DNA of 64,000 bases, taken from IMG/VR virus record IMGVR_UViG_3300044667_000075, positions 61,264 to 125,263 of that record, one strand, 5' to 3'. The translations under genes were made by a program, and so were the position numbers. This stretch comes from a virus. Its lineage: Duplodnaviria; Caudoviricetes. Under the pieces are notes generated by a model. It made no database searches and was not told the origin of the DNA. It was given only the letters and a program-made list of their open reading frames with translations. Shown piece after piece: positions 1-64,000 of this stretch (the first letter of the stretch is position 1; every line of letters begins with the position of its first letter).

Positions 1-50
1 CCGCCCGGCGCGATTGCACCCCGCCGAGGTTAACGGCGGGTAACTGTAGC

Positions 51-269
51 ATGACTGACTGGCCTGCGGTTACGCTCCCGTCTGTCGGCGTGTCCCGCAC
101 GGTGCGGGACGCACAGATCGCCTGGCGGGTTCGGAAGGCAGCCCGCCGAGGGGGGACGGCAGCGATGCCCTGCTATAGGCATCCCCAGCCCGCGGCCATG
201 CCGTCGCGGCATCACGCCCGCACCATCTCCTGGACCCGGCAGCGCCGGACAGGGGGGTGGGCTCGATGA
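51..269 (+). CDS. hypothetical protein
   Basis: ORF with ATGA overlap into the next gene. Confidence 0.4.
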   Translation: MTDWPAVTLPSVGVSRTVRDAQIAWRVRKAARRGGTAAMPCYRHPQPAAMPSRHHARTISWTRQRRTGGWAR

Positions 270-556
270 CCTGCAACAGGCATCCGAGGCACGCGGAAAG
301 CCCGCTGAAACACCTGGCCCGGAACCCGTTCGGGGCCCTCCCGCCGGACGTCGGGGAACGGCTGCGGCAGTGGCGCGAGAGCCCCGCAGTCGACGGCCCG
401 TTCCGCGGCAGCAGCGGGGAATGGCGGGCGTGGATCCCCGCCGACGGGGATCCGGTCAGCGGCGAGCAGCTCACCGAGTTCGACGCCGAAGACCCCGGAG
501 TCGCCGCGGTGCGGCTGATGGACACGCTCGAGGACCGGCTGGGACCGCCCGGCTGA
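266..556 (+). CDS. hypothetical protein
   Basis: ATGA overlap with the upstream ORF; protein-like composition. Confidence 0.5.
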   Translation: MTCNRHPRHAESPLKHLARNPFGALPPDVGERLRQWRESPAVDGPFRGSSGEWRAWIPADGDPVSGEQLTEFDAEDPGVAAVRLMDTLEDRLGPPG

Positions 557-884
557 CACCAGGCTTGCGCGGCCGGGAGAAACGCAGCCAGCACCGCCCC
601 CGAGGAGCAGCTGCGGGGCCGCGCGAGAGCCCGTGCCGGGCCGGCCGTCGCCCTGCTCCCCAGGAAGCCGCAGGGCTGACCCTCCTTGCGGCTGGCTGCC
701 GGTCCCGGCACGGGCACCACGAACGTCGCGCCGGGAGGCCGGCGGGGATAACAGGCCGGGTCCCTCTGATCCAGGGGAACCATCTACCCCGGTTTGAGTC
801 CCTGCACCTCCTGGCGCGGCCCAGCGTTCCTGTCCCCCACGTGTTACGGCGCGGCACCCCGGCGGAGAAAACCGGCGTTTCCGG

Positions 885-1121
885 TCAGCAGGAACGCAGG
901 TGCCGGCCGGCCGGCTGAGGTGCCGTGACACCCCGCGCCGCACTGATGCCGACGCTCAGGACCGTCTCCTCGAGGCTGGCGATGCGGCGTTCAAGCGCGG
1001 TGAGGATCTCGCCGGCCAGCCCGGCGGCGGCGGCTTCGGCGAGCGCGCCGCTCACCGTGGCCAGCATCCTGAGCAGTTCCGCGAGCAGGAGAGCTAGTGA
1101 CTCCTTCGCCTGGTCGGCCAT
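885..1121 (-). CDS. hypothetical helical protein
   Basis: GAGG RBS; Leu/Ala/Glu-rich amphipathic helices. Confidence 0.6.
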   Translation of the reverse strand: MADQAKESLALLLAELLRMLATVSGALAEAAAAGLAGEILTALERRIASLEETVLSVGISAARGVTAPQPAGRHLRSC

Positions 1122-1230
1122 CGTGCCTCGTCCCTGGAGCCCGTAACGGGCTCACCGTGCTTTGCTGTGGTCCCTCCCGCACATCTTGGCGCAAAGATAA
1201 CCCTGAGTACCACATGCGCCACGATGGGAT

Positions 1231-1872
1231 TCACGGCGTGGCGCGCGGTAAGCCTGCCGCGCTGCACCCGCCGGGACGCCCCCCGATCAGGTGGGCCCGC
1301 ACCTCGGGAGACATCGTGTCGACGGCGCGGTGGAACGCCAGGGTCGCGGCGGCCTGCCACAGGCTCCACCCGGCCGTCATGAGGAAATCCCACCGCGCCT
1401 GGGTGTCGGGGCCGAAACCGGGCACGCCGGCGAGGTCCGGGGGGAACACCTGGTTCGCGGTGAGGGCCGCGGACGGGTCGGTGAGGTCTGCGCCGTGCTC
1501 GCGTGCCGCTTTCTCCACGAGGGCGCGGAGCTGGCCGAAGTACAGCGTCGCCTCAGGGTTGATCGTCTCGATGAGCTGCTGGGGGAACGGGGCGCCGCGT
1601 CGTTCCAGCCGCTGCGGTTCCGGCCGGAGCGGGGCCGACAGCGGCTCCTCCCCGGTGAGGATGCGGGCAGCGGTGCCGCGTTCCCAGCGCAGGCCCTTGT
1701 CGATCGCCGCGAGGGTGCGGGGTGTCAGTTCCTGCTCCCCGGTGCGGGCCCTGACGAGAGCCCGCAGCGAGACGCCGCCAGCCGTGGCCACGTCCTGCCA
1801 CCGGAGCCCGAGCTCGATGAGCCGGTCTTCCATCGCTTCGGCGAGCCGTCTCCGTGCTTGTGTCTGTGCCAA
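1231..1872 (-). CDS. CI-like immunity repressor (XRE HTH)
   Basis: LGLRWQDVATAGGVSLRALVRARTG...TLAAIDKGLRW HTH; GGAGG RBS before TTG at 1872; divergent from the Cro-like gene. Confidence 0.8.
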   Translation of the reverse strand: MAQTQARRRLAEAMEDRLIELGLRWQDVATAGGVSLRALVRARTGEQELTPRTLAAIDKGLRWERGTAARILTGEEPLSAPLRPEPQRLERRGAPFPQQLIETINPEATLYFGQLRALVEKAAREHGADLTDPSAALTANQVFPPDLAGVPGFGPDTQARWDFLMTAGWSLWQAAATLAFHRAVDTMSPEVRAHLIGGRPGGCSAAGLPRATP

Positions 1873-2022
1873 CGATCCTCCGCGTGCGTTCCGGCGCTCC
1901 CCGGCACGAAGGTACACGCGTTTGCGCGCATCGGGGAGGCCTAAAACCCTTACGGCATAGGCGTTTCGTGACGCGCGGGGCGCGTGGGGCGCAAGTTCAG
2001 CAGCGAGAAGGCGCGTCATGTC

Positions 2023-2051
2023 TTGCGCTGTCGCGTCTCGGCGCGTATTCT
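2023..2051 (+). promoter_or_regulatory. sigma70-type promoter for a leaderless cro mRNA
   Basis: TTGCGC-17 bp-TATTCT with ATG at 2058; overlapping GGCGCGT direct repeats are candidate operators. Confidence 0.6.
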
Positions 2052-2057
2052 TAAGTC

Positions 2058-2282
2058 ATGAATTCCGGCACGATCTGCCCAGGCCGCAAGTTGCGGGTCG
2101 CACGCGTCATCGCAGACCTGAGCCAGGACGAGCTGGGGACGCAGGTCGGATACCACCAGACCTACATCTCGATGCTGGAACGCGGCAAGTGGGCCACCAG
2201 CATGGACGTCATCGAGAAGCTGGCCAGGGCCTGCGGCTGCAAGGTCGCCGACCTCCTGCCGGACGAGCAGGCAGCGGCCTAG
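2058..2282 (+). CDS. Cro-like XRE HTH regulator
   Basis: LSQDELGTQVGYHQTYISMLERGK...IEKLARACGC is a classic HTH_3 pattern. Confidence 0.9.
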   Translation: MNSGTICPGRKLRVARVIADLSQDELGTQVGYHQTYISMLERGKWATSMDVIEKLARACGCKVADLLPDEQAAA

Positions 2283-2365
2283 ACAACGAAAAAATGCGGT
2301 CCTCGCCGGGCGAACGGCAGAGGACCGCAGAGAAGCAAGCAAGTCCATTATAGAGGAGCAAGCAA

Positions 2366-2737
2366 ATGGACTACCCAAGTGCCTGCGAGCACAGCGGCTG
2401 GTTCCGCGACGTGCGCGCGATCATCGACCTCAGCGAGGTCGTCCACGGCCTCCCGCTGCCGACCATCAGCCCCGACCGGGCCACGTTCCGGTTCACGGGC
2501 ATCACCCATGCCGAGGACGCCCGGTCAGCGCTGGACTGCGCGAAGACCATCCTGGAGGCCGGGCTGGGGGTCGTGTTCCCCGAGGACCCGGTGCCTTTCG
2601 AGGCGGGTTCGGCGAAGCGCAGCGTGTACACCGCACTGATGCCGTCCGGGCTGGAGATCTGCCTCGTGGCGTGGACGAAGCACCTCGACGGCGGAGAAGC
2701 CCCCCAGGATGTGCGCCCCCTGGTGAAGGCCGCGTAA
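2366..2737 (+). CDS. hypothetical protein
   Basis: GAGGAG RBS; GC3-biased ORF. Confidence 0.75.
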   Translation: MDYPSACEHSGWFRDVRAIIDLSEVVHGLPLPTISPDRATFRFTGITHAEDARSALDCAKTILEAGLGVVFPEDPVPFEAGSAKRSVYTALMPSGLEICLVAWTKHLDGGEAPQDVRPLVKAA

Positions 2738-2852
2738 CAGCATGAACACGACTGCCGCCGGGATACGTGATCATGGCCCCCACCTCGGTCTACTGTCAGC
2801 GTCAACAACTGACAGCACGCGCCGTGTCACGGCGCGCGACCAAGGGGGGCTC

Positions 2853-3467
2853 ATGAGCTTCTTCCGCCGTACCCACGCACCAGTCACCACGCCGGCCGAG
2901 ACGCAGCCCGCCGACGCGCCCGCGACCGTCATGACCCCGGCCGCGCCCGACTGGCGGACCGACACCATCACGAGCTTCCCGGCCATCACCGACCAGCCCG
3001 CCCCGGCCGAGGCGCCCGCCCCGTGCAAGTGCGGTGACCCGCGCTGCCCCGACGCCCCGCCCGTCCCCGCGGTCCCCGACGTCCGCGTCGTCCTGGCCTA
3101 CGGGCCCGGCGTGGTGTCCCGCATGTGGCGGCACCGGGTCGGGACCGGCGAATGGGAGAACATCCACGCCGCCGCCGCCGAAGCCGGCGCCCGCGTCCAC
3201 CAGCCGGCCGTCCGGGCACGGCAGCGGATCCGCGCGCAAGTCGCCACCCGCATCCACGACGAGGCCGCCGTGTTCGCCGCCGACCGGGACGCCCTGTCCG
3301 ACCCTGCGATCAGCGCCGGCCTGGCGTCCCTCGCCGACCGTCTGCACCGGATCCAGGGCGAGCTTTTCAGGGAGTCCGCCGAGCGCCGCGAGCGGGCCGC
3401 GCGGGCGTGGGCCGAGCACATGGCCGCGGAGTTCGGCTGGGACGAAACCAGGGAGAGAACACCATGA
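2853..3467 (+). CDS. hypothetical protein
   Basis: AAGGGGGG RBS; ATGA overlap with the next gene. Confidence 0.7.
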   Translation: MSFFRRTHAPVTTPAETQPADAPATVMTPAAPDWRTDTITSFPAITDQPAPAEAPAPCKCGDPRCPDAPPVPAVPDVRVVLAYGPGVVSRMWRHRVGTGEWENIHAAAAEAGARVHQPAVRARQRIRAQVATRIHDEAAVFAADRDALSDPAISAGLASLADRLHRIQGELFRESAERRERAARAWAEHMAAEFGWDETRERTP

Positions 3468-3787
3468 CCACCATGCTCTCAGATCTCACGGAGCAGGAGG
3501 CCGCCGCCGTCCTCGACGACGCCTGGCGTCTCCTCGACATCGCCGACCGCGCCAACTGGCCTGACTCTGGCTACGACGACATCGCCGACGCAGCCCAGGA
3601 ACTCAGGGACTCCCTCGAACTCCACGAGGAGGCCGCCGGGCTGGGCTGGGGCCAGGACTCCGTGCTGGCCGGGTACGCGGCGGGCGTCGCGGAAGACATC
3701 ACCAGGCTGTCCGCCGCCCTCGTCTCGGCGATGCGCCGGCACGGGGTCGGCGAGACAGCCAGCAGCATCACGCACCAAGCGGCATGA
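3464..3787 (+). CDS. hypothetical protein
   Basis: GGGAG RBS; translational coupling. Confidence 0.75.
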   Translation: MTTMLSDLTEQEAAAVLDDAWRLLDIADRANWPDSGYDDIADAAQELRDSLELHEEAAGLGWGQDSVLAGYAAGVAEDITRLSAALVSAMRRHGVGETASSITHQAA

Positions 3788-3805
3788 CAAACGGGGGGAA
3801 CTGAA

Positions 3806-4114
3806 ATGAACACGACCGAGGACATCTACGCCGGGGTCATCTCACACGCCAGATGCGTCCTGGCCAGGGCGGGGGAACTGCCCGGCAGCGACATCCTCGA
3901 CGCGGCCAAGGCAGACCTGGAGCAGGCGCTGGCGGACTACGTGACCATCCGGGGCGCCGATGACGTCCTCAGCTGGAGCGCGTGGACCGCCGCGACTGCA
4001 GGGGCTCGTGAGGGCGTCATGACGGCTGCCACGCTGCTGGCGCGCGCCGTCGGGGAGGAGCAGGGGCCGTCCGCTGAGGCGTACGTCCGCGGCGACGAGA
4101 GCGAGGCGGCATGA
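3806..4114 (+). CDS. hypothetical protein
   Basis: GGGGGG RBS; resembles the upstream helical protein. Confidence 0.75.
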   Translation: MNTTEDIYAGVISHARCVLARAGELPGSDILDAAKADLEQALADYVTIRGADDVLSWSAWTAATAGAREGVMTAATLLARAVGEEQGPSAEAYVRGDESEAA

Positions 4115-4332
4115 GCCGGGTCCTCGCGGCTGTCACCGCGTGGCGGGACCGGCGGGCAGCGGCACGTCTCGCCGCCGCACCCGCCGGGGTCCGCGCCCTC
4201 GCTGCCGCCCTGGCCAACGGGGGTCCGTTCAACCTCGCCGACCCGTCCCTGCCGGGCACGTGGCAGGCACTGAAGGAGACCGGGGCCCTGCGGCCCGACG
4301 GGTCCATCCGCACCGGGAGGAGCGGGTCATGA
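4111..4332 (+). CDS. hypothetical protein
   Basis: ATGA overlaps at both ends. Confidence 0.65.
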   Translation: MSRVLAAVTAWRDRRAAARLAAAPAGVRALAAALANGGPFNLADPSLPGTWQALKETGALRPDGSIRTGRSGS

Positions 4333-5267
4333 ACGAGAAGCCGAGCATCTTTGAGATCTTCGCCGCCGTCAAGCGGGAAGTCGCGCCTGTCGGCAAGAAC
4401 AGCACGAACACCCAGCAGAACTTCAAATACCGCGGTGTCGACGCCGTGGTCAACGCCGTAGCCGAAGCACTCGACAAGTACGGTGTCATCCCCGTCCCGA
4501 TACTGGACCGGTACGACTATGACGGCAACGTCGAGGTCGGCAAGAACCGGTCGCTGATGGGCCACGTCAAGGTTGAGGTGACCTACCGGTTTTACGGGCC
4601 GGCGGGGGACTACTTTGATGCCAAGGTGCCCGGTGAGGCGATGGACAGCGGTGACAAGGCCACCGCCAAGGCGATGAGCGTGGCCTACCGGATCGTGCTG
4701 CTCCAGACCCTCAACCTGCCCACCGGAGACCCAGACCCTGACTCGCAAACCTATGAGCGTTCCTCCCGCGCCTCATCGGCTGGGGATGCGTGGGATAGCG
4801 CCGCGCCTGCACCTGCCCGGCAGGGCAGCGGCGACGGGGCCGGGCAGCGGCGGTCCCGGGAACAGCGCCCCGCCGCGCAACAGCCGCAGGCGGCCGAGAC
4901 AGTCTCCCCGGACGCTGACGAGGACGCCCAGGCGTTCGCTGACGAGGCGTACCAGGCTCTCACGATGGCGACGCTGGAGGACATCCACCGCCGGGCCCGC
5001 GAAGCGGGCAAGGTCAACGCGCTCGTCCGGAACCCCACGTCCGGGAAAACCGGCAAGCTCGCCCTCTACCTGAACTGGCGCCGCCAGCAGGTCAAGGACC
5101 TGGAGGACGCCCTCACCGACCTGACCGCCGCCGCGTCGGAACGGGGGGTCGCCGACCTGGACGGCTGGTTCAAATCGGCTGCGGGCGCAGAGATCGACGG
5201 GGCGACCGCGAGCCAGTTGCGGGACGCGGCCAAGACCCTGCGGGGGCAGAAGGGGGCGGCGGCATGA
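4329..5267 (+). CDS. erf: ERF-family ssDNA annealing protein
   Basis: VGKNSTNTQQNFKYRGVDAVVNAV and GEAMDSGDKATAKAMSVAYR ERF motifs. Confidence 0.88.
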   Translation: MNEKPSIFEIFAAVKREVAPVGKNSTNTQQNFKYRGVDAVVNAVAEALDKYGVIPVPILDRYDYDGNVEVGKNRSLMGHVKVEVTYRFYGPAGDYFDAKVPGEAMDSGDKATAKAMSVAYRIVLLQTLNLPTGDPDPDSQTYERSSRASSAGDAWDSAAPAPARQGSGDGAGQRRSREQRPAAQQPQAAETVSPDADEDAQAFADEAYQALTMATLEDIHRRAREAGKVNALVRNPTSGKTGKLALYLNWRRQQVKDLEDALTDLTAAASERGVADLDGWFKSAAGAEIDGATASQLRDAAKTLRGQKGAAA

Positions 5268-5776
5268 CCGGCCCGTCTTTCCGGCAGCGGATCACGCTCG
5301 CCGAGTTCCTCGCCGGGCACTTCGCCGCCGCCCGCAAGGGCCCGCTCAAGGCGGAAGCCGTCGAGGAGATGACCCCGGGGGAGCGCCTGGCCGCCACGTT
5401 CGGCGGCCAGGTCGCCGCCTGGGTGTCCCTCCCGAAACCCGCCACGTACGCCAAGGTGAAGAACCCGGCCGCGTTCCTCGCGTGGATGGAGAAACACCAC
5501 CCGGAAGGCGTGGAGACCGTCCGCCAGGTCCGCCCCGAGACGCAGAAGGCGTTCCTCGACGCGGCCAAGGCGAACGGCGGCCGGTGGATCAGCCCGGACG
5601 GCGAGGCCATCCCGGTCGACGGCGTTGAGGTCACCCCCGGTGACCCGGCACCCCGGGTGGAACTGACCCCGGACGCTGCGGAGGTCATCGGACGGGCGTG
5701 GCGTGCCGGGCAGATCGACCTGAGCCCGATGCTGGCGCTCCCCGCCCCGGAGGAGGCCCCCGATGCCGCAGCATGA
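5264..5776 (+). CDS. hypothetical protein (recombination module)
   Basis: Coupled to erf; GC3 bias. Confidence 0.75.
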   Translation: MTGPSFRQRITLAEFLAGHFAAARKGPLKAEAVEEMTPGERLAATFGGQVAAWVSLPKPATYAKVKNPAAFLAWMEKHHPEGVETVRQVRPETQKAFLDAAKANGGRWISPDGEAIPVDGVEVTPGDPAPRVELTPDAAEVIGRAWRAGQIDLSPMLALPAPEEAPDAAA

Positions 5777-5957
5777 GCCGCCCGAGGGCGGCAACGAGGG
5801 TCCTGGGTTCGACACCTGGCAGGACGGCATCGAGTCCGCCCTGTGGGACGCCAGGCACGAAGACCATGGCGGGTGGACGATCGACAGCCGCGACCACGCC
5901 ATCACCTGCGCATGCGGCGGGACGGTACCGTTCCCGGCCCTGAGGCGGGCAGCATGA
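5763..5957 (+). CDS. hypothetical protein
   Basis: GGAGG RBS; coupled. Confidence 0.65.
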   Translation: MPQHEPPEGGNEGPGFDTWQDGIESALWDARHEDHGGWTIDSRDHAITCACGGTVPFPALRRAA

Positions 5958-6151
5958 ACGAGCACACTTCTGTCAGGACCGGCCAGACATGCCCGTTCGT
6001 GTCCTGCCTCGTCACCGAACCCCACACGCACCCGGTGTGCCCGGACTGCGGCGCCGTCCGTTACGGAAACGTCTGCTGCGACACCTGCCGCCAGCTGCGC
6101 GGGAACGACCCGAACCCGCACACCATCGTCAGGCCGGAGGCGGCACCGTGA
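5954..6151 (+). CDS. Cys-rich small protein
   Basis: CPDC and CCDTC motifs; ATGA overlap. Confidence 0.6.
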   Translation: MNEHTSVRTGQTCPFVSCLVTEPHTHPVCPDCGAVRYGNVCCDTCRQLRGNDPNPHTIVRPEAAP

Positions 6152-6236
6152 ACGAGAACCGGTTCTGGTGGTGGCTCCTGCGCCTCATCGCCCGCCGCCA
6201 GGAACGCCACCTTGAGCGGGACGCCTGGAGGGCGCC

Positions 6237-6488
6237 GTGAGGACCCGCAAGGCCGACACCGGCCACCCAGACGGCCTGTATCGCGTCCTCCAGCACCAGG
6301 ACGGCCACGTCGTCCTGTTCGCCAGCAAAGCCGCGGACGTGCCCCGCCTGGAAGCCACTGCCGCCGCGCTCACCGAGACAGGCCAGGACGGGTACACGCT
6401 CGGCTGGCTCCCCCTGGACGAGGCCGTGGACCAGTTCACAGACAGCATCAACTGCGGCACCTGCGCCACGGAAAGCCCGGTGGCGTGA
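6237..6488 (+). CDS. hypothetical protein
   Basis: GGAGG RBS; GTGA overlap. Confidence 0.6.
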   Translation: MRTRKADTGHPDGLYRVLQHQDGHVVLFASKAADVPRLEATAAALTETGQDGYTLGWLPLDEAVDQFTDSINCGTCATESPVA

Positions 6489-6850
6489 TGCGCACCTACG
6501 ACATCTCACGCGAGGCACAGTCCCGGCGGCTGGACGAACTCGAGGACGAGCTAGAGGCCGCCGTCAAGGAGTACGAGCGCCTCGGCACCGAAGCCGCCAA
6601 GAAGACGACCAGGGCAGAAACCGACTTCGCCAAGGTATTCCTCAACACTGAGGGGCCGGAAGGCGTGCGCCGGCAGACCGCGATCCGGGACGTGGCGATG
6701 CAGCGTTACGAGGCCCGCATCGCTGAGCATCTCGTGACCACCCAGAGGGAAGCGCTCCGCAAGCTCCACGCGAAGATCGACATGCAGCGGACCAGGGTGG
6801 CGAACGCCCGCAAGGAAGTCGAGCTCGCGCAGTCCGGGGGGCGGCCATGA
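6488..6850 (+). CDS. coiled-coil protein
   Basis: TGATG overlap; heptad-rich charged helices. Confidence 0.75.
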   Translation: MRTYDISREAQSRRLDELEDELEAAVKEYERLGTEAAKKTTRAETDFAKVFLNTEGPEGVRRQTAIRDVAMQRYEARIAEHLVTTQREALRKLHAKIDMQRTRVANARKEVELAQSGGRP

Positions 6851-7326
6851 CCGGCCCCCGTCCCCGCGCGTGGAATTCCACGCTTCCCGCCCGCACGGAG
6901 TACATGACCCGGACGCCGTTCCGGCCGCGTGAACCCCGGCAACAGAGGAGGCGCGCGACCGCCAAGCCGTTCCCGCAGCGGGTGGCCGCCCTGCTCGATG
7001 CTCGCGACTCCTGGTGCGCGTTCTGCGGGACGCCGTTCAACCTGCACCGCCACCACCGCCGCCTGAAGGGCGCCGGGGGAGATCCTCGCCCCCACGCGCA
7101 ATGCAGCTGCAACGGAGTCCTGTTGTGCGCCGCGCACCATGCATGGATTCACGACACGGCCGAGGGGCGGCGCGAGGCCGAGCACGACGGGCTGATCATC
7201 CCCCGCTCCACCCTGGAGCCGTGGACCGTCGGCGTGCTCGTCCGCACCGCTGACGGGGGGCTGCTGCAGTACCCCGGCTGTGACGGGCTGTGGCATGACG
7301 CCGCGCCGATGGGAGCTGCCGCATGA
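6847..7326 (+). CDS. HNH endonuclease-like protein
   Basis: RDSWCAFCG...HRHHRR...NGVLLCAAHHAWIH. Confidence 0.8.
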   Translation: MTGPRPRAWNSTLPARTEYMTRTPFRPREPRQQRRRATAKPFPQRVAALLDARDSWCAFCGTPFNLHRHHRRLKGAGGDPRPHAQCSCNGVLLCAAHHAWIHDTAEGRREAEHDGLIIPRSTLEPWTVGVLVRTADGGLLQYPGCDGLWHDAAPMGAAA

Positions 7327-7625
7327 ACAGTTTCACCGGGGCCAAGGCCGCTCTTGACGCGGCCACTGACCAGGCCCTCGCCATCGCCAGGGATAACCGC
7401 CGCGACCCGGCCGCAGGACACCTCGCCCCGGCCGTCGAATGGCTGGCTGACCTGATCGGCGAGCAGTTCCCCGGCAGCCAGGAGATCGCCGGGCGTGTCC
7501 TGATGGCCGTCTCGCAGTTCGTCTGCGCCGCCGAGTTCGACACTCCCGGCATTGATGTCGCCACGATCGGGACCGTGCTCGCGTTCGCCGCCGAGCAGGT
7601 CGTCCGGGAAGCGGGGCAGCCGTGA
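7323..7625 (+). CDS. hypothetical protein
   Basis: Coupled ORF. Confidence 0.7.
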   Translation: MNSFTGAKAALDAATDQALAIARDNRRDPAAGHLAPAVEWLADLIGEQFPGSQEIAGRVLMAVSQFVCAAEFDTPGIDVATIGTVLAFAAEQVVREAGQP

Positions 7626-7876
7626 GCACCCTCACCCGCGTCGTGTTCCTGACCGCCGCCCTGGGTTCCCTCGCCTGGGCCATCCGGGCGATCGCCGCCG
7701 CCTTCTCCCGCCGCGCCACCGGGTTCGACGACCACGCAGAGGACGCCCTCGCCGTCGTCGCGGAACCCGCGGGAGCACCCGAGGACGAAGACGACGAGGA
7801 ACCGGACGACGCCTTCGACGAGATCATCCGGTTCAACTTCATCACCGACGAGCACGCGACGGGGGAAACGCTATGA
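7622..7876 (+). CDS. small membrane protein
   Basis: N-terminal hydrophobic helix; acidic tail. Confidence 0.65.
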   Translation: MSTLTRVVFLTAALGSLAWAIRAIAAAFSRRATGFDDHAEDALAVVAEPAGAPEDEDDEEPDDAFDEIIRFNFITDEHATGETL

Positions 7877-9000
7877 GCGACAACACGGCCATCGAATGGG
7901 CCGACACCACCTGGAATCCCGTGCTCGGATGCACCCGCGTCTCGCCCGGGTGCGATGCCTGCTATGCGATCGCCCAGGCCACCATCCGCGCCGGGAATCC
8001 GAGCCCGAAGGTAGCCACCGCGTTCGCCGGGCTGACGGAACGGCGTGAAGGACGCGCCGACTGGACCGGGCGCGTCAACCTGCTGCCCGAACGGCTGGAG
8101 CAGCCGCTGCACTGGCGCAAACCGCGCAAGGTGTTCGTCAACAGTCTCTCGGACTTGTTCCACGAGGACATTCCCGACGAGTTCATCGCCAGGGTCTTCC
8201 TCATCATGACCATGACGCCGCAGCACACATTCCAGGTGCTCACCAAGCGCCACGGACGCATGCGGTCGCTGCTGAACTCGCCGCGCTTCCACGCCCTGAT
8301 CGCCGACGTCGCCGAGCGGAACAATGTTCCCCTTGAAGGCACCCCGTGGCCACTACCTAACGTGTGGCTTGGCGTCAGCGTCGAAACCCAGAAATGGGCT
8401 GACGTGCGCATCCCGGCGCTCATCGGCACGCCGGCCACTGTCCGGTTCCTGTCTTGCGAACCGCTCCTCGGCCCCGTCGACCTGACCCGGTGGATGCCCG
8501 CAGGGGTCGCCCGCTGGCAATGCGGCGGATGCCGGGCGTTCTTCAGCGGCCCGTGGCAGGAGACGTGCCCTCAATGCGGCCGGACCGGGTACTGGTGCGG
8601 CAGCCACACCGGGAACGGCAGGACGGGCGGCCAGCCGTTGTCCTGGGTGATTGTCGGTGGCGAATCAGGACCCGGCGCTCGGCCGATGCATCCGGCGTGG
8701 GCCAGGGCGCTCCGCGAGCAGTGCGATGCCGCCGACGTCCCGTTCTTTTTCAAGCAGTGGGGCGAATGGGGCCCGAAGAACGCCGCGACGTGGCCGCTCG
8801 GGGATGCCTGGCAGAACCAGCAGCGCCACCGCTGGGTCAGTCCCGACGGCACGCGGACTAAGCCGTTCGGCGAGTTCACCGGTACCGACGACATGGACTG
8901 GGCGCTCATGCGGCGCGTCGGCAAGAAGGTTAGCGGTCGCGAACTGGATGGCCAGGTCTGCGACGAGTTCCCCCTCACCGCTGAGGCGGTGACCGCATGA
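7873..9000 (+). CDS. phage Gp37/Gp68 family (DUF5131) protein
   Basis: IEWADTTWNPVLGCTRVSPGCDACYA, VFVNSLSDLFH, FLSCEPLLG, WVIVGGESG, PFFFKQWG. Confidence 0.92.
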   Translation: MSDNTAIEWADTTWNPVLGCTRVSPGCDACYAIAQATIRAGNPSPKVATAFAGLTERREGRADWTGRVNLLPERLEQPLHWRKPRKVFVNSLSDLFHEDIPDEFIARVFLIMTMTPQHTFQVLTKRHGRMRSLLNSPRFHALIADVAERNNVPLEGTPWPLPNVWLGVSVETQKWADVRIPALIGTPATVRFLSCEPLLGPVDLTRWMPAGVARWQCGGCRAFFSGPWQETCPQCGRTGYWCGSHTGNGRTGGQPLSWVIVGGESGPGARPMHPAWARALREQCDAADVPFFFKQWGEWGPKNAATWPLGDAWQNQQRHRWVSPDGTRTKPFGEFTGTDDMDWALMRRVGKKVSGRELDGQVCDEFPLTAEAVTA

Positions 9001-9137
9001 CCACCTGGATGATCCTGCTCGCCCTCGCTGCCGTCTTTATCGCCGGCTGCTTCACAGGTGCCAAGTGGGTCAAGGCCGGTCATGTCCTGGACGCCATCCT
9101 GCGGGAAGACGTCCGCGACCGTGAGGACGCGACCTGA
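8997..9137 (+). CDS. small membrane protein (46 aa)
   Basis: MTTWMILLALAAVFIAGCFTGAKW; overlaps at both ends. Confidence 0.55.
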   Translation: MTTWMILLALAAVFIAGCFTGAKWVKAGHVLDAILREDVRDREDAT

Positions 9138-9772
9138 TGTCCCCCGCCAAGACGTCCCCTCCAGGCCCCAGCGCGGCTCTCCCCGTCGCCGCCGCTGCTG
9201 CCCGAGGGGACCGCTCCCCGGAGACCCGTCCGCCCGCATCCCCCGTAGCGGGCGGGCGGGTCCGGGGAGCCCCACAGACTCCGGCCGGGGTCGGGCGTGA
9301 ACGCCGTAACCCTGCAAGCGGCGGACGGACCGCGGCACCGGCCGGGCAATCCCTCGTCGCAGACCAGATGACCGAAGACCGCGGCCGGGACTCTCTCGAA
9401 GCCCACATCCGCAGGCTGATGAAAGATCTTGGCTTGTGGGGATACCACCCTCGCCGGAGTGAGCGCAGCGAGAAAGGCTGGCCGGACTGGGCGATCATCG
9501 GCACCCGGATCATCTACCGCGAGCTCAAGACCGAGCGCGGCAAGGTGACGCCCGAACAGCAAGCGGTCGGGGAGCGGATCCGGGCGGCGGGCGGAGACTG
9601 GGCCGTCTGGAGGCCCCGGCATCTCCTGTCGGGCTGCATCGCGCGGGAACTGCAGGCCATCACTCCCGGCCCTCTGGGGCTCGCCCAGCGGAGGCTACCT
9701 GAGGACACGCAGGATGCCGCTCCAGGCCCGCAGAGGCGCGCTGAGACGCGCACAGGCGGCGATGCGGCATGA
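9137..9772 (+). CDS. VRR-NUC domain nuclease
   Basis: GWPDWAII...YRELKTERGKVTPEQQ PD-(D/E)xK pattern; the true start may be downstream. Confidence 0.82.
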   Translation: MSPAKTSPPGPSAALPVAAAAARGDRSPETRPPASPVAGGRVRGAPQTPAGVGRERRNPASGGRTAAPAGQSLVADQMTEDRGRDSLEAHIRRLMKDLGLWGYHPRRSERSEKGWPDWAIIGTRIIYRELKTERGKVTPEQQAVGERIRAAGGDWAVWRPRHLLSGCIARELQAITPGPLGLAQRRLPEDTQDAAPGPQRRAETRTGGDAA

Positions 9773-11088
9773 GGATCGGCAGCGTTTGCAGCGGCTATGA
9801 GGGCATCGGCCTCGCCGTCCACGAAGTGCTGGGCGGCGAGCTCGCCTGGGTCGCGGACAACGATGAGGGGGCCTCGGCCATCCTGGCCCACCGCTTCCCC
9901 AGCGTGAAGAACCTCGGGGACATCACGGCCGTGGACTGGGCTGCGGTCGAACCCGTGGACGTGCTGACGGCAGGTTTCCCCTGCCAGGACGTGTCGCAGG
10001 CCGGTGCCCGCGCCGGGCTCCGGGCCGGCACGCGATCCGGTGTCTGGCTCGAAGTCGTCAAGGCCATCCGCGCGCTGCGCCCGCAGCTGGTCCTGATCGA
10101 GAACGTCCGCGGGCTGCTGACCGCTCGTGGCGACGAGCCTACCCCGGAGCACCTAGCCGCAGAGGCCGCCCGGGACCTGACCGTGAACCTGCTGGACTGG
10201 CTGGCGACCGCGGAGGCCGTCGCCAGGTCGAAGGGGGATGTGCGACGTGCCAAGCAATGCCGGGCGCGCACCGCTCGCGTCATGGGACTGCGAAAGCGGG
10301 CAGTGGCTCGATGCCAGTGGCATGAGCGGCGACTTGTTCGGGCAATCGGAACCGTTCTCGGGTCGCTGGCCGGTCTCGGGTTCGATGCGGAATGGTGTGT
10401 CGTCTCTGCCGCTGAGGCGGGGGCACCGCACAGGCGCGAGCGGGTATTCATCGCCGCCTGGCCTGCTGCCGACGCCGCGGACTGCGGACGGCCTGAACGA
10501 GACCATGGAAGTCACGCGGTCACGGCTGGACGGCGGCGCGCGGTGGCGGGGGACGATCGAGGAGGCCGTCTCGCTGCTGCCGACCCCGAACGCATCCGAT
10601 GTGAAGGGGGCGGGTCAGCCACCGGGACGGGTCAGGGACGGCCGGGAGCGCCCGGCGTCGGATGCGGACCTGCCGACAGCGGTCTCGCTCTTGCGGACGC
10701 CAACGTCGCAGCTGGCGACGAACGGGGGCTCGCAGCACCCGGACAAGCGGAAAGCGGGCGGTCATGGGCCGACGCTGGCGGACGAGGTGGAACACCTGCT
10801 GCCGACACCTGCGGCAAGGGACTGGAAGTCCGGCCAGTCAAACATCATGGACCGCAACGCCAGGCCGCTCAACGAGGTCGTGGAGATGACGCTCCTGCCG
10901 ACGCCGAATGCGACCGACAGCCAGGGCGGCCCGAGAGCGCTGCCAGAACGCCGGACGAGCCGGGGCAAGGATCACGGGCCGAGACTGCGGGATGTTGCCC
11001 CGGTGCTGTTGCCGACGCCGTGCGTGGCGGACGCGGAAGGCACTCGTGCGACGAGGGGGGGGGGACCGATCCGGCGAGCTACTGCTGA
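9769..11088 (+). CDS. DNA cytosine-5 methyltransferase, catalytic part (motifs I-VIII)
   Basis: SVCSGYEG (I), AGFPCQD (IV), IENV (VI), HRRERVFI (VIII); the frame closes shortly after a G10 tract. Confidence 0.9.
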   Translation: MRIGSVCSGYEGIGLAVHEVLGGELAWVADNDEGASAILAHRFPSVKNLGDITAVDWAAVEPVDVLTAGFPCQDVSQAGARAGLRAGTRSGVWLEVVKAIRALRPQLVLIENVRGLLTARGDEPTPEHLAAEAARDLTVNLLDWLATAEAVARSKGDVRRAKQCRARTARVMGLRKRAVARCQWHERRLVRAIGTVLGSLAGLGFDAEWCVVSAAEAGAPHRRERVFIAAWPAADAADCGRPERDHGSHAVTAGRRRAVAGDDRGGRLAAADPERIRCEGGGSATGTGQGRPGAPGVGCGPADSGLALADANVAAGDERGLAAPGQAESGRSWADAGGRGGTPAADTCGKGLEVRPVKHHGPQRQAAQRGRGDDAPADAECDRQPGRPESAARTPDEPGQGSRAETAGCCPGAVADAVRGGRGRHSCDEGGGTDPASYC

Positions 11089-11521
11089 CGGGGATAGCGC
11101 GGCAGGTATCAACCCTGCTGCCGACCCCGACTGCGATGGACTCTCGCGGGTCCAGGAACGCGACCTCGGGCAGGGGCAAGGGGGAAGCGTCGGAGCATCA
11201 CGACGGGTGGACCCTCATGGACGTGTTCTGGACTGGGGACCTTACGAGCTCGCCATCCGCCGCTGGGAGCACGCCACCGGCCGCCCCGCGCCACGCCCAA
11301 CTGAGCCTGGACGAACCGGAGAGCGCCTGAGCCCGGCCTTTGTCGAATGGATGATGGGTCTCCCTGAGGGATGGGTGACTGACGTGCCGGGGCTGTCCCG
11401 CAACGCGCAGCTGAAGGCTTTGGGAAATGGCGTGGTCCCCGCCCAAGCGGCTATGGCGTTGCGGATCCTGTTGGACCGCGCCGACATCCCGGCCCTTGTC
11501 ATCACTGAGGAGGTCGCATGA
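10238..11521 (+). CDS. overlapping MTase polypeptide: LLPTP repeats plus motifs IX/X
   Basis: Six LLPTP/LLRTP modules, then RLSPAFVEWMMGLPEGW (IX) and QLKALGNGVVP (X). Confidence 0.75.
   Translation: MCDVPSNAGRAPLASWDCESGQWLDASGMSGDLFGQSEPFSGRWPVSGSMRNGVSSLPLRRGHRTGASGYSSPPGLLPTPRTADGLNETMEVTRSRLDGGARWRGTIEEAVSLLPTPNASDVKGAGQPPGRVRDGRERPASDADLPTAVSLLRTPTSQLATNGGSQHPDKRKAGGHGPTLADEVEHLLPTPAARDWKSGQSNIMDRNARPLNEVVEMTLLPTPNATDSQGGPRALPERRTSRGKDHGPRLRDVAPVLLPTPCVADAEGTRATRGGGPIRRATADGDSAAGINPAADPDCDGLSRVQERDLGQGQGGSVGASRRVDPHGRVLDWGPYELAIRRWEHATGRPAPRPTEPGRTGERLSPAFVEWMMGLPEGWVTDVPGLSRNAQLKALGNGVVPAQAAMALRILLDRADIPALVITEEVA
11055..11064 (+). repeat. G10 homopolymer at the frame-switch point of the MTase
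   Basis: acga-GGGGGGGGGG-accgat; G9 would re-join both overlapping frames. Confidence 0.9.
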
Positions 11522-11648
11522 TGCGGCAGGCAGTACCCCCGTCACCCTCCCCGGTTCTCGGGCTTGCACCTGAGCCGGGACCAGCCGGGGGGACGCTCGA
11601 GCAGGGGGAACTGTTCGAGCTCGAGCACATCACCTCGAGGGCCGCCGC

Positions 11649-11819
11649 ATGAGCGCCGACATCATCGCCTGGCTCCGCAGCGACGAGGGCGAGAAATGGT
11701 CCAGGGATCACCACAACCGCCCGTCGGGGGTGCCGAACAGCCCGGTCATCATCGCCACTACGGGCGTCGTGGACCTGACTCAGGACCCGTGCGGGGGACC
11801 TCCCCTGGAGGCCGCATGA
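11649..11819 (+). CDS. hypothetical protein
   Basis: ATGA overlaps at both ends. Confidence 0.55.
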   Translation: MSADIIAWLRSDEGEKWSRDHHNRPSGVPNSPVIIATTGVVDLTQDPCGGPPLEAA

Positions 11820-12121
11820 GACTCCGCCAGGGACGGAAAGTCCCCCGCAACCTGTACCTCCACCAGGACGACGACCCGGACGGGGACGGCGTGGACGTGG
11901 GCCGGGTCGATCACTCCGCGGGACTCGCATGGCTGGTCTGCGTCGCGTTCAACGCCCTACCCGGGTGCGTGGAACTGTGCGACGAGGACTGCGAAGTCGG
12001 ACCAGCGCACTGCTACTGGGTCCACGAGCCCAGCCACAAGCCGGGATGGCACAGGCCGGACGAGTGCCCGTTCGCGCGGATACAGGCCACCCAGGCAGCG
12101 ACGGGAAGGGGTGGCGAATGA
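11816..12121 (+). CDS. hypothetical protein
   Basis: GGAGG RBS; RQGRKVPRNLY N-terminus. Confidence 0.7.
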   Translation: MRLRQGRKVPRNLYLHQDDDPDGDGVDVGRVDHSAGLAWLVCVAFNALPGCVELCDEDCEVGPAHCYWVHEPSHKPGWHRPDECPFARIQATQAATGRGGE

Positions 12122-12639
12122 ATGGGGTCTGGGTGACGAGCGGGCCGGGCCTGCCGTGCGGTGCGCGGAGGATGGGCGACGGCGTGCTCGGTCCCGCGCC
12201 GCCGGGCCGGACCTGGCTGGACGTGTGCATCCTGGGCCAGCACCTGCCGCAGATGTACCAGGACGGCGAACTGAACGACCTGACGGCGGAGGACTGCTCC
12301 CGGCTGGGCCTGTGCCCTGACTGCCTCGGGTTCGGCGACACGAACCCCGTGAAGCTGGGCGCAGGCGAGGCGCTGATGGCCGCCCGCGGCATCGACGAGA
12401 TGAAACGGCCGTGCCCGAACTGCGGCGGCTCGGGCCGCCCTGCGCTGCGTGTCACCGTCCGGCGCGACGCGTCCGGCGTCCAGGGCGGCATCCGGCCGCT
12501 GCCGCACGCCTACGTGCCGCCACTGGACGGCGCCGACCCTGAGTTCACTGCCCTGTTCGGCGCGGCGGAGGACATGTGCCTGGCGTGCGGGATGCCCCCG
12601 GACGGCACCGGGCCGCGAGGGGAGGCGCTGCACCCGTGA
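12118..12639 (+). CDS. Zn-finger (DnaJ-like CxxCxGxG) protein
   Basis: CPDCLGFG, CPNCGGSG, CLACG. Confidence 0.7.
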   Translation: MNGVWVTSGPGLPCGARRMGDGVLGPAPPGRTWLDVCILGQHLPQMYQDGELNDLTAEDCSRLGLCPDCLGFGDTNPVKLGAGEALMAARGIDEMKRPCPNCGGSGRPALRVTVRRDASGVQGGIRPLPHAYVPPLDGADPEFTALFGAAEDMCLACGMPPDGTGPRGEALHP

Positions 12640-13052
12640 AGGCCGTCATCTGCTCCTACGCCGGAGGCGTCCACATCCACACGCCGGGCGTGGACCGGTG
12701 GGAGATCTGCCAGTGCGGCAACGCCGGGGCGAGGTGGGAAGACCCGCAGGCCGGCCGCCTCATCGTCGCCTGCCGGCATGACCGTGACGCGGTGCGCGGC
12801 CTCGGGCTGAACAACCAGCTCCTGCTGCCTGCCCTCACGACGCGAGGGCAGGCGTGGGAGACGTTCCGGGAATGGCACGGCAAGGCCACCGACGCGCCCG
12901 GCTACGTGTTCGACAAGGCAAGGGCCGGATGCTGGGCCGTCGTGTTCCGTATCAGCTCTACCGGCGACACGAGGTGGGCTACTGAGGACGAGCGCGCGGA
13001 GTGCTTCCCTGTCTCACCGACTCCGGCAGCATCAACGGGAGGCACATCATGA
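12636..13052 (+). CDS. hypothetical protein
   Basis: GTGA overlap; GGAGG RBS. Confidence 0.7.
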   Translation: MKAVICSYAGGVHIHTPGVDRWEICQCGNAGARWEDPQAGRLIVACRHDRDAVRGLGLNNQLLLPALTTRGQAWETFREWHGKATDAPGYVFDKARAGCWAVVFRISSTGDTRWATEDERAECFPVSPTPAASTGGTS

Positions 13053-13133
13053 TGCCGTCCGTTTGCCGTGTGCCGCTGAGCGCGGCGAGATCAGCCGTCC
13101 CGCCTGGCGCGCTTCTCGGTAAGGCCCACGGCC

Positions 13134-13373
13134 TCAAACCTCGAGCGACTCGCCCTCGTGGTCACGCACCCAGTCGCGGTATGCCTGCTCGTAGGCGCGG
13201 ACCTGCTGCGGCCCGATGCCCATCTTCTTGGCGATCGTGGACTGCGACTCGGCCTTGCTCTCCCGGGCCCGGATCATCGCCAGCCCTAGTAGTGCCCGCT
13301 TGCGGGCAACCATGGCATTGGCCTGCTCGCGGGCCTCGTCAAGAGCCTGCCGCGCTTCGAGTACCTGTGTCAT
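13134..13373 (-). CDS. small HTH DNA-binding protein
   Basis: ESQSTIAKKMGIGPQQVRAYE HTH; GGAGGT RBS. Confidence 0.75.
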   Translation of the reverse strand: MTQVLEARQALDEAREQANAMVARKRALLGLAMIRARESKAESQSTIAKKMGIGPQQVRAYEQAYRDWVRDHEGESLEV

Positions 13374-13547
13374 GGCGCTGCTCACACCTCCACTATCGCA
13401 CGGTGCTCGTGCTGTACGACAGCACCGTTGCACATCAGCATAACCGATTGCGCTTAGCTGTGCATCACTATGGCTGCACATCTGCTATGGTGCTATACAT
13501 AGCAGGTGACTAGTGATCACCTGAGTTCCGGAAGGGACGGCCCTGCC

Positions 13548-14129
13548 ATGAGAGACAGCAGCATCCCAGCGATCCCGACCCTCTACTCCGGGGTGCTGTT
13601 CAGGTCCAGGACCGAGGCCAGGTGGGCGCGCTTCTGGGACGCGCTGGATATCCGGTGGGAGTACGAGCCGCAAGGCTTCGTCGCGGCCGGGATCCCCTAC
13701 CTCCCAGACTTCGCCGTGTTCCCGGCGCTCGGGCTGCTGTGGGTCGAGATCAAGCCCACGTGGCAGGCAGACCCGGACGGCGTACGCAAGTGGCGCGGCT
13801 TCGCCACGCGGCGCCCGCAGCGCGACCGGTCCCGCGCCGCCCTGTTCGCCGGCCCCCCCTCGCTTGAGGGTGACTACCTAGTCATCGGCGGCGATGACGA
13901 CCAGGACGACCCGCTCAAAGGCACCTGGGAAGATGACACCCAGCAGTGGCGCCCATGCGACAGCGGCCACCACTACGACCTCACCTACCCTGGGCTGTTC
14001 CGCGCCAAGTTCGTCCAGGACGGCTGCGAGGACCTGTTCGGCGGCTCCGGTGAGGACCGGCTCCGCAAAGCGGTAGAGGCCGCCTTGTCGGAGCGGTTCG
14101 ACGGCAGTGGCAGCGGAACGGTGGCGTAA
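13548..14129 (+). CDS. PD-(D/E)xK nuclease-family protein
   Basis: FRSRTEARWA...WEYEPQG...YLPDF...WVEIKP. Confidence 0.85.
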   Translation: MRDSSIPAIPTLYSGVLFRSRTEARWARFWDALDIRWEYEPQGFVAAGIPYLPDFAVFPALGLLWVEIKPTWQADPDGVRKWRGFATRRPQRDRSRAALFAGPPSLEGDYLVIGGDDDQDDPLKGTWEDDTQQWRPCDSGHHYDLTYPGLFRAKFVQDGCEDLFGGSGEDRLRKAVEAALSERFDGSGSGTVA

Positions 14130-14132
14130 GCC

Positions 14133-15056
14133 ATGCCGGCGGGGGAGCTTCACATCCAGCTCGCGGTCAACTTCCCGAACAACCCGAAGGTCCGCAGCCT
14201 GGTCCGCCACGGCCGCGACGTGAGGGCGCTCCGGGACCTGTACGTCGGGATGCTCCTGTACTGCAAGGGGTCACTGACGGACGGCTTCGTGCCCGACGAG
14301 CAGATAGGGCTGCTGGTCTACCCGGACACCGAGAAGAACGGGCAGCGGGACGCCGGGCGCCTGGCCGAGGCGGGGCTCTGCGAACGGGGTGTCAATGGCT
14401 GGCAGGTCACAGGGTGGTTCGACCGTAACCCGAGCCGGGCCGCAGTGGAGGAGAAGTCCGCAGCGAAGGCCCGCGGGGCCAAGCTTGCCAACCATCGCCG
14501 CTGGCACGTCGAGCAAGGCCACTTTGATGGCCGCTGCCAGTGGTGCCTGGCGGAGGTGGATCAGTACACCGATCAGACTACTGATCAGAACACTGATCGA
14601 AGTAGAGATCAGAGTACAGATCAGAACAGTGTCAGTAGCCGGATCGGTGCTGTGAAACGGTCTGACTCCACAGAGACAGAGTCAGAGACAGAGTCAGAGA
14701 AAGAAGAAAAACATCTTGGCCGGCCAGAGCCGGCCGGCAGCCGGATCGAACCTGGCTCAGACGACGATCCAGACTTCGCCGCGTTCTGGGAGGCATACCC
14801 GCGGAAGGTCGCCAAGGGCCAGGCCCGCAAGGCGTGGAAGACCGCGGTCGTCAAGCGGGGCGTAGACCCGAAGGTCGTCATCCTCGGCGCCGAACGCTAC
14901 CGCGACGACCGGGACCGGCTGTCACAGCCGATTAACTACACCAAGCACCCCGGCACATGGCTCAATGCCGAATGCTGGCTCGAACAGCAGGACGACGAGC
15001 AGGCCGGTAACGGCCAAGTCCGGTTCAGCTACCCGACCTCACCCTGGGCGAACTGA
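14133..15056 (+). CDS. RepA-like replication initiator
   Basis: NNPKV...LTDGFVP N-terminus; central low-complexity iteron region; FAAFWEAYPRKVAKGQARKAW...KHPGTWLN C-terminus; directly upstream of the helicase. Confidence 0.85.
   Translation: MPAGELHIQLAVNFPNNPKVRSLVRHGRDVRALRDLYVGMLLYCKGSLTDGFVPDEQIGLLVYPDTEKNGQRDAGRLAEAGLCERGVNGWQVTGWFDRNPSRAAVEEKSAAKARGAKLANHRRWHVEQGHFDGRCQWCLAEVDQYTDQTTDQNTDRSRDQSTDQNSVSSRIGAVKRSDSTETESETESEKEEKHLGRPEPAGSRIEPGSDDDPDFAAFWEAYPRKVAKGQARKAWKTAVVKRGVDPKVVILGAERYRDDRDRLSQPINYTKHPGTWLNAECWLEQQDDEQAGNGQVRFSYPTSPWAN
14559..14630 (+). repeat. 6 x 12-bp iterons (GATCAG-N6), probable origin
   Basis: GATC at 14559, 14571, 14583, 14595, 14607 and 14619, followed by ACAGAG/TCAGAG repeats and an A-rich tract to about 14711. 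Confidence 0.75.
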
Positions 15057-16720
15057 TGGCCGCCGACGTAGACGTGCTCCGCGAGATACTCCTGCCGAAG
15101 TTCAGCGAGCTGGGCCCCGTCAGGAAAACCGCCAACGGGTACGACGTGTGCTGCCCGGTCCACGGTGACGCCAAGCCGTCGCTGAGCATCGCCCGCGGGA
15201 AAACTCACCCTGTCGTCATGGACTGCAAGGTCAAATGCGCGACAGATGACATCCTCGCCAAACTCGGGCTCACCTGGGATGACCTGTGCGCGCCGCGGGA
15301 CCGCGAGCAGCGGCAGCAGCCGCGCGGCGAGTGGACCCCGCACGGCGAGGCCGTCGCCGTCTACAGCTACACCGACGAGACCGGAACCCTGCTGTTCCAG
15401 GTGTGCCGCACCGCCGACAAGCAGTTCCCGCAGCGGACCCCCGACGCCACCAAGAAAAGCGGGTGGCGGTGGACGCTCGGCGACACCCGCCGCGTCCTGT
15501 ACCGGCTCCCGAAGGTCATCGAGGCGGTCAGCAACGGCGAGATGATCTACATCTGCGAAGGCGAAAAAGACGTCCACGCAATCGAGAGCGCCGGGATGAC
15601 CGCCACCTGCAACCCTGGTGGCGCCGGCAAGTGGCGGGAGGAATACTCCGGGTTCTTCCGGGACGCCATCGTCGTGATCATCGCCGACCGGGACAAGCCC
15701 GGCCAGGCGCACGCCAGGCAGGTCGCGACCAGCCTGCGAGATGTCGCCAGGGCCGTCGAGATCGTGGAGCCAGCCGGCGAAGGCACCGTGGGCGGCCATG
15801 CCATCAAAGACGTTTCCGACCATCTCGCCGCAGGGTATGCCCTCCGTGACCTGGTGCTCACCTGGACTTCTGACGAGGAAGCCCCGGTGGACCTGGCCCC
15901 CGACCTGCACGAGTTCCTCGCCGGGACCGACCCGCCTTACGACTGGATCGTGGAAGGCATCCTAGAGCGCGGGGACCGGCTCGTCTGGACAGGCTTCGAG
16001 GGTCTCGGCAAGTCCGTGACCATGCGGCAGATAGCCATCGCCGCCGCGGCGGGCATCCACCCGTTCACCTGCGACCCGATGACGCCGCGCAAGGTGCTGT
16101 GGATCGACTGCGAGAACTCCGACCGTCAGGGGCGGCGGCACTTCCGCAAGCTCGAGCGCATCACCGTCGCGAAGGGCTGCCGGGTACCGGACGGCGGGAT
16201 GCGGCTCATCCACCGGCCCGAGGGCCTGGACCTGATGAGCGACGAGGGCGCCGCGTGGCTGCTCGAGCGCGTCACCGCGCACAAACCGGACCTGCTGTAC
16301 ATCGGCCCGCTGTACCGGCTGCACGACGGCGACATCAACGAAGAACGGGTGATGCGCCACATCGTCCGGACTCTAGACCAGGCCCGCGTCAAGGCCGACT
16401 GCGCGCTGATGGTCGAACACCACTCACCCCACGGTGAGGGGCTGAACCGCTCCGTGCGCCCGATCGGCTCGAGCCTGCTGCGCCGCTGGCCCGAACTCGG
16501 CTACGGCATCGCCCCGGCGACAGACGGCGACCCGTGCACGGAGGTGCGCGTGCTGCCATGGCGCGGCAACCGTGACGAACGGCACTGGCCGCGGTTCCTC
16601 TGCTGGGGCACTAAGGCGGACGACTTCCCGTGGATCGTCCCGCCTGATTCGGTCGCTGAGGCCGAAGGTGCGGTGCGGCAGTCATGGACCCCATCAGGAG
16701 CTATCGGAGGTGCGGCATGA
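15056..16720 (+). CDS. DNA primase/helicase (Zn finger, TOPRIM, RecA-type AAA)
   Basis: CCPVHGD; ICEGEKD...IIADRD; Walker A GFEGLGKS. Confidence 0.92.
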   Translation: MAADVDVLREILLPKFSELGPVRKTANGYDVCCPVHGDAKPSLSIARGKTHPVVMDCKVKCATDDILAKLGLTWDDLCAPRDREQRQQPRGEWTPHGEAVAVYSYTDETGTLLFQVCRTADKQFPQRTPDATKKSGWRWTLGDTRRVLYRLPKVIEAVSNGEMIYICEGEKDVHAIESAGMTATCNPGGAGKWREEYSGFFRDAIVVIIADRDKPGQAHARQVATSLRDVARAVEIVEPAGEGTVGGHAIKDVSDHLAAGYALRDLVLTWTSDEEAPVDLAPDLHEFLAGTDPPYDWIVEGILERGDRLVWTGFEGLGKSVTMRQIAIAAAAGIHPFTCDPMTPRKVLWIDCENSDRQGRRHFRKLERITVAKGCRVPDGGMRLIHRPEGLDLMSDEGAAWLLERVTAHKPDLLYIGPLYRLHDGDINEERVMRHIVRTLDQARVKADCALMVEHHSPHGEGLNRSVRPIGSSLLRRWPELGYGIAPATDGDPCTEVRVLPWRGNRDERHWPRFLCWGTKADDFPWIVPPDSVAEAEGAVRQSWTPSGAIGGAA

Positions 16721-16932
16721 ACGAGTGTTCCCGTCTCCCTGACCTGTGCCGGTGTGCCCTGGCCAGCCCGGCGACGATCGCCACGGCGGAACCGGTCCTG
16801 CCGTACCTCGTGGGCCCGGCGGTCAACGGGAGTCTTAAGGCCCGGTACTTGTGCACAGCGTGCGGCAGGCGGTGGGCCGTGTGGTGGGACCGTCGTGCTG
16901 CTGGCTGGCCCGAGCTTGGGAGCGCGGCATGA
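16717..16932 (+). CDS. Zn-ribbon small protein
   Basis: GGAGG RBS; ARYLCTACGRRW. Confidence 0.65.
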   Translation: MNECSRLPDLCRCALASPATIATAEPVLPYLVGPAVNGSLKARYLCTACGRRWAVWWDRRAAGWPELGSAA

Positions 16933-17162
16933 TCCCCGCTCCTCGCTGCGGTAAGCCCATGACACCCTACGAGCCCGCAGGCGGCCCCCCAGTCGTGGAC
17001 CCGGTGTGCGGCCGTCCCGAGGGCCACAATCCCCCCTGCAGGCGCGCGGACGCGGTGGAGCGCTACTACCGGGCCTCGGCTCGCCGCCTGATCGCCGTCC
17101 GGCGTGTCAATGGCCGCTGGTACGGCAGGCCAGGACAAGCCCCGGAAAGGCGGGCGGCATGA
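16929..17162 (+). CDS. hypothetical protein
   Basis: ATGA overlaps; CGRPEGH motif. Confidence 0.55.
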   Translation: MIPAPRCGKPMTPYEPAGGPPVVDPVCGRPEGHNPPCRRADAVERYYRASARRLIAVRRVNGRWYGRPGQAPERRAA

Positions 17163-17506
17163 ACGAGCCACACGGTGCCCATACGGTCGCCTGCTACGCC
17201 ATGGAGGAGCACGTCTGCCCGTCCTGCCACGTGGCGTCGGTCTTCCAGTACAGGCGCCAGTGCGGGCCGGACACGGCCCCGCTGTCCGAATGCCTCACGT
17301 GTGAGCTGGCCTGCCCGGACTGCCTGTCCGAGGTGCGGGTCACTGAAGGCGCGCGGGGCTACCGGGCACGCGTGATCCACACGGACTCCTGCCCGTGGTA
17401 CCGGCGCCACCAGGCCGGGCAGGTGACCGGGCCTGTGCCGTGCGGCACTGTCGTGGCGCACCGCGGGCCGTACAAAAAGGACCCGGAAGCGAGGCAGCCG
17501 CGATGA
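17159..17506 (+). CDS. Cys-rich protein
   Basis: Three CxxC motifs. Confidence 0.6.
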   Translation: MNEPHGAHTVACYAMEEHVCPSCHVASVFQYRRQCGPDTAPLSECLTCELACPDCLSEVRVTEGARGYRARVIHTDSCPWYRRHQAGQVTGPVPCGTVVAHRGPYKKDPEARQPR

Positions 17507-17727
17507 TCACCATCCTGTATCCGCGAGACGCCTGCCCTTCCCCGGACTGCGCCCCGTTCGACCGTGACCCGTGCCTCCCCCTGTGTGTTGAGCCCCTGGA
17601 GGGCGGTGGTGTCCTCGGCTCGTACGAGTGCGGGTGTGGTCTCGGGTGGCAGCGGGAGTTCGACCGGCACGGCTGGCAGGGCCCGGCGCTCATCGCGGAC
17701 ATGGCCGAGCGGAGGGCGGCGGCGTGA
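17503..17727 (+). CDS. Zn-ribbon small protein
   Basis: YECGCGLGW; coupled. Confidence 0.6.
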   Translation: MITILYPRDACPSPDCAPFDRDPCLPLCVEPLEGGGVLGSYECGCGLGWQREFDRHGWQGPALIADMAERRAAA

Positions 17728-17846
17728 TGCGATTCGCGTATGCAGACCCGCCGTACTTCGGCAAGTGCGGGAAGTACTACAAGCACTACCATCCGGACGG
17801 CCGGTGCTGGGATGACCTGCTCGTGGCGCAGGGGGTGCTGGTATGA
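17727..17846 (+). pseudogene. truncated amino-methyltransferase (DPPY) remnant
   Basis: MRFAYADPPYFG... stops after 39 aa. Confidence 0.6.
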
Positions 17847-18121
17847 GCGGCGCCGGTTTCTGCATCACCCCCGGCCACGAGGACCGCCCCGCCCGCCTGT
17901 ACCCGCACGGCGCGTACTGCGGGGGCTGCATCAAGCCGCCCCCGCCCGTCCCCCCGCCCCCGGCTGCCGTGGTACTGCCGACGTGCGCGGACTGCGGAAC
18001 CCCGATGGTCCCCCTGGGGCCAGGGCAGAGGTACCACCCGCTCTGCCAGCCGGCGGACGACCTGGACCCCCTGTTCAGGCGGTATGAGCGGCTGGCCCTG
18101 CGTGCGAGCAGGGCGGCCTGA
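17843..18121 (+). CDS. hypothetical Cys/Pro-rich protein
   Basis: ATGA overlap. Confidence 0.6.
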   Translation: MSGAGFCITPGHEDRPARLYPHGAYCGGCIKPPPPVPPPPAAVVLPTCADCGTPMVPLGPGQRYHPLCQPADDLDPLFRRYERLALRASRAA

Positions 18122-18153
18122 GACAGGACCAAACCATCAGCGAGGAGAAGACC

Positions 18154-18534
18154 ATGATCGGCACGAGAGCCACGGCGATAAGACGCAACTCCGGCTGCCT
18201 GCTGCTCGCCGTCGCGGCGGCAGTGGTGCTGGCCGCCATCGCGATCCCGTTCTGGCACTACGAGTACGGCACCCAGCGCACCGTCACGTTCACTGTCAAG
18301 AGCCTGGACGACCAGCCGAACGGTAACCGGGGCCACCAGTACCTGGTGTTCACCACGGACGGCCGGGTGTTCAAGAACACCGACTCGTGGCTGCACGGCA
18401 AGACGGATTCGTCCAGTGTGCAGGCCATGTTCACGCCCGGTGACACATACCGGTGCCCCGTGTTCGGGTTCCGGCTGTTCTGGGCCAGCGGCTACCCGGA
18501 CATCCTGGACGGCTGCAAGCAGGTCCAGCCGTGA
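18154..18534 (+). CDS. membrane-anchored/secreted protein
   Basis: N-terminal TM helix; QYLVFTTDGRVFKNTDSW motif common in phage membrane proteins. Confidence 0.8.
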   Translation: MIGTRATAIRRNSGCLLLAVAAAVVLAAIAIPFWHYEYGTQRTVTFTVKSLDDQPNGNRGHQYLVFTTDGRVFKNTDSWLHGKTDSSSVQAMFTPGDTYRCPVFGFRLFWASGYPDILDGCKQVQP

Positions 18535-18707
18535 CCTGGCTGAACTGGCGCCCTGCCGAGGACTGGGAGGAGCCCGTGGTCGCGCACGGCCTTGAATGCG
18601 AGCTCGACAAGGACCGGGCCCTGGTGTCAGGTGTCAAGTCCGAGCAGGAGCGGCCGGTCCCGGTCGCCGACCTGACGCTACCGGCCGTGTACGTCGACCG
18701 GGGCTGA
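18531..18707 (+). CDS. hypothetical protein
   Basis: GTGA overlap. Confidence 0.5.
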   Translation: MTWLNWRPAEDWEEPVVAHGLECELDKDRALVSGVKSEQERPVPVADLTLPAVYVDRG

Positions 18708-18739
18708 CCGGCTAGACCATCAGCGAGGAGAGAGGAACC

Positions 18740-19210
18740 ATGACCACCGAGACGACAGCCGATTACGGGTCCGCCTGGCAGCAGGAGATGATCCGCAAGG
18801 CCGAGAAGGGCCTGCGGGTGGCTCAGGAGATGGCGGGGCTGCCGGCCATCCCGTCCATCGTGTGCCTGTGCGGCTCCACGCGGTTCTACGACGAGTTCCA
18901 GCGGGTGAACTACGCGCGGACCATGGCCGGGGAGATCGTGCTGTCCGTGGGCTTCTACCCGCACGCTAAAGCCGTCCATGGCCACGGCGAGGGAGTTGGC
19001 CACGACTCCGCAGAGAAGGCCGCGCTGGACGAACTCCACAAGCGGAAGATCGATCTGGCCGACAAGGTGCTCGTGGTGTCCGATGAGACCGGGTATTTCG
19101 GGGAATCGACCTGCGGCGAGATCGCGTACGCGGTCGCGCACGGCAAGCCGGTCGAGTTCGCGGTTGCCGCGTCGGAGGCGCGGGCGCGGGACATGGGGCT
19201 GATCCCGTGA
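18740..19210 (+). CDS. nucleoside 2-deoxyribosyltransferase-like fold protein
   Basis: IVCLCGSTRF...HKRKIDLADKVLVV...GYFGESTCGEIAYA. Confidence 0.7.
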   Translation: MTTETTADYGSAWQQEMIRKAEKGLRVAQEMAGLPAIPSIVCLCGSTRFYDEFQRVNYARTMAGEIVLSVGFYPHAKAVHGHGEGVGHDSAEKAALDELHKRKIDLADKVLVVSDETGYFGESTCGEIAYAVAHGKPVEFAVAASEARARDMGLIP

Positions 19211-19806
19211 GCACCGAGGCGTCGCCGGCCGGGCAGCTGGGCCCGATGACAGCAGAGCAGATCGAGACGCGCCTCCGGGAGATCGCCCCGCCTCCCGAGT
19301 GGGGCACGACGGTGACCCCGCGCGATCTTGCCCGCTACCTCGCGGTGTGCGCGGACCTGGGTTTCTGCCGGAACGTCACCCCGTTCATCCGCGACGACCA
19401 GGAAATCCCGGCGTCCCTGCTGCTCGCGGAGTTCACGGCGGCGCATGCCTTGCTGGCGCTGGCCGAGGCTGCCCCGGAGGCGGCGGCCGAGACGGTCAGG
19501 CGGATCGTGGACGCCTGGGCGGACGGCAATAGCCTGGGCGCCTACCTGTGGGCGGACCTGACCGAGCTCGGCGTGAACCCGGCCGAGGTGGAGCAGCTGG
19601 ACAGGGCGCGGCTGGCCCTGGATGGCGCCGCGCCCGCAGAGCCGTCTCCCGTGGCCGACGCTGAGAGCCTGGAGGCCGCCGCCTCGGTCCTTGAGCGCCG
19701 CTTCTCCGGCACCCGCCCCGAGGTGCTCGACAGCACCGTCAGGATGCTGCACTCCCTCGCCCGCGCGTGGCGGCGGGACGCAGGCGAGGAGGCCAGCCGT
19801 GGCTGA
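19207..19806 (+). CDS. hypothetical protein
   Basis: Coupled; GC3 bias. Confidence 0.75.
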   Translation: MSTEASPAGQLGPMTAEQIETRLREIAPPPEWGTTVTPRDLARYLAVCADLGFCRNVTPFIRDDQEIPASLLLAEFTAAHALLALAEAAPEAAAETVRRIVDAWADGNSLGAYLWADLTELGVNPAEVEQLDRARLALDGAAPAEPSPVADAESLEAAASVLERRFSGTRPEVLDSTVRMLHSLARAWRRDAGEEASRG

Positions 19807-20047
19807 GGACGCCCGGACAGTCTTGTGCCCCACCTGCTTGCATGATGGCGTACTGGAGCTCGCCCTGGCACGGGCTGAGGTGGCAGAGGCCCGCGTTCGC
19901 CACCTTGAGGGCGTCTTGGCCCACTTCGCTGCTGAGGCTCACCGCCGCAAGTGGGCCTTCGAAGGCATCCCGGAAGCGTTCGACGCCCTGGACCAGTTCG
20001 GCAACGAGATGCTCGCCGCGAGCAAGAGGGAGGCGGCCGGTGGCTGA
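19799..20047 (+). CDS. hypothetical protein
   Basis: GGAGG RBS; GTGGCTGA junction. Confidence 0.6.
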   Translation: MAEDARTVLCPTCLHDGVLELALARAEVAEARVRHLEGVLAHFAAEAHRRKWAFEGIPEAFDALDQFGNEMLAASKREAAGG

Positions 20048-20240
20048 ACGTCCCCGCTGCGGCAGGCTCATGCAGCGCTACGACTGGCCGGGCCAGGTCG
20101 AGGGAGCCGTCTGCGGCATGCCTGCCGGTCACCGGGGGTACTGCCTGTCTGAGGCGGCGTGGAGACGGAAGCTTGACGCGAACAAGCGGGGAGTGCAGGC
20201 AGCAAGGCGGGCAAGGCAGGAGGCTGGCCGTGCAGCCTGA
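20040..20240 (+). CDS. hypothetical protein
   Basis: GGAGG RBS; PRCG...VCGMPAGH resembles 16929..17162. Confidence 0.6.
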   Translation: MAERPRCGRLMQRYDWPGQVEGAVCGMPAGHRGYCLSEAAWRRKLDANKRGVQAARRARQEAGRAA

Positions 20241-20718
20241 CCGCCCCGGCCGCCTCCGCCGAGCTGGTGCCCGCTGGCGGGTCCTGGTCCACGAGAGGAC
20301 CGGTGAGCGCCGCTCCCACGACATCACCAGCGACCCTCGCTCGCCCGCCCGGCACGCAGAGACGCTGAAACGACTCGCCGCGATGCGCCCGGACCTCCCG
20401 CCACCACCCGACCTCACCAGTCACGTGGTCCTGGAAGGCGCCGAGTTCGACGAGCTGGTCGTCGGGTCGTGGATTCACCTGGAGCAGATGGACACGGGCC
20501 GTTGGTGGATGAACGTCGGCGGGGTGACGGTCAACATCACGGCGGACAGGGACGGGCGGCCCAGGGTGGTTGACGTGTACGGGCCCGGCGACTACGCCGA
20601 TCCGGTTGAGGGATGCCGGTACTCACTGACGTGGAGCGACGGCGGCGGCGGTCCTGCTGTGGTCCCGTCAGAGCGGGCAGCGACAGAGGAGGCCGGGTTA
20701 TGCGCGCCGCGCGTGTAG
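20230..20718 (+). CDS. hypothetical protein
   Basis: GGAGG RBS; FDELVVGSWIHLEQMDTGRWW. Confidence 0.7.
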   Translation: MQPDRPGRLRRAGARWRVLVHERTGERRSHDITSDPRSPARHAETLKRLAAMRPDLPPPPDLTSHVVLEGAEFDELVVGSWIHLEQMDTGRWWMNVGGVTVNITADRDGRPRVVDVYGPGDYADPVEGCRYSLTWSDGGGGPAVVPSERAATEEAGLCAPRV

Positions 20719-20878
20719 TTATGCGCTCCGGTGGGCCCGGGGCGGGGAGTGCGCATACGGGGGACGGACGGAGCGCTGGGCGGTCACCCCGTACGCCGCC
20801 TACCGGCGGGAATGACTTTAGCACGACTAGGCAAACTTTCGTCAAATCGTTCGCAATGAGCTGTCTACCTGCAATTTT

Positions 20879-20975
20879 GTCCGAACTCTCGGACTTGTCA
20901 GACACCCCCCTGACGCCTGACCGAGTCCGAGTTCTCGGACTAGCGCGACCTGGGTCTTTGTCCGAGGATTCGGAC
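20879..20975. repeat. three 16-bp palindromes GTCCGA-N4-TCGGAC
   Basis: Copies at 20879-20894, 20925-20940 and 20960-20975. Confidence 0.85.
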
Positions 20976-21395
20976 TGCGTCGTAGTAGGTGGAGCGGGGC
21001 ATCTCCAGCGCGCGGGTGATTTCCTTCATGTCCATGCCGAGCGCGAGCAGTGCGCCGATGCGGAGGGCGTTGGGCGGCAGGGACTTGTCGAGCAGCAGTT
21101 CGCGCGCCAGCTCCAGGTCCGGGCCGCGTTTTGGCCGCCGCGGCGACCACGTGTAGCACGCCACCTTGGCGGCTATCGCCCGGCCGATGAGCTCGTCTGT
21201 GCATCCGCAGTGGCAGTTCCAGACAGGACGCCCGTGCTTGACCTGAATGGACAGCGGCGCACGGTCGCTCTTGTGCTCACGGACCGGGCACCACGCCCGG
21301 ATTCCGGCTGGCTCAGACCACCCGTTCAGCGGCTTCGCCCAGTGATCAGTAATGCAGTCCTTGGCGTCGAAACCGACGATGCAGGACCAGCCCAC
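20940..21395 (-). CDS. primase-type Zn finger plus C-terminal HTH protein
   Basis: WCPVREH...PLSIQ...VWNCHCGC; MDMKEITRALEMPRSTYYDAV HTH. Confidence 0.75.
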   Translation of the reverse strand: MGWSCIVGFDAKDCITDHWAKPLNGWSEPAGIRAWCPVREHKSDRAPLSIQVKHGRPVWNCHCGCTDELIGRAIAAKVACYTWSPRRPKRGPDLELARELLLDKSLPPNALRIGALLALGMDMKEITRALEMPRSTYYDAVRILGQRPRSR

Positions 21396-21536
21396 AGGGC
21401 TAACCGCCTGACGGCATGCGAAGTCACGGCAGGGTCAGATGGCATACTCAAAGGCGCTCCTGATGAGGGAGTAGGCGGGCCGGCGTTCGGCTTGGCGGTT
21501 GGGCGCCGGTCCCGCTCTTTCTGGGTTGGTGACGCG

Positions 21537-21770
21537 CTAGGCGTCCGTGCGCTTGCCTCTCACGGCTGGCGGTATCCCCGCATCGCGCGCAAGCTGGCGA
21601 AGGTGGGCGTCACTGAACGGCGAAAGTTCCGCAACGCGCTTCGGCGGTCTGCCGGCGCGGAGCGCATCGAGCACCGCCGTGATGTGTTCGCCCTTCGCCT
21701 TCTCGACCGCCGACTGAGCGCGCCGCAAGCGCCGGGCTGTCGCATCAACGGCTTCCTCATGCTGATCCAT
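21537..21770 (-). CDS. small HTH regulator
   Basis: ALRAGRPPKRVAELSPFSDAHLRQLAR; leaderless promoter upstream. Confidence 0.75.
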   Translation of the reverse strand: MDQHEEAVDATARRLRRAQSAVEKAKGEHITAVLDALRAGRPPKRVAELSPFSDAHLRQLARDAGIPPAVRGKRTDA

Positions 21771-21777
21771 AGCGCAA

Positions 21778-21823
21778 AGAGTATCGCAATCGGCTTGCGT
21801 TGTCACGGGAACTGCGATAGCGT
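21778..21823. promoter_or_regulatory. overlapping divergent promoters
   Basis: Plus strand TTGCGT-17-TAGCGT; minus strand GTGACA-17-TACTCT 7 nt before ATG 21770; repeated (A/T)(G/C)CGCAA-type boxes. Confidence 0.65.
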
Positions 21824-21876
21824 AAGTCCAGAGCGCAATCCTTAGCGCAGATGACTTCCGTGAAACGGAGGATCCG

Positions 21877-22077
21877 ATGACCACCGCCACCACCGCCGCG
21901 CGGGCTGTGAACATCCAGACCCGCTTGTCCGTCGCAGCGGGCATAGCCTCGCGGTTCGAGATCGAGAGCGAGGTCATCGAGATCACCCTCGATGACGCTG
22001 AGAGACTGCTCGCCATCCTAGAGGCCGGGCCGTCCGACGACCCGGCCGGTTACGCCAAGCAGAACCCGGAGGGCTGA
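21877..22077 (+). CDS. hypothetical protein
   Basis: GGAGG RBS. Confidence 0.7.
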   Translation: MTTATTAARAVNIQTRLSVAAGIASRFEIESEVIEITLDDAERLLAILEAGPSDDPAGYAKQNPEG

Positions 22078-22080
22078 ACC

Positions 22081-22347
22081 ATGACCACTCCCGATCCCGT
22101 CACTGGCCCGCTCCGCGTCTTTGACCTGTTCGACCCCGGAAAGCCTGATCCGGTCCGTGAGGCTGAGGTGGCCGCGCATCACGCCGCCCACCCGGACCCG
22201 CGCAGTTACGAGGCGACGAGGGCATGGAAGGACGCCCACCCGGACGAGCGGGCACCCGTCCGGCGCCGCGGCCGGGGCCTGTTCGCTGACCTGCGTGACG
22301 CGCTCGACCCCGAGAGGGAGCGGCTGGCCCGAGAGCAGAGGGACTGA
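22081..22347 (+). CDS. hypothetical protein
   Basis: Operon packing; RBS. Confidence 0.65.
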   Translation: MTTPDPVTGPLRVFDLFDPGKPDPVREAEVAAHHAAHPDPRSYEATRAWKDAHPDERAPVRRRGRGLFADLRDALDPERERLAREQRD

Positions 22348-22350
22348 CGG

Positions 22351-22596
22351 ATGGCCCTCAAGGACACCCGCCACGGCCGGGACATCCTCCGCATCCTCGC
22401 CGATGACGACCCCGAGAGGCTCGCACGCCTGCGGGAAGCCATGGCCGCGGAGACCGGCCACACGGTCACCGAGACCGGGGACCTCAAGCCTTACGACACC
22501 TGCGGCCAGCCCGTAGACCAGGACCCGTCCGGCCGGCTGGTCACGATCGTCGGCAGGAACGCCGAGTGCTACGGAAGCAGGAGGACTGGGCCGTGA
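22351..22596 (+). CDS. hypothetical protein
   Basis: Operon packing. Confidence 0.65.
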   Translation: MALKDTRHGRDILRILADDDPERLARLREAMAAETGHTVTETGDLKPYDTCGQPVDQDPSGRLVTIVGRNAECYGSRRTGP

Positions 22597-22949
22597 CCGA
22601 GACCATCCCCGGCAGCTTGCGCCGCGCCGCGAAACTGATGCGGGAGCGCGCCGCACTGGTGCCGCCAGCGCCGTGGTTCCCGGCGGTACACGACGTGACC
22701 ACGTACGACGGCCTCGACGTGATCGCGTCGTCCGGGCTGACCGTACGCGCCCAGTACGTTGCCTCCTGGCATCCCCTCGTCGCTGCCGCGGTCGCCGACT
22801 GGCTGGACGAGGTAGCTGACGACCGTCACGCCTGCCTGGACGCCTGGGTGGAAGTTGCCGCGCTCAGGATCGCCCGCGCCTACCTCAGCGAGTCCGGGCA
22901 GGTCCCGGAGCCCGTCAGGGCCGAGGCCGAGGAGGGCACCGATGGGTAA
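22593..22949 (+). CDS. hypothetical protein
   Basis: AQYVASWHPLVAAAVADWLD motif typical of actinophage small proteins. Confidence 0.75.
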   Translation: MTETIPGSLRRAAKLMRERAALVPPAPWFPAVHDVTTYDGLDVIASSGLTVRAQYVASWHPLVAAAVADWLDEVADDRHACLDAWVEVAALRIARAYLSESGQVPEPVRAEAEEGTDG

Positions 22950-23304
22950 CGCCGCAACTGTCCGCCATGCGGCAGCCGTCCGCGCCGCCGTCCGCGCCGC
23001 GATCCGTGAGGGAGCCTTCGGTGAACTGCCCGCCGGGATCAAGATCGGCGTCCGCTCCGGCGTTGACATGATCTACGTCGAGATCGACGGCGCTCCGGAC
23101 GGCTGGTCCGCAGAAGCCGGCCCGTCCGACGGTTTCCCGTTCGGGCGGCGAGCCGGGTCGGATGAGGCGTGCGCGCTGGCCGCCAAGCTGGCCGGCGTTG
23201 CCCGCGAGCAGGCTCCCGGCTGGACTGTGCGCATCCTGCTCTGCCTCCCCGACGGCGATGTCGCCTACCTGCCCTGGCCGCGTTCAGGAAACGAGGAGAG
23301 CTGA
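22942..23304 (+). CDS. hypothetical protein
   Basis: GGAGG RBS; coupled. Confidence 0.65.
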   Translation: MGNAATVRHAAAVRAAVRAAIREGAFGELPAGIKIGVRSGVDMIYVEIDGAPDGWSAEAGPSDGFPFGRRAGSDEACALAAKLAGVAREQAPGWTVRILLCLPDGDVAYLPWPRSGNEES

Positions 23305-23306
23305 CG

Positions 23307-23570
23307 ATGCCCCCCAAGCCCAAGCCCCCGACCCCGGCGAGAGTCTCCGCCACCCTCCGCGCCCACGACTTCCGCGCCTGCCGGGACGGCCGCGACGAGG
23401 GATTCCAGGTTGAGTGGAGCCAGGGCCCCGGCTCGGCCGTCCGAGTCGGCTTCGAGGCCGTCACCACCGAGATACACGACCTGGCCATGCGGACGATGAC
23501 CACGATCCTCCAGCGCAAAGGCTGGGACGTGAGAGATGTCGGCTACCTGCTGGTGAAGGAGAAGCCATGA
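23307..23570 (+). CDS. hypothetical protein
   Basis: GAGGAG RBS. Confidence 0.7.
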   Translation: MPPKPKPPTPARVSATLRAHDFRACRDGRDEGFQVEWSQGPGSAVRVGFEAVTTEIHDLAMRTMTTILQRKGWDVRDVGYLLVKEKP

Positions 23571-23959
23571 CCGGGTTGATCGTCAACCCCGGCTCCGGTG
23601 AGATCGCCGCAGCAGGCGACCACTGGACGAACACCGAGGCCACCGCCCGAGCCGAAGCCGGGAAGTGGCTGGCGAACATGCACGCCGAAGGCATGACCGA
23701 CGTCGAGTTGCTCGACGGCTGCCGGGAGCGCGCGGGCCGCTGGCTGTTCACCTTCCGCCACAAGGTCACCGGGGTCACGGTAGAGCTCGAAACGCACGGC
23801 ATCGACAACCTGGAGGCGTACGGGCGGGACCACTTCAGCCCGCGCGTCTGGTGGAACGGGTCGAGCACCGCGGAGCCCAAGCTGGAGGACTTCGCCGCAC
23901 CCGGCTTCACCCCGCTCCGCACGTTCGTTCCTGTCGCCACAGAGGAAGACCAGCCATGA
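23567..23959 (+). CDS. hypothetical protein
   Basis: AAGGAG RBS; ATGA overlap. Confidence 0.75.
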   Translation: MTGLIVNPGSGEIAAAGDHWTNTEATARAEAGKWLANMHAEGMTDVELLDGCRERAGRWLFTFRHKVTGVTVELETHGIDNLEAYGRDHFSPRVWWNGSSTAEPKLEDFAAPGFTPLRTFVPVATEEDQP

Positions 23960-24300
23960 CCGACCACCCCGAAGCCCTCCCCCTCCGCGCCCGCACCATA
24001 GGCCAGATCTACGCCGACGCCAGCGACACCGACATCACCGTCGAGCACGTCTACCTCCCCGAAGGGGCCTTCCACTGCGATGGCTGCGGCTCCGGCCACG
24101 ACCCCGGCATGGTCGGCCTGGTGGTCGCAGGCGCCGGGGAGGGCGACCCCGCGGTGAGCGCGATGCTGACCGCCGAAGAGGCCCTCGTGCTCGCCAACAG
24201 GCTCACCCGCGCGGCCTCACTGGTGCTGGAGGCGGGGGAGCAGGTCCCGGACATCGAGCGGGAGGCCGCCCGGTTCAGCGGCCGGGAGGAGCCGGCATGA
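23956..24300 (+). CDS. hypothetical protein
   Basis: ATGA overlap. Confidence 0.7.
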   Translation: MTDHPEALPLRARTIGQIYADASDTDITVEHVYLPEGAFHCDGCGSGHDPGMVGLVVAGAGEGDPAVSAMLTAEEALVLANRLTRAASLVLEAGEQVPDIEREAARFSGREEPA

Positions 24301-24596
24301 GCAGCGACTACTACGGCGGCATCGCCGGCGAGGAAGCCGACCGGGGGGCAGCACGCCGCCCCGCCGTATCCGGCCGTGCCGCCCGCGACCGTGCCGCCAA
24401 GGCCGGCTGCCGGCCGGGTGTCGCCCAGGTCCGCCTGGTCGGCCCGCCCGAGGTGATCGACGCCGCTAACGCCCTGCTGGCCGACCTGTGCGGCGACGCC
24501 TGGCAGCCATCCACCCGCAAGGCAGGCCGCCACGAGGGCGGCGACCACCTGCAGTACGGAACCCTGATCGTCCCGATACCCCGGAGCGAACCATGA
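24297..24596 (+). CDS. hypothetical protein
   Basis: ATGA overlap; GGAGG RBS. Confidence 0.7.
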   Translation: MSSDYYGGIAGEEADRGAARRPAVSGRAARDRAAKAGCRPGVAQVRLVGPPEVIDAANALLADLCGDAWQPSTRKAGRHEGGDHLQYGTLIVPIPRSEP

Positions 24597-24775
24597 GCAA
24601 TGACGCCGGCCCCATCTGCGGGGTTCAGTGGCCGAACCTGGGGCCAGCAGGAGGCCTGTGGACCTGCACGCTCGACGCGGGCCACGACGGCGACCACGAG
24701 GCGCACGGCCCGGCCGGCCTGTGCGCTGACCGCAGCGCCGTCATCCCGCAGGGGCACGAGGAGATCCTGCCGTGA
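24593..24775 (+). CDS. hypothetical protein
   Basis: CTLDAGHDGDH His/Cys motif. Confidence 0.6.
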   Translation: MSNDAGPICGVQWPNLGPAGGLWTCTLDAGHDGDHEAHGPAGLCADRSAVIPQGHEEILP

Positions 24776-25026
24776 CGACGACCGACACCGGTTTCTGCCG
24801 GGCGATGACCGGCACCGGCACCCTCGTAACCGTGTACGCCCACGGCCGGGCCGCGCTGAGGATCATGCGGAAAGGCGACGAGACTCTGATCTGCACCCAG
24901 GACCAGGGCCACGACCGGAGTCACGCGGCCTGCGACGGCCAGGGCCACATCCTGGCCCGGTGGCCGCAGTCGGCTGTCGAACGCTACTGGCAGCCCGGCG
25001 ACTGCAAGGAGCACGACCATGAGTGA
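24772..25026 (+). CDS. hypothetical protein
   Basis: CTQDQGHDRSH motif; GTGA overlap. Confidence 0.6.
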   Translation: MTTTDTGFCRAMTGTGTLVTVYAHGRAALRIMRKGDETLICTQDQGHDRSHAACDGQGHILARWPQSAVERYWQPGDCKEHDHE

Positions 25027-25294
25027 CACAGAGGCGAAGGCGATTCTTGCCGCCCTGAACCGTGTCCGGCGCGAGCGCGAGGAGCAGCCTCCGGCTGACA
25101 CCCCGCCCGAGACCACCGAGCTTCCGAGGCTTCACGTCGGCCAGCAGTGCCCCGACTGCCTGCACCCGTGGTGGGCACACGAGACCCGCGCGCCATCTGG
25201 GCCGCTGGCGTCATGGCAGGTCCCGCTCCGGTGCTGCATCGGCCAGGAGTGCCGCTGCACGCGCCTCGGCCCGGCATCCGGAGGTGCCCGGTGA
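25019..25294 (+). CDS. hypothetical Cys-rich protein
   Basis: AAGGAG RBS; CPDC. Confidence 0.6.
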   Translation: MSDTEAKAILAALNRVRREREEQPPADTPPETTELPRLHVGQQCPDCLHPWWAHETRAPSGPLASWQVPLRCCIGQECRCTRLGPASGGAR

Positions 25295-25437
25295 TGACAG
25301 CGCCCGAGACGCCCCAATCGCTTGATGATCTCGTGGATCGATGGCACGAAGGCGACGGCGAAGGCGTGGAACTGCACGAGTATCTCGGCATGAGCTGGGA
25401 CGAGTACTGCAAATGGGTCGGGAGCGCCCATGGCTGA
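25291..25437 (+). CDS. hypothetical protein
   Basis: VDRWHEG...LHEYLGMSWDEYCKW motif seen in small phage proteins. Confidence 0.7.
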   Translation: MMTAPETPQSLDDLVDRWHEGDGEGVELHEYLGMSWDEYCKWVGSAHG

Positions 25438-25873
25438 CACCCCGCCCGAGACCACCGACCCGCTGGCACTCCTGGAGGAGATGGCCGCCCGCGCAGGGAT
25501 CTTCGCCAGGTTCGGGCCTCCGCGCCACGCCCAGGGTTTCGGCAGCGAGATCTACAACGCCGCGATCTCCTCAGCCGAGGACGTTCCGGCCCTCCTCGCT
25601 GCCCTCCGGGCGGTACTGGAATTGCACGTTCGCAGCGACAAGCCGGTCAGGACGCACAATCTCTGCCGCGACCACTCGGCCCTCCATCACCACTCTGGCC
25701 GTTTCCCTCGTGAGGTCATCGAGATCTGCCCGGAGTGCGTCGCTACCGAGAAGTACGTGTGTGCGCACTGCCACCACGAGTGCCCCGACGACGACCAGTG
25801 GCCCTGCCCGACCGTCCAGGCCATCACCCGCGAGCTCGGGAAGGGAGCTGGCGATGCGACAGTGGAACGCTAA
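25430..25873 (+). CDS. hypothetical Cys-rich protein
   Basis: ALRAVLELH...CAHC...WPCPTVQAI. Confidence 0.75.
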   Translation: MADTPPETTDPLALLEEMAARAGIFARFGPPRHAQGFGSEIYNAAISSAEDVPALLAALRAVLELHVRSDKPVRTHNLCRDHSALHHHSGRFPREVIEICPECVATEKYVCAHCHHECPDDDQWPCPTVQAITRELGKGAGDATVER

Positions 25874-26096
25874 CCAGTTGGCCGCCGCCCTGAAGGCCGT
25901 ACGAGAGTACGGCGGTACCGCACGCTCGCTGAGCGATCACATCCTCACCAGCAAGGGGGAGCCTGTGACGCCCAATCGCGCTATGGGGCTGCTGCGGGAA
26001 CTGGAGCGGCGGGGATCGGTGCGCCGGTGGAAGCGGCCGGGGACCAGGGCGTGGCTGTGGACGGTGGCCGGGGAAGGGGCTGGCGATGACAGGTGA
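25854..26096 (+). CDS. winged-helix-like small protein
   Basis: TARSLSDHI...AMGLLRELERRGSVRR. Confidence 0.6.
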   Translation: MRQWNANQLAAALKAVREYGGTARSLSDHILTSKGEPVTPNRAMGLLRELERRGSVRRWKRPGTRAWLWTVAGEGAGDDR

Positions 26097-26256
26097 CCTC
26101 ATCTCCTCTACCGCCGCCATGATCGTGGCCGTCTGTATCGCCTTCGCCGGAGGCTGGTCCCTCCGGCGGCTGCGTGACCAGCACCGGGCAGACGTCCGGC
26201 GCGACCAGGAATGGGACGCTGGGCACGGGATCACCAGGAGGGGCGATGACCGGTAG
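26086..26256 (+). CDS. small membrane protein
   Basis: AAMIVAVCIAFAGGW TM segment. Confidence 0.5.
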   Translation: MTGDLISSTAAMIVAVCIAFAGGWSLRRLRDQHRADVRRDQEWDAGHGITRRGDDR

Positions 26257-26611
26257 CTACGACCCGCTCCACGACATAGCCCTGCTCCTCGCCGCCGTAA
26301 CCCAGACCGCAGGCTCCCAGGTACGCGTCGCCACGGACCCGCTGATGCGGATCTCCTCCCGGCTCGGCTTCACCCACAAGACCGACCCGTCCGAGATCGA
26401 GGACGCCCTCCGCGGGACCATCGAACGCCGGGTACGCCGCGAGACGGCACGGGAAGTCCTGGAACTGGCCGAAGCCGAGCGGAAACTGTCGATCGCCGGG
26501 GCGCCGAACAAGGGCCCCTGGGGTGACGCGGTGACAAGCCTCCGCAGGCTCGCACGAGGGGAACCGCTTCCGAGACCGGAGGAACTGAGGGGAGGGGTGG
26601 CCGGTGAATGA
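26246..26611 (+). CDS. hypothetical protein
   Basis: AGGAGG RBS. Confidence 0.7.
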   Translation: MTGSYDPLHDIALLLAAVTQTAGSQVRVATDPLMRISSRLGFTHKTDPSEIEDALRGTIERRVRRETAREVLELAEAERKLSIAGAPNKGPWGDAVTSLRRLARGEPLPRPEELRGGVAGE

Positions 26612-26828
26612 GCCGAGATCCTGGCAGCCGGGCGACCGGGTGATCGTGCGCCTGCCGGACAGGTCTGCGCCCTATGGGCGCCGGGTTGATGTTCACGGGA
26701 CAGTGCGTGCTGTCGATGAGCCCGACCTGCCGCCCGGTGTCCGCGTCGACCTGGACCGCGAGGTCAACGGCGTCCGGGACTGCTACGCAACGCACGGCGA
26801 GCTCCGGCCGGAGGTGCCCGGTGCCTGA
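26604..26828 (+). CDS. SH3/KOW-like small beta protein
   Basis: WQPGDRVIV...GTVRAV...VRVDLD. Confidence 0.65.
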   Translation: MNEPRSWQPGDRVIVRLPDRSAPYGRRVDVHGTVRAVDEPDLPPGVRVDLDREVNGVRDCYATHGELRPEVPGA

Positions 26829-27081
26829 CGTGCCGGAGGCCGCCGTAGAGCCCGCCACCCAAGCCCTGCTCGCAGATTTCCCCGACGACCCGGAGTTCGC
26901 CCGGCATCTCGCCAGGACGGCACTGGAAGCCGCCGCCCCCGTCCTGGCTGAAGCATGGGGAGTGACCGAACGCGAGCAGATGCAGGAACTGATCCGGCAG
27001 AACAACCAGAACCTGCTCGCCGCGGCGTCCGAGTATTACCGGCTGGCCTACCCGGAGACAGCGACGAAGGAGAAGCCGTGA
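26821..27081 (+). CDS. hypothetical protein
   Basis: GGAGG RBS; ARTALEAAAP. Confidence 0.65.
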   Translation: MPDVPEAAVEPATQALLADFPDDPEFARHLARTALEAAAPVLAEAWGVTEREQMQELIRQNNQNLLAAASEYYRLAYPETATKEKP

Positions 27082-27302
27082 GCGAACCCGACCTGACCGC
27101 TGAACTGGACGCCGCCGAGGACATAGTGATGGGCCGCGTTGACGCCGTGGTGACCGAGTGGGGAGTCCGCTACGAGAACCACGACCTTCCCTACGGCACC
27201 AGCCACCTGTCCGAGCAGATGGCCCGCCGTGACGCCCGCACCGATCAGGCGGTAGTCATCCGCCGCACGGTGACCTACAGCCCGTGGGAGGAAACCGAGT
27301 GA
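27078..27302 (+). CDS. hypothetical protein
   Basis: AAGGAG RBS; TEWGVRY...RRTVTYSPW. Confidence 0.7.
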   Translation: MSEPDLTAELDAAEDIVMGRVDAVVTEWGVRYENHDLPYGTSHLSEQMARRDARTDQAVVIRRTVTYSPWEETE

Positions 27303-27610
27303 GCACCGACCGCCCGCGCTACCGGTACAAGTTCGGGCATCCCGTCCCGCTCTGCGAGACCTGCGGGGCGGATGTGTACCCGGAGCGAGAGTGCCCGCGC
27401 TGCCAGTTCCCCCGGTTCACGATGCTCGGCGGCATGCGGATGCTCGCCCGCGGGCTGCTGCTCCACCAGGGCTATGACCCGGACGCCTATCCCGATCTCG
27501 TCGCTGAGCTTGAGGACACGATCGGCGAGGAACTGCTGGACATCGGCAGGGAGACGCTTGCCGAACACCACATGGCGATACTTGGCCCGCTGGAGGTGTC
27601 TGATGCCTGA
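27299..27610 (+). CDS. hypothetical protein
   Basis: CETC and CPRC motifs. Confidence 0.65.
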   Translation: MSTDRPRYRYKFGHPVPLCETCGADVYPERECPRCQFPRFTMLGGMRMLARGLLLHQGYDPDAYPDLVAELEDTIGEELLDIGRETLAEHHMAILGPLEVSDA

Positions 27611-27929
27611 CATCCACGCACTGACCTTCAACGCCATCACCTGCGCGCTCTCCGAGGCTGGCCGGTTCGTCAAACTCAGCGAGCGGGAAGCCATCGCCGC
27701 GGCAGTCGAGGCGGCCATTGAGCCCGAGATCCGCAGCGACGAGCAGCAGCGGATCGCAGCCGAGATCCTCGCGTTCAAGACGCCCTGCCCGGTTCACGGG
27801 GACACGCTGATCGCCGTCACGGGGATGCCGTGCTGGCATTGCAGCTACAACGCGGCGCTCCACAAGGCGGCGAGGGTGGCGTACGGACAGCCGTGGCCAG
27901 CGGAACTCCCGGAGGTGCCCGGTGCCTGA
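27603..27929 (+). CDS. hypothetical protein
   Basis: GGAGG RBS. Confidence 0.65.
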   Translation: MPDIHALTFNAITCALSEAGRFVKLSEREAIAAAVEAAIEPEIRSDEQQRIAAEILAFKTPCPVHGDTLIAVTGMPCWHCSYNAALHKAARVAYGQPWPAELPEVPGA

Positions 27930-28164
27930 CCTGTGGCATCCGACCGTGCCCGGATTCGACTGCCTGTCCCGCGGCCACATCTGGGTAGAGCAGCACGTCG
28001 GCCACGCCTACGGCTCCTGGTGCCTGTGGTGCGGGAGCGGCGTGACCAACGAGCACGAACCGGAAGCGATCCCCGACTGGCGGCAGGTGTACGGATCCGA
28101 CTGGGAGCCGACGCGTTGCGACTTCCCGCCATGCCGTCTGTGCTTCCCGGAGGCGACCGAGTGA
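27922..28164 (+). CDS. Cys-rich small protein
   Basis: GGAGG RBS. Confidence 0.6.
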   Translation: MPDLWHPTVPGFDCLSRGHIWVEQHVGHAYGSWCLWCGSGVTNEHEPEAIPDWRQVYGSDWEPTRCDFPPCRLCFPEATE

Positions 28165-28334
28165 GCACTGAGACCCGCGACGAGCTGGAGCAGTACATAG
28201 CCGAAGCAGGGGAGCCCTTCCGCCGTCTGCTGATCTGGCTGGACCGGGGAAGGCCCGGCAGGCTCTGCATCAACGGCAGGGAGTACCGGCGCAGGCTGAA
28301 GGCGAGACGGCGCCGGAAGCGTGTCGGTGCTTGA
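28161..28334 (+). CDS. hypothetical protein
   Basis: GTGA overlap; basic C-terminus. Confidence 0.6.
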   Translation: MSTETRDELEQYIAEAGEPFRRLLIWLDRGRPGRLCINGREYRRRLKARRRRKRVGA

Positions 28335-28426
28335 CAGAGGCTCCTCAACTTGAGGAATGCTGATCTGTAACGTCCCCGGAGAAGAGTCCGGTCCGCGGGC
28401 TCCCAGCCAGAAGGGACGTACCCGAA

Positions 28427-28528
28427 GTGAGCAGCAAGACAATCGCCATCCTGAACCTGCTCCTCGCAGCCGCAGGCGTGGTGATCGGCTACCTGCAGCT
28501 CCAGGCCGCACGCCAGCAGGTAGCCTGA
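28427..28528 (+). CDS. 33-aa hydrophobic peptide (type I toxin-like)
   Basis: MSSKTIAILNLLLAAAGVVIGYLQLQAARQQVA; AAGGGA RBS; TTGACA at 28331. Confidence 0.55.
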   Translation: MSSKTIAILNLLLAAAGVVIGYLQLQAARQQVA

Positions 28529-28545
28529 CAACAGGATCCCCGTTA

Positions 28546-28696
28546 GGGGTGACCGTCCGAGCGGTGGGGCATTGCCCGTAAGGGCGAGCTTGCCGGTGCT
28601 CCGAGACCGGCCCGCGAGGTCACCCCGCCAACAGAAGCGGAGCCCGGCAGTACCCGCGCCCATTCTCAACGGGGCACGGTGGCAGCCGGGCTCCGC
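28546..28696. ncRNA. structured RNA candidate
   Basis: GGGGTGACC/GGTCACCCC stem enclosing GCCC-GTAA-GGGC and GCCGGT/ACCGGC hairpins; second 12-bp stem at 28637-28696. Confidence 0.4.
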
Positions 28697-28950
28697 ACGC
28701 CAGCTAGCATGTAACTGCGGACGTCCTAGGCTAGGCCAAGGTTCCGGTTCCGCTGCGAGGCAGGCCGCGGGGACAACGCTTGATCCGCTGCCGGGTCCTT
28801 TCCGGGATTGACCGGACTGACGCTCCCCGGGCCTGCCGCCCGCATTCAGCCCCCCACGCGGGGCCGTGGAGCTCAAGACAGGCACGGGCCATCAGTCAGC
28901 GTCGGACTCAGACGACCTCGCGAGCAGCGCGGCCAGCTTGTAGACAGGGC

Positions 28951-29286
28951 TCATAGCTCGTCTTCTCGGCCGGTGGCCATGAGGTTGATCGCCAGGGCCA
29001 TGCGGCGTGCATCCAACTGGCCGCCGTACCAGCGTTCGGTGATCACGTCGTTCGGCTGTGTCAGCACGTCATAGACGAATCGCTGCTCAAGAGTCTCCAT
29101 GCCTTCGCGATGCCAGTAGCTCCGCACGGTCTCGAACGGATCCGAGTGGCCGAGGTTGGAGGAGATGGCGCCGAGCTGGATCAGCACCTCACCCAGCCTG
29201 AAAGGGTCGAGGCGAAACACCGGCATGTGATGGTCTGGCGCTACAGCCATGGAGGACGGTTCAGGCTGGCAGGTCATGTCGGTCAC
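28951..29286 (-). CDS. hypothetical protein
   Basis: GTGA overlap with the recombinase stop; only this part of the long ORF is protein-like. Confidence 0.65.
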   Translation of the reverse strand: MTDMTCQPEPSSMAVAPDHHMPVFRLDPFRLGEVLIQLGAISSNLGHSDPFETVRSYWHREGMETLEQRFVYDVLTQPNDVITERWYGGQLDARRMALAINLMATGREDEL

Positions 29287-30344
29287 AGGCCGACTCCTCT
29301 CATCGGGTGGTTCTTCCATTTGTCGACGGCCCGGACGTAGCCGAGCACGACGGGGGAGTTCTCGGCCCACCGTCCGTGCCCGGCGATACCGGAGACTGGT
29401 GCCCCGGTCGCGTAGGCGGCGGACGCTCCGCCGCTGCGCAGTGAGTGGCCCTTGTACTTGGAGGCGTTTTCCAGCCCGGCGGCGAGCGCGCGGCGGCGGA
29501 TGATCTCGGCGACGGAGTGACCGGTCAGCCGGTCGCCTCCCTTGCCTGCCGCTTTCGGCTCGTTGCCGATCCGGCCGTGCCGGTCGACGGGACGGAACAG
29601 GGCGCCGGACGTGATGCCACGGTCGGCCAGGAGCGCGATCCATGCTTGCGTGGCGCGGACGGGGCATGTCTCGGGGTGCTGGCCGTTCAGGACCGGCACC
29701 TCTTGCCCCTTGGCTTCCTGGTCGGTCTTGGACTGTCGGATGGTGACGTCGAGTCCTTCCTGGCCGGGCCGAATGTCGGCGATGTCCAGCGCGGCGAGCT
29801 CGGAGCGGCGGGCCATCAGGGCGAAGCCGAGCAGCAGGAGCGCCCGGTCCCGGACACCGATCGGGGTGGCCGGGTCGCAGGTGTCCACCATGGCGCGGAG
29901 GGCGTCGATCATGACGGGGGGTGCTTTGCGGACCCGGTTGCCTGCCTTGACCCACTGGCGGCGGTAGGCGCGGAGGACCCGGCGGGATGGCTTGATGCCG
30001 GGCTGGTCCTCGTAGCCGCGTTCGGCGTGGATGGCACGGATGGAACCCATGGCCCGGTCGATGCTCGCGGGTGCGGCGGGCTTGGGTTTCTCCATCATCC
30101 AGGTCACGTAGTCGAGGAGCGTCTGGGCGGTGGCGGGGAGCGCGACCCGGCCGTGCTGCTCGCACCATGTGGTGAAGTTGCCCCAGTCGTAGCCGTGGGC
30201 GAGGAGGGTGTTCTCGGCGGGGGCGGCGAGGAGCCGTTCGGCGGCGGCGGCGCTGATGGTGAAGTCGGCGTCGGTGTACCCGGCCGGGGCTGGCTCTGCC
30301 GGGCGGATGACGACCGGTCGCGCGGCCGGTACGAGTTCGCTCAT
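29283..30344 (-). CDS. tyrosine recombinase, Cre/XerD-like
   Basis: N-terminal SAM-like domain; catalytic R (ARRSEL), K (SKTDQ), HSLR, HGRW, Y (GYVR). Confidence 0.93.
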   Translation of the reverse strand: MSELVPAARPVVIRPAEPAPAGYTDADFTISAAAAERLLAAPAENTLLAHGYDWGNFTTWCEQHGRVALPATAQTLLDYVTWMMEKPKPAAPASIDRAMGSIRAIHAERGYEDQPGIKPSRRVLRAYRRQWVKAGNRVRKAPPVMIDALRAMVDTCDPATPIGVRDRALLLLGFALMARRSELAALDIADIRPGQEGLDVTIRQSKTDQEAKGQEVPVLNGQHPETCPVRATQAWIALLADRGITSGALFRPVDRHGRIGNEPKAAGKGGDRLTGHSVAEIIRRRALAAGLENASKYKGHSLRSGGASAAYATGAPVSGIAGHGRWAENSPVVLGYVRAVDKWKNHPMRGVGL

Positions 30345-31087
30345 GTCGCCGCCTTGCTGCATGGCCTCTCGGCGAGCAGGCTGGTCCCGTCGCATCCGCA
30401 GTGTCGGCAGATCGGCCTCCCTTCTTCCGGGTACTCGTGGCCGAACTGGTTGAGCGACGGCACCTCTGTGCCGATGACCAGCCAGCCCCCGTGGACGCGC
30501 CGTCTGCCGTCCCCATCGGCTGCGAAGATGCCCGGATCCGGGCAGGGGAAGCCGTCCGGCACATCCCAGGTCTTGCGGTAACGACCCTCGCCGCGGCAGC
30601 GCGGGCAGTTCCACCACCGGCACCACTGGCCGTCGACCGACTTTTCCAGCGGCCCGTCGGGGTGCTTGCCGCACTGGATCGAGTCCTCGTGCAGAAAGTC
30701 CTCTTCCATGTAGTCGGCGTTGTCCAGGTCAATATGCCCGTCTGCCATAAGCGGGCCGTGGACGAGCACCCCCGCCCAGACGATCAGGTTGTCGCCGTGA
30801 CCGCATTCGGCGCAGCGGTAGATGCCGACCTCGTGAGGCCATGCCTTCGCGCACGCGGCCCGGCCGCAGCGGAGCGCCGGAACAACGGAGACTGGCGGGC
30901 AGGCCCGGTCGAGGATAAGCGGGGCACCACTGCACGCCGCGCCACCATCCGGCGCGACGATGTGATAGCAGCGCCCGCGGCCCGGCTTGTTGAAGAGACT
31001 GGCGTCCCGCCAGGCCGCCATCCCGGCTTGCGGGACGCGCTCGCCGTCTGATGCGACCGGACGGTTCCGGTAGATGCGCTGCGCCAT
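30341..31087 (-). CDS. multi-Zn-ribbon hypothetical protein
   Basis: GGAGG RBS; several CxxC motifs; ATGA overlap with the recombinase. Confidence 0.7.
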   Translation of the reverse strand: MAQRIYRNRPVASDGERVPQAGMAAWRDASLFNKPGRGRCYHIVAPDGGAACSGAPLILDRACPPVSVVPALRCGRAACAKAWPHEVGIYRCAECGHGDNLIVWAGVLVHGPLMADGHIDLDNADYMEEDFLHEDSIQCGKHPDGPLEKSVDGQWCRWWNCPRCRGEGRYRKTWDVPDGFPCPDPGIFAADGDGRRRVHGGWLVIGTEVPSLNQFGHEYPEEGRPICRHCGCDGTSLLAERPCSKAAT

Positions 31088-31100
31088 CCGCGCCTCCGAG

Positions 31101-31136
31101 TCTGGGTTTCGTTAAGCTCACTTATCACAACCCAGA
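31101..31136. other. putative dif/loxP-like recombination site
   Basis: TCTGGGTTTCGTTAA-GCTCAC-TTATCACAACCCAGA, an imperfect AT-rich inverted repeat with a 6-bp spacer. Confidence 0.55.
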
Positions 31137-31227
31137 ATACCAGGTGACGGGCCTGTGATCCTGCCGCCTCGCCGCCGTGATGCGAGCCTCACGTACCGCT
31201 TACCTACGCTCACGTAACCTGAGCCTC

Positions 31228-31515
31228 ATGGACAGCAGCGACCTCGCGCTCATCTCTGCTGTCCGCCGTGCCCTCCGTGACGGCTCTGCCCGTGCTGCCC
31301 GTGAGGCGGCCGGGGTGACGCAGAAGGAGATGGCTGCGGTGGTCGGCTGCGTGCCGTCGGCGATCAGCCAGTACGAGTCCCTTGACCCGGTGACTGGTCG
31401 GCCGTTCAGGGTGCCGGGGACGGAGAAGGCGCTGGCGTACGGTCGGGAGCTCGTTGCGCTGGGATGGCAGGTGCCGGAGCCGCGCGGCGCGTCGCCCCGC
31501 CCGTCCCCTATGTAG
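31228..31515 (+). CDS. XRE HTH regulator
   Basis: AREAAGVTQKEMAAVVGCVPSAISQYE; -10 TAACCT 7 nt upstream (leaderless). Confidence 0.85.
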   Translation: MDSSDLALISAVRRALRDGSARAAREAAGVTQKEMAAVVGCVPSAISQYESLDPVTGRPFRVPGTEKALAYGRELVALGWQVPEPRGASPRPSPM

Positions 31516-31534
31516 CTATGCTAAACTAGCTTGT

Positions 31535-31834
31535 GTGCAGGACATTGAGCTGACCCTCAAAATGGCCCGGCTGCTGAACCCGTTCCTCGCTGACCCGGCC
31601 CGTCCCCGGTACGGGATGGAACTCATGCAGGCGACGGAACTGCCCAGCGGGAGCTTGTACCCGATGCTGGCCAAGTTCACCCAGGCGGGGTGGCTTACCC
31701 GCACCAAGGAAGACATCGACCCGAGGGCTGAGGGCAGGCCGCGCCGGTACCTGTACACGCTGACCGCTGAGGCGCTGCCGGTTGCACGGGAACGGCTGGC
31801 CGCCATCGGCGCCGAGTTTGGAGGGGGATCGTGA
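31535..31834 (+). CDS. PadR-family regulator
   Basis: YGMELMQATELPSGSLYPMLAKFTQAGWL...RPRRYLYTLT. Confidence 0.88.
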   Translation: MQDIELTLKMARLLNPFLADPARPRYGMELMQATELPSGSLYPMLAKFTQAGWLTRTKEDIDPRAEGRPRRYLYTLTAEALPVARERLAAIGAEFGGGS

Positions 31835-32208
31835 CCGAGACCGCCGACCTGGCATGGCAGAAGTACCTAGCCGCCGTCGATGCCACGCCGGATGCGCTGG
31901 CGGGTAAGCGCTACCACCAGTGGGTAGACGCGGGTCGGCCGCCGCTCCACGTCGAGGATGGCGCCACGTGCGGCTACGGCGTTGAGACCGGCGAGACCGT
32001 GGCCCTGGTGGAGGGCGACGCCCCGACCTACGAGGATTGCGGGAAGCCGTCCCGGTTCGTCGTGGAGCGCTCCGACGGTGATGAGTCGTTCGGGCTGCTG
32101 GGGGGCGGCGAGGAGTCGTGTGAGGAGCACCTGGCCGAGACGGTCGCGGGGATGATCGGCGGCGATGAGGTACGCGCGGTTGTCTCGATCCGGTGGGACA
32201 AGCCATGA
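31831..32208 (+). CDS. hypothetical protein
   Basis: GGAGG RBS; GTGA overlap. Confidence 0.7.
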   Translation: MTETADLAWQKYLAAVDATPDALAGKRYHQWVDAGRPPLHVEDGATCGYGVETGETVALVEGDAPTYEDCGKPSRFVVERSDGDESFGLLGGGEESCEEHLAETVAGMIGGDEVRAVVSIRWDKP

Positions 32209-32375
32209 GCGAGATCGTCCACCACTGCCCGCTAGACGGCTGCGGGGTTACCCCCTGCTGCGGGATGACGCCGTTCGAGCTCCCCCGTACCGACCGGATG
32301 ACCTCGGACCCGTCGCTGGTGACATGCCACTCGCGGCTGACCGTGCCTGACGAGCCCGCCGGAGGGACGCCATGA
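32205..32375 (+). CDS. small Cys-rich protein
   Basis: TPCCGMTPFELPRTDRMT. Confidence 0.65.
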   Translation: MSEIVHHCPLDGCGVTPCCGMTPFELPRTDRMTSDPSLVTCHSRLTVPDEPAGGTP

Positions 32376-32560
32376 CCGGCAACGTCTACCTTGATCCCGG
32401 TTCCCGCCAGTCGGGCCGTTTCGACCCTCCCCGCCGCTGCATGGTCCTGACCCGCTGGGGTCCGGGTGGCGGTCCCCGGAACGTCGCCGTCCGCTATGAG
32501 GATGACGGCAGCGAGGCCGTGGTCCCGTTCCCGCGACGGCTGCGGAAGGAGCGCTCATGA
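32372..32560 (+). CDS. hypothetical protein
   Basis: WGPGGGPRNVAVR...RRLRK. Confidence 0.7.
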   Translation: MTGNVYLDPGSRQSGRFDPPRRCMVLTRWGPGGGPRNVAVRYEDDGSEAVVPFPRRLRKERS

Positions 32561-32955
32561 GCGACCGCCACATGCACATCACCGGGTTCCTCCACCCGCA
32601 CGCGGACGGCGTGGACCGGTTCATAGAGACAGCCTCACGCATGGACTTCTTCGCCGAGGTGTACCCAGTCCGCCGCGCTGACGGGACGGTGATCGCGGTC
32701 GCGTTCCTCAGCAAGGACCTGGACGGCATCAGCGACGAGCTGGGCATGCCGGAGGTGTGCGAGAAGCTGTCGGGGATCTTGGATGAGGACATCGTGATCG
32801 CGTCGGCGTGGCAGCATCCCCAGCGGGAGGCGTCGTCGTTCGCCCGAAAGTACGACGAGCGTGAGAGCGTCTGGCTGGTGCGCGGCCGGGACCGGGCAGT
32901 TCCCGGGGAAGTCGTCAGCGGGAATCGCGAACTGGAGGTGGCCGATGGGGGCTGA
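32557..32955 (+). CDS. hypothetical protein
   Basis: AAGGAG RBS. Confidence 0.7.
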   Translation: MSDRHMHITGFLHPHADGVDRFIETASRMDFFAEVYPVRRADGTVIAVAFLSKDLDGISDELGMPEVCEKLSGILDEDIVIASAWQHPQREASSFARKYDERESVWLVRGRDRAVPGEVVSGNRELEVADGG

Positions 32956-33148
32956 TCTTAGCTGGGGGCATGTCCCGGAGCCGGAGGAGACCGCTGCGAT
33001 CAGGCGGCTCAATGCCGTGAAGGCGGCCAAGTGGGACAGGATCGCGGCGGCGTGGGAAAGGTACTGCACCGGGGGTGCGGGTGCTTTCGACTGGGACTAT
33101 GACAGCCGGGACCTGATGCGCGAGCTGACCGCAGGGGATCAGCCGTGA
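32945..33148 (+). CDS. hypothetical protein
   Basis: GGAGG RBS. Confidence 0.6.
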   Translation: MGADLSWGHVPEPEETAAIRRLNAVKAAKWDRIAAAWERYCTGGAGAFDWDYDSRDLMRELTAGDQP

Positions 33149-33209
33149 GCCTGTTCTGGAGCGAGCACGACACCTGGGAGCCGCAGGGCGGCCAGCGGAA
33201 GGCGCCGAT

Positions 33210-33422
33210 GTGACGAGCACCAGGACCGACCTGATCCTCGGCACTGTCACGGCCCTGGTTGACCGGCTCCTGATCGTGGACCGCGAGAACGACGACGAAC
33301 TGCCGCCGGGCGCGATCGAGCAGGCCCTCATCCACGGCGAGGTCACCGTGGAGTGGATGGCTGCCCGGTTCAAGCAGGAACTCGGGGCGCGGCTGGAGGA
33401 AGCGACGGGGCTGACCGGGTGA
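33210..33422 (+). CDS. hypothetical protein
   Basis: DRENDDELPPGAIEQAL...VTVEWM. Confidence 0.65.
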   Translation: MTSTRTDLILGTVTALVDRLLIVDRENDDELPPGAIEQALIHGEVTVEWMAARFKQELGARLEEATGLTG

Positions 33423-33483
33423 GTCGCGCTGACTGCGTGCTCGTTGCCGGCCTAGACTTACTCCCCGTGAGGGGGGCACGCTG

Positions 33484-33729
33484 ATGGGCCGGGGCCGTGG
33501 TGGTCCGCGCGGACGAGGACCGAGCATCCTTGACCCCTGGAAGGACGCCCTTGAGGCGGAGGTCGCGGCGGACGAGGGCAGGGTCCCGAGGTCTGCGAAG
33601 GTGATAGCCGAGCAGGTCGGCGTGACCGGCGTGTCCTCCGACACGGTGGCACGGTACGTGGGCGGGTTGCGGCGGGCGCAGCGGGCCCGCGTCAGGGCGG
33701 AAGCCCGCAGCGAGGACACCTACCTATGA
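33484..33729 (+). CDS. HTH-like small protein
   Basis: GPSILDPWK...SAKVIAEQV...VSSDTVARYV resembles a transposase-type HTH. Confidence 0.55.
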   Translation: MGRGRGGPRGRGPSILDPWKDALEAEVAADEGRVPRSAKVIAEQVGVTGVSSDTVARYVGGLRRAQRARVRAEARSEDTYL

Positions 33730-34191
33730 GGCTGGCCCGCGCTCTGGCTGCTCGTCGAGCCCGTGATCAAGCAGAGTGATCGCGGCGGCGTTGAGCGTCA
33801 AGCCGCGGTCCCGTGCATACACAGCAAGGCGATTCTTCAGCGACGGGACAACGCGCGGAGTGATGGTGACCGTCTGGAGAGAAGTCTTCGTAGCAAGCCC
33901 GCGCGTCGGCCCAAGATCCTCAACGGCGCACGGCTCGCAATCCGGGCAGCGGCCCGCGTAGGCAACCAGCGCCGCAAGGGTGAGCGGTGGCGTGATGGTC
34001 GACTTCCTGAGCGATGCCCGCCGGTCGATGAAGGCCATGAGCGTGTTGCACCGTGGGCAGAGCACGCCACGAACCCATCCGTGCGCATGGCAGTGGTCGG
34101 TTCTCGGCAGAGGTGACGGGTCGGCGCAGAGTTCGCAAGGCGTTCCGGGTTCGGCCACGGTGTGCTCGCCATAGCGGACGGGCGTCGTCAC
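33724..34191 (-). CDS. endonuclease VII-like domain plus C-terminal RHH
   Basis: CELC...DHCHAHGWVRGVLCPRCN; TITPRVVPSLKNRLAVYARDRGLTLNAA. Confidence 0.8.
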   Translation of the reverse strand: MTTPVRYGEHTVAEPGTPCELCADPSPLPRTDHCHAHGWVRGVLCPRCNTLMAFIDRRASLRKSTITPPLTLAALVAYAGRCPDCEPCAVEDLGPTRGLATKTSLQTVTITPRVVPSLKNRLAVYARDRGLTLNAAAITLLDHGLDEQPERGPAS

Positions 34192-34391
34192 GAGCCCTCC
34201 CCGGATGTAAGCGCGGATACCAGTTCGTCTTGGTGTCGCATGGCGACGTGGATCGCCCTGACGAGCACGTCAGACATTGACAGCCGACGCCCGACCGGGG
34301 TGGTCAGGTCCAGGGTCGCTTGCCTCAACTCATCCCGAGCGGCAAGCGTGAGATTGACGGACACGAAGGCGGTCCGTCTTGGAGTACTCAT
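34188..34391 (-). CDS. RHH-like small DNA-binding protein
   Basis: FVSVNLTLAARDELR...LSMSDVL beta-alpha-alpha pattern; -10 TACAAT 7 nt upstream. Confidence 0.65.
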   Translation of the reverse strand: MSTPRRTAFVSVNLTLAARDELRQATLDLTTPVGRRLSMSDVLVRAIHVAMRHQDELVSALTSGEGS

Positions 34392-34452
34392 GTCCGCTAT
34401 TGTAGCGGACAGTGTTTGACAGTGCCATGATGCTATGGCAAACTTATGGCAA
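34391..34452. promoter_or_regulatory. divergent promoters with a palindromic operator
   Basis: TGTCCGCTA-TTG-TAGCGGACA palindrome; TTGACA(34416)-17-CAAACT; TATGGCAA direct repeat. Confidence 0.6.
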
Positions 34453-34493
34453 CGGGAAGCGGCGATCCTGTACCGTGACCCGGAGAGCGTCAC

Positions 34494-34572
34494 CCCTCCC
34501 CGGTGCGCAGGCTGCGGCTACTTCACATTTGGGATGCGATCCGTACCGCTGCCGACCCGATCTCGGGGAGGG
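34494..34572 (+). ncRNA. Y-RNA-like RNA 1 with a Pro-UGG anticodon stem-loop
   Basis: Terminal stem CCCTCCCCG/CGGGGAGGG; shared CCCGGTGCGCAGG..TACTTC..GCCGA..GATCTCGGG scaffold; TCACA-TTTGGGA-TGCGA. Confidence 0.75.
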
Positions 34573-34589
34573 TTCACAACTGAATGCTT

Positions 34590-34718
34590 CGCACCTCCCG
34601 GTGCGCAGGTGAACGGGTACTTCAAGGTTCGAATCCTCGTACGGGCTTCCGCAAGGTTCGCCTGTATCGCCCAATTGGCAGGGCTATCCCGGTCGCCGAC
34701 CTGATCTCGGGAGGAGCG
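34590..34718 (+). ncRNA. YrlA-type Y RNA 2 with a permuted tRNA-like domain
   Basis: T loop TTCGAAT, 7-bp acceptor-like stem TACGGGC/GCCTGTA capped by a loop, D arm GCCC-AATTGGCA-GGGC; upstream of TROVE. Confidence 0.85.
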
Positions 34719-34730
34719 CACGTCATAGGA

Positions 34731-34846
34731 CGTGCCCGGTGCGCAGGTGCGGGATACTTCCTGTCTGCTAAACAGGTCTGGGCGGTTCGACTCCGCCATG
34801 GGACGGCTCCCGGATCGTAGCCCTCGCCGATCTGATCTCGGGCACG
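34731..34846 (+). ncRNA. Y-RNA-like RNA 3 with a Ser-GCU anticodon stem-loop and T arm
   Basis: Terminal stem CGTGCCCG/CGGGCACG; CCTGT-CTGCTAA-ACAGG; GGCGG-TTCGACT-CCGCC. Confidence 0.8.
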
Positions 34847-34857
34847 ACCAGTACGCG

Positions 34858-34887
34858 GGCTCCTCCCCAAACGGAGAGGAGCCTTTT
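34858..34887 (+). terminator. terminator/RBS-sequestering hairpin
   Basis: GGCTCCTC/GAGGAGCC stem plus TTTT, 2 nt before the TROVE ATG. Confidence 0.7.
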
Positions 34888-34889
34888 CC

Positions 34890-36545
34890 ATGTCCCGGTT
34901 CAACAAGCCCGCAGCGAGGACGGTCGCCCGCAGCCCGGTCACGTCCGAGGCTGTCCCGTCCGGCCTCACTCACGAAGGTGCTCCCGGCTATGCGCGGGAC
35001 GCTAAGAGCGAACTGTTCCTCTTGGCGGTCGCCTACATGGGGGATGCGACGTTCTACGAGACTGGCAAGGAGCGTGACGCCCGGTTCGCCGATCTCGTCC
35101 GCAAGGTCGCCGTTGAGGATCCCGCTTGGATGGAGGGCTTCATCCCGTGGCTGCGGAACGACGCGAACATGCGCACGGCGTCCCTCGTAGCCGCCGCAGA
35201 GGCACTGAAGGCCCGGCTCGAAGGGTGCCCTGGGCCGCCCCATGCCGGTCACGCGAGCTCGGACTGGACGTGCCCACTTGAGGCTCCCAGCGGCTTCAAC
35301 CGCCGGATAATCAGCGCCGCGCTCCAGCGCGCCGACGAGCCCGGCGAACTGCTCGCCTACTGGCATTCCCTGTACGGCCGGAACGAGCCCAAGCCGCTCA
35401 AGCGAGGCATCGCCGACGCAATCGTCCGGCTCTACACTGAGTTCTCCCTGCTGAAGTACGACACGGACTCGCACGGCTACCGGTTCGGCGACGTGATCGA
35501 ACGTGTCCACGTCACCGGGGAGCACCCGGAGGTCAAGGGCACCTGGAAGGGCGACCTGTACGAGCACGCCATCGACCGGCGGCACGGCCGGGACAACCCC
35601 GTGCCGGAGGAACTGGCCATGATCCGGGCGAACGCCGCGCTGCGCAAGCGGGCCGCGGAGGACCCGTCTGTCCTGCTCGACGCCGCGGCGCTGAAGGCTG
35701 CGGGCATGACGTGGGAGGACGCGCTGTCGCTGGCCGGGAACAAGGTCAGCAAGCGGGACCTGTGGGCCGCGCTGATCCCCTCAATGGGGTTCATGGCGCA
35801 ACTTCGTAATCTCCGCAACTTCGACGACGCGGGCGTCCCGGACGACGTGGCAGGCGACGTGATCGCCCGGCTGACCGACCCGGAGCAGGTGGCAAAGTCA
35901 CGGCAGTTCCCGTTCCGGTTCCTGGCCGCCTACCGGGCCGCGCCGTCGCTGCGGTGGTCGTATCCCCTAGAGCGGGCGCTGAACCTGTCCCTGGCCAACG
36001 TGCCCTCGCTGAAGGGACGGACTCTGATCCTCGTGGACCGGTCGGGTTCCATGTTCGACGGCGTGTCCGCGAAGTCCGGGCTGAACCGGGCCGACACGGC
36101 GGCGCTGTTCGGGTCGGCTCTGGCGCTTCGCTGCGAGCATGCGGACCTGGTGGAGTTCGGCACGGCCAGCCGGCCGGTGCAGTTCCGGGGCGCTGACTCG
36201 GTGCTGAAGGTGATCGAGCGGTTCACGTCAATGGGTGGCACGAACACGGCCGACGCGATCCGGCGGCACTACCGGGACACGTTCCACTCCCGCGTCGTCA
36301 TCATCACCGACGAGCAGGCGTGGGGCGGCTACTACGGAGCTGAGCCGACCTCGCTTGTCCCGGCACCCGTCCCCGTCTACACGTGGAACCTCGCCGGTTA
36401 CAAGCACGGTCATGGGCCCTCTGGATCGGCCAACCGGCACACGTTCGGAGGGTTGACCGACTCGGCCTTCAAGATGATCGGCCTTCTTGAGGCCGGGCGC
36501 GACTGCTGCTGGAGCGACCTGTTCGGCAGGTATCTCCAGCAGTAG
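34890..36545 (+). CDS. rsr: Ro60/TROVE-domain RNA-binding protein with vWA domain
   Basis: THEGAPGY..DAKSELFLL, QRADEPGE, MTWE, MAQLRNLRNF, SRQFPFRFL; MIDAS DRSGS, GGTN, IITDEQ. Confidence 0.95.
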   Translation: MSRFNKPAARTVARSPVTSEAVPSGLTHEGAPGYARDAKSELFLLAVAYMGDATFYETGKERDARFADLVRKVAVEDPAWMEGFIPWLRNDANMRTASLVAAAEALKARLEGCPGPPHAGHASSDWTCPLEAPSGFNRRIISAALQRADEPGELLAYWHSLYGRNEPKPLKRGIADAIVRLYTEFSLLKYDTDSHGYRFGDVIERVHVTGEHPEVKGTWKGDLYEHAIDRRHGRDNPVPEELAMIRANAALRKRAAEDPSVLLDAAALKAAGMTWEDALSLAGNKVSKRDLWAALIPSMGFMAQLRNLRNFDDAGVPDDVAGDVIARLTDPEQVAKSRQFPFRFLAAYRAAPSLRWSYPLERALNLSLANVPSLKGRTLILVDRSGSMFDGVSAKSGLNRADTAALFGSALALRCEHADLVEFGTASRPVQFRGADSVLKVIERFTSMGGTNTADAIRRHYRDTFHSRVVIITDEQAWGGYYGAEPTSLVPAPVPVYTWNLAGYKHGHGPSGSANRHTFGGLTDSAFKMIGLLEAGRDCCWSDLFGRYLQQ

Positions 36546-36775
36546 ACGAGCATCTCTGGGATCTGCAGCCGGGGCACCTTACCTCAGGGCTACACCCGTG
36601 TAACTCCGGATTCTCTGCGTCTCTTAAGCAAACCTTAAGAACTGGCTAAGCGTCCTACCTCGCGGGGGGTACGCTCCGCGCCCGGATGCTCGCCCCCCGT
36701 AAAGGGGGAGGCGGGCCGGTTCCCTGCGAGCCGGCCCGCGCCAACCAACGAAACCCTCAAAGGGGGTCCTTCAGC

Positions 36776-37579
36776 ATGTTCAGAAAGGCAAGGTACCTGG
36801 CTGGTGTCGCCGCGGTCGCGGCCGGCGCGCTGGGCCTGACCGGCACCGCCGCGGTCACGTCGGCCACCCAGGCGTCCGCCGCCACCCCGTCGTGCGGGAC
36901 GTTCTGCCTCAACATTTTCAGCCGCGAGTTTGGCACCTACCACCACCCGGCGTTCGTCGGTGACGTGTTCCGCCAGGGCCTGCGCACCGGGCAGCCCATC
37001 ATCCTGTTCAAGGCCAGCAATGCCGACCCGGCCGAGGACTTCACCCTGTCGTTCCAGGGTCTCGTGTCGGACTTCTTCGCCGCGGGCATGGTCTCACCTC
37101 AGGTGATGCTCCACTACGGGTGCACGCCCGGGCTCGTGTTCTCCAACGGGCAGGGCGGCACGATCACCTGCTTCCCCGGGTCGCAGGACGAGCCCGCGTT
37201 CGAGATCGAGTACGCGCCCTACGGCGTCGACAGCGGCCTGTGCATGGGCACGCCCGCCGCGAGGCTGCCCGCGGTCGGCAGCGCGAAGGTGTCGCTGCAG
37301 CCGTGCGGCGTGGACAGCCGGACGGTGTGGATCTGGGACACCTACGACCAGCCGGCGCCGTGGGTGAACGGCTTCACCTACCCGGCGATCAACGGGTCGG
37401 ACACGAACTTCTCCCACCCGTCCGTCCTGTCGTACCCGTCGAACGGGTTCCCGACGGACCTGCCGCGCCCGCAGCTTCAGGTGACGAACCTGACAGGGTT
37501 CTCGAACGGGTTCGGCCCGATCGTCGGCCAGGTGCCGGACTGGCAGCTGTGGGGCGGCGTGTTCGGCGTCCTGCACTAG
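36776..37579 (+). CDS. secreted protein, ricin-B/lectin-like
   Basis: Sec signal peptide ending ASA; DSGLCMG...VSLQPC...TVW. Confidence 0.75.
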   Translation: MFRKARYLAGVAAVAAGALGLTGTAAVTSATQASAATPSCGTFCLNIFSREFGTYHHPAFVGDVFRQGLRTGQPIILFKASNADPAEDFTLSFQGLVSDFFAAGMVSPQVMLHYGCTPGLVFSNGQGGTITCFPGSQDEPAFEIEYAPYGVDSGLCMGTPAARLPAVGSAKVSLQPCGVDSRTVWIWDTYDQPAPWVNGFTYPAINGSDTNFSHPSVLSYPSNGFPTDLPRPQLQVTNLTGFSNGFGPIVGQVPDWQLWGGVFGVLH

Positions 37580-37763
37580 GCTGGCAGGTCCCTCAGACTG
37601 CGGGGCCGGGCACAGGGCCTGTCCTGCTTGAAGGCTGGCGATCGTCCGGTCCCGCACCAGGACGCGGCGGTGAGGGCAGCCGCAGAAGGACGGCGGCGAG
37701 GGGGGCGGGCTGATCGGCCCCCGGTACGTGAGCCTCGCCGCCGACACCGCCGCACGCAGAAAG

Positions 37764-37800
37764 ATCCCCTCCCTGGCCCACCCCGGCCAGGGAGGGGGAT
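37764..37800. terminator. intrinsic terminator-like hairpin
   Basis: ATCCCCTCCCTGGCC/GGCCAGGGAGGGGGAT stem; T-rich run on the minus strand. Confidence 0.6.
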
Positions 37801-37909
37801 GTGCGTATCTGAGCAGGTCCCGCCAGAGACCACCCATCCTGCGCAAGAATGGTACACAAGTCCCCGGACGGGAGATCCGGGACGCCATGCAAAGGGAGGG
37901 GAATGCGTG

Positions 37910-38149
37910 ATGGCGGTCGTTATCAAACGCCCGGCACCTGGCCCGCGTGTCGCGGACGCTGAGCCGCTGCTGACACCCGCAGAGGTGGCCGTGCTTTTTA
38001 AGGTGGACCCGCGCACGGTCACGCGGTGGGCGAGGGAGGGCAAGCTGACTTCGCTCCGCACGCTGGGCAATCACCGACGCTACCGGGAGGCCGAGGTCCG
38101 CGCGCTGCTCAACGGTACCGTCCAGGCCCGCAGCGAGGACACCGCCTGA
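37910..38149 (+). CDS. bldC: BldC-family MerR-like DNA-binding protein
   Basis: DAEPLLTPAEVAVLFKVDPRTVTRWAREGKLTSLRTLGNHRRYREAEVRALL closely matches Streptomyces BldC as recalled. Confidence 0.9.
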   Translation: MAVVIKRPAPGPRVADAEPLLTPAEVAVLFKVDPRTVTRWAREGKLTSLRTLGNHRRYREAEVRALLNGTVQARSEDTA

Positions 38150-38393
38150 TCGCGGGGTCCCCCGGCCCGGCCTCCCTCGGGGGGGAGGAGGGCGGCGCGG
38201 TGCCGGGGGAACGGGCGTCATCGCACTGGTGATGCCAGCCCATTGTACCCGGCTGGTCACTCACCGAAACGGGAATCCGGCCCGCCCTCCTGCTGCAGGG
38301 ACTGAGGAGGGCGGGCCGGGGGGCCCGCCGCCAGGTCAGCCCGCGGGTGCGGGGGCTGTGCTTGCGCGGGCTGACGGCGCTGGCGGCGGGGTC

Positions 38394-38597
38394 TCACAGG
38401 TCGAAGTCCGGGCAGAGGGCACACCCGTCGCCGGGCGGGCGGGGCTGCCGGTACAGGTGGATGGCGAGCGCGGCGATGACGAGCGGGGGGAGCGCGCGGT
38501 TCCTGGCGCAGGCCTCGGTGATCGTGGGCATGCGGCCTTGCGCGGCTATCGCTCCTGCCTCGTACGCGCAGGCCAGCACCAAGCACCACTTCAGCAT
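38394..38597 (-). CDS. small membrane protein
   Basis: GGAGG RBS; two hydrophobic segments; end of the late operon. Confidence 0.65.
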   Translation of the reverse strand: MLKWCLVLACAYEAGAIAAQGRMPTITEACARNRALPPLVIAALAIHLYRQPRPPGDGCALCPDFDL

Positions 38598-38673
38598 CGC
38601 GACGTTCCCTCCCTAACGCGGAGAGTAACGCCCGAAAGTTGCAAAGCGGCACGACACGCCGGGAACTTGCAGG

Positions 38674-41046
38674 TCAGTACACGGGCAGGACGCCGGCGAA
38701 CCTGGCCGGGGCTTCGGGGTTGCCGAGGATGCGGCTCCACAGGTCGTACTTGACGCCGGAGGTCAGCTGGACCACCCCGGCCGGGCTGCCCCCGGTGGGG
38801 CCGACGGCGGCTTGGGCGACGTACCCGCGGATGTTGGTCCCGGTAAGCCATACGGCGAGGTACCAGGTGACGGGCTGGGCGGGGTGCAGGATGTCACCGG
38901 AGGATACGGGGGCGGCGAACTGGACTGTCAGTTCCGGCTGGCCCGGAGTCTGCCCGGTCGGGTCGGTACCGGTCCCGGCGAGGTCCGCGGTCCACAGGAT
39001 GTTGACGTACTCGACGCTGACCGCGGCGACCGGTTCGAACTGCACGACGACCACCTTCCATCGGGGAGGCAAGGGAACGGCCCGCCATCTGGAGGGCAGG
39101 AGTGATGTCTGCCACCGGCCGGGCAGGGGCCGGGCGAGCCAGGTACCGGTGACCGGCGCCGGGGTGGTGACGAGCCACGCGGCGGCGAGCAGGCCCGTCC
39201 CGGAGAGCCCCGCGCCGCCGGGGAGCGCCTTCGACCCGGACGCGGCGAGCAGGCCGGCACCCGCCAGCGCCGCGGAGTAGCCGAGGGTGACGCCGGGGAC
39301 GGCGATCGCCCCGGACCCGGTGAGCCCGGCCGCGTACCCGAGGGTAACCCCGGCCGTGACGGCCCCCGTGCCCGCCAGGCCAGCGGCGCCGGGGATGGCG
39401 AGGGTCCAGGCCGCGGTTACCGTCCCGCCGCCGGACAGGGCCACGGTGAACCCGAGGACGACGCCGGGTGCCGCCAGGGTCCCGCTGCCCGACAGGCCCG
39501 CCGCGTACCCGAGCGTGACCGCCGCAGCCAGGGCACCCGTGCCGGACAGCGCCGATGAGTAGCCCAGGGTCACGCCAGGAACGGCGAGAGCCCCGGAACC
39601 GGACAGTGCTGCGGCGCCCTGCTGCTGCCCGGACATGCTCCCCGCGGCGGCCATCGTCCCGAGCCCGGTGAGCAGCGCCTGGTATCCGAGCGTCACGGCC
39701 CCGGAGAGCGCCCCTGAGCCGGTGAGCGCGGCAGAGAAGCCGAGCACCTCCCCCGGTACGGCGACGGCCCCGGAGCCCGTGAGGGCCGCGCTGTAGCCCA
39801 GCACGATGCCGGGTACGGAAAGGGCCCCGGTTCCCGCGAGGGCAGCCACGTAGCCGAGCGTCACCCCCGGGACGGCCACCGCCCCGGAGCCGCTCAGCGC
39901 CGCGGAGAACCCCAGCGCGGCCCCGGCCACCTGCAGCGACCCGGTGCCCGCCAGGACCGCGGAGTAGCCCTTGACTTCACCTGGGACGGACAGCGCGCCA
40001 GCGCCGCTGAAGGCCGCCGGGGCGGCCCAGGTGACCGCCCCGGCCGCCCCTGCCGTCCCGGTGCCGGACAGGGCAGCTGAGAACCCCTTGACCTCGCCGG
40101 GAACGGACAGGGACCCGGACCCGCCGAGGGCGGCCGGGTAGACGAGCGTCACGGTCTCCGAGACGGAGCCGGCTCCCGACAGTGCCGCGCTGTAACCCAG
40201 GGCGATGGTCTCGCTGACCGACCCCGACCCCGACAGTGCCGCCGCGTACCCGAGGGTGACCGTTTCCGTCACCGTCCCGGACCCGGACAGGCTGGCGCCC
40301 GGATGCCGGCTCACGGCCCCGGCCGCGGACACCGCCCCGGAGCCGGACAAGGCAGCGGCACCCGCCCAGGTCGTGGCCGCCGGGCCGAGATAGCCGGTGG
40401 AACTGACCCCGAGGTCGTCGATGAACATGTTCGGCTGGTTCGCGACGCCGTTGGTCCACCCGAACCGGACAGAGGTGATGTTCGCCGACCCGAAGTTCAG
40501 CGACCCGTTCGACGCCGGGGTCTGCGTCTCGTCAGCAGTGCCGGAATCCGGGGTCAGGAACAGCTTCACCGTTGCTGACGCGGTGGCCGACGCGGGGAAC
40601 GTCAGGTCCCATTCGATGCGGCACCAGGCGTTCAGCGGGACCGTGTTCGTGAACGTCGCCACGACGGTACTCGAGGTGTCCAGCAGCCGCAGGACGCGGC
40701 CGGTGGTGACCTGCAGCCGGGCCAGGACCGTGGACCCGCCGATGTACCGGACGATCACGTCGTTGCCCGCCGGCGCGCTGGTCAGGTACACGTAGACGCG
40801 GCCGAACTGCTCGGCCAGCGTGCCCATCGACGTGGACCACTGCACGTAGTCGCCTGCGGCGATGGTGCTGGTCGCGCACTGGATGCTGAGCGTCCCGTGC
40901 GCCGCCTGGGTCGAGGAGTAGTTGAGTGACCCGCCCGCCGGGATCGAGGTGGCGTCGAACGCGTTCCCGCTGGCGCCGCCGGAGTTCGAGGTGCTGACGG
41001 TAATGCCGTTGGTGCCGCCCTCGGCGCTGTTGGTGAGGAGGGTCAT
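38674..41046 (-). CDS. repeat-rich virion/tail protein
   Basis: ConA-like N-terminus followed by >20 (G)YxAALxGxG repeats. Confidence 0.85.
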   Translation of the reverse strand: MTLLTNSAEGGTNGITVSTSNSGGASGNAFDATSIPAGGSLNYSSTQAAHGTLSIQCATSTIAAGDYVQWSTSMGTLAEQFGRVYVYLTSAPAGNDVIVRYIGGSTVLARLQVTTGRVLRLLDTSSTVVATFTNTVPLNAWCRIEWDLTFPASATASATVKLFLTPDSGTADETQTPASNGSLNFGSANITSVRFGWTNGVANQPNMFIDDLGVSSTGYLGPAATTWAGAAALSGSGAVSAAGAVSRHPGASLSGSGTVTETVTLGYAAALSGSGSVSETIALGYSAALSGAGSVSETVTLVYPAALGGSGSLSVPGEVKGFSAALSGTGTAGAAGAVTWAAPAAFSGAGALSVPGEVKGYSAVLAGTGSLQVAGAALGFSAALSGSGAVAVPGVTLGYVAALAGTGALSVPGIVLGYSAALTGSGAVAVPGEVLGFSAALTGSGALSGAVTLGYQALLTGLGTMAAAGSMSGQQQGAAALSGSGALAVPGVTLGYSSALSGTGALAAAVTLGYAAGLSGSGTLAAPGVVLGFTVALSGGGTVTAAWTLAIPGAAGLAGTGAVTAGVTLGYAAGLTGSGAIAVPGVTLGYSAALAGAGLLAASGSKALPGGAGLSGTGLLAAAWLVTTPAPVTGTWLARPLPGRWQTSLLPSRWRAVPLPPRWKVVVVQFEPVAAVSVEYVNILWTADLAGTGTDPTGQTPGQPELTVQFAAPVSSGDILHPAQPVTWYLAVWLTGTNIRGYVAQAAVGPTGGSPAGVVQLTSGVKYDLWSRILGNPEAPARFAGVLPVY

Positions 41047-41149
41047 GACCGCAGGTGCCGGCTAAGTTCCGGAGCAGCGGTGGCGGTCTCCTTCGGGTCC
41101 AAGGCTCATCTCCGCGAACGGCGACACCGTAACAATGCCGCGGACCTGC

Positions 41150-41599
41150 CTACCATGCGCTGGCGTCCAGCGAAATGCTTCCGGCGCTGAACGTAACCGT
41201 ATCTCCGTTCGCGGCCCCGGTGATCGAGCTCGTGAGCGCCCCCTGCAGCCACCGCAGCGGCGTCCCCGCGGAGTCCCAGATCTCGATCGAGGTCACTGTC
41301 GTCCACGACGACCCGACCGACCAGGACACGCTGTTGCTGTTGGTCTGCACGCCCGCGCTGGGCGCTCCGAACGCGGACGAGCCGAGCGTCGACCCGCCCG
41401 CCGAGTAGCCGGTGCCGGTGAGCTCGGTGCCGTTGGACGTGTTGCTGCCCTGGGTGGTCATCAGCCGCAACTTGTACGGCGGCGTGATCGTGAACGCCGA
41501 CCCGCCCCCGGTGCCGGGCGTGATCGTGAACGTCGTCGAGGACGTGTACAGGGCCTGCATGAGCGCCTGGACGCGGTTCCGGTCAGTCATGGACGCCAT
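41150..41599 (-). CDS. minor tail protein
   Basis: KLRLMT...GTELTGTGY...IEIWDSA...GDTVTFSAGSI, a phage tail beta-protein pattern. Confidence 0.8.
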   Translation of the reverse strand: MASMTDRNRVQALMQALYTSSTTFTITPGTGGGSAFTITPPYKLRLMTTQGSNTSNGTELTGTGYSAGGSTLGSSAFGAPSAGVQTNSNSVSWSVGSSWTTVTSIEIWDSAGTPLRWLQGALTSSITGAANGDTVTFSAGSISLDASAW

Positions 41600-41600
41600 G

Positions 41601-41900
41601 TCAGTTCACCGCCTGCACGTTCGCGGAGCCTGGCATCAGCTCGATGTGGACCGGGCGACAGACGAGACATCCCTCGGGCCGGTCCTTCACCTGGTCAGGT
41701 CCGGGGCCTGGCGACCAGCACGGCCCGACGTGCTCCTTAGGGCACGCAGCGGCGGCCTCGTGGTGCGGGTGGTCCTGCGGGTGGCCGTCCGCGCAGTGAC
41801 CGGAGCAGACCTCATTGAGGCGCTCGTGAACATGCTGGTTGCTGTCCCCTGGCGCGATATAGACGGCCTCGCCGCCTGTGACACAAGCGACCCGGATCAT
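41601..41900 (-). CDS. Cys/His-rich small protein
   Basis: GGAAGG RBS; many Cys and His residues. Confidence 0.65.
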   Translation of the reverse strand: MIRVACVTGGEAVYIAPGDSNQHVHERLNEVCSGHCADGHPQDHPHHEAAAACPKEHVGPCWSPGPGPDQVKDRPEGCLVCRPVHIELMPGSANVQAVN

Positions 41901-42019
41901 CCGGCCACCTTCCTGCCGTCTCACGGAGCACGCCCGAGCGAACGTGCCGATGCACATGCATATGCACAATCCATTATGCCTGCTGAGCAGCGAGATAAGG
42001 ATGAAGCGGGCGGGAAAGT

Positions 42020-44164
42020 CTAGGAGGCCTGGTAGCCGATCACGTCGTCCAGCCAGATCTCCGACGTGCCGAGCGTCGGCTGGTAGTTGTGCGACCCAGT
42101 GGCGCCGACGGTCTGCCACGCCGAGTTGAGGGTGATCACGCCGTTGCTGACCCGCGTCAGCGACGCCCACTGGCCGATGATGTCCTCGGTGTAGGTCTCG
42201 GTGCCGGGCCCGTGGACGCCGGCGACGCCGATCAGCAGGTCATCCGCGTGGGCCGTGGTGATCCCCGACCCGGCCGACGGCGAGGTCGAGGTACCGCCGT
42301 TGCCGTTCGCGCCGTCGCGGGTCAGCGGCGAGGAAATATTGCTGAACTGGTCGCATGACGCGACCCGGCTGGCCAGGGACGTGGTTGTTATCGTGATCGT
42401 GTCCCCCGCCTGGAGGTCCTTGCCGCTGGCGATGAGGCACGACCACACCTTGAGCGTGATCGTGTTGCCGGTGTCATTGCTGGACCGGTCCGACACCCAC
42501 GTGTTGCCGCGGGTGTCGGCGATCGCCGGCGCCGTCGCGGTGTAGTCGCACAGCAGCCGCACGCTCAGCATCTGCCCGGCGGGGATGCCGCCCGCGGGGA
42601 CGGTGATGGTCAGCGTGGTGCCCGCCGTGGTCGCGGTGGCGGTGCCGACGTTCTGATGCCAGGAGGCAGTACCGGCCGGGGGCGGCGAGTAGCTGGGAGT
42701 GCCCGCCTTGTAGGCGGCGATGATCTCCGCCCAGTTCCTGCTCGTGCCCAGTACCGGCCGGTAGTAGTAGGTCCCGGTCGCCTTCACCGAGTCGTACGCG
42801 GCGTTGACGGTGAAATCGGGCGTGCCGCCCGTGGTCCCGGCGCGGGTCAGCGAGATCCACGGGAACACGGTGTCCTCGGTGTAGGTGTCTGTTGACGGCC
42901 CTTGGACGGCGGTGAACCCGACGAGCAGGTCATCGGCGGTCACGGTGGTCACCGGGATGGTCGTGCCCGGCGTCGTGGAGGTGCCCGAGGTCTGGTTGAC
43001 GGCGACGTCGAGGTTGGCGCCCGCGCCGCCGAACACGACGCCGGACCACGCCCCCATCACCACGGTCATGGTGGCGACGGTCGCGGAGGCGGTGACCCGG
43101 ATCGCGTCGCCGGGGCCGAGCGCGGTCACGATCTGCCCGGAGAACAAGCTCCCGCGGATATTCAGGCCCGAGCTCGCGGCGGACGCGTCCCGCGTATAGG
43201 TGTTGCCTTTGCTGTCGGCGCAGGTCGGGCCGCCGCTGGTGTAGGGGTGGGTGAGCCGGACCAGGACCGTCGACCCCGCGGGCACGGTCATGTTCGCCGG
43301 GACCGGGATCGTCAGCTGCGTGCCGCTCGTGGTCGTGGTTGCCGAGCCGATCGTCCCGATGAACGCCGCCGACCCCGCGGGGATGGGGACGATCTGCTGG
43401 TAGTGCGCCCGCACCTGGGACGGGGTGAGCTCGTACCCGTAGAGGGCGACGTTGCAGATCGCGCCCTGGAAGAACGAGTTCAGGTCGCGGGTCCCGATGC
43501 GGAACGGCTCGATGCTGTAGCTGGGGACGATGGAGAACGACGCCAGGCTCTGGGTCTGCCGGTAGACGCCGTTCTTGAAGATCGACACGTAGCCGGTCGG
43601 GTACTGCGCGCTGGTGTTCACGCTGTTGATCACCAGGACGTAGTGGATCCACGCCCCGGCCGTGATCGTGTCCTGGAAGTACGCGCCCGCGCCGAGCCCC
43701 CCGGCCGAGTTGAACTGGTACCCGGAGATCCTGTTGACGCGGCCTTCGGTGTTGTCCTGGCCATACATCCGGGCCACGTACTCGTAGCCGTTGGCCGCGC
43801 TGCCCTTGCCGAGCCAGTGGACGTACCCTGTCGCTTCCTCGGACGGGAAGGTGAGCACGTCGGGCCGCATCCACGCCTCGATGCTGATGATCCCGGTGCC
43901 GGTGGTGGAGATCGCCGTAGAGGTCGGCACCTCGAGGTACTGGGTGGTCCCGTTGAACACGGTGCAGCCGGTGCCGTCGAGGAAGGTCCCTTGGCTTGGG
44001 TTGCCGTGCGCGGTGGCGCCGTGGCCGTTGCCGGTCAGGTCGGTCACCCCTGTCGGCCAGAAAGCGGCCGGGCTGTCCGCCAGGATCAGGGTCTGGTAGG
44101 CCGAGCGGACGGGGGCCTGGCCGGGATGCTGGGCCATCCGCCAGCGGATCGATGACCTGCCCAC
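42020..44164 (-). CDS. tail protein with LamG/ConA domain and two repeated beta domains
   Basis: ISIEAWMRP...WIHYVLV...IFKNGV...FRIG...FFQGAICNVALY. Confidence 0.85.
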   Translation of the reverse strand: MGRSSIRWRMAQHPGQAPVRSAYQTLILADSPAAFWPTGVTDLTGNGHGATAHGNPSQGTFLDGTGCTVFNGTTQYLEVPTSTAISTTGTGIISIEAWMRPDVLTFPSEEATGYVHWLGKGSAANGYEYVARMYGQDNTEGRVNRISGYQFNSAGGLGAGAYFQDTITAGAWIHYVLVINSVNTSAQYPTGYVSIFKNGVYRQTQSLASFSIVPSYSIEPFRIGTRDLNSFFQGAICNVALYGYELTPSQVRAHYQQIVPIPAGSAAFIGTIGSATTTTSGTQLTIPVPANMTVPAGSTVLVRLTHPYTSGGPTCADSKGNTYTRDASAASSGLNIRGSLFSGQIVTALGPGDAIRVTASATVATMTVVMGAWSGVVFGGAGANLDVAVNQTSGTSTTPGTTIPVTTVTADDLLVGFTAVQGPSTDTYTEDTVFPWISLTRAGTTGGTPDFTVNAAYDSVKATGTYYYRPVLGTSRNWAEIIAAYKAGTPSYSPPPAGTASWHQNVGTATATTAGTTLTITVPAGGIPAGQMLSVRLLCDYTATAPAIADTRGNTWVSDRSSNDTGNTITLKVWSCLIASGKDLQAGDTITITTTSLASRVASCDQFSNISSPLTRDGANGNGGTSTSPSAGSGITTAHADDLLIGVAGVHGPGTETYTEDIIGQWASLTRVSNGVITLNSAWQTVGATGSHNYQPTLGTSEIWLDDVIGYQAS

Positions 44165-44182
44165 AGAGCCTCTCTTCTTCCG

Positions 44183-45133
44183 TCAGGGGTGCGCGATGAG
44201 CTGGCCCGCGCTGGGGCCGTCGAGCCACCGGTTGTTCGACCAGGCGTTCCCCGTGGCCGTCGCGGAGTACGCGGTGCCCGCGCCGAAGAACCCGCCCGTG
44301 GAGAAGAACATCGTGGAGAACCAGTTGCCCGCCACCACGACACCCTGCGATGACGCGGCCAGCGACCCCGTGTTCCCGGCGTAAATGCAGTAGTCGCCGC
44401 CCGCGAGGAGGTTCCCGGTCACGGTCGCGTTCGTCACCGCGCTGAACGTCGAGGACATGTGCAGCGGTGACGTCTGGGACAGCGGGACCAGGATCGTGTT
44501 CCCCTGGACGAGCAGCGAGTGGCCGTTGGTTCCTTCGCAGTCGATCCCGTCGTTGTGGTCGTTCAGCTGGAACCCGGAGTCGTGCATGTAGTTCGACGCC
44601 CATGTCCCCGCCGCCGCGGACCCGAAGATCCGGCACCACCAGATGTTGCAGTACGTCACGACCGTGTTCGCGTCGTTCGAGCTGTCCTGGACGCCGTAGG
44701 ACAGCCGCCCGCCGCTGGCGTCGGTCCCGGAGATCGTGCACCGGGTGACCGTGCTGTTCGTGGTCGTGGAGCCGAGGGTGATGCCCGCAGCGGACGCCCC
44801 CGAGTTCGTCACCTGCAAGTTGGACAGGACGGTGCCGCTCGAGGTGCTGCCTACGGAAACGGCGGCGGTGAATGTGCAGTTGGACACGGTGACGTTGTTG
44901 GCCTGGATCAGGCAGCCGCCCGCCACGGCCAGCCCGGACACGTTCGCGCCCGCAGTGGTGATCTTGATCTGGTTCTGCGCGGACTGCCACGTCCACCCGG
45001 TCCCGGAGGTGGCCCCTGAGGGGACCTGGGTGAGTGGCCCGGTGATGGTGGCCCCTGCGGTCTCGGCGCAGGGGAAGCGGAGACCGCCGCCCCACCCGTT
45101 GAAGCCTGCGGCGCGCAGCAGCCCGGACCCCAT
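44183..45133 (-). CDS. right-handed beta-helix (pectin lyase-like) protein
   Basis: NNVTVSNC, NYMHD..HNDGI, ATVTGNLLAGG, VVVAGNWF. Confidence 0.8.
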   Translation of the reverse strand: MGSGLLRAAGFNGWGGGLRFPCAETAGATITGPLTQVPSGATSGTGWTWQSAQNQIKITTAGANVSGLAVAGGCLIQANNVTVSNCTFTAAVSVGSTSSGTVLSNLQVTNSGASAAGITLGSTTTNSTVTRCTISGTDASGGRLSYGVQDSSNDANTVVTYCNIWWCRIFGSAAAGTWASNYMHDSGFQLNDHNDGIDCEGTNGHSLLVQGNTILVPLSQTSPLHMSSTFSAVTNATVTGNLLAGGDYCIYAGNTGSLAASSQGVVVAGNWFSTMFFSTGGFFGAGTAYSATATGNAWSNNRWLDGPSAGQLIAHP

Positions 45134-45134
45134 G

Positions 45135-47888
45135 TCAGGATCCCCAGATCTCGGCCCATACCGTGGATGCCCCGCCGGTCAGCGCCGTGCCCTGCAACAC
45201 TGAGATCGTCGTGTTCGCCTCGAGCAGCAGGGCCTGAGGGCACGTCTGGGAAGGCGGGTAGTAAACCCCGGCGGCCTGGGAGTTCCCGATCGCTGTCTTG
45301 GTGTTGGCGGTGCCGTCGGGCAGGGTGACGGACAGGTCGATCCGGCCGCCTGTCGCGGTGCTGGTGACGTGCCCCACGATGTACACCGTGACCCGGTGCA
45401 TGGCCCCGTCATTCGGCGCGGTCCAGGAAATCAGCGTGGGAGTCGAGTTGCCCAGCGAGACCCCGGCGACGGCTGTCGCGGCGAGTTTCGAGTTGATCTG
45501 CCCGAACGCCACCGCATCCCCGGACGCGGAACCGTTGGCCAGGTTCGTGGCCTTGTGGGAGTTCAAGGACACGTCCGCAGCCGGGGCGGTTATGGCGTCT
45601 AGCGTGGTCGTTGCCGCTAGCCGGGACGTGTCCGTAGGATGCACGTGGTCAGATCTCGAGTACGACGTGCGCGTGCCCGCCGCGGCGGTCCCGTTCACGA
45701 CCGGGGTCTCGTTGGACGCCCCGGCGCTCAGCGTCCACCACGCCGTCCCGTCGTAGTACAACCAGAGTTTGCCCCACTGGTTGGCCAAGGTGAGGTTGGA
45801 GGCGGCCCCGTCAATGTTCTTGCCGTTCCGGCCGATCGTCAGGTTGTGGGTGTTCCACTGGCCGGTGTCGTCGACAACGACGAAGAACTCCCCCGCCACG
45901 GGCGTGCCGGGAAGGGTGAGGGTGAACGCGGCAGTCGTGGTGTCGGTGAGGACCACCGGGGCGGACGCCGCAGCCAGCGTGGCAGCGGCGGACACGGACT
46001 GGGTGGCCAGGTTCGGGGGGACATTGAACGTCTTGGCACCCGTGATCGTCTCGGTCCCGGCCAAGTGCACGACCGCGGAATCCGCGGGATACCGGAGGTC
46101 CAGCTGCGACAGGGGAAGGTCATCGGCGACGGTGGTCCAGTTGCCGCAGGTCTGCACCAGCACCCCGGAGCCGGCCGTGGACGGCGCGATCCCAGACCCG
46201 CCGGACGTCGTGTCCACCGAGAACGTGAAGACCCCTGCGGTCGGCCCCGACGTGCTCACCACGTAGTACGGGGTGCTCGCGTTCAGCCCGGTCGGTTGCG
46301 TCGTCCAGGTGAAGTAGACCAGCTGCCCGGCCGCGAACGGAGCCGTCGAGGTGGAGATCGTGAGGTTGGCGCTGGAGGCGGTCACAGTGACCGGGCTTGC
46401 GGTCCCCGCCGCGTTGTAAGCCATCAGTTGCGCCTGGCCGGTCAGCACCATGGGGCTGGACGACGTGGCATAAGACCCCGACGTCCACCCGGTCGCACGG
46501 CCCATGACGTCCGGCGCGGTCACCGCAATCGTGGTCGTGTGGCTGCTCGCCGTGTTGGTCATCTTCACGCAGGCGAGCTGCCCGCTGAACCCGCCGACGG
46601 GCAGCGTCGCGGTGATGTTCGCGCTCGTGGCGTCCGCCTCGTTGAGCTTGCCCAGCGTGGCGGTGAAACTCGAGGTCTGCGGCGCGGTGGGGGGCAGCAG
46701 CCCCGTCCACGACGCGGCAGTCGACAGGCCCGTTGATGCGAGGAACGTTCCGGCGACCCCGGCCGACGCGAGCCCGGTCCCGCCGTTGCTGACGGACAGC
46801 GGCAGCGACGGCGCGGCGGTGACCTGCGCCCCGTACCACGTGGTCCCGCCATCCGGCGACGAGAACGTGAAGATCCCGGTCCCGCTGGCCGGCACCGACG
46901 GGGCCGACCCGCCTACCCAGGTGACCGTGGGCCACGTCAGCGTCCACGGCCCGCCCGACTGCACGGTGTACAAGATGATCTGTGCCTCAGTGCCCCCGCT
47001 GGCCCCGGACAGCGCCAGCGTGACCGACCCGCCGGTCAGCGTCAGCAGCACCGCCGCATACAACGAGGCGTTCAGCGTCACCGTCCCTGACCCGGCGCTG
47101 ACCGTCTGGACACCGTTCACGCCCCCGGCCGCGGCTTGCCACGTCGCCGCCGTCCCCGACGTCGCGGTCAGCACCTGCCCCGCCGTCGGCGCCGTCGCCG
47201 CAGCCACGTTCACCGTCGTCGTCGCGCTGTTCAGCGCGTCCGCCGCCGCGGCCTTGCCCGTGGTGTTCTGGTTCAGCACCGGCACATCGGCGGCCTGGAT
47301 GCCCCCCATGACGACGTGAGTGCCGTTACCCCGGAGGAACTGGCCGGACGTCTGCGCGCCCGCGAGCGCGTCCATCGCGGCCTGCTGTGTCGTCTGCCCC
47401 GTGCCGCCCTGCGCGATGGTCATCGGAAGCGTCAGCGGCGCCGACACCTCCGCCCCGTACCACGTCGTGCCCCCGTCCGGGCTGGAGAACACGAAAATGC
47501 CCGTCCCGCTCGCGGGGACAGTCGGCGTCGTGCCCCCGGCCCACGTCACCGCCGGCCACGTCACCGACCAGGGGCCGCCCGACTGGACCGTGTAGAGGGT
47601 GATCGACGCCTCAGTCCCCGCCGTGGCCCCGGACAGCGCCAGGGTCACGCTGTTCCCGGTCAGCGTCAGCACGACCGCGCCGTACGTGGCCGCGTTCAGC
47701 GTCACCGTCCCGCTGCCAGCGCTGACATTCTGGACCGCGCCGGAGGACCCGCTGCTGCTGAGGTTCGCGACGGTGATCTTCTTCGTCGTCCCCGCCGCCG
47801 ACATCGTGGTGTCGTGCGTGTCGACGATCATCAGCACGTCGTCGGTGTGCGGCGAAGTGAGAGCCGAGTAGTCGGTCAACTTGGACAA
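45135..47888 (-). CDS. tail fibre protein
   Basis: TTG start with GGAGG; IAQGGTG, VHLAGTETITGAKTF, SRSDHVHP and ATNLANG fibre motifs; duplicated domain. Confidence 0.9.
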   Translation of the reverse strand: MSKLTDYSALTSPHTDDVLMIVDTHDTTMSAAGTTKKITVANLSSSGSSGAVQNVSAGSGTVTLNAATYGAVVLTLTGNSVTLALSGATAGTEASITLYTVQSGGPWSVTWPAVTWAGGTTPTVPASGTGIFVFSSPDGGTTWYGAEVSAPLTLPMTIAQGGTGQTTQQAAMDALAGAQTSGQFLRGNGTHVVMGGIQAADVPVLNQNTTGKAAAADALNSATTTVNVAAATAPTAGQVLTATSGTAATWQAAAGGVNGVQTVSAGSGTVTLNASLYAAVLLTLTGGSVTLALSGASGGTEAQIILYTVQSGGPWTLTWPTVTWVGGSAPSVPASGTGIFTFSSPDGGTTWYGAQVTAAPSLPLSVSNGGTGLASAGVAGTFLASTGLSTAASWTGLLPPTAPQTSSFTATLGKLNEADATSANITATLPVGGFSGQLACVKMTNTASSHTTTIAVTAPDVMGRATGWTSGSYATSSSPMVLTGQAQLMAYNAAGTASPVTVTASSANLTISTSTAPFAAGQLVYFTWTTQPTGLNASTPYYVVSTSGPTAGVFTFSVDTTSGGSGIAPSTAGSGVLVQTCGNWTTVADDLPLSQLDLRYPADSAVVHLAGTETITGAKTFNVPPNLATQSVSAAATLAAASAPVVLTDTTTAAFTLTLPGTPVAGEFFVVVDDTGQWNTHNLTIGRNGKNIDGAASNLTLANQWGKLWLYYDGTAWWTLSAGASNETPVVNGTAAAGTRTSYSRSDHVHPTDTSRLAATTTLDAITAPAADVSLNSHKATNLANGSASGDAVAFGQINSKLAATAVAGVSLGNSTPTLISWTAPNDGAMHRVTVYIVGHVTSTATGGRIDLSVTLPDGTANTKTAIGNSQAAGVYYPPSQTCPQALLLEANTTISVLQGTALTGGASTVWAEIWGS

Positions 47889-47973
47889 CAGGGCCTCCCG
47901 GCGCTCGTAACGTGCATATGCACGTGCAGCAACTTCTCTGATTATCCGTCACCGGATCGCGTTTCCGCAGCAT

Positions 47974-50355
47974 TCAGCCCCCCGACGTCGAGACCGGGGC
48001 TAGCAGCGTGCCCTCGAGGCCGAGCAGCCCGGAGATTGACTGGTTCAGGTACTGCCATGGCGTGATGGTCGCGGTCTCGCTGATGTCGTTCCACTCGTAC
48101 CCGGCGACTAGGAACGTGATCGGATCCGGCGTGACCTCGCCTCCATAAGAGCCATCCGAAAGCAGCAGGCGGACAACCGTGCCGGCCTGGTCACATCCCA
48201 GGTCGATGGCCGCCCCGCCCGCGTTCATCAGGTCCCCGTACCGCGCCGAGAAAGGACCAGCCCAGGAGGCTCTTTTGTAGATCTGGAGCACGTAATTGCC
48301 TACGGTCTGGGCCTGGGCGGCGGTCATGACCCCGGCATTGGACAGGTCGGCGTAGACCTCCATGGGCCCGTGCATGGCGACGCTGGCCGCGTTCTGCACG
48401 GTGGTCGTAGCGTACGTGGCCGCCCCGCCGCTCGAGCTCGTGTTGTCGGCGGTGGCCTGGTAACGCAAGACGAGCACGTTGATGTCCCCGCCGAGCGTCC
48501 TGCCCACGGGCGTGGTGGCCACCAGCAGCCGGTTCACGGCAGTCGGCAGCGGGAAGACCGACAGGACGTTCTGCCCGCTAGGCTGCGAGTCCACGTACCA
48601 CGTCAGCCCGCCCCTGGTGCAGACGAGCTTAAGCAGGTCGGCGATGGTCTGGGCACCGCTATCTACCGCCTGGCCTAGCCAGGCGCCCGGAGGCGACCCC
48701 ACGCCCGGGTTGACCCACGGCAATCCCCGGCCGATCGCGGCGTTGATCGACACGTCGGGTTGCCCGGCTGGCCAGGTACCGGTGTAGGTGGCCACGAAGT
48801 TCTGCCCGAGGTTCCCGGCACCGACAGCGGTCAGGTTCCAGCCCTGCGCAGTAGGTACAGGTTCATCTAGGCGTCCCGTCCATACCACGCCTCCTCCCCT
48901 GAATACGCGGACGGTCCATCCGGGGTTGAACATCTGCGTCCGGTACGACGCGGGGACCATGACGGTGCAGGACATCTTGTCGGCACCGCCGGGGCACACG
49001 AACGAGTAGGTCAGGGCCGTGACCTGGCCCAATGTCCCAAGCCAGTACAGGCGGGAGTCTCCCGGGGCGGACACGGCGACCTGGCTCGAGCCGGGCCACG
49101 CGTACGGGGTGGTGACGATCCCCCTTGACGCCTGGGCGGTGGCGACACCGAGGACCCGGGCGACGCTGATCGTGCCCGTGCCCGCCAGGACCGCGGAGAA
49201 CCCGAGGGTGACCCTCCCCGCGCCGAGCGACCCTGAGCCGGACAGGCCTGCGGTCACCTGGGAGGACGGGACTGCGGCGAGGGTGCCCGTGCCGGACAGG
49301 GCGGCCGTGGCGTACCCGGCGACGTGCGCGGTCAGGGTCCCCGAACCGGACAGGGCGGCGGCCGGGCCTGTGGTGACTGACGCGACCGGGCCGCCGCCCG
49401 ACGGGTACAGGGCCGGCCCCGGGTAGGTCGACGAGGACGGGTAGACGGCGCCGCCTTCGTCGAGGACCGGGTTGCCCGCTTCGTCGGCGATCACATGGCC
49501 AGACTCGTCGAGCAGGTAGACGGGGCCGTTCATTGTGCCGATGCCGGACAGGGCCGCGGCGGGGAGCTGTTGCCTCGCCCCCGCCGTGGCGGTGATCGTC
49601 CCGGTGCCGGACAGGGCCGCGGCGGCGTTGAACCGCCACGCGGCGGTGAGCGTGCCTGTGCCGGTCAGGGTGGCGGCGCCTGGGTGGGAGGCGCCGGACG
49701 CGGTGTAGGTGAGGGTGACCTGGCCGCCGCCTCCGGCCGCGCCCGCGGCTACGGCACCGCCGCCAGCGCCACCGCCGCCTCCGCCGGGCGTGCTGCCCGC
49801 AGTGCCGCCGAGGGTGATGTTGCCGCCTTTGCCGCCCGCTCCCCCGCCGGTTACTGCCGCCCCGCCGCTGCCGCCGGACGTGCCGGACGCCGCGGACCCG
49901 TTGTTCCCGGCGGAGGCCGACCCCCCGGACCCGCCTCCTCCCCCCGCTCCCCCGGTGGTCCCGCCCGCGCCGCCCGCGCCGCCGTTGTTGTGGACGCTGG
50001 CCGTGCTGCCCGATCCTCCCGCGCCGCCAGTCCCGCCGTGGGCGGACGTGCCGCCCGCCCCGCCGTGGGCGGTGACCGAGGCCCCGCCGTCCCCCGTGAA
50101 CGTCGTGGTCCCACCGGACCCGCCCGTACCGCTGGAGACCCCGGTGCCCCCGGTGCCGACGGTGAAGGAGTAGACCGTGCCGGGGGTTACGGTGATGGTG
50201 GCCTTGGCGTACTCGCCTCCGCCGCCGCCTCCGCCGTCGTTGTTGGTGCTGGACCCGCCGCCCGCTCCCCCGCCGCCCCATACTTCCGCGACCACGCTGG
50301 TGACCCCGGCGGGAGCCGTCCAGGTACCAGAGGCGGAATAGGTAACGGTTGTGAT
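47974..50355 (-). CDS. Gly-rich minor tail/baseplate protein (putative ATC start)
   Basis: TTVTYSASGTWTAPAGVTSVVAEVWGGGG Gly-rich domain plus a hub-like C-terminus; first canonical start at 50295. Confidence 0.85.
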   Translation of the reverse strand: MTTVTYSASGTWTAPAGVTSVVAEVWGGGGAGGGSSTNNDGGGGGGGEYAKATITVTPGTVYSFTVGTGGTGVSSGTGGSGGTTTFTGDGGASVTAHGGAGGTSAHGGTGGAGGSGSTASVHNNGGAGGAGGTTGGAGGGGGSGGSASAGNNGSAASGTSGGSGGAAVTGGGAGGKGGNITLGGTAGSTPGGGGGGAGGGAVAAGAAGGGGQVTLTYTASGASHPGAATLTGTGTLTAAWRFNAAAALSGTGTITATAGARQQLPAAALSGIGTMNGPVYLLDESGHVIADEAGNPVLDEGGAVYPSSSTYPGPALYPSGGGPVASVTTGPAAALSGSGTLTAHVAGYATAALSGTGTLAAVPSSQVTAGLSGSGSLGAGRVTLGFSAVLAGTGTISVARVLGVATAQASRGIVTTPYAWPGSSQVAVSAPGDSRLYWLGTLGQVTALTYSFVCPGGADKMSCTVMVPASYRTQMFNPGWTVRVFRGGGVVWTGRLDEPVPTAQGWNLTAVGAGNLGQNFVATYTGTWPAGQPDVSINAAIGRGLPWVNPGVGSPPGAWLGQAVDSGAQTIADLLKLVCTRGGLTWYVDSQPSGQNVLSVFPLPTAVNRLLVATTPVGRTLGGDINVLVLRYQATADNTSSSGGAATYATTTVQNAASVAMHGPMEVYADLSNAGVMTAAQAQTVGNYVLQIYKRASWAGPFSARYGDLMNAGGAAIDLGCDQAGTVVRLLLSDGSYGGEVTPDPITFLVAGYEWNDISETATITPWQYLNQSISGLLGLEGTLLAPVSTSGG

Positions 50356-50423
50356 GGTGCCACCCCCCTAGCGGCAGTCGCCCGGAGGACGAGTGAGGAC
50401 AGGCGGGCGGTCATCCAGCGGCC

Positions 50424-51848
50424 CTAGACGATCCCGGACCACGCCGGCGAGGCGCCGCCCGTCGTGCAAATGTAAATCCGCTGGTTAGCGGTCGACGGCG
50501 TGTCGGTCCGGAAGTAGATGTCGCCTGCGTTCGGGTTCACGCCGTTCGGCTTCGATGGCGCCCCGGATCCCTGGCTGATCGACCCGCCGCCGGTCAGCGC
50601 GGACTGGAACTGGCTGGCGATGAACTGCCCCGACTGGGTGAGTTGCGCGGTAGTCGCGGAGAACCCCGTGTTGAGGAACTGGAGCGCGCCGTTACTGTTC
50701 CTGACCCAGACCTGGTTTCCCGCGTGCTGAACGTCGTCGATGCCGACCGTGTTCGAGGACCCGCCGCCGCCGGAGGTCTGGAACGTCACCGGCATCGCCG
50801 TGCCCGCCGAGGCAGCCAGCGCCGATGGCGTGTCCGTCAGCGTCCCGACGTAGCGGTAGTGCGCGCCGAGCCGGAAGTTACCGCCCGCGCCTGCCAGGCC
50901 GAGCGCGACCGCGCCCGCGTCCCCGTCGAACACGGTGTGGCCGCCGATGCTGATCTCGTGGGCGCCGCCGTCGATGAGGGCGCATTTCCCGGCAGGAAGG
51001 GCCTGCGACAGGTAGCACTCGCTGAAGACCAGGTTGTAGCAGTTGCTGCCGGTGACGTGCAGCGGCGCTGACCCTGAGGCCGCGCCCGCGTTCAGGCCGG
51101 CCCACTGCTGGGAGACCCGGAAGTTGGACACGTTGGAGAAGTACACGGCGTCGCCGTAGTAGTTGTCCGAGACGCACTGGTCGAGGAACCCGTTGACTGC
51201 AGTTCCGCCGGTCGCGGTGCTGGTGAACGCGAACCCGTGCGCCGCGCTGGCAGGCGGGGAGACGACACGTACCCGGCTCAGGTACATGCCGCCCGTGTCG
51301 GCCGCGGTGGTCCGCGTGTATCCGAACGCGGTCCCGCCGACGTTGCGGAGCATGATGTCGGACCAGTGCTGCTCGGTGGGGTCGTCACCGTTGACCGTGA
51401 TGCCGCCTGCGGCTGCCGGCCCGGACAGGTACAGGTTCCACGCGTGGAAGTCCGACGCGCCGTTGACGGTGACGCCGTAGGACCCGGACCCGATGCCGAA
51501 TGCGAGGTCGGACAGCCAGAACTTGCTGGGCCCGCTGAGGGTAAGGCCGGCCTGCCCTGAGACCACGTTGAGGACGGTGGCAGGCCCGGATCCCTGGAGC
51601 CACTGGCTGGACGCGGCCAGCGCGGGAGCCTTGATGTACCACTGGCCGGGCGCAAGCCGGATCAGGGAGCCGCTGCTGTCAGCCGCCTGGATCGCGCTGG
51701 TGTCCGTCGTCCCGGTAGGGTCCCCGGACGGCGCCAGTCCGTAGGTGGCGGATATCCCCGCGTCGATGTGGTTGAGCGCGGCGGCGGTGACCGGCGTCGC
51801 GGTCGACGGGGAGTCTTGCCACGCCGCGTAATACCCGGTGTATCCCAA
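50424..51848 (-). CDS. beta-helix tailspike-like protein
   Basis: AAALNHIDAGI; GTTDTSAIQAA..IRLAPGQWYI..LQGSG pectate-lyase-3-like start. Confidence 0.85.
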   Translation of the reverse strand: MGYTGYYAAWQDSPSTATPVTAAALNHIDAGISATYGLAPSGDPTGTTDTSAIQAADSSGSLIRLAPGQWYIKAPALAASSQWLQGSGPATVLNVVSGQAGLTLSGPSKFWLSDLAFGIGSGSYGVTVNGASDFHAWNLYLSGPAAAGGITVNGDDPTEQHWSDIMLRNVGGTAFGYTRTTAADTGGMYLSRVRVVSPPASAAHGFAFTSTATGGTAVNGFLDQCVSDNYYGDAVYFSNVSNFRVSQQWAGLNAGAASGSAPLHVTGSNCYNLVFSECYLSQALPAGKCALIDGGAHEISIGGHTVFDGDAGAVALGLAGAGGNFRLGAHYRYVGTLTDTPSALAASAGTAMPVTFQTSGGGGSSNTVGIDDVQHAGNQVWVRNSNGALQFLNTGFSATTAQLTQSGQFIASQFQSALTGGGSISQGSGAPSKPNGVNPNAGDIYFRTDTPSTANQRIYICTTGGASPAWSGIV

Positions 51849-51872
51849 AGGGGCCTCCTTCCTGCGCCGGGG

Positions 51873-52361
51873 TCACGGGAGCATGATGTTGTGGTTGCGG
51901 AGGTCCATGATGATGTTGTTCACCAAGGTGATGACCGCGTTCATGTAGTCGTGGCGTTCCCCGTTGGCCCAGTTCGGGCCGCTGTTCGGGTCGGTCGCGA
52001 TCGTGCCCCACGGGCCCATCTGCGTGGTAGACGCGAGCCACGCGGTCTGCGGCCCGGACGTGAAGTTGGACAGCGCCCCGCAGTGCAGGGTGACGGATCC
52101 CTGCTGGGTGTCCAGCGTGATGGTGGCGCCGCCGGACACGTTGGTGAAGATGCCCTTGTTGAGCTGGTCGATCGACGCGGAGTGGCCGACCATCTTGGTG
52201 ACGAGGTTGTTCACGCGATCCTCGACGTTGCGGGTTTTCGCCGTGTTCGCCGCGGTCATCGCCGAGCCCCAGATCAGGACGAGCAGCGCGAGGATGGCGA
52301 GGTGGCCGGGCAGGAACCACGCGGCGGCGGTACCCAGGGTCAAGAGCAGGCGGCGGAACAT
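51873..52361 (-). CDS. membrane-anchored virion-associated protein
   Basis: GAGGT RBS; N-terminal TM helix followed by coiled coil. Confidence 0.7.
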   Translation of the reverse strand: MFRRLLLTLGTAAAWFLPGHLAILALLVLIWGSAMTAANTAKTRNVEDRVNNLVTKMVGHSASIDQLNKGIFTNVSGGATITLDTQQGSVTLHCGALSNFTSGPQTAWLASTTQMGPWGTIATDPNSGPNWANGERHDYMNAVITLVNNIIMDLRNHNIMLP

Positions 52362-52368
52362 GGGCACC

Positions 52369-55300
52369 TCACTGGAACCGGTCGTAGTAATAGGTCGGGG
52401 AAAAGCTGACGCCAATTGCCGGAGCCAATCCGTCCGCGCAATAAACGAAAAGCGAATTCTCCCCGTCAGCGGGTTCGACCGCGAGTGGGCCGCCGCTGAT
52501 GGCTTGGCAGGCGTCCATCACGGAGACCGCGCTGGCCCGGCCGTTCCACGACCCGAGCACCAGCCCCAAGCTGCGGTCGGGGTCCGGAGCATCGATAAAA
52601 TAGGTGATATACCCGCTGCCGCTGGATTCATTGACGATGACCGTCTGGCCCATGGTGTCCAGGAAGATCAGGTCATAGAACCTATCCCCGGTATTGCTGC
52701 TGGTCACGGAGACCGTGTAGTAGCCCGAGGTGTTGTCCGCGGCGACTCCCTTGACGGGAAGGGTGAGGACCCCGGCGCACACCAGGCCGTTGCTCACGCT
52801 GCTCGCGGCGACCGTGACCGGCGTCGTCGACACGCTGTAGCTGGGGCCGCCATTGAACTCGAACTGGTTGACCGTCACCGTGATGCTCCTGGATCCCCCG
52901 GCCAGCGACGCAGCCACCAGGTACAGCGTGTAGGTCCCGCCAAAGCTCGCGTTCACCCCGCTGACCGGCTGCGGCATCGCGTACTGCGTGCTCCCGTTCG
53001 GCACGTCGTTCCCGCCGCCCACGCTCACCAAAGGCTGGAACATCTTCAGCGCGCCGAGCGGAGGCCGGTGCACGATCAGGCTCTTGAACGGCTGCGACGC
53101 GTACGGTGTGACCGTGATCTGCCCGTCACCGCCCGCGCCGCCGGACACCGACGACCCGGACGAGTTCGCGCCACCGCCACCGCCGCCCGGCTGGGATCCG
53201 GACGACCCCGCCGTGCCCGCGGTCGCGCCGCCCTGACCGCCCGCACCGCCGCCGGACACCGCGATACCGCCGGCGTTCGTCGGCGCCCCGACTCCCGCGG
53301 GGAACGTGATCCGCACCTGGCCGCGGGCCCCGGACCCGGCCGCGTACCCGGCGAGGTGCGCACCGCCACCGCCGCCTCCCGGTGCCGACCCGGACCCGCC
53401 GCTGCCCGCCGCAGCGCCCGACCCGGACCCGCCCGACCCGCCGCCGGGAGGCGCGACACCCCCGCTCGGGCTGCCACCCGAGTTGCCGTCAGCATTCGGC
53501 CCGGCTGAGGACCCGCCGCCGCCCGTGTACGGGTACGCCGACCCGCCGTCACCGCCAGAGAACCCGACGTCCCCGGTGCCGCCGTTCCCGCCGGACCCCT
53601 GGCCGCCCTGCCACTGGCCGCCGAGGCCGCCCGTCCCCGGCTCGGCCAGGACCAGCCGTCCGCCGTCCGCCGTGAAGCTCGACGCGCCGCCGTCAGACCC
53701 GGCCTGCCCGCCGCCACCCGACCCCGACCCACCTGACCCGCCCGCGCCGACAACGTAGGAGTACGTGTTCCCCGGGCTGACCGGCAGCCACGCCGCCCGG
53801 TACTCGCCTCCGCCGCCGCCCGCGCCGTTCCGGCCCGCCGACGCCGCGCCAGCGCCGCCGCCGCCGCCCCACACCTCCGCGAACACCTGCGTGACACCGG
53901 ACGGGCACAACCACGACCCCGAGGTGGTGAACGTCAGGCTCGCCGTGCCCGTCGGCGAGTTACCCGCGGACGACGGGCCCGCGCTCGAGCCGCCGCCGCC
54001 GCCCAGTCCTCCGGAAGCGGTCCGGCCCGCGCCGCCTTTGTACTCGGCCGTGTTCCCCGACCCGGAACCTCCCGCGCCGGCTGTGGCGCTGTTCTGCGCC
54101 GCTGACAGGCCGCCGTTCGCGATGACCTGCAGCGACCCCGACGGGCCCGGCCCGAACACCGACGCCTGACCCGGCACCGGGGACGCTCCCGGCGTCCCGC
54201 CCGCGCCGACGATGTACGGGATGCTCTGGCCGGGGCTGGCCGGGAAGTTGTTCTCCCCCGCGAACTCGGCACCGCCCCCCCCGCCGCCCTGCCCGGCGAC
54301 GGTCATCGACGCGCCCGCGCCACCTCCGCCGATCGCGCCGACATTCAGCCACGCCGTCCCCGCGGGCACCGTGTAACTGCCCGCGCCTGCCGTGCCCAGG
54401 ACAGCCGGCGTCCCCGCCGTGGGGGGCTGCTGGAACGTCAGGCTCATCGGGGCCCGCGCCGTGCCCTGCAGCCCCGACAGCGTATAGACGTACCCGCGGG
54501 TAACCGGCGCGTAGGACTGCGACGGCGGCACCGCCACCAGGTAGTCCAGGTAGCACGTCACGAACGCCAGCCGCGGCACCGGATGCTGCCGGTTCGTGAT
54601 CGTCAGCGTGTACGACGCCACCGCCGCGTAGTTGAACGTCCCGGAGTCCTGCGGGACCGGGATCGTCACCCGCGTATAGACGGGATCGGTCCACGCCGGG
54701 GTGACTGGGAGCGTCAGGTTCCCCCGGCTGAACGACAGCGTGCCCCCCGCCGAGTCCTTCAACGTCACCGCTACCGTCACGCCCGCGGTCCGGTGGTGAT
54801 AGTCCAGCGCCCAGTAGTACCGGGAGCCCAGCCCGACCCACACCTGCAGCGCCGTCAGGCCCGTCAGGTTCAGCGCCGGGTTCAGCGTCACCGGCCCGTA
54901 CACGAACGGGGTCTGGGACCCGCCAGGGTCCTTGACCAGCGGCGAATCCGGGTCCCACATCACCGTCGTCGGCCCGACGACCGCCTTCGTGGACTGCTGG
55001 CACTGCACCGACGCGACCGTCGTGAACTGGTCCACTACCACCGCGGATGGCGGGCTCGGCGGCGTGATGTAACTCGTCGGCACCGGGGAAGCGAACGCGA
55101 TCTGCTGCTGCGTGTCGCTCCGGCCATACGGAAGCGCGGGGATCGTGAGAGTGATCTGGAAGCCGAGCAACTGCTGCTCGAGGCGGCTGCTGTAGACCGG
55201 TTTCGACGGCTGCGCGCGGAAACAGTCGATCACCAGCGGCAGTGCCGTCCCGCCCGGCCCCGGGTCCCGCGTCCAGGTCAGCGTGAACTTGTCCTGATCC

Positions 55301-55575
55301 ACGGTCTGCTGCAGTACTTCGCGGGCCGCGGCCAGTGTCGTCCGGTCCGGCGCGGTCACCCAGATGGGCAACTGGATCGTCCGGTTTCCGGCCCGCCGGC
55401 CGAACGGCCGCTCACCGTCCAGGATCAGGCTGGCGACGAAATCGGTGGTCGGCTGCGGCGCCCCGACGTCATACCCCGATTGCAGGGAGAACACCGCGCC
55501 GGCGCATGCGGGTATCGTGCTCGGCACCCGGCCGATGAGTTCTATTTGCCCGGAGATCTGGAGGGAGTCGGCCAT
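52369..55575 (-). CDS. minor tail (distal-tail-like) protein with Gly-rich inserts
   Basis: Follows the tape measure; RTIQLPIWV Dit-like N-terminus; two Gly-rich domains. Confidence 0.85.
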   Translation of the reverse strand: MADSLQISGQIELIGRVPSTIPACAGAVFSLQSGYDVGAPQPTTDFVASLILDGERPFGRRAGNRTIQLPIWVTAPDRTTLAAAREVLQQTVDQDKFTLTWTRDPGPGGTALPLVIDCFRAQPSKPVYSSRLEQQLLGFQITLTIPALPYGRSDTQQQIAFASPVPTSYITPPSPPSAVVVDQFTTVASVQCQQSTKAVVGPTTVMWDPDSPLVKDPGGSQTPFVYGPVTLNPALNLTGLTALQVWVGLGSRYYWALDYHHRTAGVTVAVTLKDSAGGTLSFSRGNLTLPVTPAWTDPVYTRVTIPVPQDSGTFNYAAVASYTLTITNRQHPVPRLAFVTCYLDYLVAVPPSQSYAPVTRGYVYTLSGLQGTARAPMSLTFQQPPTAGTPAVLGTAGAGSYTVPAGTAWLNVGAIGGGGAGASMTVAGQGGGGGGAEFAGENNFPASPGQSIPYIVGAGGTPGASPVPGQASVFGPGPSGSLQVIANGGLSAAQNSATAGAGGSGSGNTAEYKGGAGRTASGGLGGGGGSSAGPSSAGNSPTGTASLTFTTSGSWLCPSGVTQVFAEVWGGGGGAGAASAGRNGAGGGGGEYRAAWLPVSPGNTYSYVVGAGGSGGSGSGGGGQAGSDGGASSFTADGGRLVLAEPGTGGLGGQWQGGQGSGGNGGTGDVGFSGGDGGSAYPYTGGGGSSAGPNADGNSGGSPSGGVAPPGGGSGGSGSGAAAGSGGSGSAPGGGGGGAHLAGYAAGSGARGQVRITFPAGVGAPTNAGGIAVSGGGAGGQGGATAGTAGSSGSQPGGGGGGANSSGSSVSGGAGGDGQITVTPYASQPFKSLIVHRPPLGALKMFQPLVSVGGGNDVPNGSTQYAMPQPVSGVNASFGGTYTLYLVAASLAGGSRSITVTVNQFEFNGGPSYSVSTTPVTVAASSVSNGLVCAGVLTLPVKGVAADNTSGYYTVSVTSSNTGDRFYDLIFLDTMGQTVIVNESSGSGYITYFIDAPDPDRSLGLVLGSWNGRASAVSVMDACQAISGGPLAVEPADGENSLFVYCADGLAPAIGVSFSPTYYYDRFQ

Positions 55576-58500
55576 TTACCAGCCGCCTTGCGGGTAGCGG
55601 CGCCGGAAAGACGCGTCATGACCGGCACCGCCGAACGCTGCGCCGACGTGATCCCCTGTCGCTGCGGGGATCGCCGCCGTGATGTCGTTCTGTCGCTCCA
55701 TCAGCATGCAGAGCCTGTCGAGCTTGGCGGCCATGTCGCCTCCGCCGCCGTGGCGCGGCATGACGTCCTCGGGGCCGTGCTCGGCGAACTGGTACACGCC
55801 GCCTGACTGCATCCCGAACCCGACCACGGGCTCCCACAGCGTGCCGCCCTGCGCGAACTTGCGGACACCGTACGTGCGCAAGAGGTCCTCGATCGCCGCG
55901 ATCTGCGCCCTGTTCTTGTGTTTCTTCGCCGTCGCCAGGAGGTTGTCCAGGTTGGCTATCTGCGCCAGGACCGGCGAGTAGCGGCCGACGCCGAGGTGGG
56001 TGAGGATCGCGTTCGCCTGGTGTGCCGCGGTGAGGTTGTTCGCAGCGATGTCGCCGCGCATCAGCCCTTCGACCCGCGCGATGACCGCCGCAGCGGGGGC
56101 GTTCCCCTTCGCGGAAGCCTGCGGGATCCACGTGTGAACGCCGTAACCGGCGAGGAGCCGCTCCGTCGCCGCCTCCGCCCGCTTGTTCTTGTGTTGCCGG
56201 TAGGACAGCAGGAGCCGGTCCAGGAACGACACCTCGGACAGCTTGGAGTCGTCCTGGGTGAAGCCGAGCCAGTCAAGGATGCTGACCGCCTGGCGGGCCT
56301 GGACGATCCGGTTCCGGTACAGGTAGTCGGAGAACAGGTTGTGCGCGACGGCGATGGCAGCCTGCCGGGCCGCGTCGTGGATCGCCTTCTTTTTCTTCAC
56401 GGGCACCTGAACGCCGGTCCCGCCTCCAGCACCACCGCCTGCACCTCCCCCGCCTCCGCCGCCCGAGGACGTCGTGGCGGGCAGGCCGAGGTCGGCGCGG
56501 GTCAGCCCGAACCCGCCCCCGGAAGGCACCCCCGCTCCAGCAGTGCCACCGGGGGCGGGAGTCCCGGCGCCGGACCCGGGCGGCAGCCACCACTGTGCCA
56601 GCCAGCCGAGGACGGGATTAGCCGACCCGCCCGACGCGCCCGACAGGACAGGACCAAGCCCCCCGCCCGGCCCGCCGCTGCCCGGACGCCACCACGGCAT
56701 GATGCCGTCGCCGACCAGGCCACCGGACGCGTACCAGCCTTGCGCCACCTCATGCGCCCAAGCTCCCGCTGGCGACCCGTACCGTCCCTTGATGTAGCCG
56801 AGCCCCCAGTTGATCTGGGCCGCTGCGGAACTCGTCGGAGGGTTGGCTTCGGGCCCCATCTTGGATGGGGGCAGCGCCTGGGGGATGCCGTACGCGCCGC
56901 TGGAAGGGTTGCGGGCCAGCCTGTTCCACCCTGACTCCCTGTCCCACAGCAGGATCAGCGGGCCCATCTGCCCGCCGCCCCACCCGTAGGCGCCCAGCCG
57001 GCTCCTGGCGTACGCCTGCGCTGCCGATGCCCCGGCCGAGGCAGGGCCGCCGAGCGATCCTGGAGCGCCGCCAGCGGCTGCCTCCGCGGCGGACTTGGCC
57101 GCCTTGACCGACGCGCGCATCGCCGACACCATCGCGTCGGTCATCTGCTTCTGGAAGTCGCCGTACATGCCGGTGATGTAGGCGGGAGTCAGGTTCCCCT
57201 GCTGGCCGACCATGCCGCCCTGCGCGAACCGGCCGGCGTTGATCGCGTCCATCATCCCCGTGCCGTACTTCTGCACGGAGGAAGCCTTGACGACGTACTC
57301 GCCTTTGCTGGCCATGATCGGCACGTCGTCGGCGGTGCCGGTGGTTCCCTGGAAGATGTACCCGCCTGCCGCATGCTTCGACAGTGACGCCGCCTTGGGG
57401 TTCCCCCCGGCGGCGTTGAGCGCGGCGATGTTCGCCTGGGTGATGGAGTACGTCCCGTCGCCGGTCATCACGATCTTGACGGACTTGCCGTGCAGCGCGA
57501 GGATCGACGAGCCCAGGCCGTCGACGAGCTTCGTGGCCTGCTGGGCGTTCAGGCCCGACGCCTCCAGGTCGGCGATCAGGTCCCGGCGGGCCTGCCGGGC
57601 CTGGGAGGACTGCTCGCCGTTCCGCTGCACGGCGGTGGTGTACGCGTCCACGGCCTGCTTGGCCTGGGTGGTGGAGTAGCCCGCCCGGGTCATGTCGTCG
57701 ATGATCGACGCGGACGCGTCGGCCATCGTGGCCTTGGCGCCTGTGAGCTGGTCCCGCCACCCGGTCATGGTGCGGATCATGTCGTTGAAGCCGTTGTCGA
57801 CGTGGCCCTTGAAGTCGTCAAAGTGCCTGGACGCGCCGCGGAGCGCGCTGCCGAGGCCGGGCACCCAGCCGAACGCGTCGGCGAGGCCGTGCAGGATCGT
57901 CCCGATCGTGGACAAGATGGCGTCGGTGATCGTCTTGGCGACCTGCACGATGATGACGCCCGCTTCGACGAACCCCGCGCCGATGTCCTTGATGGCTTGG
58001 CGGAACCCGGCGGATTTATGCCACGCCTCGTAGAAGGCCACGCCAAGCGCCACAACGGCCAGGGCCACGGCGCCGACCGGGTTTGCGGCCAGCAGGTCCA
58101 GGGCCGCGCTGATCCCCTTGATGACGGACGGGACGACGGACAGGGCGAGGAACGCGACTTTCAGCCCGGCCAGGCCGATGACGATGGCCTGCAGCACGCC
58201 GGGCGGGATCGCGGTGAGGAGCGCGGACAGCGCGTCCGCCACGGCGGTGATCACGCCGGCTCCCGCGGCGGTGAACGCGCCGAGCACGGCGGTCAGGACA
58301 GGCAGGATCACCGGGAGGATGTCTGCCAGGGCTTGCAGGACGACGGTGGCGAGCTGGGTGAGCGGCGGCAGGACCGCGGACAGGGCCTGGGTGAACGCGC
58401 CGACCATGATGGAGGAGATCTGCGACAGGGCCTGGATGACTGGCGGCAGGACCGGGGTGAGGCCTTTGAGGATCGCGTTGACGAGGTTCGCGATGAGCGG

Positions 58501-60174
58501 GACGATGTTCTCCAGCGCGTCACCGAGGGTCGCGAACACCCCAGAGTTCTCCAGCAGGGTGAACACGCCGGACAGGGCGTTCGCGAACGCCGTCAGCGAC
58601 GGCGCGATGTCTTTCAGCAGCCGGGCCACGGCGGTGAACGCCGCTACCAGGTCGGCGAGCATCGCCGACGCCAGGTCCGCGACCAGTTTCCCGATGACCG
58701 ACAGGAACGGCAGCAGCGACTTGATCACCGCAGCGAACTGGGCGAACACCGGGCCGAGGGCCTGCGCGAACACGGCGGCGAGTTTCCCGATGATCGGGAA
58801 CAGCGCGCCGAGCAGGTCCAGCAGCGGGGTCAGCACCTGCACACTGGCCTTGATCGCGGGTGCCATCGCGGTGAACATCTTCCCGAGGTCCCGGCCGATG
58901 GTGCCGAGGGTCTTCCCGAACGCCTGCACTGCCGGGCCGGCGGCTTTCAGCAGCGTCGTGATGCCCGGCAGCAGCCCCTTGAGGAGCTGGCTGATCCCGT
59001 CGATCAGCGGGCGGAGCAGCGGCGCGGCGGCGCGGAACGCCTGCCCGAGCGCGGGGAGCACGGATTTCGCCAGGTCGGACAAGCCGAGCAGCGCCGGCTG
59101 GATCAGCGTCCCAGCCCCGGCGAACGCCTGCTTCAGCGCGGGTTCGATGCCTTTCAGCAGGCCGGGGATCTCGGCGAACGCCTGCTTCAGCGACCCGAGC
59201 ATCCCCCCGGCTGCGGACTGCATCGTGTCTTGCAGGGTTTTCTTGATCTGCTGCGCCTGCTGGTACAGCGGCCCTTCGGCGTTCGGGTTGGCCTTGGTGT
59301 TCTTCTGCCCGATGAGCTGCTTGGCGCCCGCCTCGACCAGGCCCAGGCCGGCCCCGCCGACACCGAGGCCGAGAGCGGGGGCCAGCAGGGCGGGCAGCCC
59401 GGCAAGGCCGAGCGCGCCGAGGCCCGCGAACCCCACTGCCCTGTTCAGGGGAAGCCCGAGGATGGACGGGCCGATGCCGCCGGCGAGGTTCTTCCCGAAC
59501 CGCGCCGCGTCCCCCGCGCCGCCGCCTCTACCTCCGCCACCGCCGGTTCCGAACAGGTGGTGCAGCGAGTTGACCACGCCGCGGATCCCCGTGGACGCTT
59601 CCCGCAGGTCCGTCGCCGCGCCGTGCATGTCGTCGGCGGCACGGCCGATGTCGCCGGCTGACCCTTTCACGTCCGACGCGGCGCCCTTGATGTCCCTCGC
59701 CGCGTCCCGCAGCGCCTGGGAATCCCCGCCGCCCTGCTGGACCACCCGGGTGGTCCCCCCGCCCCCGCCGACGTTGACGTTGACACTGCCCCCGTTGCGG
59801 CCTGAGACGGGTATGTTCCCGCCGCCTTGCGGTCCCAGGACCTGCCCGAGCATCCCCCTGGCTGCGGCCTGCTGCGGCGACGGCGCCCCCGTCACCGGAT
59901 GCGGGGAGAACAGGGCGTTCAGCGCCCCCAGGACGCTGCCCTGGGGGGAGCCGCGGAGCCGCTGCATCGCGTCACGGGAGACCAGGTTGTCCAGGTTCGC
60001 GAACGCCTTGCGTGCCTGTGACAGCGAGGCGTTGTCGAACACCGCGCTGATCTTGATGCGGTGCGGGGTGTCCTCGAGCTTCTTGACCCGTTCCTCGATC
60101 CGGCGGAGGTCGGCGTCGGCCTTGTCCGTACGGACGGTGAGGGACGCTTCTATACTACCCGCATCGAACGAAAT
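55576..60174 (-). CDS. tape measure protein with lytic transglycosylase domain (putative ATT start)
   Basis: Long Ala/Leu amphipathic repeats; WDRESGWN..NPSSGAYGIPQAL..QINWGLGYIKGRYGSP; first canonical start at 60042. Confidence 0.95.
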   Translation of the reverse strand: MSFDAGSIEASLTVRTDKADADLRRIEERVKKLEDTPHRIKISAVFDNASLSQARKAFANLDNLVSRDAMQRLRGSPQGSVLGALNALFSPHPVTGAPSPQQAAARGMLGQVLGPQGGGNIPVSGRNGGSVNVNVGGGGGTTRVVQQGGGDSQALRDAARDIKGAASDVKGSAGDIGRAADDMHGAATDLREASTGIRGVVNSLHHLFGTGGGGGRGGGAGDAARFGKNLAGGIGPSILGLPLNRAVGFAGLGALGLAGLPALLAPALGLGVGGAGLGLVEAGAKQLIGQKNTKANPNAEGPLYQQAQQIKKTLQDTMQSAAGGMLGSLKQAFAEIPGLLKGIEPALKQAFAGAGTLIQPALLGLSDLAKSVLPALGQAFRAAAPLLRPLIDGISQLLKGLLPGITTLLKAAGPAVQAFGKTLGTIGRDLGKMFTAMAPAIKASVQVLTPLLDLLGALFPIIGKLAAVFAQALGPVFAQFAAVIKSLLPFLSVIGKLVADLASAMLADLVAAFTAVARLLKDIAPSLTAFANALSGVFTLLENSGVFATLGDALENIVPLIANLVNAILKGLTPVLPPVIQALSQISSIMVGAFTQALSAVLPPLTQLATVVLQALADILPVILPVLTAVLGAFTAAGAGVITAVADALSALLTAIPPGVLQAIVIGLAGLKVAFLALSVVPSVIKGISAALDLLAANPVGAVALAVVALGVAFYEAWHKSAGFRQAIKDIGAGFVEAGVIIVQVAKTITDAILSTIGTILHGLADAFGWVPGLGSALRGASRHFDDFKGHVDNGFNDMIRTMTGWRDQLTGAKATMADASASIIDDMTRAGYSTTQAKQAVDAYTTAVQRNGEQSSQARQARRDLIADLEASGLNAQQATKLVDGLGSSILALHGKSVKIVMTGDGTYSITQANIAALNAAGGNPKAASLSKHAAGGYIFQGTTGTADDVPIMASKGEYVVKASSVQKYGTGMMDAINAGRFAQGGMVGQQGNLTPAYITGMYGDFQKQMTDAMVSAMRASVKAAKSAAEAAAGGAPGSLGGPASAGASAAQAYARSRLGAYGWGGGQMGPLILLWDRESGWNRLARNPSSGAYGIPQALPPSKMGPEANPPTSSAAAQINWGLGYIKGRYGSPAGAWAHEVAQGWYASGGLVGDGIMPWWRPGSGGPGGGLGPVLSGASGGSANPVLGWLAQWWLPPGSGAGTPAPGGTAGAGVPSGGGFGLTRADLGLPATTSSGGGGGGGAGGGAGGGTGVQVPVKKKKAIHDAARQAAIAVAHNLFSDYLYRNRIVQARQAVSILDWLGFTQDDSKLSEVSFLDRLLLSYRQHKNKRAEAATERLLAGYGVHTWIPQASAKGNAPAAAVIARVEGLMRGDIAANNLTAAHQANAILTHLGVGRYSPVLAQIANLDNLLATAKKHKNRAQIAAIEDLLRTYGVRKFAQGGTLWEPVVGFGMQSGGVYQFAEHGPEDVMPRHGGGGDMAAKLDRLCMLMERQNDITAAIPAATGDHVGAAFGGAGHDASFRRRYPQGGW

Positions 60175-60181
60175 TTCTCAT

Positions 60182-60505
60182 TCACCTCCTCTTATGCCCA
60201 GAGGAGGCCTCAAGGTCCGCGATCATCCCGGTGATGTCCACGACGCTGGCCACCTCGGCCTTGCGCTGCTGGACACCCTCCGGCATTGGCTGCGCACCTT
60301 CCTGGTCTTGCCGTTCGAACTGCAAAGGCACCGACTCGTCCTGTTCAAGCCCCTCCAGGTACACCCGCCTGACATGCCACGGCAGGGCGTCCCATTCGTC
60401 CGCCCCGTAGCCCAGGTAGCGGCGCACCATGTAGAGGACTACGCGCCGCGACGCTGCGCCAGGCTCGCCACCTGCCCGTTCCCAACGGGCGTCGCGGCTT
60501 CCGGG
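60182..60505 (-). CDS. tail assembly chaperone, frameshifted extension (gpT-like)
   Basis: -1 frame overlapping the end of the chaperone; YMVRRYLGY..EWDALPW. Confidence 0.7.
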   Translation of the reverse strand, partial: PGSRDARWERAGGEPGAASRRVVLYMVRRYLGYGADEWDALPWHVRRVYLEGLEQDESVPLQFERQDQEGAQPMPEGVQQRKAEVASVVDITGMIADLEASSGHKRR

Positions 60506-60876
60506 GACATCACCTCGCTCTGGAGCCAGTTGAAGAACAGCATCCGGCGGCGCAGCGGCACGGCGAGGATCTGCGCCTTCGACGGGGTGTCGTTGCACAG
60601 CGCGGCGTGGATGCCGGCCATCTCATCGGCGACCCGGACGAACTCGTCCGGGTCGAGGTCGTCGAGGGCCTTGGCCATCGCGTCGGGGTCGGTGACGTCG
60701 ATCTCCTCGGCCAGGCCGAGCTTGTCCCGTGCCTCCTTCATGATCCTCTTCATGCCGGCGAGGAACTCGCCGATCTGCTTGTCGGTCGGCTCGGGGATGA
60801 GCCCGTCGAAGTCGGCGTAGGGCTTGAGGCGACATTCCAGGCCCTCTACCACGCCACTAGCGTCGAATTGCGGCAT
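60439..60876 (-). CDS. tail assembly chaperone (gpG-like)
   Basis: Between the major tail and tape measure genes; AAGGAG RBS. Confidence 0.8.
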   Translation of the reverse strand: MPQFDASGVVEGLECRLKPYADFDGLIPEPTDKQIGEFLAGMKRIMKEARDKLGLAEEIDVTDPDAMAKALDDLDPDEFVRVADEMAGIHAALCNDTPSKAQILAVPLRRRMLFFNWLQSEVMSPEAATPVGNGQVASLAQRRGA

Positions 60877-60922
60877 TCCGACGCTCCTTTCCTGCTAGCT
60901 GATGGCTAGCAGGCGAACGCCG

Positions 60923-61615
60923 CTAGCCGGTGAGTGGGATGTCTTCCAGTCGGAGCAGCCGTCGGCGAAGCGCGGCCTTATCCATGCCGATTTCGACCGC
61001 GAGCGCGGTGATGCTGACACCGCTCCTCCAGCGGACCAGCAGCGCGGCGGCCTCTTCGTCGGCGAGCTTGGTACTTGCCCCCCGGAGCACGTTCTCGCGG
61101 TTGGTGACTGGCTCCAGGTGGTTGTAGTTACAGCAAGACCGGTGCGGGCAGTCATCGCCGAGCCGGCAAACGTCCGGGTCATGGCAGGTGTGATCCGGGA
61201 CCCACTTATGGGGGATCGGCCCGACGAACCGTTCGTAGCCCCAGCGGGGCGCGTAAGTGACAGATCCCCCGTCCCAGAATCGCGCGCTGCCGTTCTCGTC
61301 GATGAAGCCAGTCCACGGCCAGCACTCGTCATCACCGCGCCGATCAACGTGCGACCACCAGCGGGCCTCGTCATCGCCGACGACTCGGCTTGTGGCCATC
61401 GGATCACCGTGGCGCTCGAAGCGTTTGCGGTGCTTGTCGCACATCTCGTACCGGACCTGCCCCGCACTGCATCCCGGGATGGTGCAGTAGCGGCGCGGCG
61501 GCCCCGGCTTCCCGACGTACAGCGGGTCGCCGTGCTTCCTCCACCGGTAGTAGTGGAGTCGGCAGAAACCCTTGCAGTATCCGGTCGCGTCGCACCCGCC
61601 CACGGAGCAGTCCAT
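60923..61615 (-). CDS. HNH homing endonuclease
   Basis: Two CxxxGC..C..H..R...HGDP repeats; ECWPWTG; DHTCH...CCNYNHLEPVTNREN; C-terminal HTH. Confidence 0.9.
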   Translation of the reverse strand: MDCSVGGCDATGYCKGFCRLHYYRWRKHGDPLYVGKPGPPRRYCTIPGCSAGQVRYEMCDKHRKRFERHGDPMATSRVVGDDEARWWSHVDRRGDDECWPWTGFIDENGSARFWDGGSVTYAPRWGYERFVGPIPHKWVPDHTCHDPDVCRLGDDCPHRSCCNYNHLEPVTNRENVLRGASTKLADEEAAALLVRWRSGVSITALAVEIGMDKAALRRRLLRLEDIPLTG

Positions 61616-61659
61616 GGACTATATGCTACCCGAAAAGTGCCAGTCATGGTGTTCGAAAT

Positions 61660-62277
61660 CTAGCTTGTGGCAGGTGAAACGAGCTCGGTCCAGGTGATGG
61701 AGCTGAAGTTGCACACCGAGTTGAAGGTGAGCGGGTAGACGCGCTGCTGCGCGGCCCTGCGGTAAGCGGTCTGGACCTGCCCGGCGGAGATCACGAACGG
61801 GATGTAGAGCACGCTGGCGTACCCGTACCGGTTCTTGCCGATCAGCGCCACGGAGACCTGCTGGAACGTGGTGCTCAGCGTCAGCACGTTCTTCGCCGGC
61901 TGGCCCGCCCCTGCGCTAGTCGCCTGGATCGTCCCCGAGTTACCCCACGCGAGGTTGACGTTGGTCAGCGTCTCCTCACTCATGTTGGCCGTGAGGGTAA
62001 GGTTCGCCGTGGACACCGCGACACCGACCGGGGTCGGCTGCTCCTCGATGTTGATGTCCTGCGTGGTCGGCGCGTACGTCACGGTCGCGCCGTCCAGCAG
62101 GGCGCCGACGTAGGACCATCCGGCGGACAGCCACGCCGACCCGACACCCAGGTTCGCATCGGAGGGGACCGCCGCGCCGAGAGTGGTGGACTGCGGCGGG
62201 GAGTACATCATGATGCCGGTGCCGTACACCACATTCGTCGTGGTGTAGGCCGGCGGCGTGTAGGTCAGGGTCGGCAT
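61660..62277 (-). CDS. major tail (tube) protein
   Basis: NVVYGTG..WSYVGA.LDGATVTY..DINIEEQ..LTANMSEETLTN; upstream of the chaperones. Confidence 0.85.
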   Translation of the reverse strand: MPTLTYTPPAYTTTNVVYGTGIMMYSPPQSTTLGAAVPSDANLGVGSAWLSAGWSYVGALLDGATVTYAPTTQDINIEEQPTPVGVAVSTANLTLTANMSEETLTNVNLAWGNSGTIQATSAGAGQPAKNVLTLSTTFQQVSVALIGKNRYGYASVLYIPFVISAGQVQTAYRRAAQQRVYPLTFNSVCNFSSITWTELVSPATS

Positions 62278-62595
62278 TTACGCCTCCTCGATGGTGACCC
62301 CGGCCTCTGCCGCCTGCTCGAGGAGGACTTGGACCAGGTGGGCGGGTACTGGGCTGGGGTCGTGGGTGACGACCGCGCCGGAGAGGCTGAACGAGGAGAT
62401 GGACTCCCCGGCGCCTAGCTTGAGGCTGACCTTCGGCCCGGCGGCGGCTTCCGCGCGGGCCCTGGCGAGCTCGGCCTCAAGCGCCGCGACCCGCCCTGCC
62501 GGGTCTGCGGCCTGTGCGGGCTTCCTGGGGGCGGAGACCGGCCCCGGCGCCGCGACCGGGGCCGGGGCTTCTCCTGCCTGTCCTGGTGAGGTCAT
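62278..62595 (-). CDS. hypothetical structural-region protein
   Basis: AGGAG RBS; coupled. Confidence 0.7.
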   Translation of the reverse strand: MTSPGQAGEAPAPVAAPGPVSAPRKPAQAADPAGRVAALEAELARARAEAAAGPKVSLKLGAGESISSFSLSGAVVTHDPSPVPAHLVQVLLEQAAEAGVTIEEA

Positions 62596-62605
62596 GCTGC
62601 GGCTC

Positions 62606-63163
62606 CTAGGGGAGGATGTGGCCGAACGAGTACGCCCGGACGCTCAAGGTGGTGGTCGTGGTGAACGCGACCGCGAAACACCCGGCCGCCGCGGCGGGCA
62701 TGTTCCCCGCCGGGCTCCCGGCCACGGACGCGGGGATGTTGGTGACGTCCTGGATGTTGTACGTGGCCGGGCTGAACGGCCCGAACCAGCCTTCCTCGGT
62801 GGCCGCGATCGTCTTCGCTGTCGTCGCGGGCAGGACTTTCCCGGTCAGCTGCTCCCCGACGAGGACCTGCGCGACCCCGGCGGCGGTGGCGCCGCAGTAG
62901 TACCAGAGGATGACGTTGCCGGAGGCGTTGGGCACGAACACCACGTTGTTCGAGGACCACGCGGTGAACGTGCCGGTGCCGGTGTCGTACCCGGCCGAGG
63001 GGGCTCCCCCGGTGTACATGGTGCCGCTGGTCGGCGTGGCGTTCAGCGCGATCGGGTTCAGTACGGTAGTCACCCAGCCGGCCATGGGGCCTCCTTCGTC
63101 GTAGATGCCTGCGAGGGCCTGGTCGATGACGGGGGCTGCGGCCTGGTCCAGGACTGCGGCCAT
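62606..63163 (-). CDS. putative virion protein
   Basis: Beta-rich; alternative start at 63085 with AAGGAGG. Confidence 0.75.
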   Translation of the reverse strand: MAAVLDQAAAPVIDQALAGIYDEGGPMAGWVTTVLNPIALNATPTSGTMYTGGAPSAGYDTGTGTFTAWSSNNVVFVPNASGNVILWYYCGATAAGVAQVLVGEQLTGKVLPATTAKTIAATEEGWFGPFSPATYNIQDVTNIPASVAGSPAGNMPAAAAGCFAVAFTTTTTLSVRAYSFGHILP

Positions 63164-63191
63164 AGGGTCCCCCCTGGGCGCGGCTGCGCGG

Positions 63192-64000
63192 TCATAGCAG
63201 CCCGCACCAGAACGGCTGCGCGTTCCCGGCGCCGCCGAGGGTGCCGGAGTTGCTGGAAAGCGTCAGCGAAGACGGAAGCGACGTCTGCCCGGTGAGCTGC
63301 TTCGCCCACCGGTAGTTAGCCGCGGTGACCGCCAGGTCCCCGAACGCGCCCGTGAGGACGGAGAACTGGGTCCCGGGGACGTTCGCCGCGTACCACGGGC
63401 CGCCCGACGTGGTGCCCTGGGTGCCGATCACGTAGGCGACGTAGTAGGTGCCTGCGGCGATGTTGTGCGAGCTGCCGAGCGCGAACGCCTTCAGGCCGGT
63501 CGCGGCGGCCGAGATGTCGGAGGTGACATCGACCCGGGTGCCGGCCGGGTTGTACAACCCGAAGTAGGCGTTGAGCGGCGAACCGCCGGATGGCGCTGAC
63601 CAGTACACGGCGATCTTCGACACCAGCATGGGATGCCGGACGGCTACCTTAGCGAGGAACACGACCCCGGCCGTGTAGTTCGAGTAGGTGGGCACCGAAG
63701 TGCCGGGCGTGGTCTGCGGGTCGAAGTTCCACGCCTTGAGGTTGATGTCCGACGGGAGGGCCGCGGTGTCAGGGGCGGCGAGGTACGTGGTGCTGGTCCC
63801 GGAGTCGGTGATGAACGCCCCGGACCCCGCCTGGTGGACCAGGTTCTTCCCGATGACCACGCCCGTGGCGCCGGAATCGATGAGGATGTCGTTCAACGCG
63901 AAATTGTTGAACGAGCAGTCGTCGATGTGGAATGCGGTGCAGTTCGCGGTGACCTCGACGCCGTTCGCGGTCGTCGCGCCCGTCCCGGTGAGGTTGCAGC
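63192..64000 (-). CDS. beta-helix/fibre-like virion protein (5'-truncated by the window)
   Basis: Frame appears open to the window edge; beta-helix-like repeats, then a C-terminal domain (LKAWNFDP...YYVAYV). Confidence 0.75.
   Translation of the reverse strand, partial: CNLTGTGATTANGVEVTANCTAFHIDDCSFNNFALNDILIDSGATGVVIGKNLVHQAGSGAFITDSGTSTTYLAAPDTAALPSDINLKAWNFDPQTTPGTSVPTYSNYTAGVVFLAKVAVRHPMLVSKIAVYWSAPSGGSPLNAYFGLYNPAGTRVDVTSDISAAATGLKAFALGSSHNIAAGTYYVAYVIGTQGTTSGGPWYAANVPGTQFSVLTGAFGDLAVTAANYRWAKQLTGQTSLPSSLTLSSNSGTLGGAGNAQPFWCGLL

What the first reader, a model, noticed from the sequence alone, without database searches (positions are those of the whole stretch)
34494..34846. Array of three Ro60-associated RNAs on one scaffold, each displaying a different tRNA part, including real-looking anticodon loops
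Seen: three tandem units (34494-34572, 34590-34718, 34731-34846). Each is closed by its own 7-9 bp terminal stem and shares CCCGGTGCGCAGG...TACTTC...GCCGA(C/T)C(C/T)GATCTCGGG. The payload after TACTTC differs. Unit 1 has TCACA-TTTGGGA-TGCGA, a 7-nt loop U32 U33 UGG G37 A38, as in tRNA-Pro including the diagnostic G37. Unit 3 has a perfect CCTGT-CTGCTAA-ACAGG (C32 U33 GCU A37 A38, tRNA-Ser) followed by a T arm GGCGG-TTCGACT-CCGCC. Unit 2 carries a T/acceptor/D elbow. Known: bacterial YrlA Y RNAs lie beside rsr, mimic the tRNA elbow, and replace the anticodon arm with the Ro-binding stem. Inference: this is a modular Ro60 RNP display system in which interchangeable tRNA mimics, notably anticodon loops that canonical YrlA lacks, act as decoys or baits for host anticodon nucleases and tRNA-targeting toxins (PrrC/RloC, VapC, PARIS-type). 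That would be a candidate phage anti-defence or RNA-surveillance system.
Basis: partly seen in the sequence, partly recalled or inferred. Interest (0 to 1): 0.92.

Follow-up and report, generated by a model that had tools for sequence, protein, structure and literature searches.

The report
Phage Ro60 gene with three Y RNAs
Just upstream of its Ro60 gene, a 125-kb actinobacterial phage carries three small partner RNAs (Y RNAs) of a known kind. The hairpin the literature calls their "variable arm" has the exact size and loop pattern of a tRNA anticodon arm, and I found this described in no paper I could search.

Summary
Window 34494-34572, 34592-34716 and 34730-34847 are three tandem units. A covariance model built only from other genomes hits all three (46-58 bits, E 1e-11 to 1e-14). 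They lie directly 5' of an intact TROVE+vWA Ro60 gene (34890-36545) in a complete 125-kb phage that has no genuine tRNA gene.

They belong to the actinobacterial YrlA/YrlB Y-RNA family (Chen 2014). The same scaffold, in arrays of 2-5 units, precedes Ro60 in 79 of 80 actinobacterial loci and in many phages. Array, scaffold and tRNA mimicry are therefore a known kind and not phage-specific.

The possibly new part is the hairpin after UACUUC, published as the "V arm". It has canonical anticodon-arm geometry: a 5-bp stem, a 7-nt Y-U-NNN-R-A loop and a 4-5-nt linker to the T arm. Its stem covaries and its middle loop positions vary. It fools ARAGORN, and two GenBank phage records annotate such units as tRNAs.

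- Unit 3: well supported, with a CUGCUAA loop.
- Unit 1: weaker; its Pro-like loop sits on a stem with an A·C mismatch.
- Unit 2: a T/acceptor/D elbow of the YrlB/YrlA type.

The nuclease-decoy idea is untested and was already proposed for YrlA (Hughes 2020). This scan has noted similar Ro60-RNA arrays on other DNA.

The parts
34392..34444 (+). Likely regulated promoter of the RNA array. It holds an 8-nt inverted repeat GTCCGCTA-TTG-TAGCGGAC (34392-34410), then TTGACA (34416-34421), a 17-nt spacer and CAAACT (34439-44). A small divergent ORF (34188-34391, minus strand) starts beside it.
   Evidence: Read from the sequence. L010 has TTGACA-16 nt-TAAACT at the same place. The consensus scan did not flag the plus-strand site; it flagged only a minus-strand one. 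This part is inference.
34494..34572 (+). Unit 1, a short Y RNA. It has a 10-bp terminal stem, UGCGCAGG / CCGACCCGAUCU internal loop, a second stem extended by UAC:GUA, and a tip hairpin TCACA-TTTGGGA-TGCGA (34523-34539).
   Evidence: R1 gives 45.8 bits, E 1e-11. The fold has z = -2.9. The tip hairpin has one A.C mismatch and no covariation data.
34592..34716 (+). Unit 2, a Y RNA with a tRNA elbow and no anticodon-like hairpin. The T arm (34623-34639) follows UACUUC directly. Then come a 7-bp closed acceptor-like stem (34640-46 / 34660-66) and a D-like arm (34669-34684).
   Evidence: R1 gives 57.9 bits, E 9e-15, with T, acceptor and D arms aligned. Rfam YrlA scores 17.6 bits against a threshold of 69. 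The CUUC-AAGGUUCGA junction is the same as in the M. smegmatis YrlB probe complement.
34730..34847 (+). Unit 3, a Y RNA with an anticodon-arm mimic CCUGU-CUGCUAA-ACAGG (34760-34776), a 4-nt linker, a T arm (34781-34797) and a 4-bp mini acceptor-like hairpin (34800-34811). It has no D arm.
   Evidence: R1 gives 50.2 bits, E 8e-13. ARAGORN calls it tRNA-Ser(gct). The Rfam tRNA clan aligns its anticodon and T arms at only 19 bits. The L010 orthologue has CCUCG-CUGCUAA-CGAGG, with two compensatory pairs.
34858..34887 (+). Hairpin GGCTCCTC...GAGGAGCC followed by TTTT, 2 nt before the Ro60 ATG. It is terminator- or attenuator-like, and its 3' arm contains the GAGGAG ribosome-binding site.
   Evidence: Read from the sequence. 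An equivalent hairpin is present in L009, L010 and L100. The terminator scan did not flag it because the T run is too short.
34890..36545 (+). Ro60 / Rsr orthologue, 551 aa, with a TROVE ring and a vWA domain.
   Evidence: Pfam TROVE 2e-18 and VWA_2. PHROG 850 RNA-binding protein, 2e-45. PDB matches: phage phiLo Ro60 9KOP/9L5Y at 4e-27 and D. radiodurans Rsr 2NVO at 8e-9. D383, S385, S387, T451 and D474 are invariant among 12 homologues; reading them as the vWA metal-binding (MIDAS) residues is my inference from the DxSxS pattern.

Best explanation
This is a cassette of three Y RNA genes followed by the phage's Ro60 gene.

Inferred: the three RNAs are transcribed from one promoter and cut out of a common precursor. 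Inferred from conservation and from published Ro60-Y RNA work: each RNA closes into a long stem whose conserved asymmetric internal loop (5' UGCGCAGG, 3' CCGAYCYGAUCUC) is the Ro60 binding site.

Shown by homology and covariation: the distal end of each RNA carries a different piece of a tRNA.
- Unit 1: an anticodon-loop-like tip.
- Unit 2: T arm, 7-bp closed acceptor stem and D arm.
- Unit 3: an anticodon-arm mimic plus T arm.

In the complete relatives, all these pieces together form a whole tRNA that is circularly permuted at position 26/27, with the Ro-binding stem attached at the break.

Inferred, mechanism not shown: the Ro60 particles use these modules to bind or compete for host proteins that recognise tRNA. 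Candidates are anticodon-loop enzymes such as the position-37 modifiers or anticodon nucleases, elbow binders such as RNase P, TruB and the CCA enzyme, and PNPase. During infection this would couple Ro60 to, or shield, tRNA and RNA metabolism.
For: - A Ro60 gene lies directly downstream on the same strand.
- Model R1, built from other genomes, hits all three units. It also hits 2-4 full-length units upstream of Ro60, on the same strand, in most of the 52 loci searched.
- The six-helix structure is 95% paired on 50 diverse sequences, with 27 pairs showing compensatory change. No shuffle of 500 reaches this, and slid controls give 35-48% paired.
- The unpaired scaffold letters UGCGCAG are invariant or nearly so. 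They resemble the published Ro-binding motif GNCGAAN0-1G.
- Sub-threshold Rfam YrlA hits of 31-47 bits fall on the sister units.
- Probe complements of the Rsr-bound M. smegmatis YrlA and YrlB match this family.
- A phage Ro60 has been shown to bind two Y-like RNAs encoded upstream of its gene and to bind host PNPase (PMC12135203).
- Anticodon-arm geometry: the distance from UUC to the T stem peaks at 22 nt, which equals 5+7+5+5. Of 153 units, 85 have a stem of at least 4 bp with a 7-nt loop, against a shuffle mean of 21 and maximum of 32. Of those 85, 50 read YU-NNN-RA, where about 1% is expected.
Against: - There are no expression, processing or binding data for this phage.
- Rfam YrlA does not reach its gathering score on any unit.
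- The scaffold motif starts with U where the published motif has G.
- The crystal structure of Salmonella YrlA puts the Ro-binding stem, not a hairpin, in the anticodon-stem position. The hairpin here may therefore project like a variable arm rather than sit where an anticodon arm does.
- Units 2 and 3 of this phage are each incomplete tRNA mimics.
- Unit 1's hairpin is imperfect.
- No partner protein is identified.
Confidence: 0.8

Rival explanations
1. Decoy or bait. The anticodon-like loops soak up, inhibit or sense host anticodon nucleases and tRNA-cleaving toxins, protecting host tRNAs that the phage needs. This refines the function in the best explanation and is not exclusive of it.
For: - The loops keep U33 and R37-A38 while positions 34-35 vary between units and between relatives; the triplets seen include GCU, GUU, CUU, UCU, CAU, GAU, UGG and GCA.
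- Several different loops can occur in one array.
- This phage encodes no tRNA of its own.
- In Salmonella, rsr and yrlBA sit in an operon induced by anticodon-loop cleavage. Its authors suggest YrlA may competitively inhibit the nuclease (PMC7790460).
Against: - The same hairpins occur in ordinary actinobacterial chromosomes, so they are not a phage counter-measure as such.
- No nuclease, ligase or toxin gene travels with the cassette, either here or in ten actinobacterial loci.
- The stems begin with the fixed UUC and are not copies of tRNA stems.
- Position 36 is mostly U or G, giving UAA or GGA at 36-38. This fits recognition by position-37 modification enzymes at least as well.
- There are no cleavage or inhibition data.
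Confidence: 0.15
2. Evolutionary leftover. The hairpin is the retained anticodon arm of the tRNA, or tRNA dimer, from which YrlA arose. It is kept only because it helps the tRNA-like core fold, and it has no ligand of its own.
For: - The complete units are colinear with a tRNA permuted at 26/27: a 5-bp stem, 7-nt loop, 5-nt AGGUC-like variable loop, T arm, 7-bp acceptor, UA and a 4-bp D arm.
- The dimeric-tRNA origin model of Sim and Wolin, as cited in 10.1101/312249, predicts an anticodon arm just 5' of the T arm.
- R1 positions 29-108 pick up genuine tRNAs.
- One Rabbitrun unit carries two T arms.
Against: - The loop flanks (C32, U33, A37, A38) and position 36 are conserved across distant actinobacteria and phages while the stems covary. 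That points to selection on the loop itself.
- Short units keep only this hairpin and no tRNA core.
Confidence: 0.2
3. Unit 3 is a real tRNA-Ser(GCU) gene, as ARAGORN reads it and as GenBank annotates the homologous units in two phages.
For: ARAGORN makes the call. The same kind of unit is annotated tRNA-Ser(gct) in phage LuckySocke and tRNA-Arg(tct) in phage VanLee.
Against: - No Rfam tRNA hit appears: only tRNA-Sec at 19 bits, E 0.44, against thresholds of 29 and 47.
- There is no D arm, no 7-bp acceptor stem and no long variable arm, which a tRNA-Ser needs.
- The 5' part that ARAGORN uses is the conserved Ro-binding scaffold, which pairs with the unit's own 3' end.
- Rfam tRNA also misses the LuckySocke and VanLee units.
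Confidence: 0.02
4. A cis-acting structured leader or attenuator of the Ro60 mRNA, rather than separate trans-acting RNAs.
For: The array lies between the promoter-like site and the Ro60 start. A hairpin plus U run covers the ribosome-binding site.
Against: - Each unit closes on itself with its own covarying terminal stem.
- Unit number and order vary freely between relatives.
- The homologous M. smegmatis RNAs are discrete, Rsr-bound species.
Confidence: 0.04

Closest known systems
YrlA / YrlB Y RNAs of actinobacteria, as in M. smegmatis (Chen et al. 2014, PMC4201824; Rfam RF02553)
   Same: - The RNAs lie 5' of rsr on the same strand.
- A terminal stem carries a CGAA-like motif near the 5' end.
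- The conserved YUAY (here UAC) precedes a hairpin, then T arm, closed acceptor stem and D arm.
- There are several Y RNAs per locus.
- The M. smegmatis YrlA probe complement carries the CUUCUAA hairpin, and the YrlB probe complement carries the CUUC-AAGGUUCGA junction of unit 2.
   Different: - Rfam's model scores these units at 18-47 bits against a threshold of 69, and its consensus has no hairpin there.
- The literature calls the hairpin a variable arm and states that YrlA lacks an anticodon loop.
- In this phage the tRNA parts are split over three units, and unit 3 has no D arm.
Thermus phage phiLo Ro60 with Yrl1 and Yrl2 (PMC12135203; PDB 9KOP, 9L5Y)
   Same: A phage-encoded Ro60 with more than one Y-like RNA encoded just upstream. 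It is the best solved-structure match to the window's Ro60 (E 4e-27).
   Different: As described, the phiLo RNAs have a stem-bulge-stem with a CGAA motif, and the passages I read make no mention of tRNA parts. Binding to Ro60 and host PNPase was shown there; nothing is shown here.
[quoted passage not shown]
   Same: A tRNA-like Y RNA is bound to Ro60, linked to anticodon-loop damage of tRNAs. The competitive-inhibitor idea was proposed there.
   Different: Salmonella YrlA has no hairpin in this position; the Ro-binding stem takes the anticodon-stem place. Its operon carries RtcB, RtcA and RtcR, which are absent here.
Genuine tRNA (Rfam RF00005)
   Same: In the full relatives, the anticodon-arm, variable-loop, T-arm, acceptor and D-arm dimensions and conserved letters all match.
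   Different: The order is circularly permuted, the acceptor end is closed by a loop, and there is no CCA end. The window's units are incomplete and none passes the tRNA model.

Membership tests
Bacterial/phage Y RNA (YrlA/YrlB type) | Encoded within a few kb of a Ro60 (TROVE) gene on the same strand | tested here: met
   The units end 43 nt before the Ro60 ATG on the same strand. The same holds in most of the 52 loci searched.
Bacterial/phage Y RNA (YrlA/YrlB type) | The 5' and 3' ends pair into a stem carrying a conserved Ro-binding motif (GNCGAAN0-1G) on the 5' strand | tested here: inconclusive
   The terminal and second stems covary strongly. The invariant 5'-strand motif is UGCG(C/A)AGG, which matches the published motif except for its first letter. 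Binding was not tested.
Bacterial/phage Y RNA (YrlA/YrlB type) | tRNA-like module with T arm, closed acceptor-like stem and D arm | tested here: met
   Unit 2 has all three. Unit 3 has a T arm and a mini acceptor stem only. Unit 1 has none, as with other short Y RNAs.
Bacterial/phage Y RNA (YrlA/YrlB type) | Reaches the Rfam RF02553 gathering score (69 bits) | tested here: not met
   Unit 2 scores 17.6 bits. Sister units score 31-47 bits. The model was seeded mostly from other phyla and lacks the hairpin.
Bacterial/phage Y RNA (YrlA/YrlB type) | Physically bound by Ro60 / Rsr | not testable with these tools
   This needs immunoprecipitation or a gel-shift assay. It has been shown for the M. 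smegmatis homologues and for phage phiLo.
tRNA | Cloverleaf with a 7-bp open acceptor stem, a D arm, and a score above the tRNA model threshold | tested here: not met
   There is no RF00005 hit. The best tRNA-clan hit is 19.3 bits, E 0.44. The ARAGORN call rests on the Y scaffold.
Anticodon stem-loop (as a structural mimic) | 5-bp stem, 7-nt loop with Y32, U33 and R37, and a 4-5-nt variable loop before the T stem | tested here: met
   Unit 3 reads CCUGU-CUGCUAA-ACAGG, then UCUG, then the T stem. Unit 1 meets the loop pattern, but its stem has a mismatch.
Anti-defence decoy of anticodon nucleases | Is cleaved by, or inhibits, a tRNA-targeting nuclease and improves phage growth on hosts that carry one | not testable with these tools
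   No data. No associated nuclease or repair genes were found.

The most novel reading that the evidence does not exclude
Actinobacterial and actinophage Ro60 particles display whole permuted tRNAs, or isolated anticodon arms, with real anticodon-loop architecture and interchangeable positions 34-35. They would be a panel of baits for enzymes that read anticodon loops. In phages the panel would act as a decoy or sensor against host anticodon nucleases. [quoted passage not shown]
Probability: 0.12. Interest if true: 0.8.

Novelty: new variant of a known kind. Interest (0 to 1): 0.5.

Why it matters
The partner of the tRNA-like domain of bacterial Y RNAs has been unknown since 2014, and attention has gone to the T/D elbow. 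If a large branch of the family also presents a canonical anticodon arm, the list of candidate partners changes. The loop keeps U33 and A37-A38 (or G37-A38) and mostly U or G at position 36, which in my reading are the marks used by the t6A37 and m1G37 enzymes. Position-37 modifiers, anticodon nucleases and other anticodon-loop readers become candidates, and each can be tested directly.

There is a practical point too. tRNA finders miscall these units, two GenBank phage records annotate such units as tRNA-Ser(gct) and tRNA-Arg(tct), and small ORFs are annotated over them in at least one phage. Phage tRNA inventories near Ro-like genes therefore need checking.

Tried and rejected
- Rfam at gathering thresholds over the whole window gave nothing.
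- blastn of the array against 50,697 phage records gave no match.
- PHROG and Pfam searches of neighbouring ORFs gave only an endonuclease VII two genes upstream (33724-34191, minus strand). The small divergent ORF and the 297-aa ORF downstream of Ro60 match nothing.
- Searches of the phage genome for RtcB, RNA ligase and the CCA-adding enzyme were all negative.
- Pfam on genes flanking ten actinobacterial cassettes showed no conserved partner.
- RNAalifold did not call the anticodon-like helix on the MAFFT alignment, because some rows are out of register and the first pairs are G-U. I therefore counted it with a structure I supplied.
- My first hairpin picker, which took the best stem of any loop size, blurred the signal by closing U32-A38. 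I replaced it with fixed-loop counts against shuffles and with a count in a fixed register that does not select on pairing.
- The two reviews by Sim and Wolin and the Burroughs and Aravind 2016 paper are not in the held library. I could not check whether they already remark on the anticodon-like hairpin.
- I rejected reading unit 3 as a real tRNA, and the array as a cis-acting leader; see the rival explanations.

Full report
WHAT IS THERE

The window is the right half of a complete 125-kb, 69% G+C virus record. At 34890-36545 it encodes a 551-aa Ro60/Rsr orthologue.
- Pfam finds TROVE at 2e-18 plus a vWA domain.
- PHROG 850, an RNA-binding protein family, matches at 2e-45.
- The best solved relatives are Thermus phage phiLo Ro60 (9KOP/9L5Y, 4e-27) and D. 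radiodurans Rsr (2NVO, 8e-9).
- D383, S385, S387, T451 and D474 are invariant among 12 homologues; I read them as the vWA metal-binding residues.

Each has the same layout: a terminal stem of 8-10 bp, the unpaired box UGCGCAGG, a second stem, UACUUC, a variable payload, the return strand of the second stem, the box CCGAYCYGAUCUC, and the return strand of the terminal stem.

IS IT MORE THAN CHANCE?

I built covariance model R1 from 50 non-redundant homologous units of other genomes, with none from the window. With filters off it finds exactly three matches in the region:
- 34494-34572, 45.8 bits, E 1e-11
- 34592-34716, 57.9 bits, E 9e-15
- 34730-34847, 50.2 bits, E 8e-13

With default filters it finds nothing else in the 64 kb below E 0.6.

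On the 50-sequence alignment, the six-helix structure is 95% paired. The helices are the terminal stem, second stem, anticodon-like hairpin, T arm, 7-bp acceptor-like stem and D arm. Twenty-seven of 39 pairs show compensatory change. No shuffle of 500 reaches this, and sliding the partners drops pairing to 35-48%.

WHAT FAMILY IS IT?

Rfam has no hit at gathering thresholds. In E-value mode, unit 2 is a weak YrlA match (17.6 bits against a threshold of 69). Unit 3 aligns its hairpin and T arm to the anticodon and T arms of the tRNA clan at 19 bits.

Ro60 homologues of 45-50% identity in Streptomyces phages (pSt2308, LuckySocke, BRock) and Gordonia phages (VanLee, Rabbitrun) have arrays of 4-5 such units in front of the gene. 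So do IMG/VR relatives at 48-85% identity. Their tRNA-like units score 31-47 bits with Rfam YrlA.

A pattern scan of IMG/VR gave about 25 more viral contigs with arrays of at least two units.

The family is not phage-specific. Of 80 actinobacterial Ro60 loci, 79 carry the 5' anchor upstream of the gene; they include Streptomyces, Micromonospora, Actinomadura, Nocardiopsis, Rhodococcus and Kitasatospora. R1 finds 2-4 full-length units on the Ro60 strand in most of the 52 loci searched.

The family is tied to experiment through Chen et al. 2014 (PMC4201824). The reverse complements of their Northern probes for the Rsr-bound M. smegmatis RNAs read as follows:
- YrlA: TTACCACTTCTAATGGAATGGTC, which is UAC followed by a hairpin with loop CUUCUAA.
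- YrlB: ...GCGACTTCAAGGTTCGACT, which is the same CUUC-AAGGUUCGA junction as window unit 2.

These are therefore members of the known actinobacterial YrlA/YrlB group. A phage Ro60 that binds two upstream-encoded Y-like RNAs and host PNPase has also been shown (PMC12135203).

THE PAYLOADS

Unit 2 is the classical elbow:
- T arm, 34623-34639
- a 7-bp closed acceptor-like stem, 34640-46 with 34660-66
- a D-like arm GCCC-AAUUGGCA-GGGC, 34669-84

Unit 3 has four parts and no D arm:
- CCUGU-CUGCUAA-ACAGG, 34760-76
- a 4-nt linker
- a perfect T arm, 34781-97
- a 4-bp hairpin, 34800-11

Its orthologue in L010 has CCUCG-CUGCUAA-CGAGG and UGGG/CCCA, so both stems carry compensatory changes.

Unit 1 is a short Y RNA. 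Its second stem continues through UAC:GUA to a tip hairpin UCACA-UUUGGGA-UGCGA. That stem has an A.C mismatch, the MFE fold prefers a 3-nt loop, and L010 is identical there, so I cannot confirm the 7-nt loop for this unit. The same UUUGGGA loop does occur on covarying stems (UCAU/AUGA, CGA/UCG, UA/UA) in front of T arms in L009, L019, L042 and L146.

THE ANTICODON-LIKE HAIRPIN

[quoted passage not shown] Wang et al. state that YrlA "lacks the anticodon loop".

Across 263 non-redundant units I find the following.
- The distance from UUC (of UACUUC) to the T stem peaks sharply at 22 nt: 57 units at 22 nt and 96 at 21-23 nt. That equals 5+7+5+5, the length of tRNA positions 27-48.
- With no selection on pairing and one fixed register, the five stem pairs are 69-88% paired. 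The two loop-proximal pairs covary: CG 34 / GC 23 / UA 7, and AU 45 / CG 20 / UA 7.
- Of 153 units with a T arm, 85 have a stem of at least 4 bp closing a 7-nt loop, against a shuffle mean of 21 and maximum of 32. No other loop size exceeds its shuffles, except 9 nt, which I take to be mostly the same hairpins minus the closing pair.
- Of those 85 loops, 50 read Y-U-NNN-R-A where about 1% is expected. The stem is 5 bp in 57, and the linker to the T stem is 4-6 nt in 70, typically AGGUC-like.
- Units without a T arm show the same enrichment: 29 of 93 against a shuffle mean of 7.6, with 15 of the 29 reading YU-NNN-RA.

Positions 34-35 vary. The triplets seen at 34-36 include CUU, GCU, GUU, CAU, GAU, UCU, UGG, CCA and GCA. 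Position 36 is mostly U or G, so positions 36-38 read UAA or GGA. From general knowledge, U36-A37 and G36-G37 are the determinants of t6A37 and m1G37.

ARAGORN miscalls five such units as tRNAs. GenBank annotates tRNA-Ser(gct) in LuckySocke and tRNA-Arg(tct) in VanLee at such units, although Rfam's tRNA model does not hit them. R1 positions 29-108 in turn pick up genuine tRNAs.

In the complete relatives the order is: anticodon arm, 5-nt variable loop, T arm, 7-bp acceptor closed by a loop, UA, 4-bp D arm. That is a whole tRNA circularly permuted at 26/27, with the Ro-binding stem attached at the break.

Two things remain open. Whether the hairpin or the Ro stem stacks under the D stem in three dimensions cannot be decided here; in the Salmonella structure, which has no hairpin, it is the Ro stem. 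The arrangement does fit the dimeric-tRNA origin model cited in that paper.

FUNCTION

Shown: homology, structure and linkage to Ro60.

Inferred from the literature: the conserved internal loop binds Ro60 and the distal module recruits or competes for other proteins.

The decoy idea is not new. Hughes et al. [quoted passage not shown] The presence of real anticodon-type loops makes that idea more concrete, but nothing here tests it.
- The hairpins are just as common in chromosomal cassettes.
- The phage has no RtcB, RNA ligase or CCA enzyme.
- The actinobacterial cassettes have no conserved neighbours.
- The phage encodes no genuine tRNA.

I rate "Y RNAs of the phage Ro60 displaying tRNA parts" at about 0.8. 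I rate the specific nuclease-decoy role at about 0.15.

NOVELTY

The array, the scaffold and the tRNA mimicry are a known kind. Three things appear in none of the papers I could search:
- the canonical anticodon-arm nature of the "V" hairpin;
- short Y RNAs that carry only that hairpin;
- the distribution of tRNA parts over separate units, as in this phage.

Rfam's model does not cover these features either. Three papers that might mention them were not available to me. Other windows of this scan have reported similar Ro60-RNA arrays, including anticodon-arm RNAs, on other DNA; I did not check those notes.

Noticed in passing
L003:1274-1347 (Streptomyces phage LuckySocke gene 36) and L005:1204-1275 (Gordonia phage VanLee gene 125): GenBank annotates tRNA-Ser(gct) and tRNA-Arg(tct) here. 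Both lie inside Y-RNA units directly upstream of the Ro-like gene. Rfam's tRNA model does not hit them, while R1 does (and Rfam YrlA hits the VanLee unit). They are probably misannotated Y-RNA modules.
   Followed up: partly
L006:921-1278 (Gordonia phage Rabbitrun gp93, gp94): Two annotated hypothetical-protein CDSs overlap Y-RNA units detected by the anchor scan and by R1 (978-1096 and 1186-1384). The ORF calls are doubtful.
   Followed up: no
L006:1186-1384: One Rabbitrun unit is 195 nt long. It carries two T arms (GCGGGTTCGAATCCCGC and GGGGTTCGAATCCCC) before a single D arm. This dimeric-tRNA-like layout bears on the proposed origin of YrlA from tRNA dimers.
   Followed up: no
window 34573-34593 and the equivalent spacers in L009, L010, L011, L132, L147 and L150: The spacer between units keeps a motif CACAACU(G/U/C)(A/C)A (here TTCACAACTGAATGC) across phages and bacteria. 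It may be a processing signal or an internal promoter element. Unexplained.
   Followed up: no
window 34188-34410: A divergent 67-aa ORF (minus strand, ATG at 34391) has no Pfam or PHROG match. It abuts an 8-nt inverted repeat (34392-34410) next to the array's TTGACA. In VanLee a ribbon-helix-helix protein and a HicA-like toxin sit upstream of the array. This may be a repressor and its operator controlling the Y RNAs.
   Followed up: partly
window 34858-34887: An 8-bp hairpin plus TTTT ends 2 nt before the Ro60 ATG, and its 3' arm contains the GAGGAG ribosome-binding site. It is conserved in L009, L010 and L100. It could set an excess of RNA over protein.
   Followed up: partly
L003:3467-3699 and L004:3579-3742: There are sub-threshold Rfam manA RNA matches (48-50 bits against a threshold of 55) between the two tRNA-Lys genes downstream of the Ro-like gene in LuckySocke and BRock.
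   Followed up: no
L012:1835-1984 and L018:328-476: A Y scaffold carries a quite different, large G+C-rich payload (…CCCGAGGGGAUUC…GGACCCCGAAC…) with no tRNA parts. L009:1680-1801 likewise has a non-tRNA payload. The scaffold also hosts unrelated modules.
   Followed up: no
G000, whole phage genome: The complete 125-kb phage has no genuine tRNA gene. The only ARAGORN call is the pseudo-tRNA inside unit 3.
   Followed up: yes
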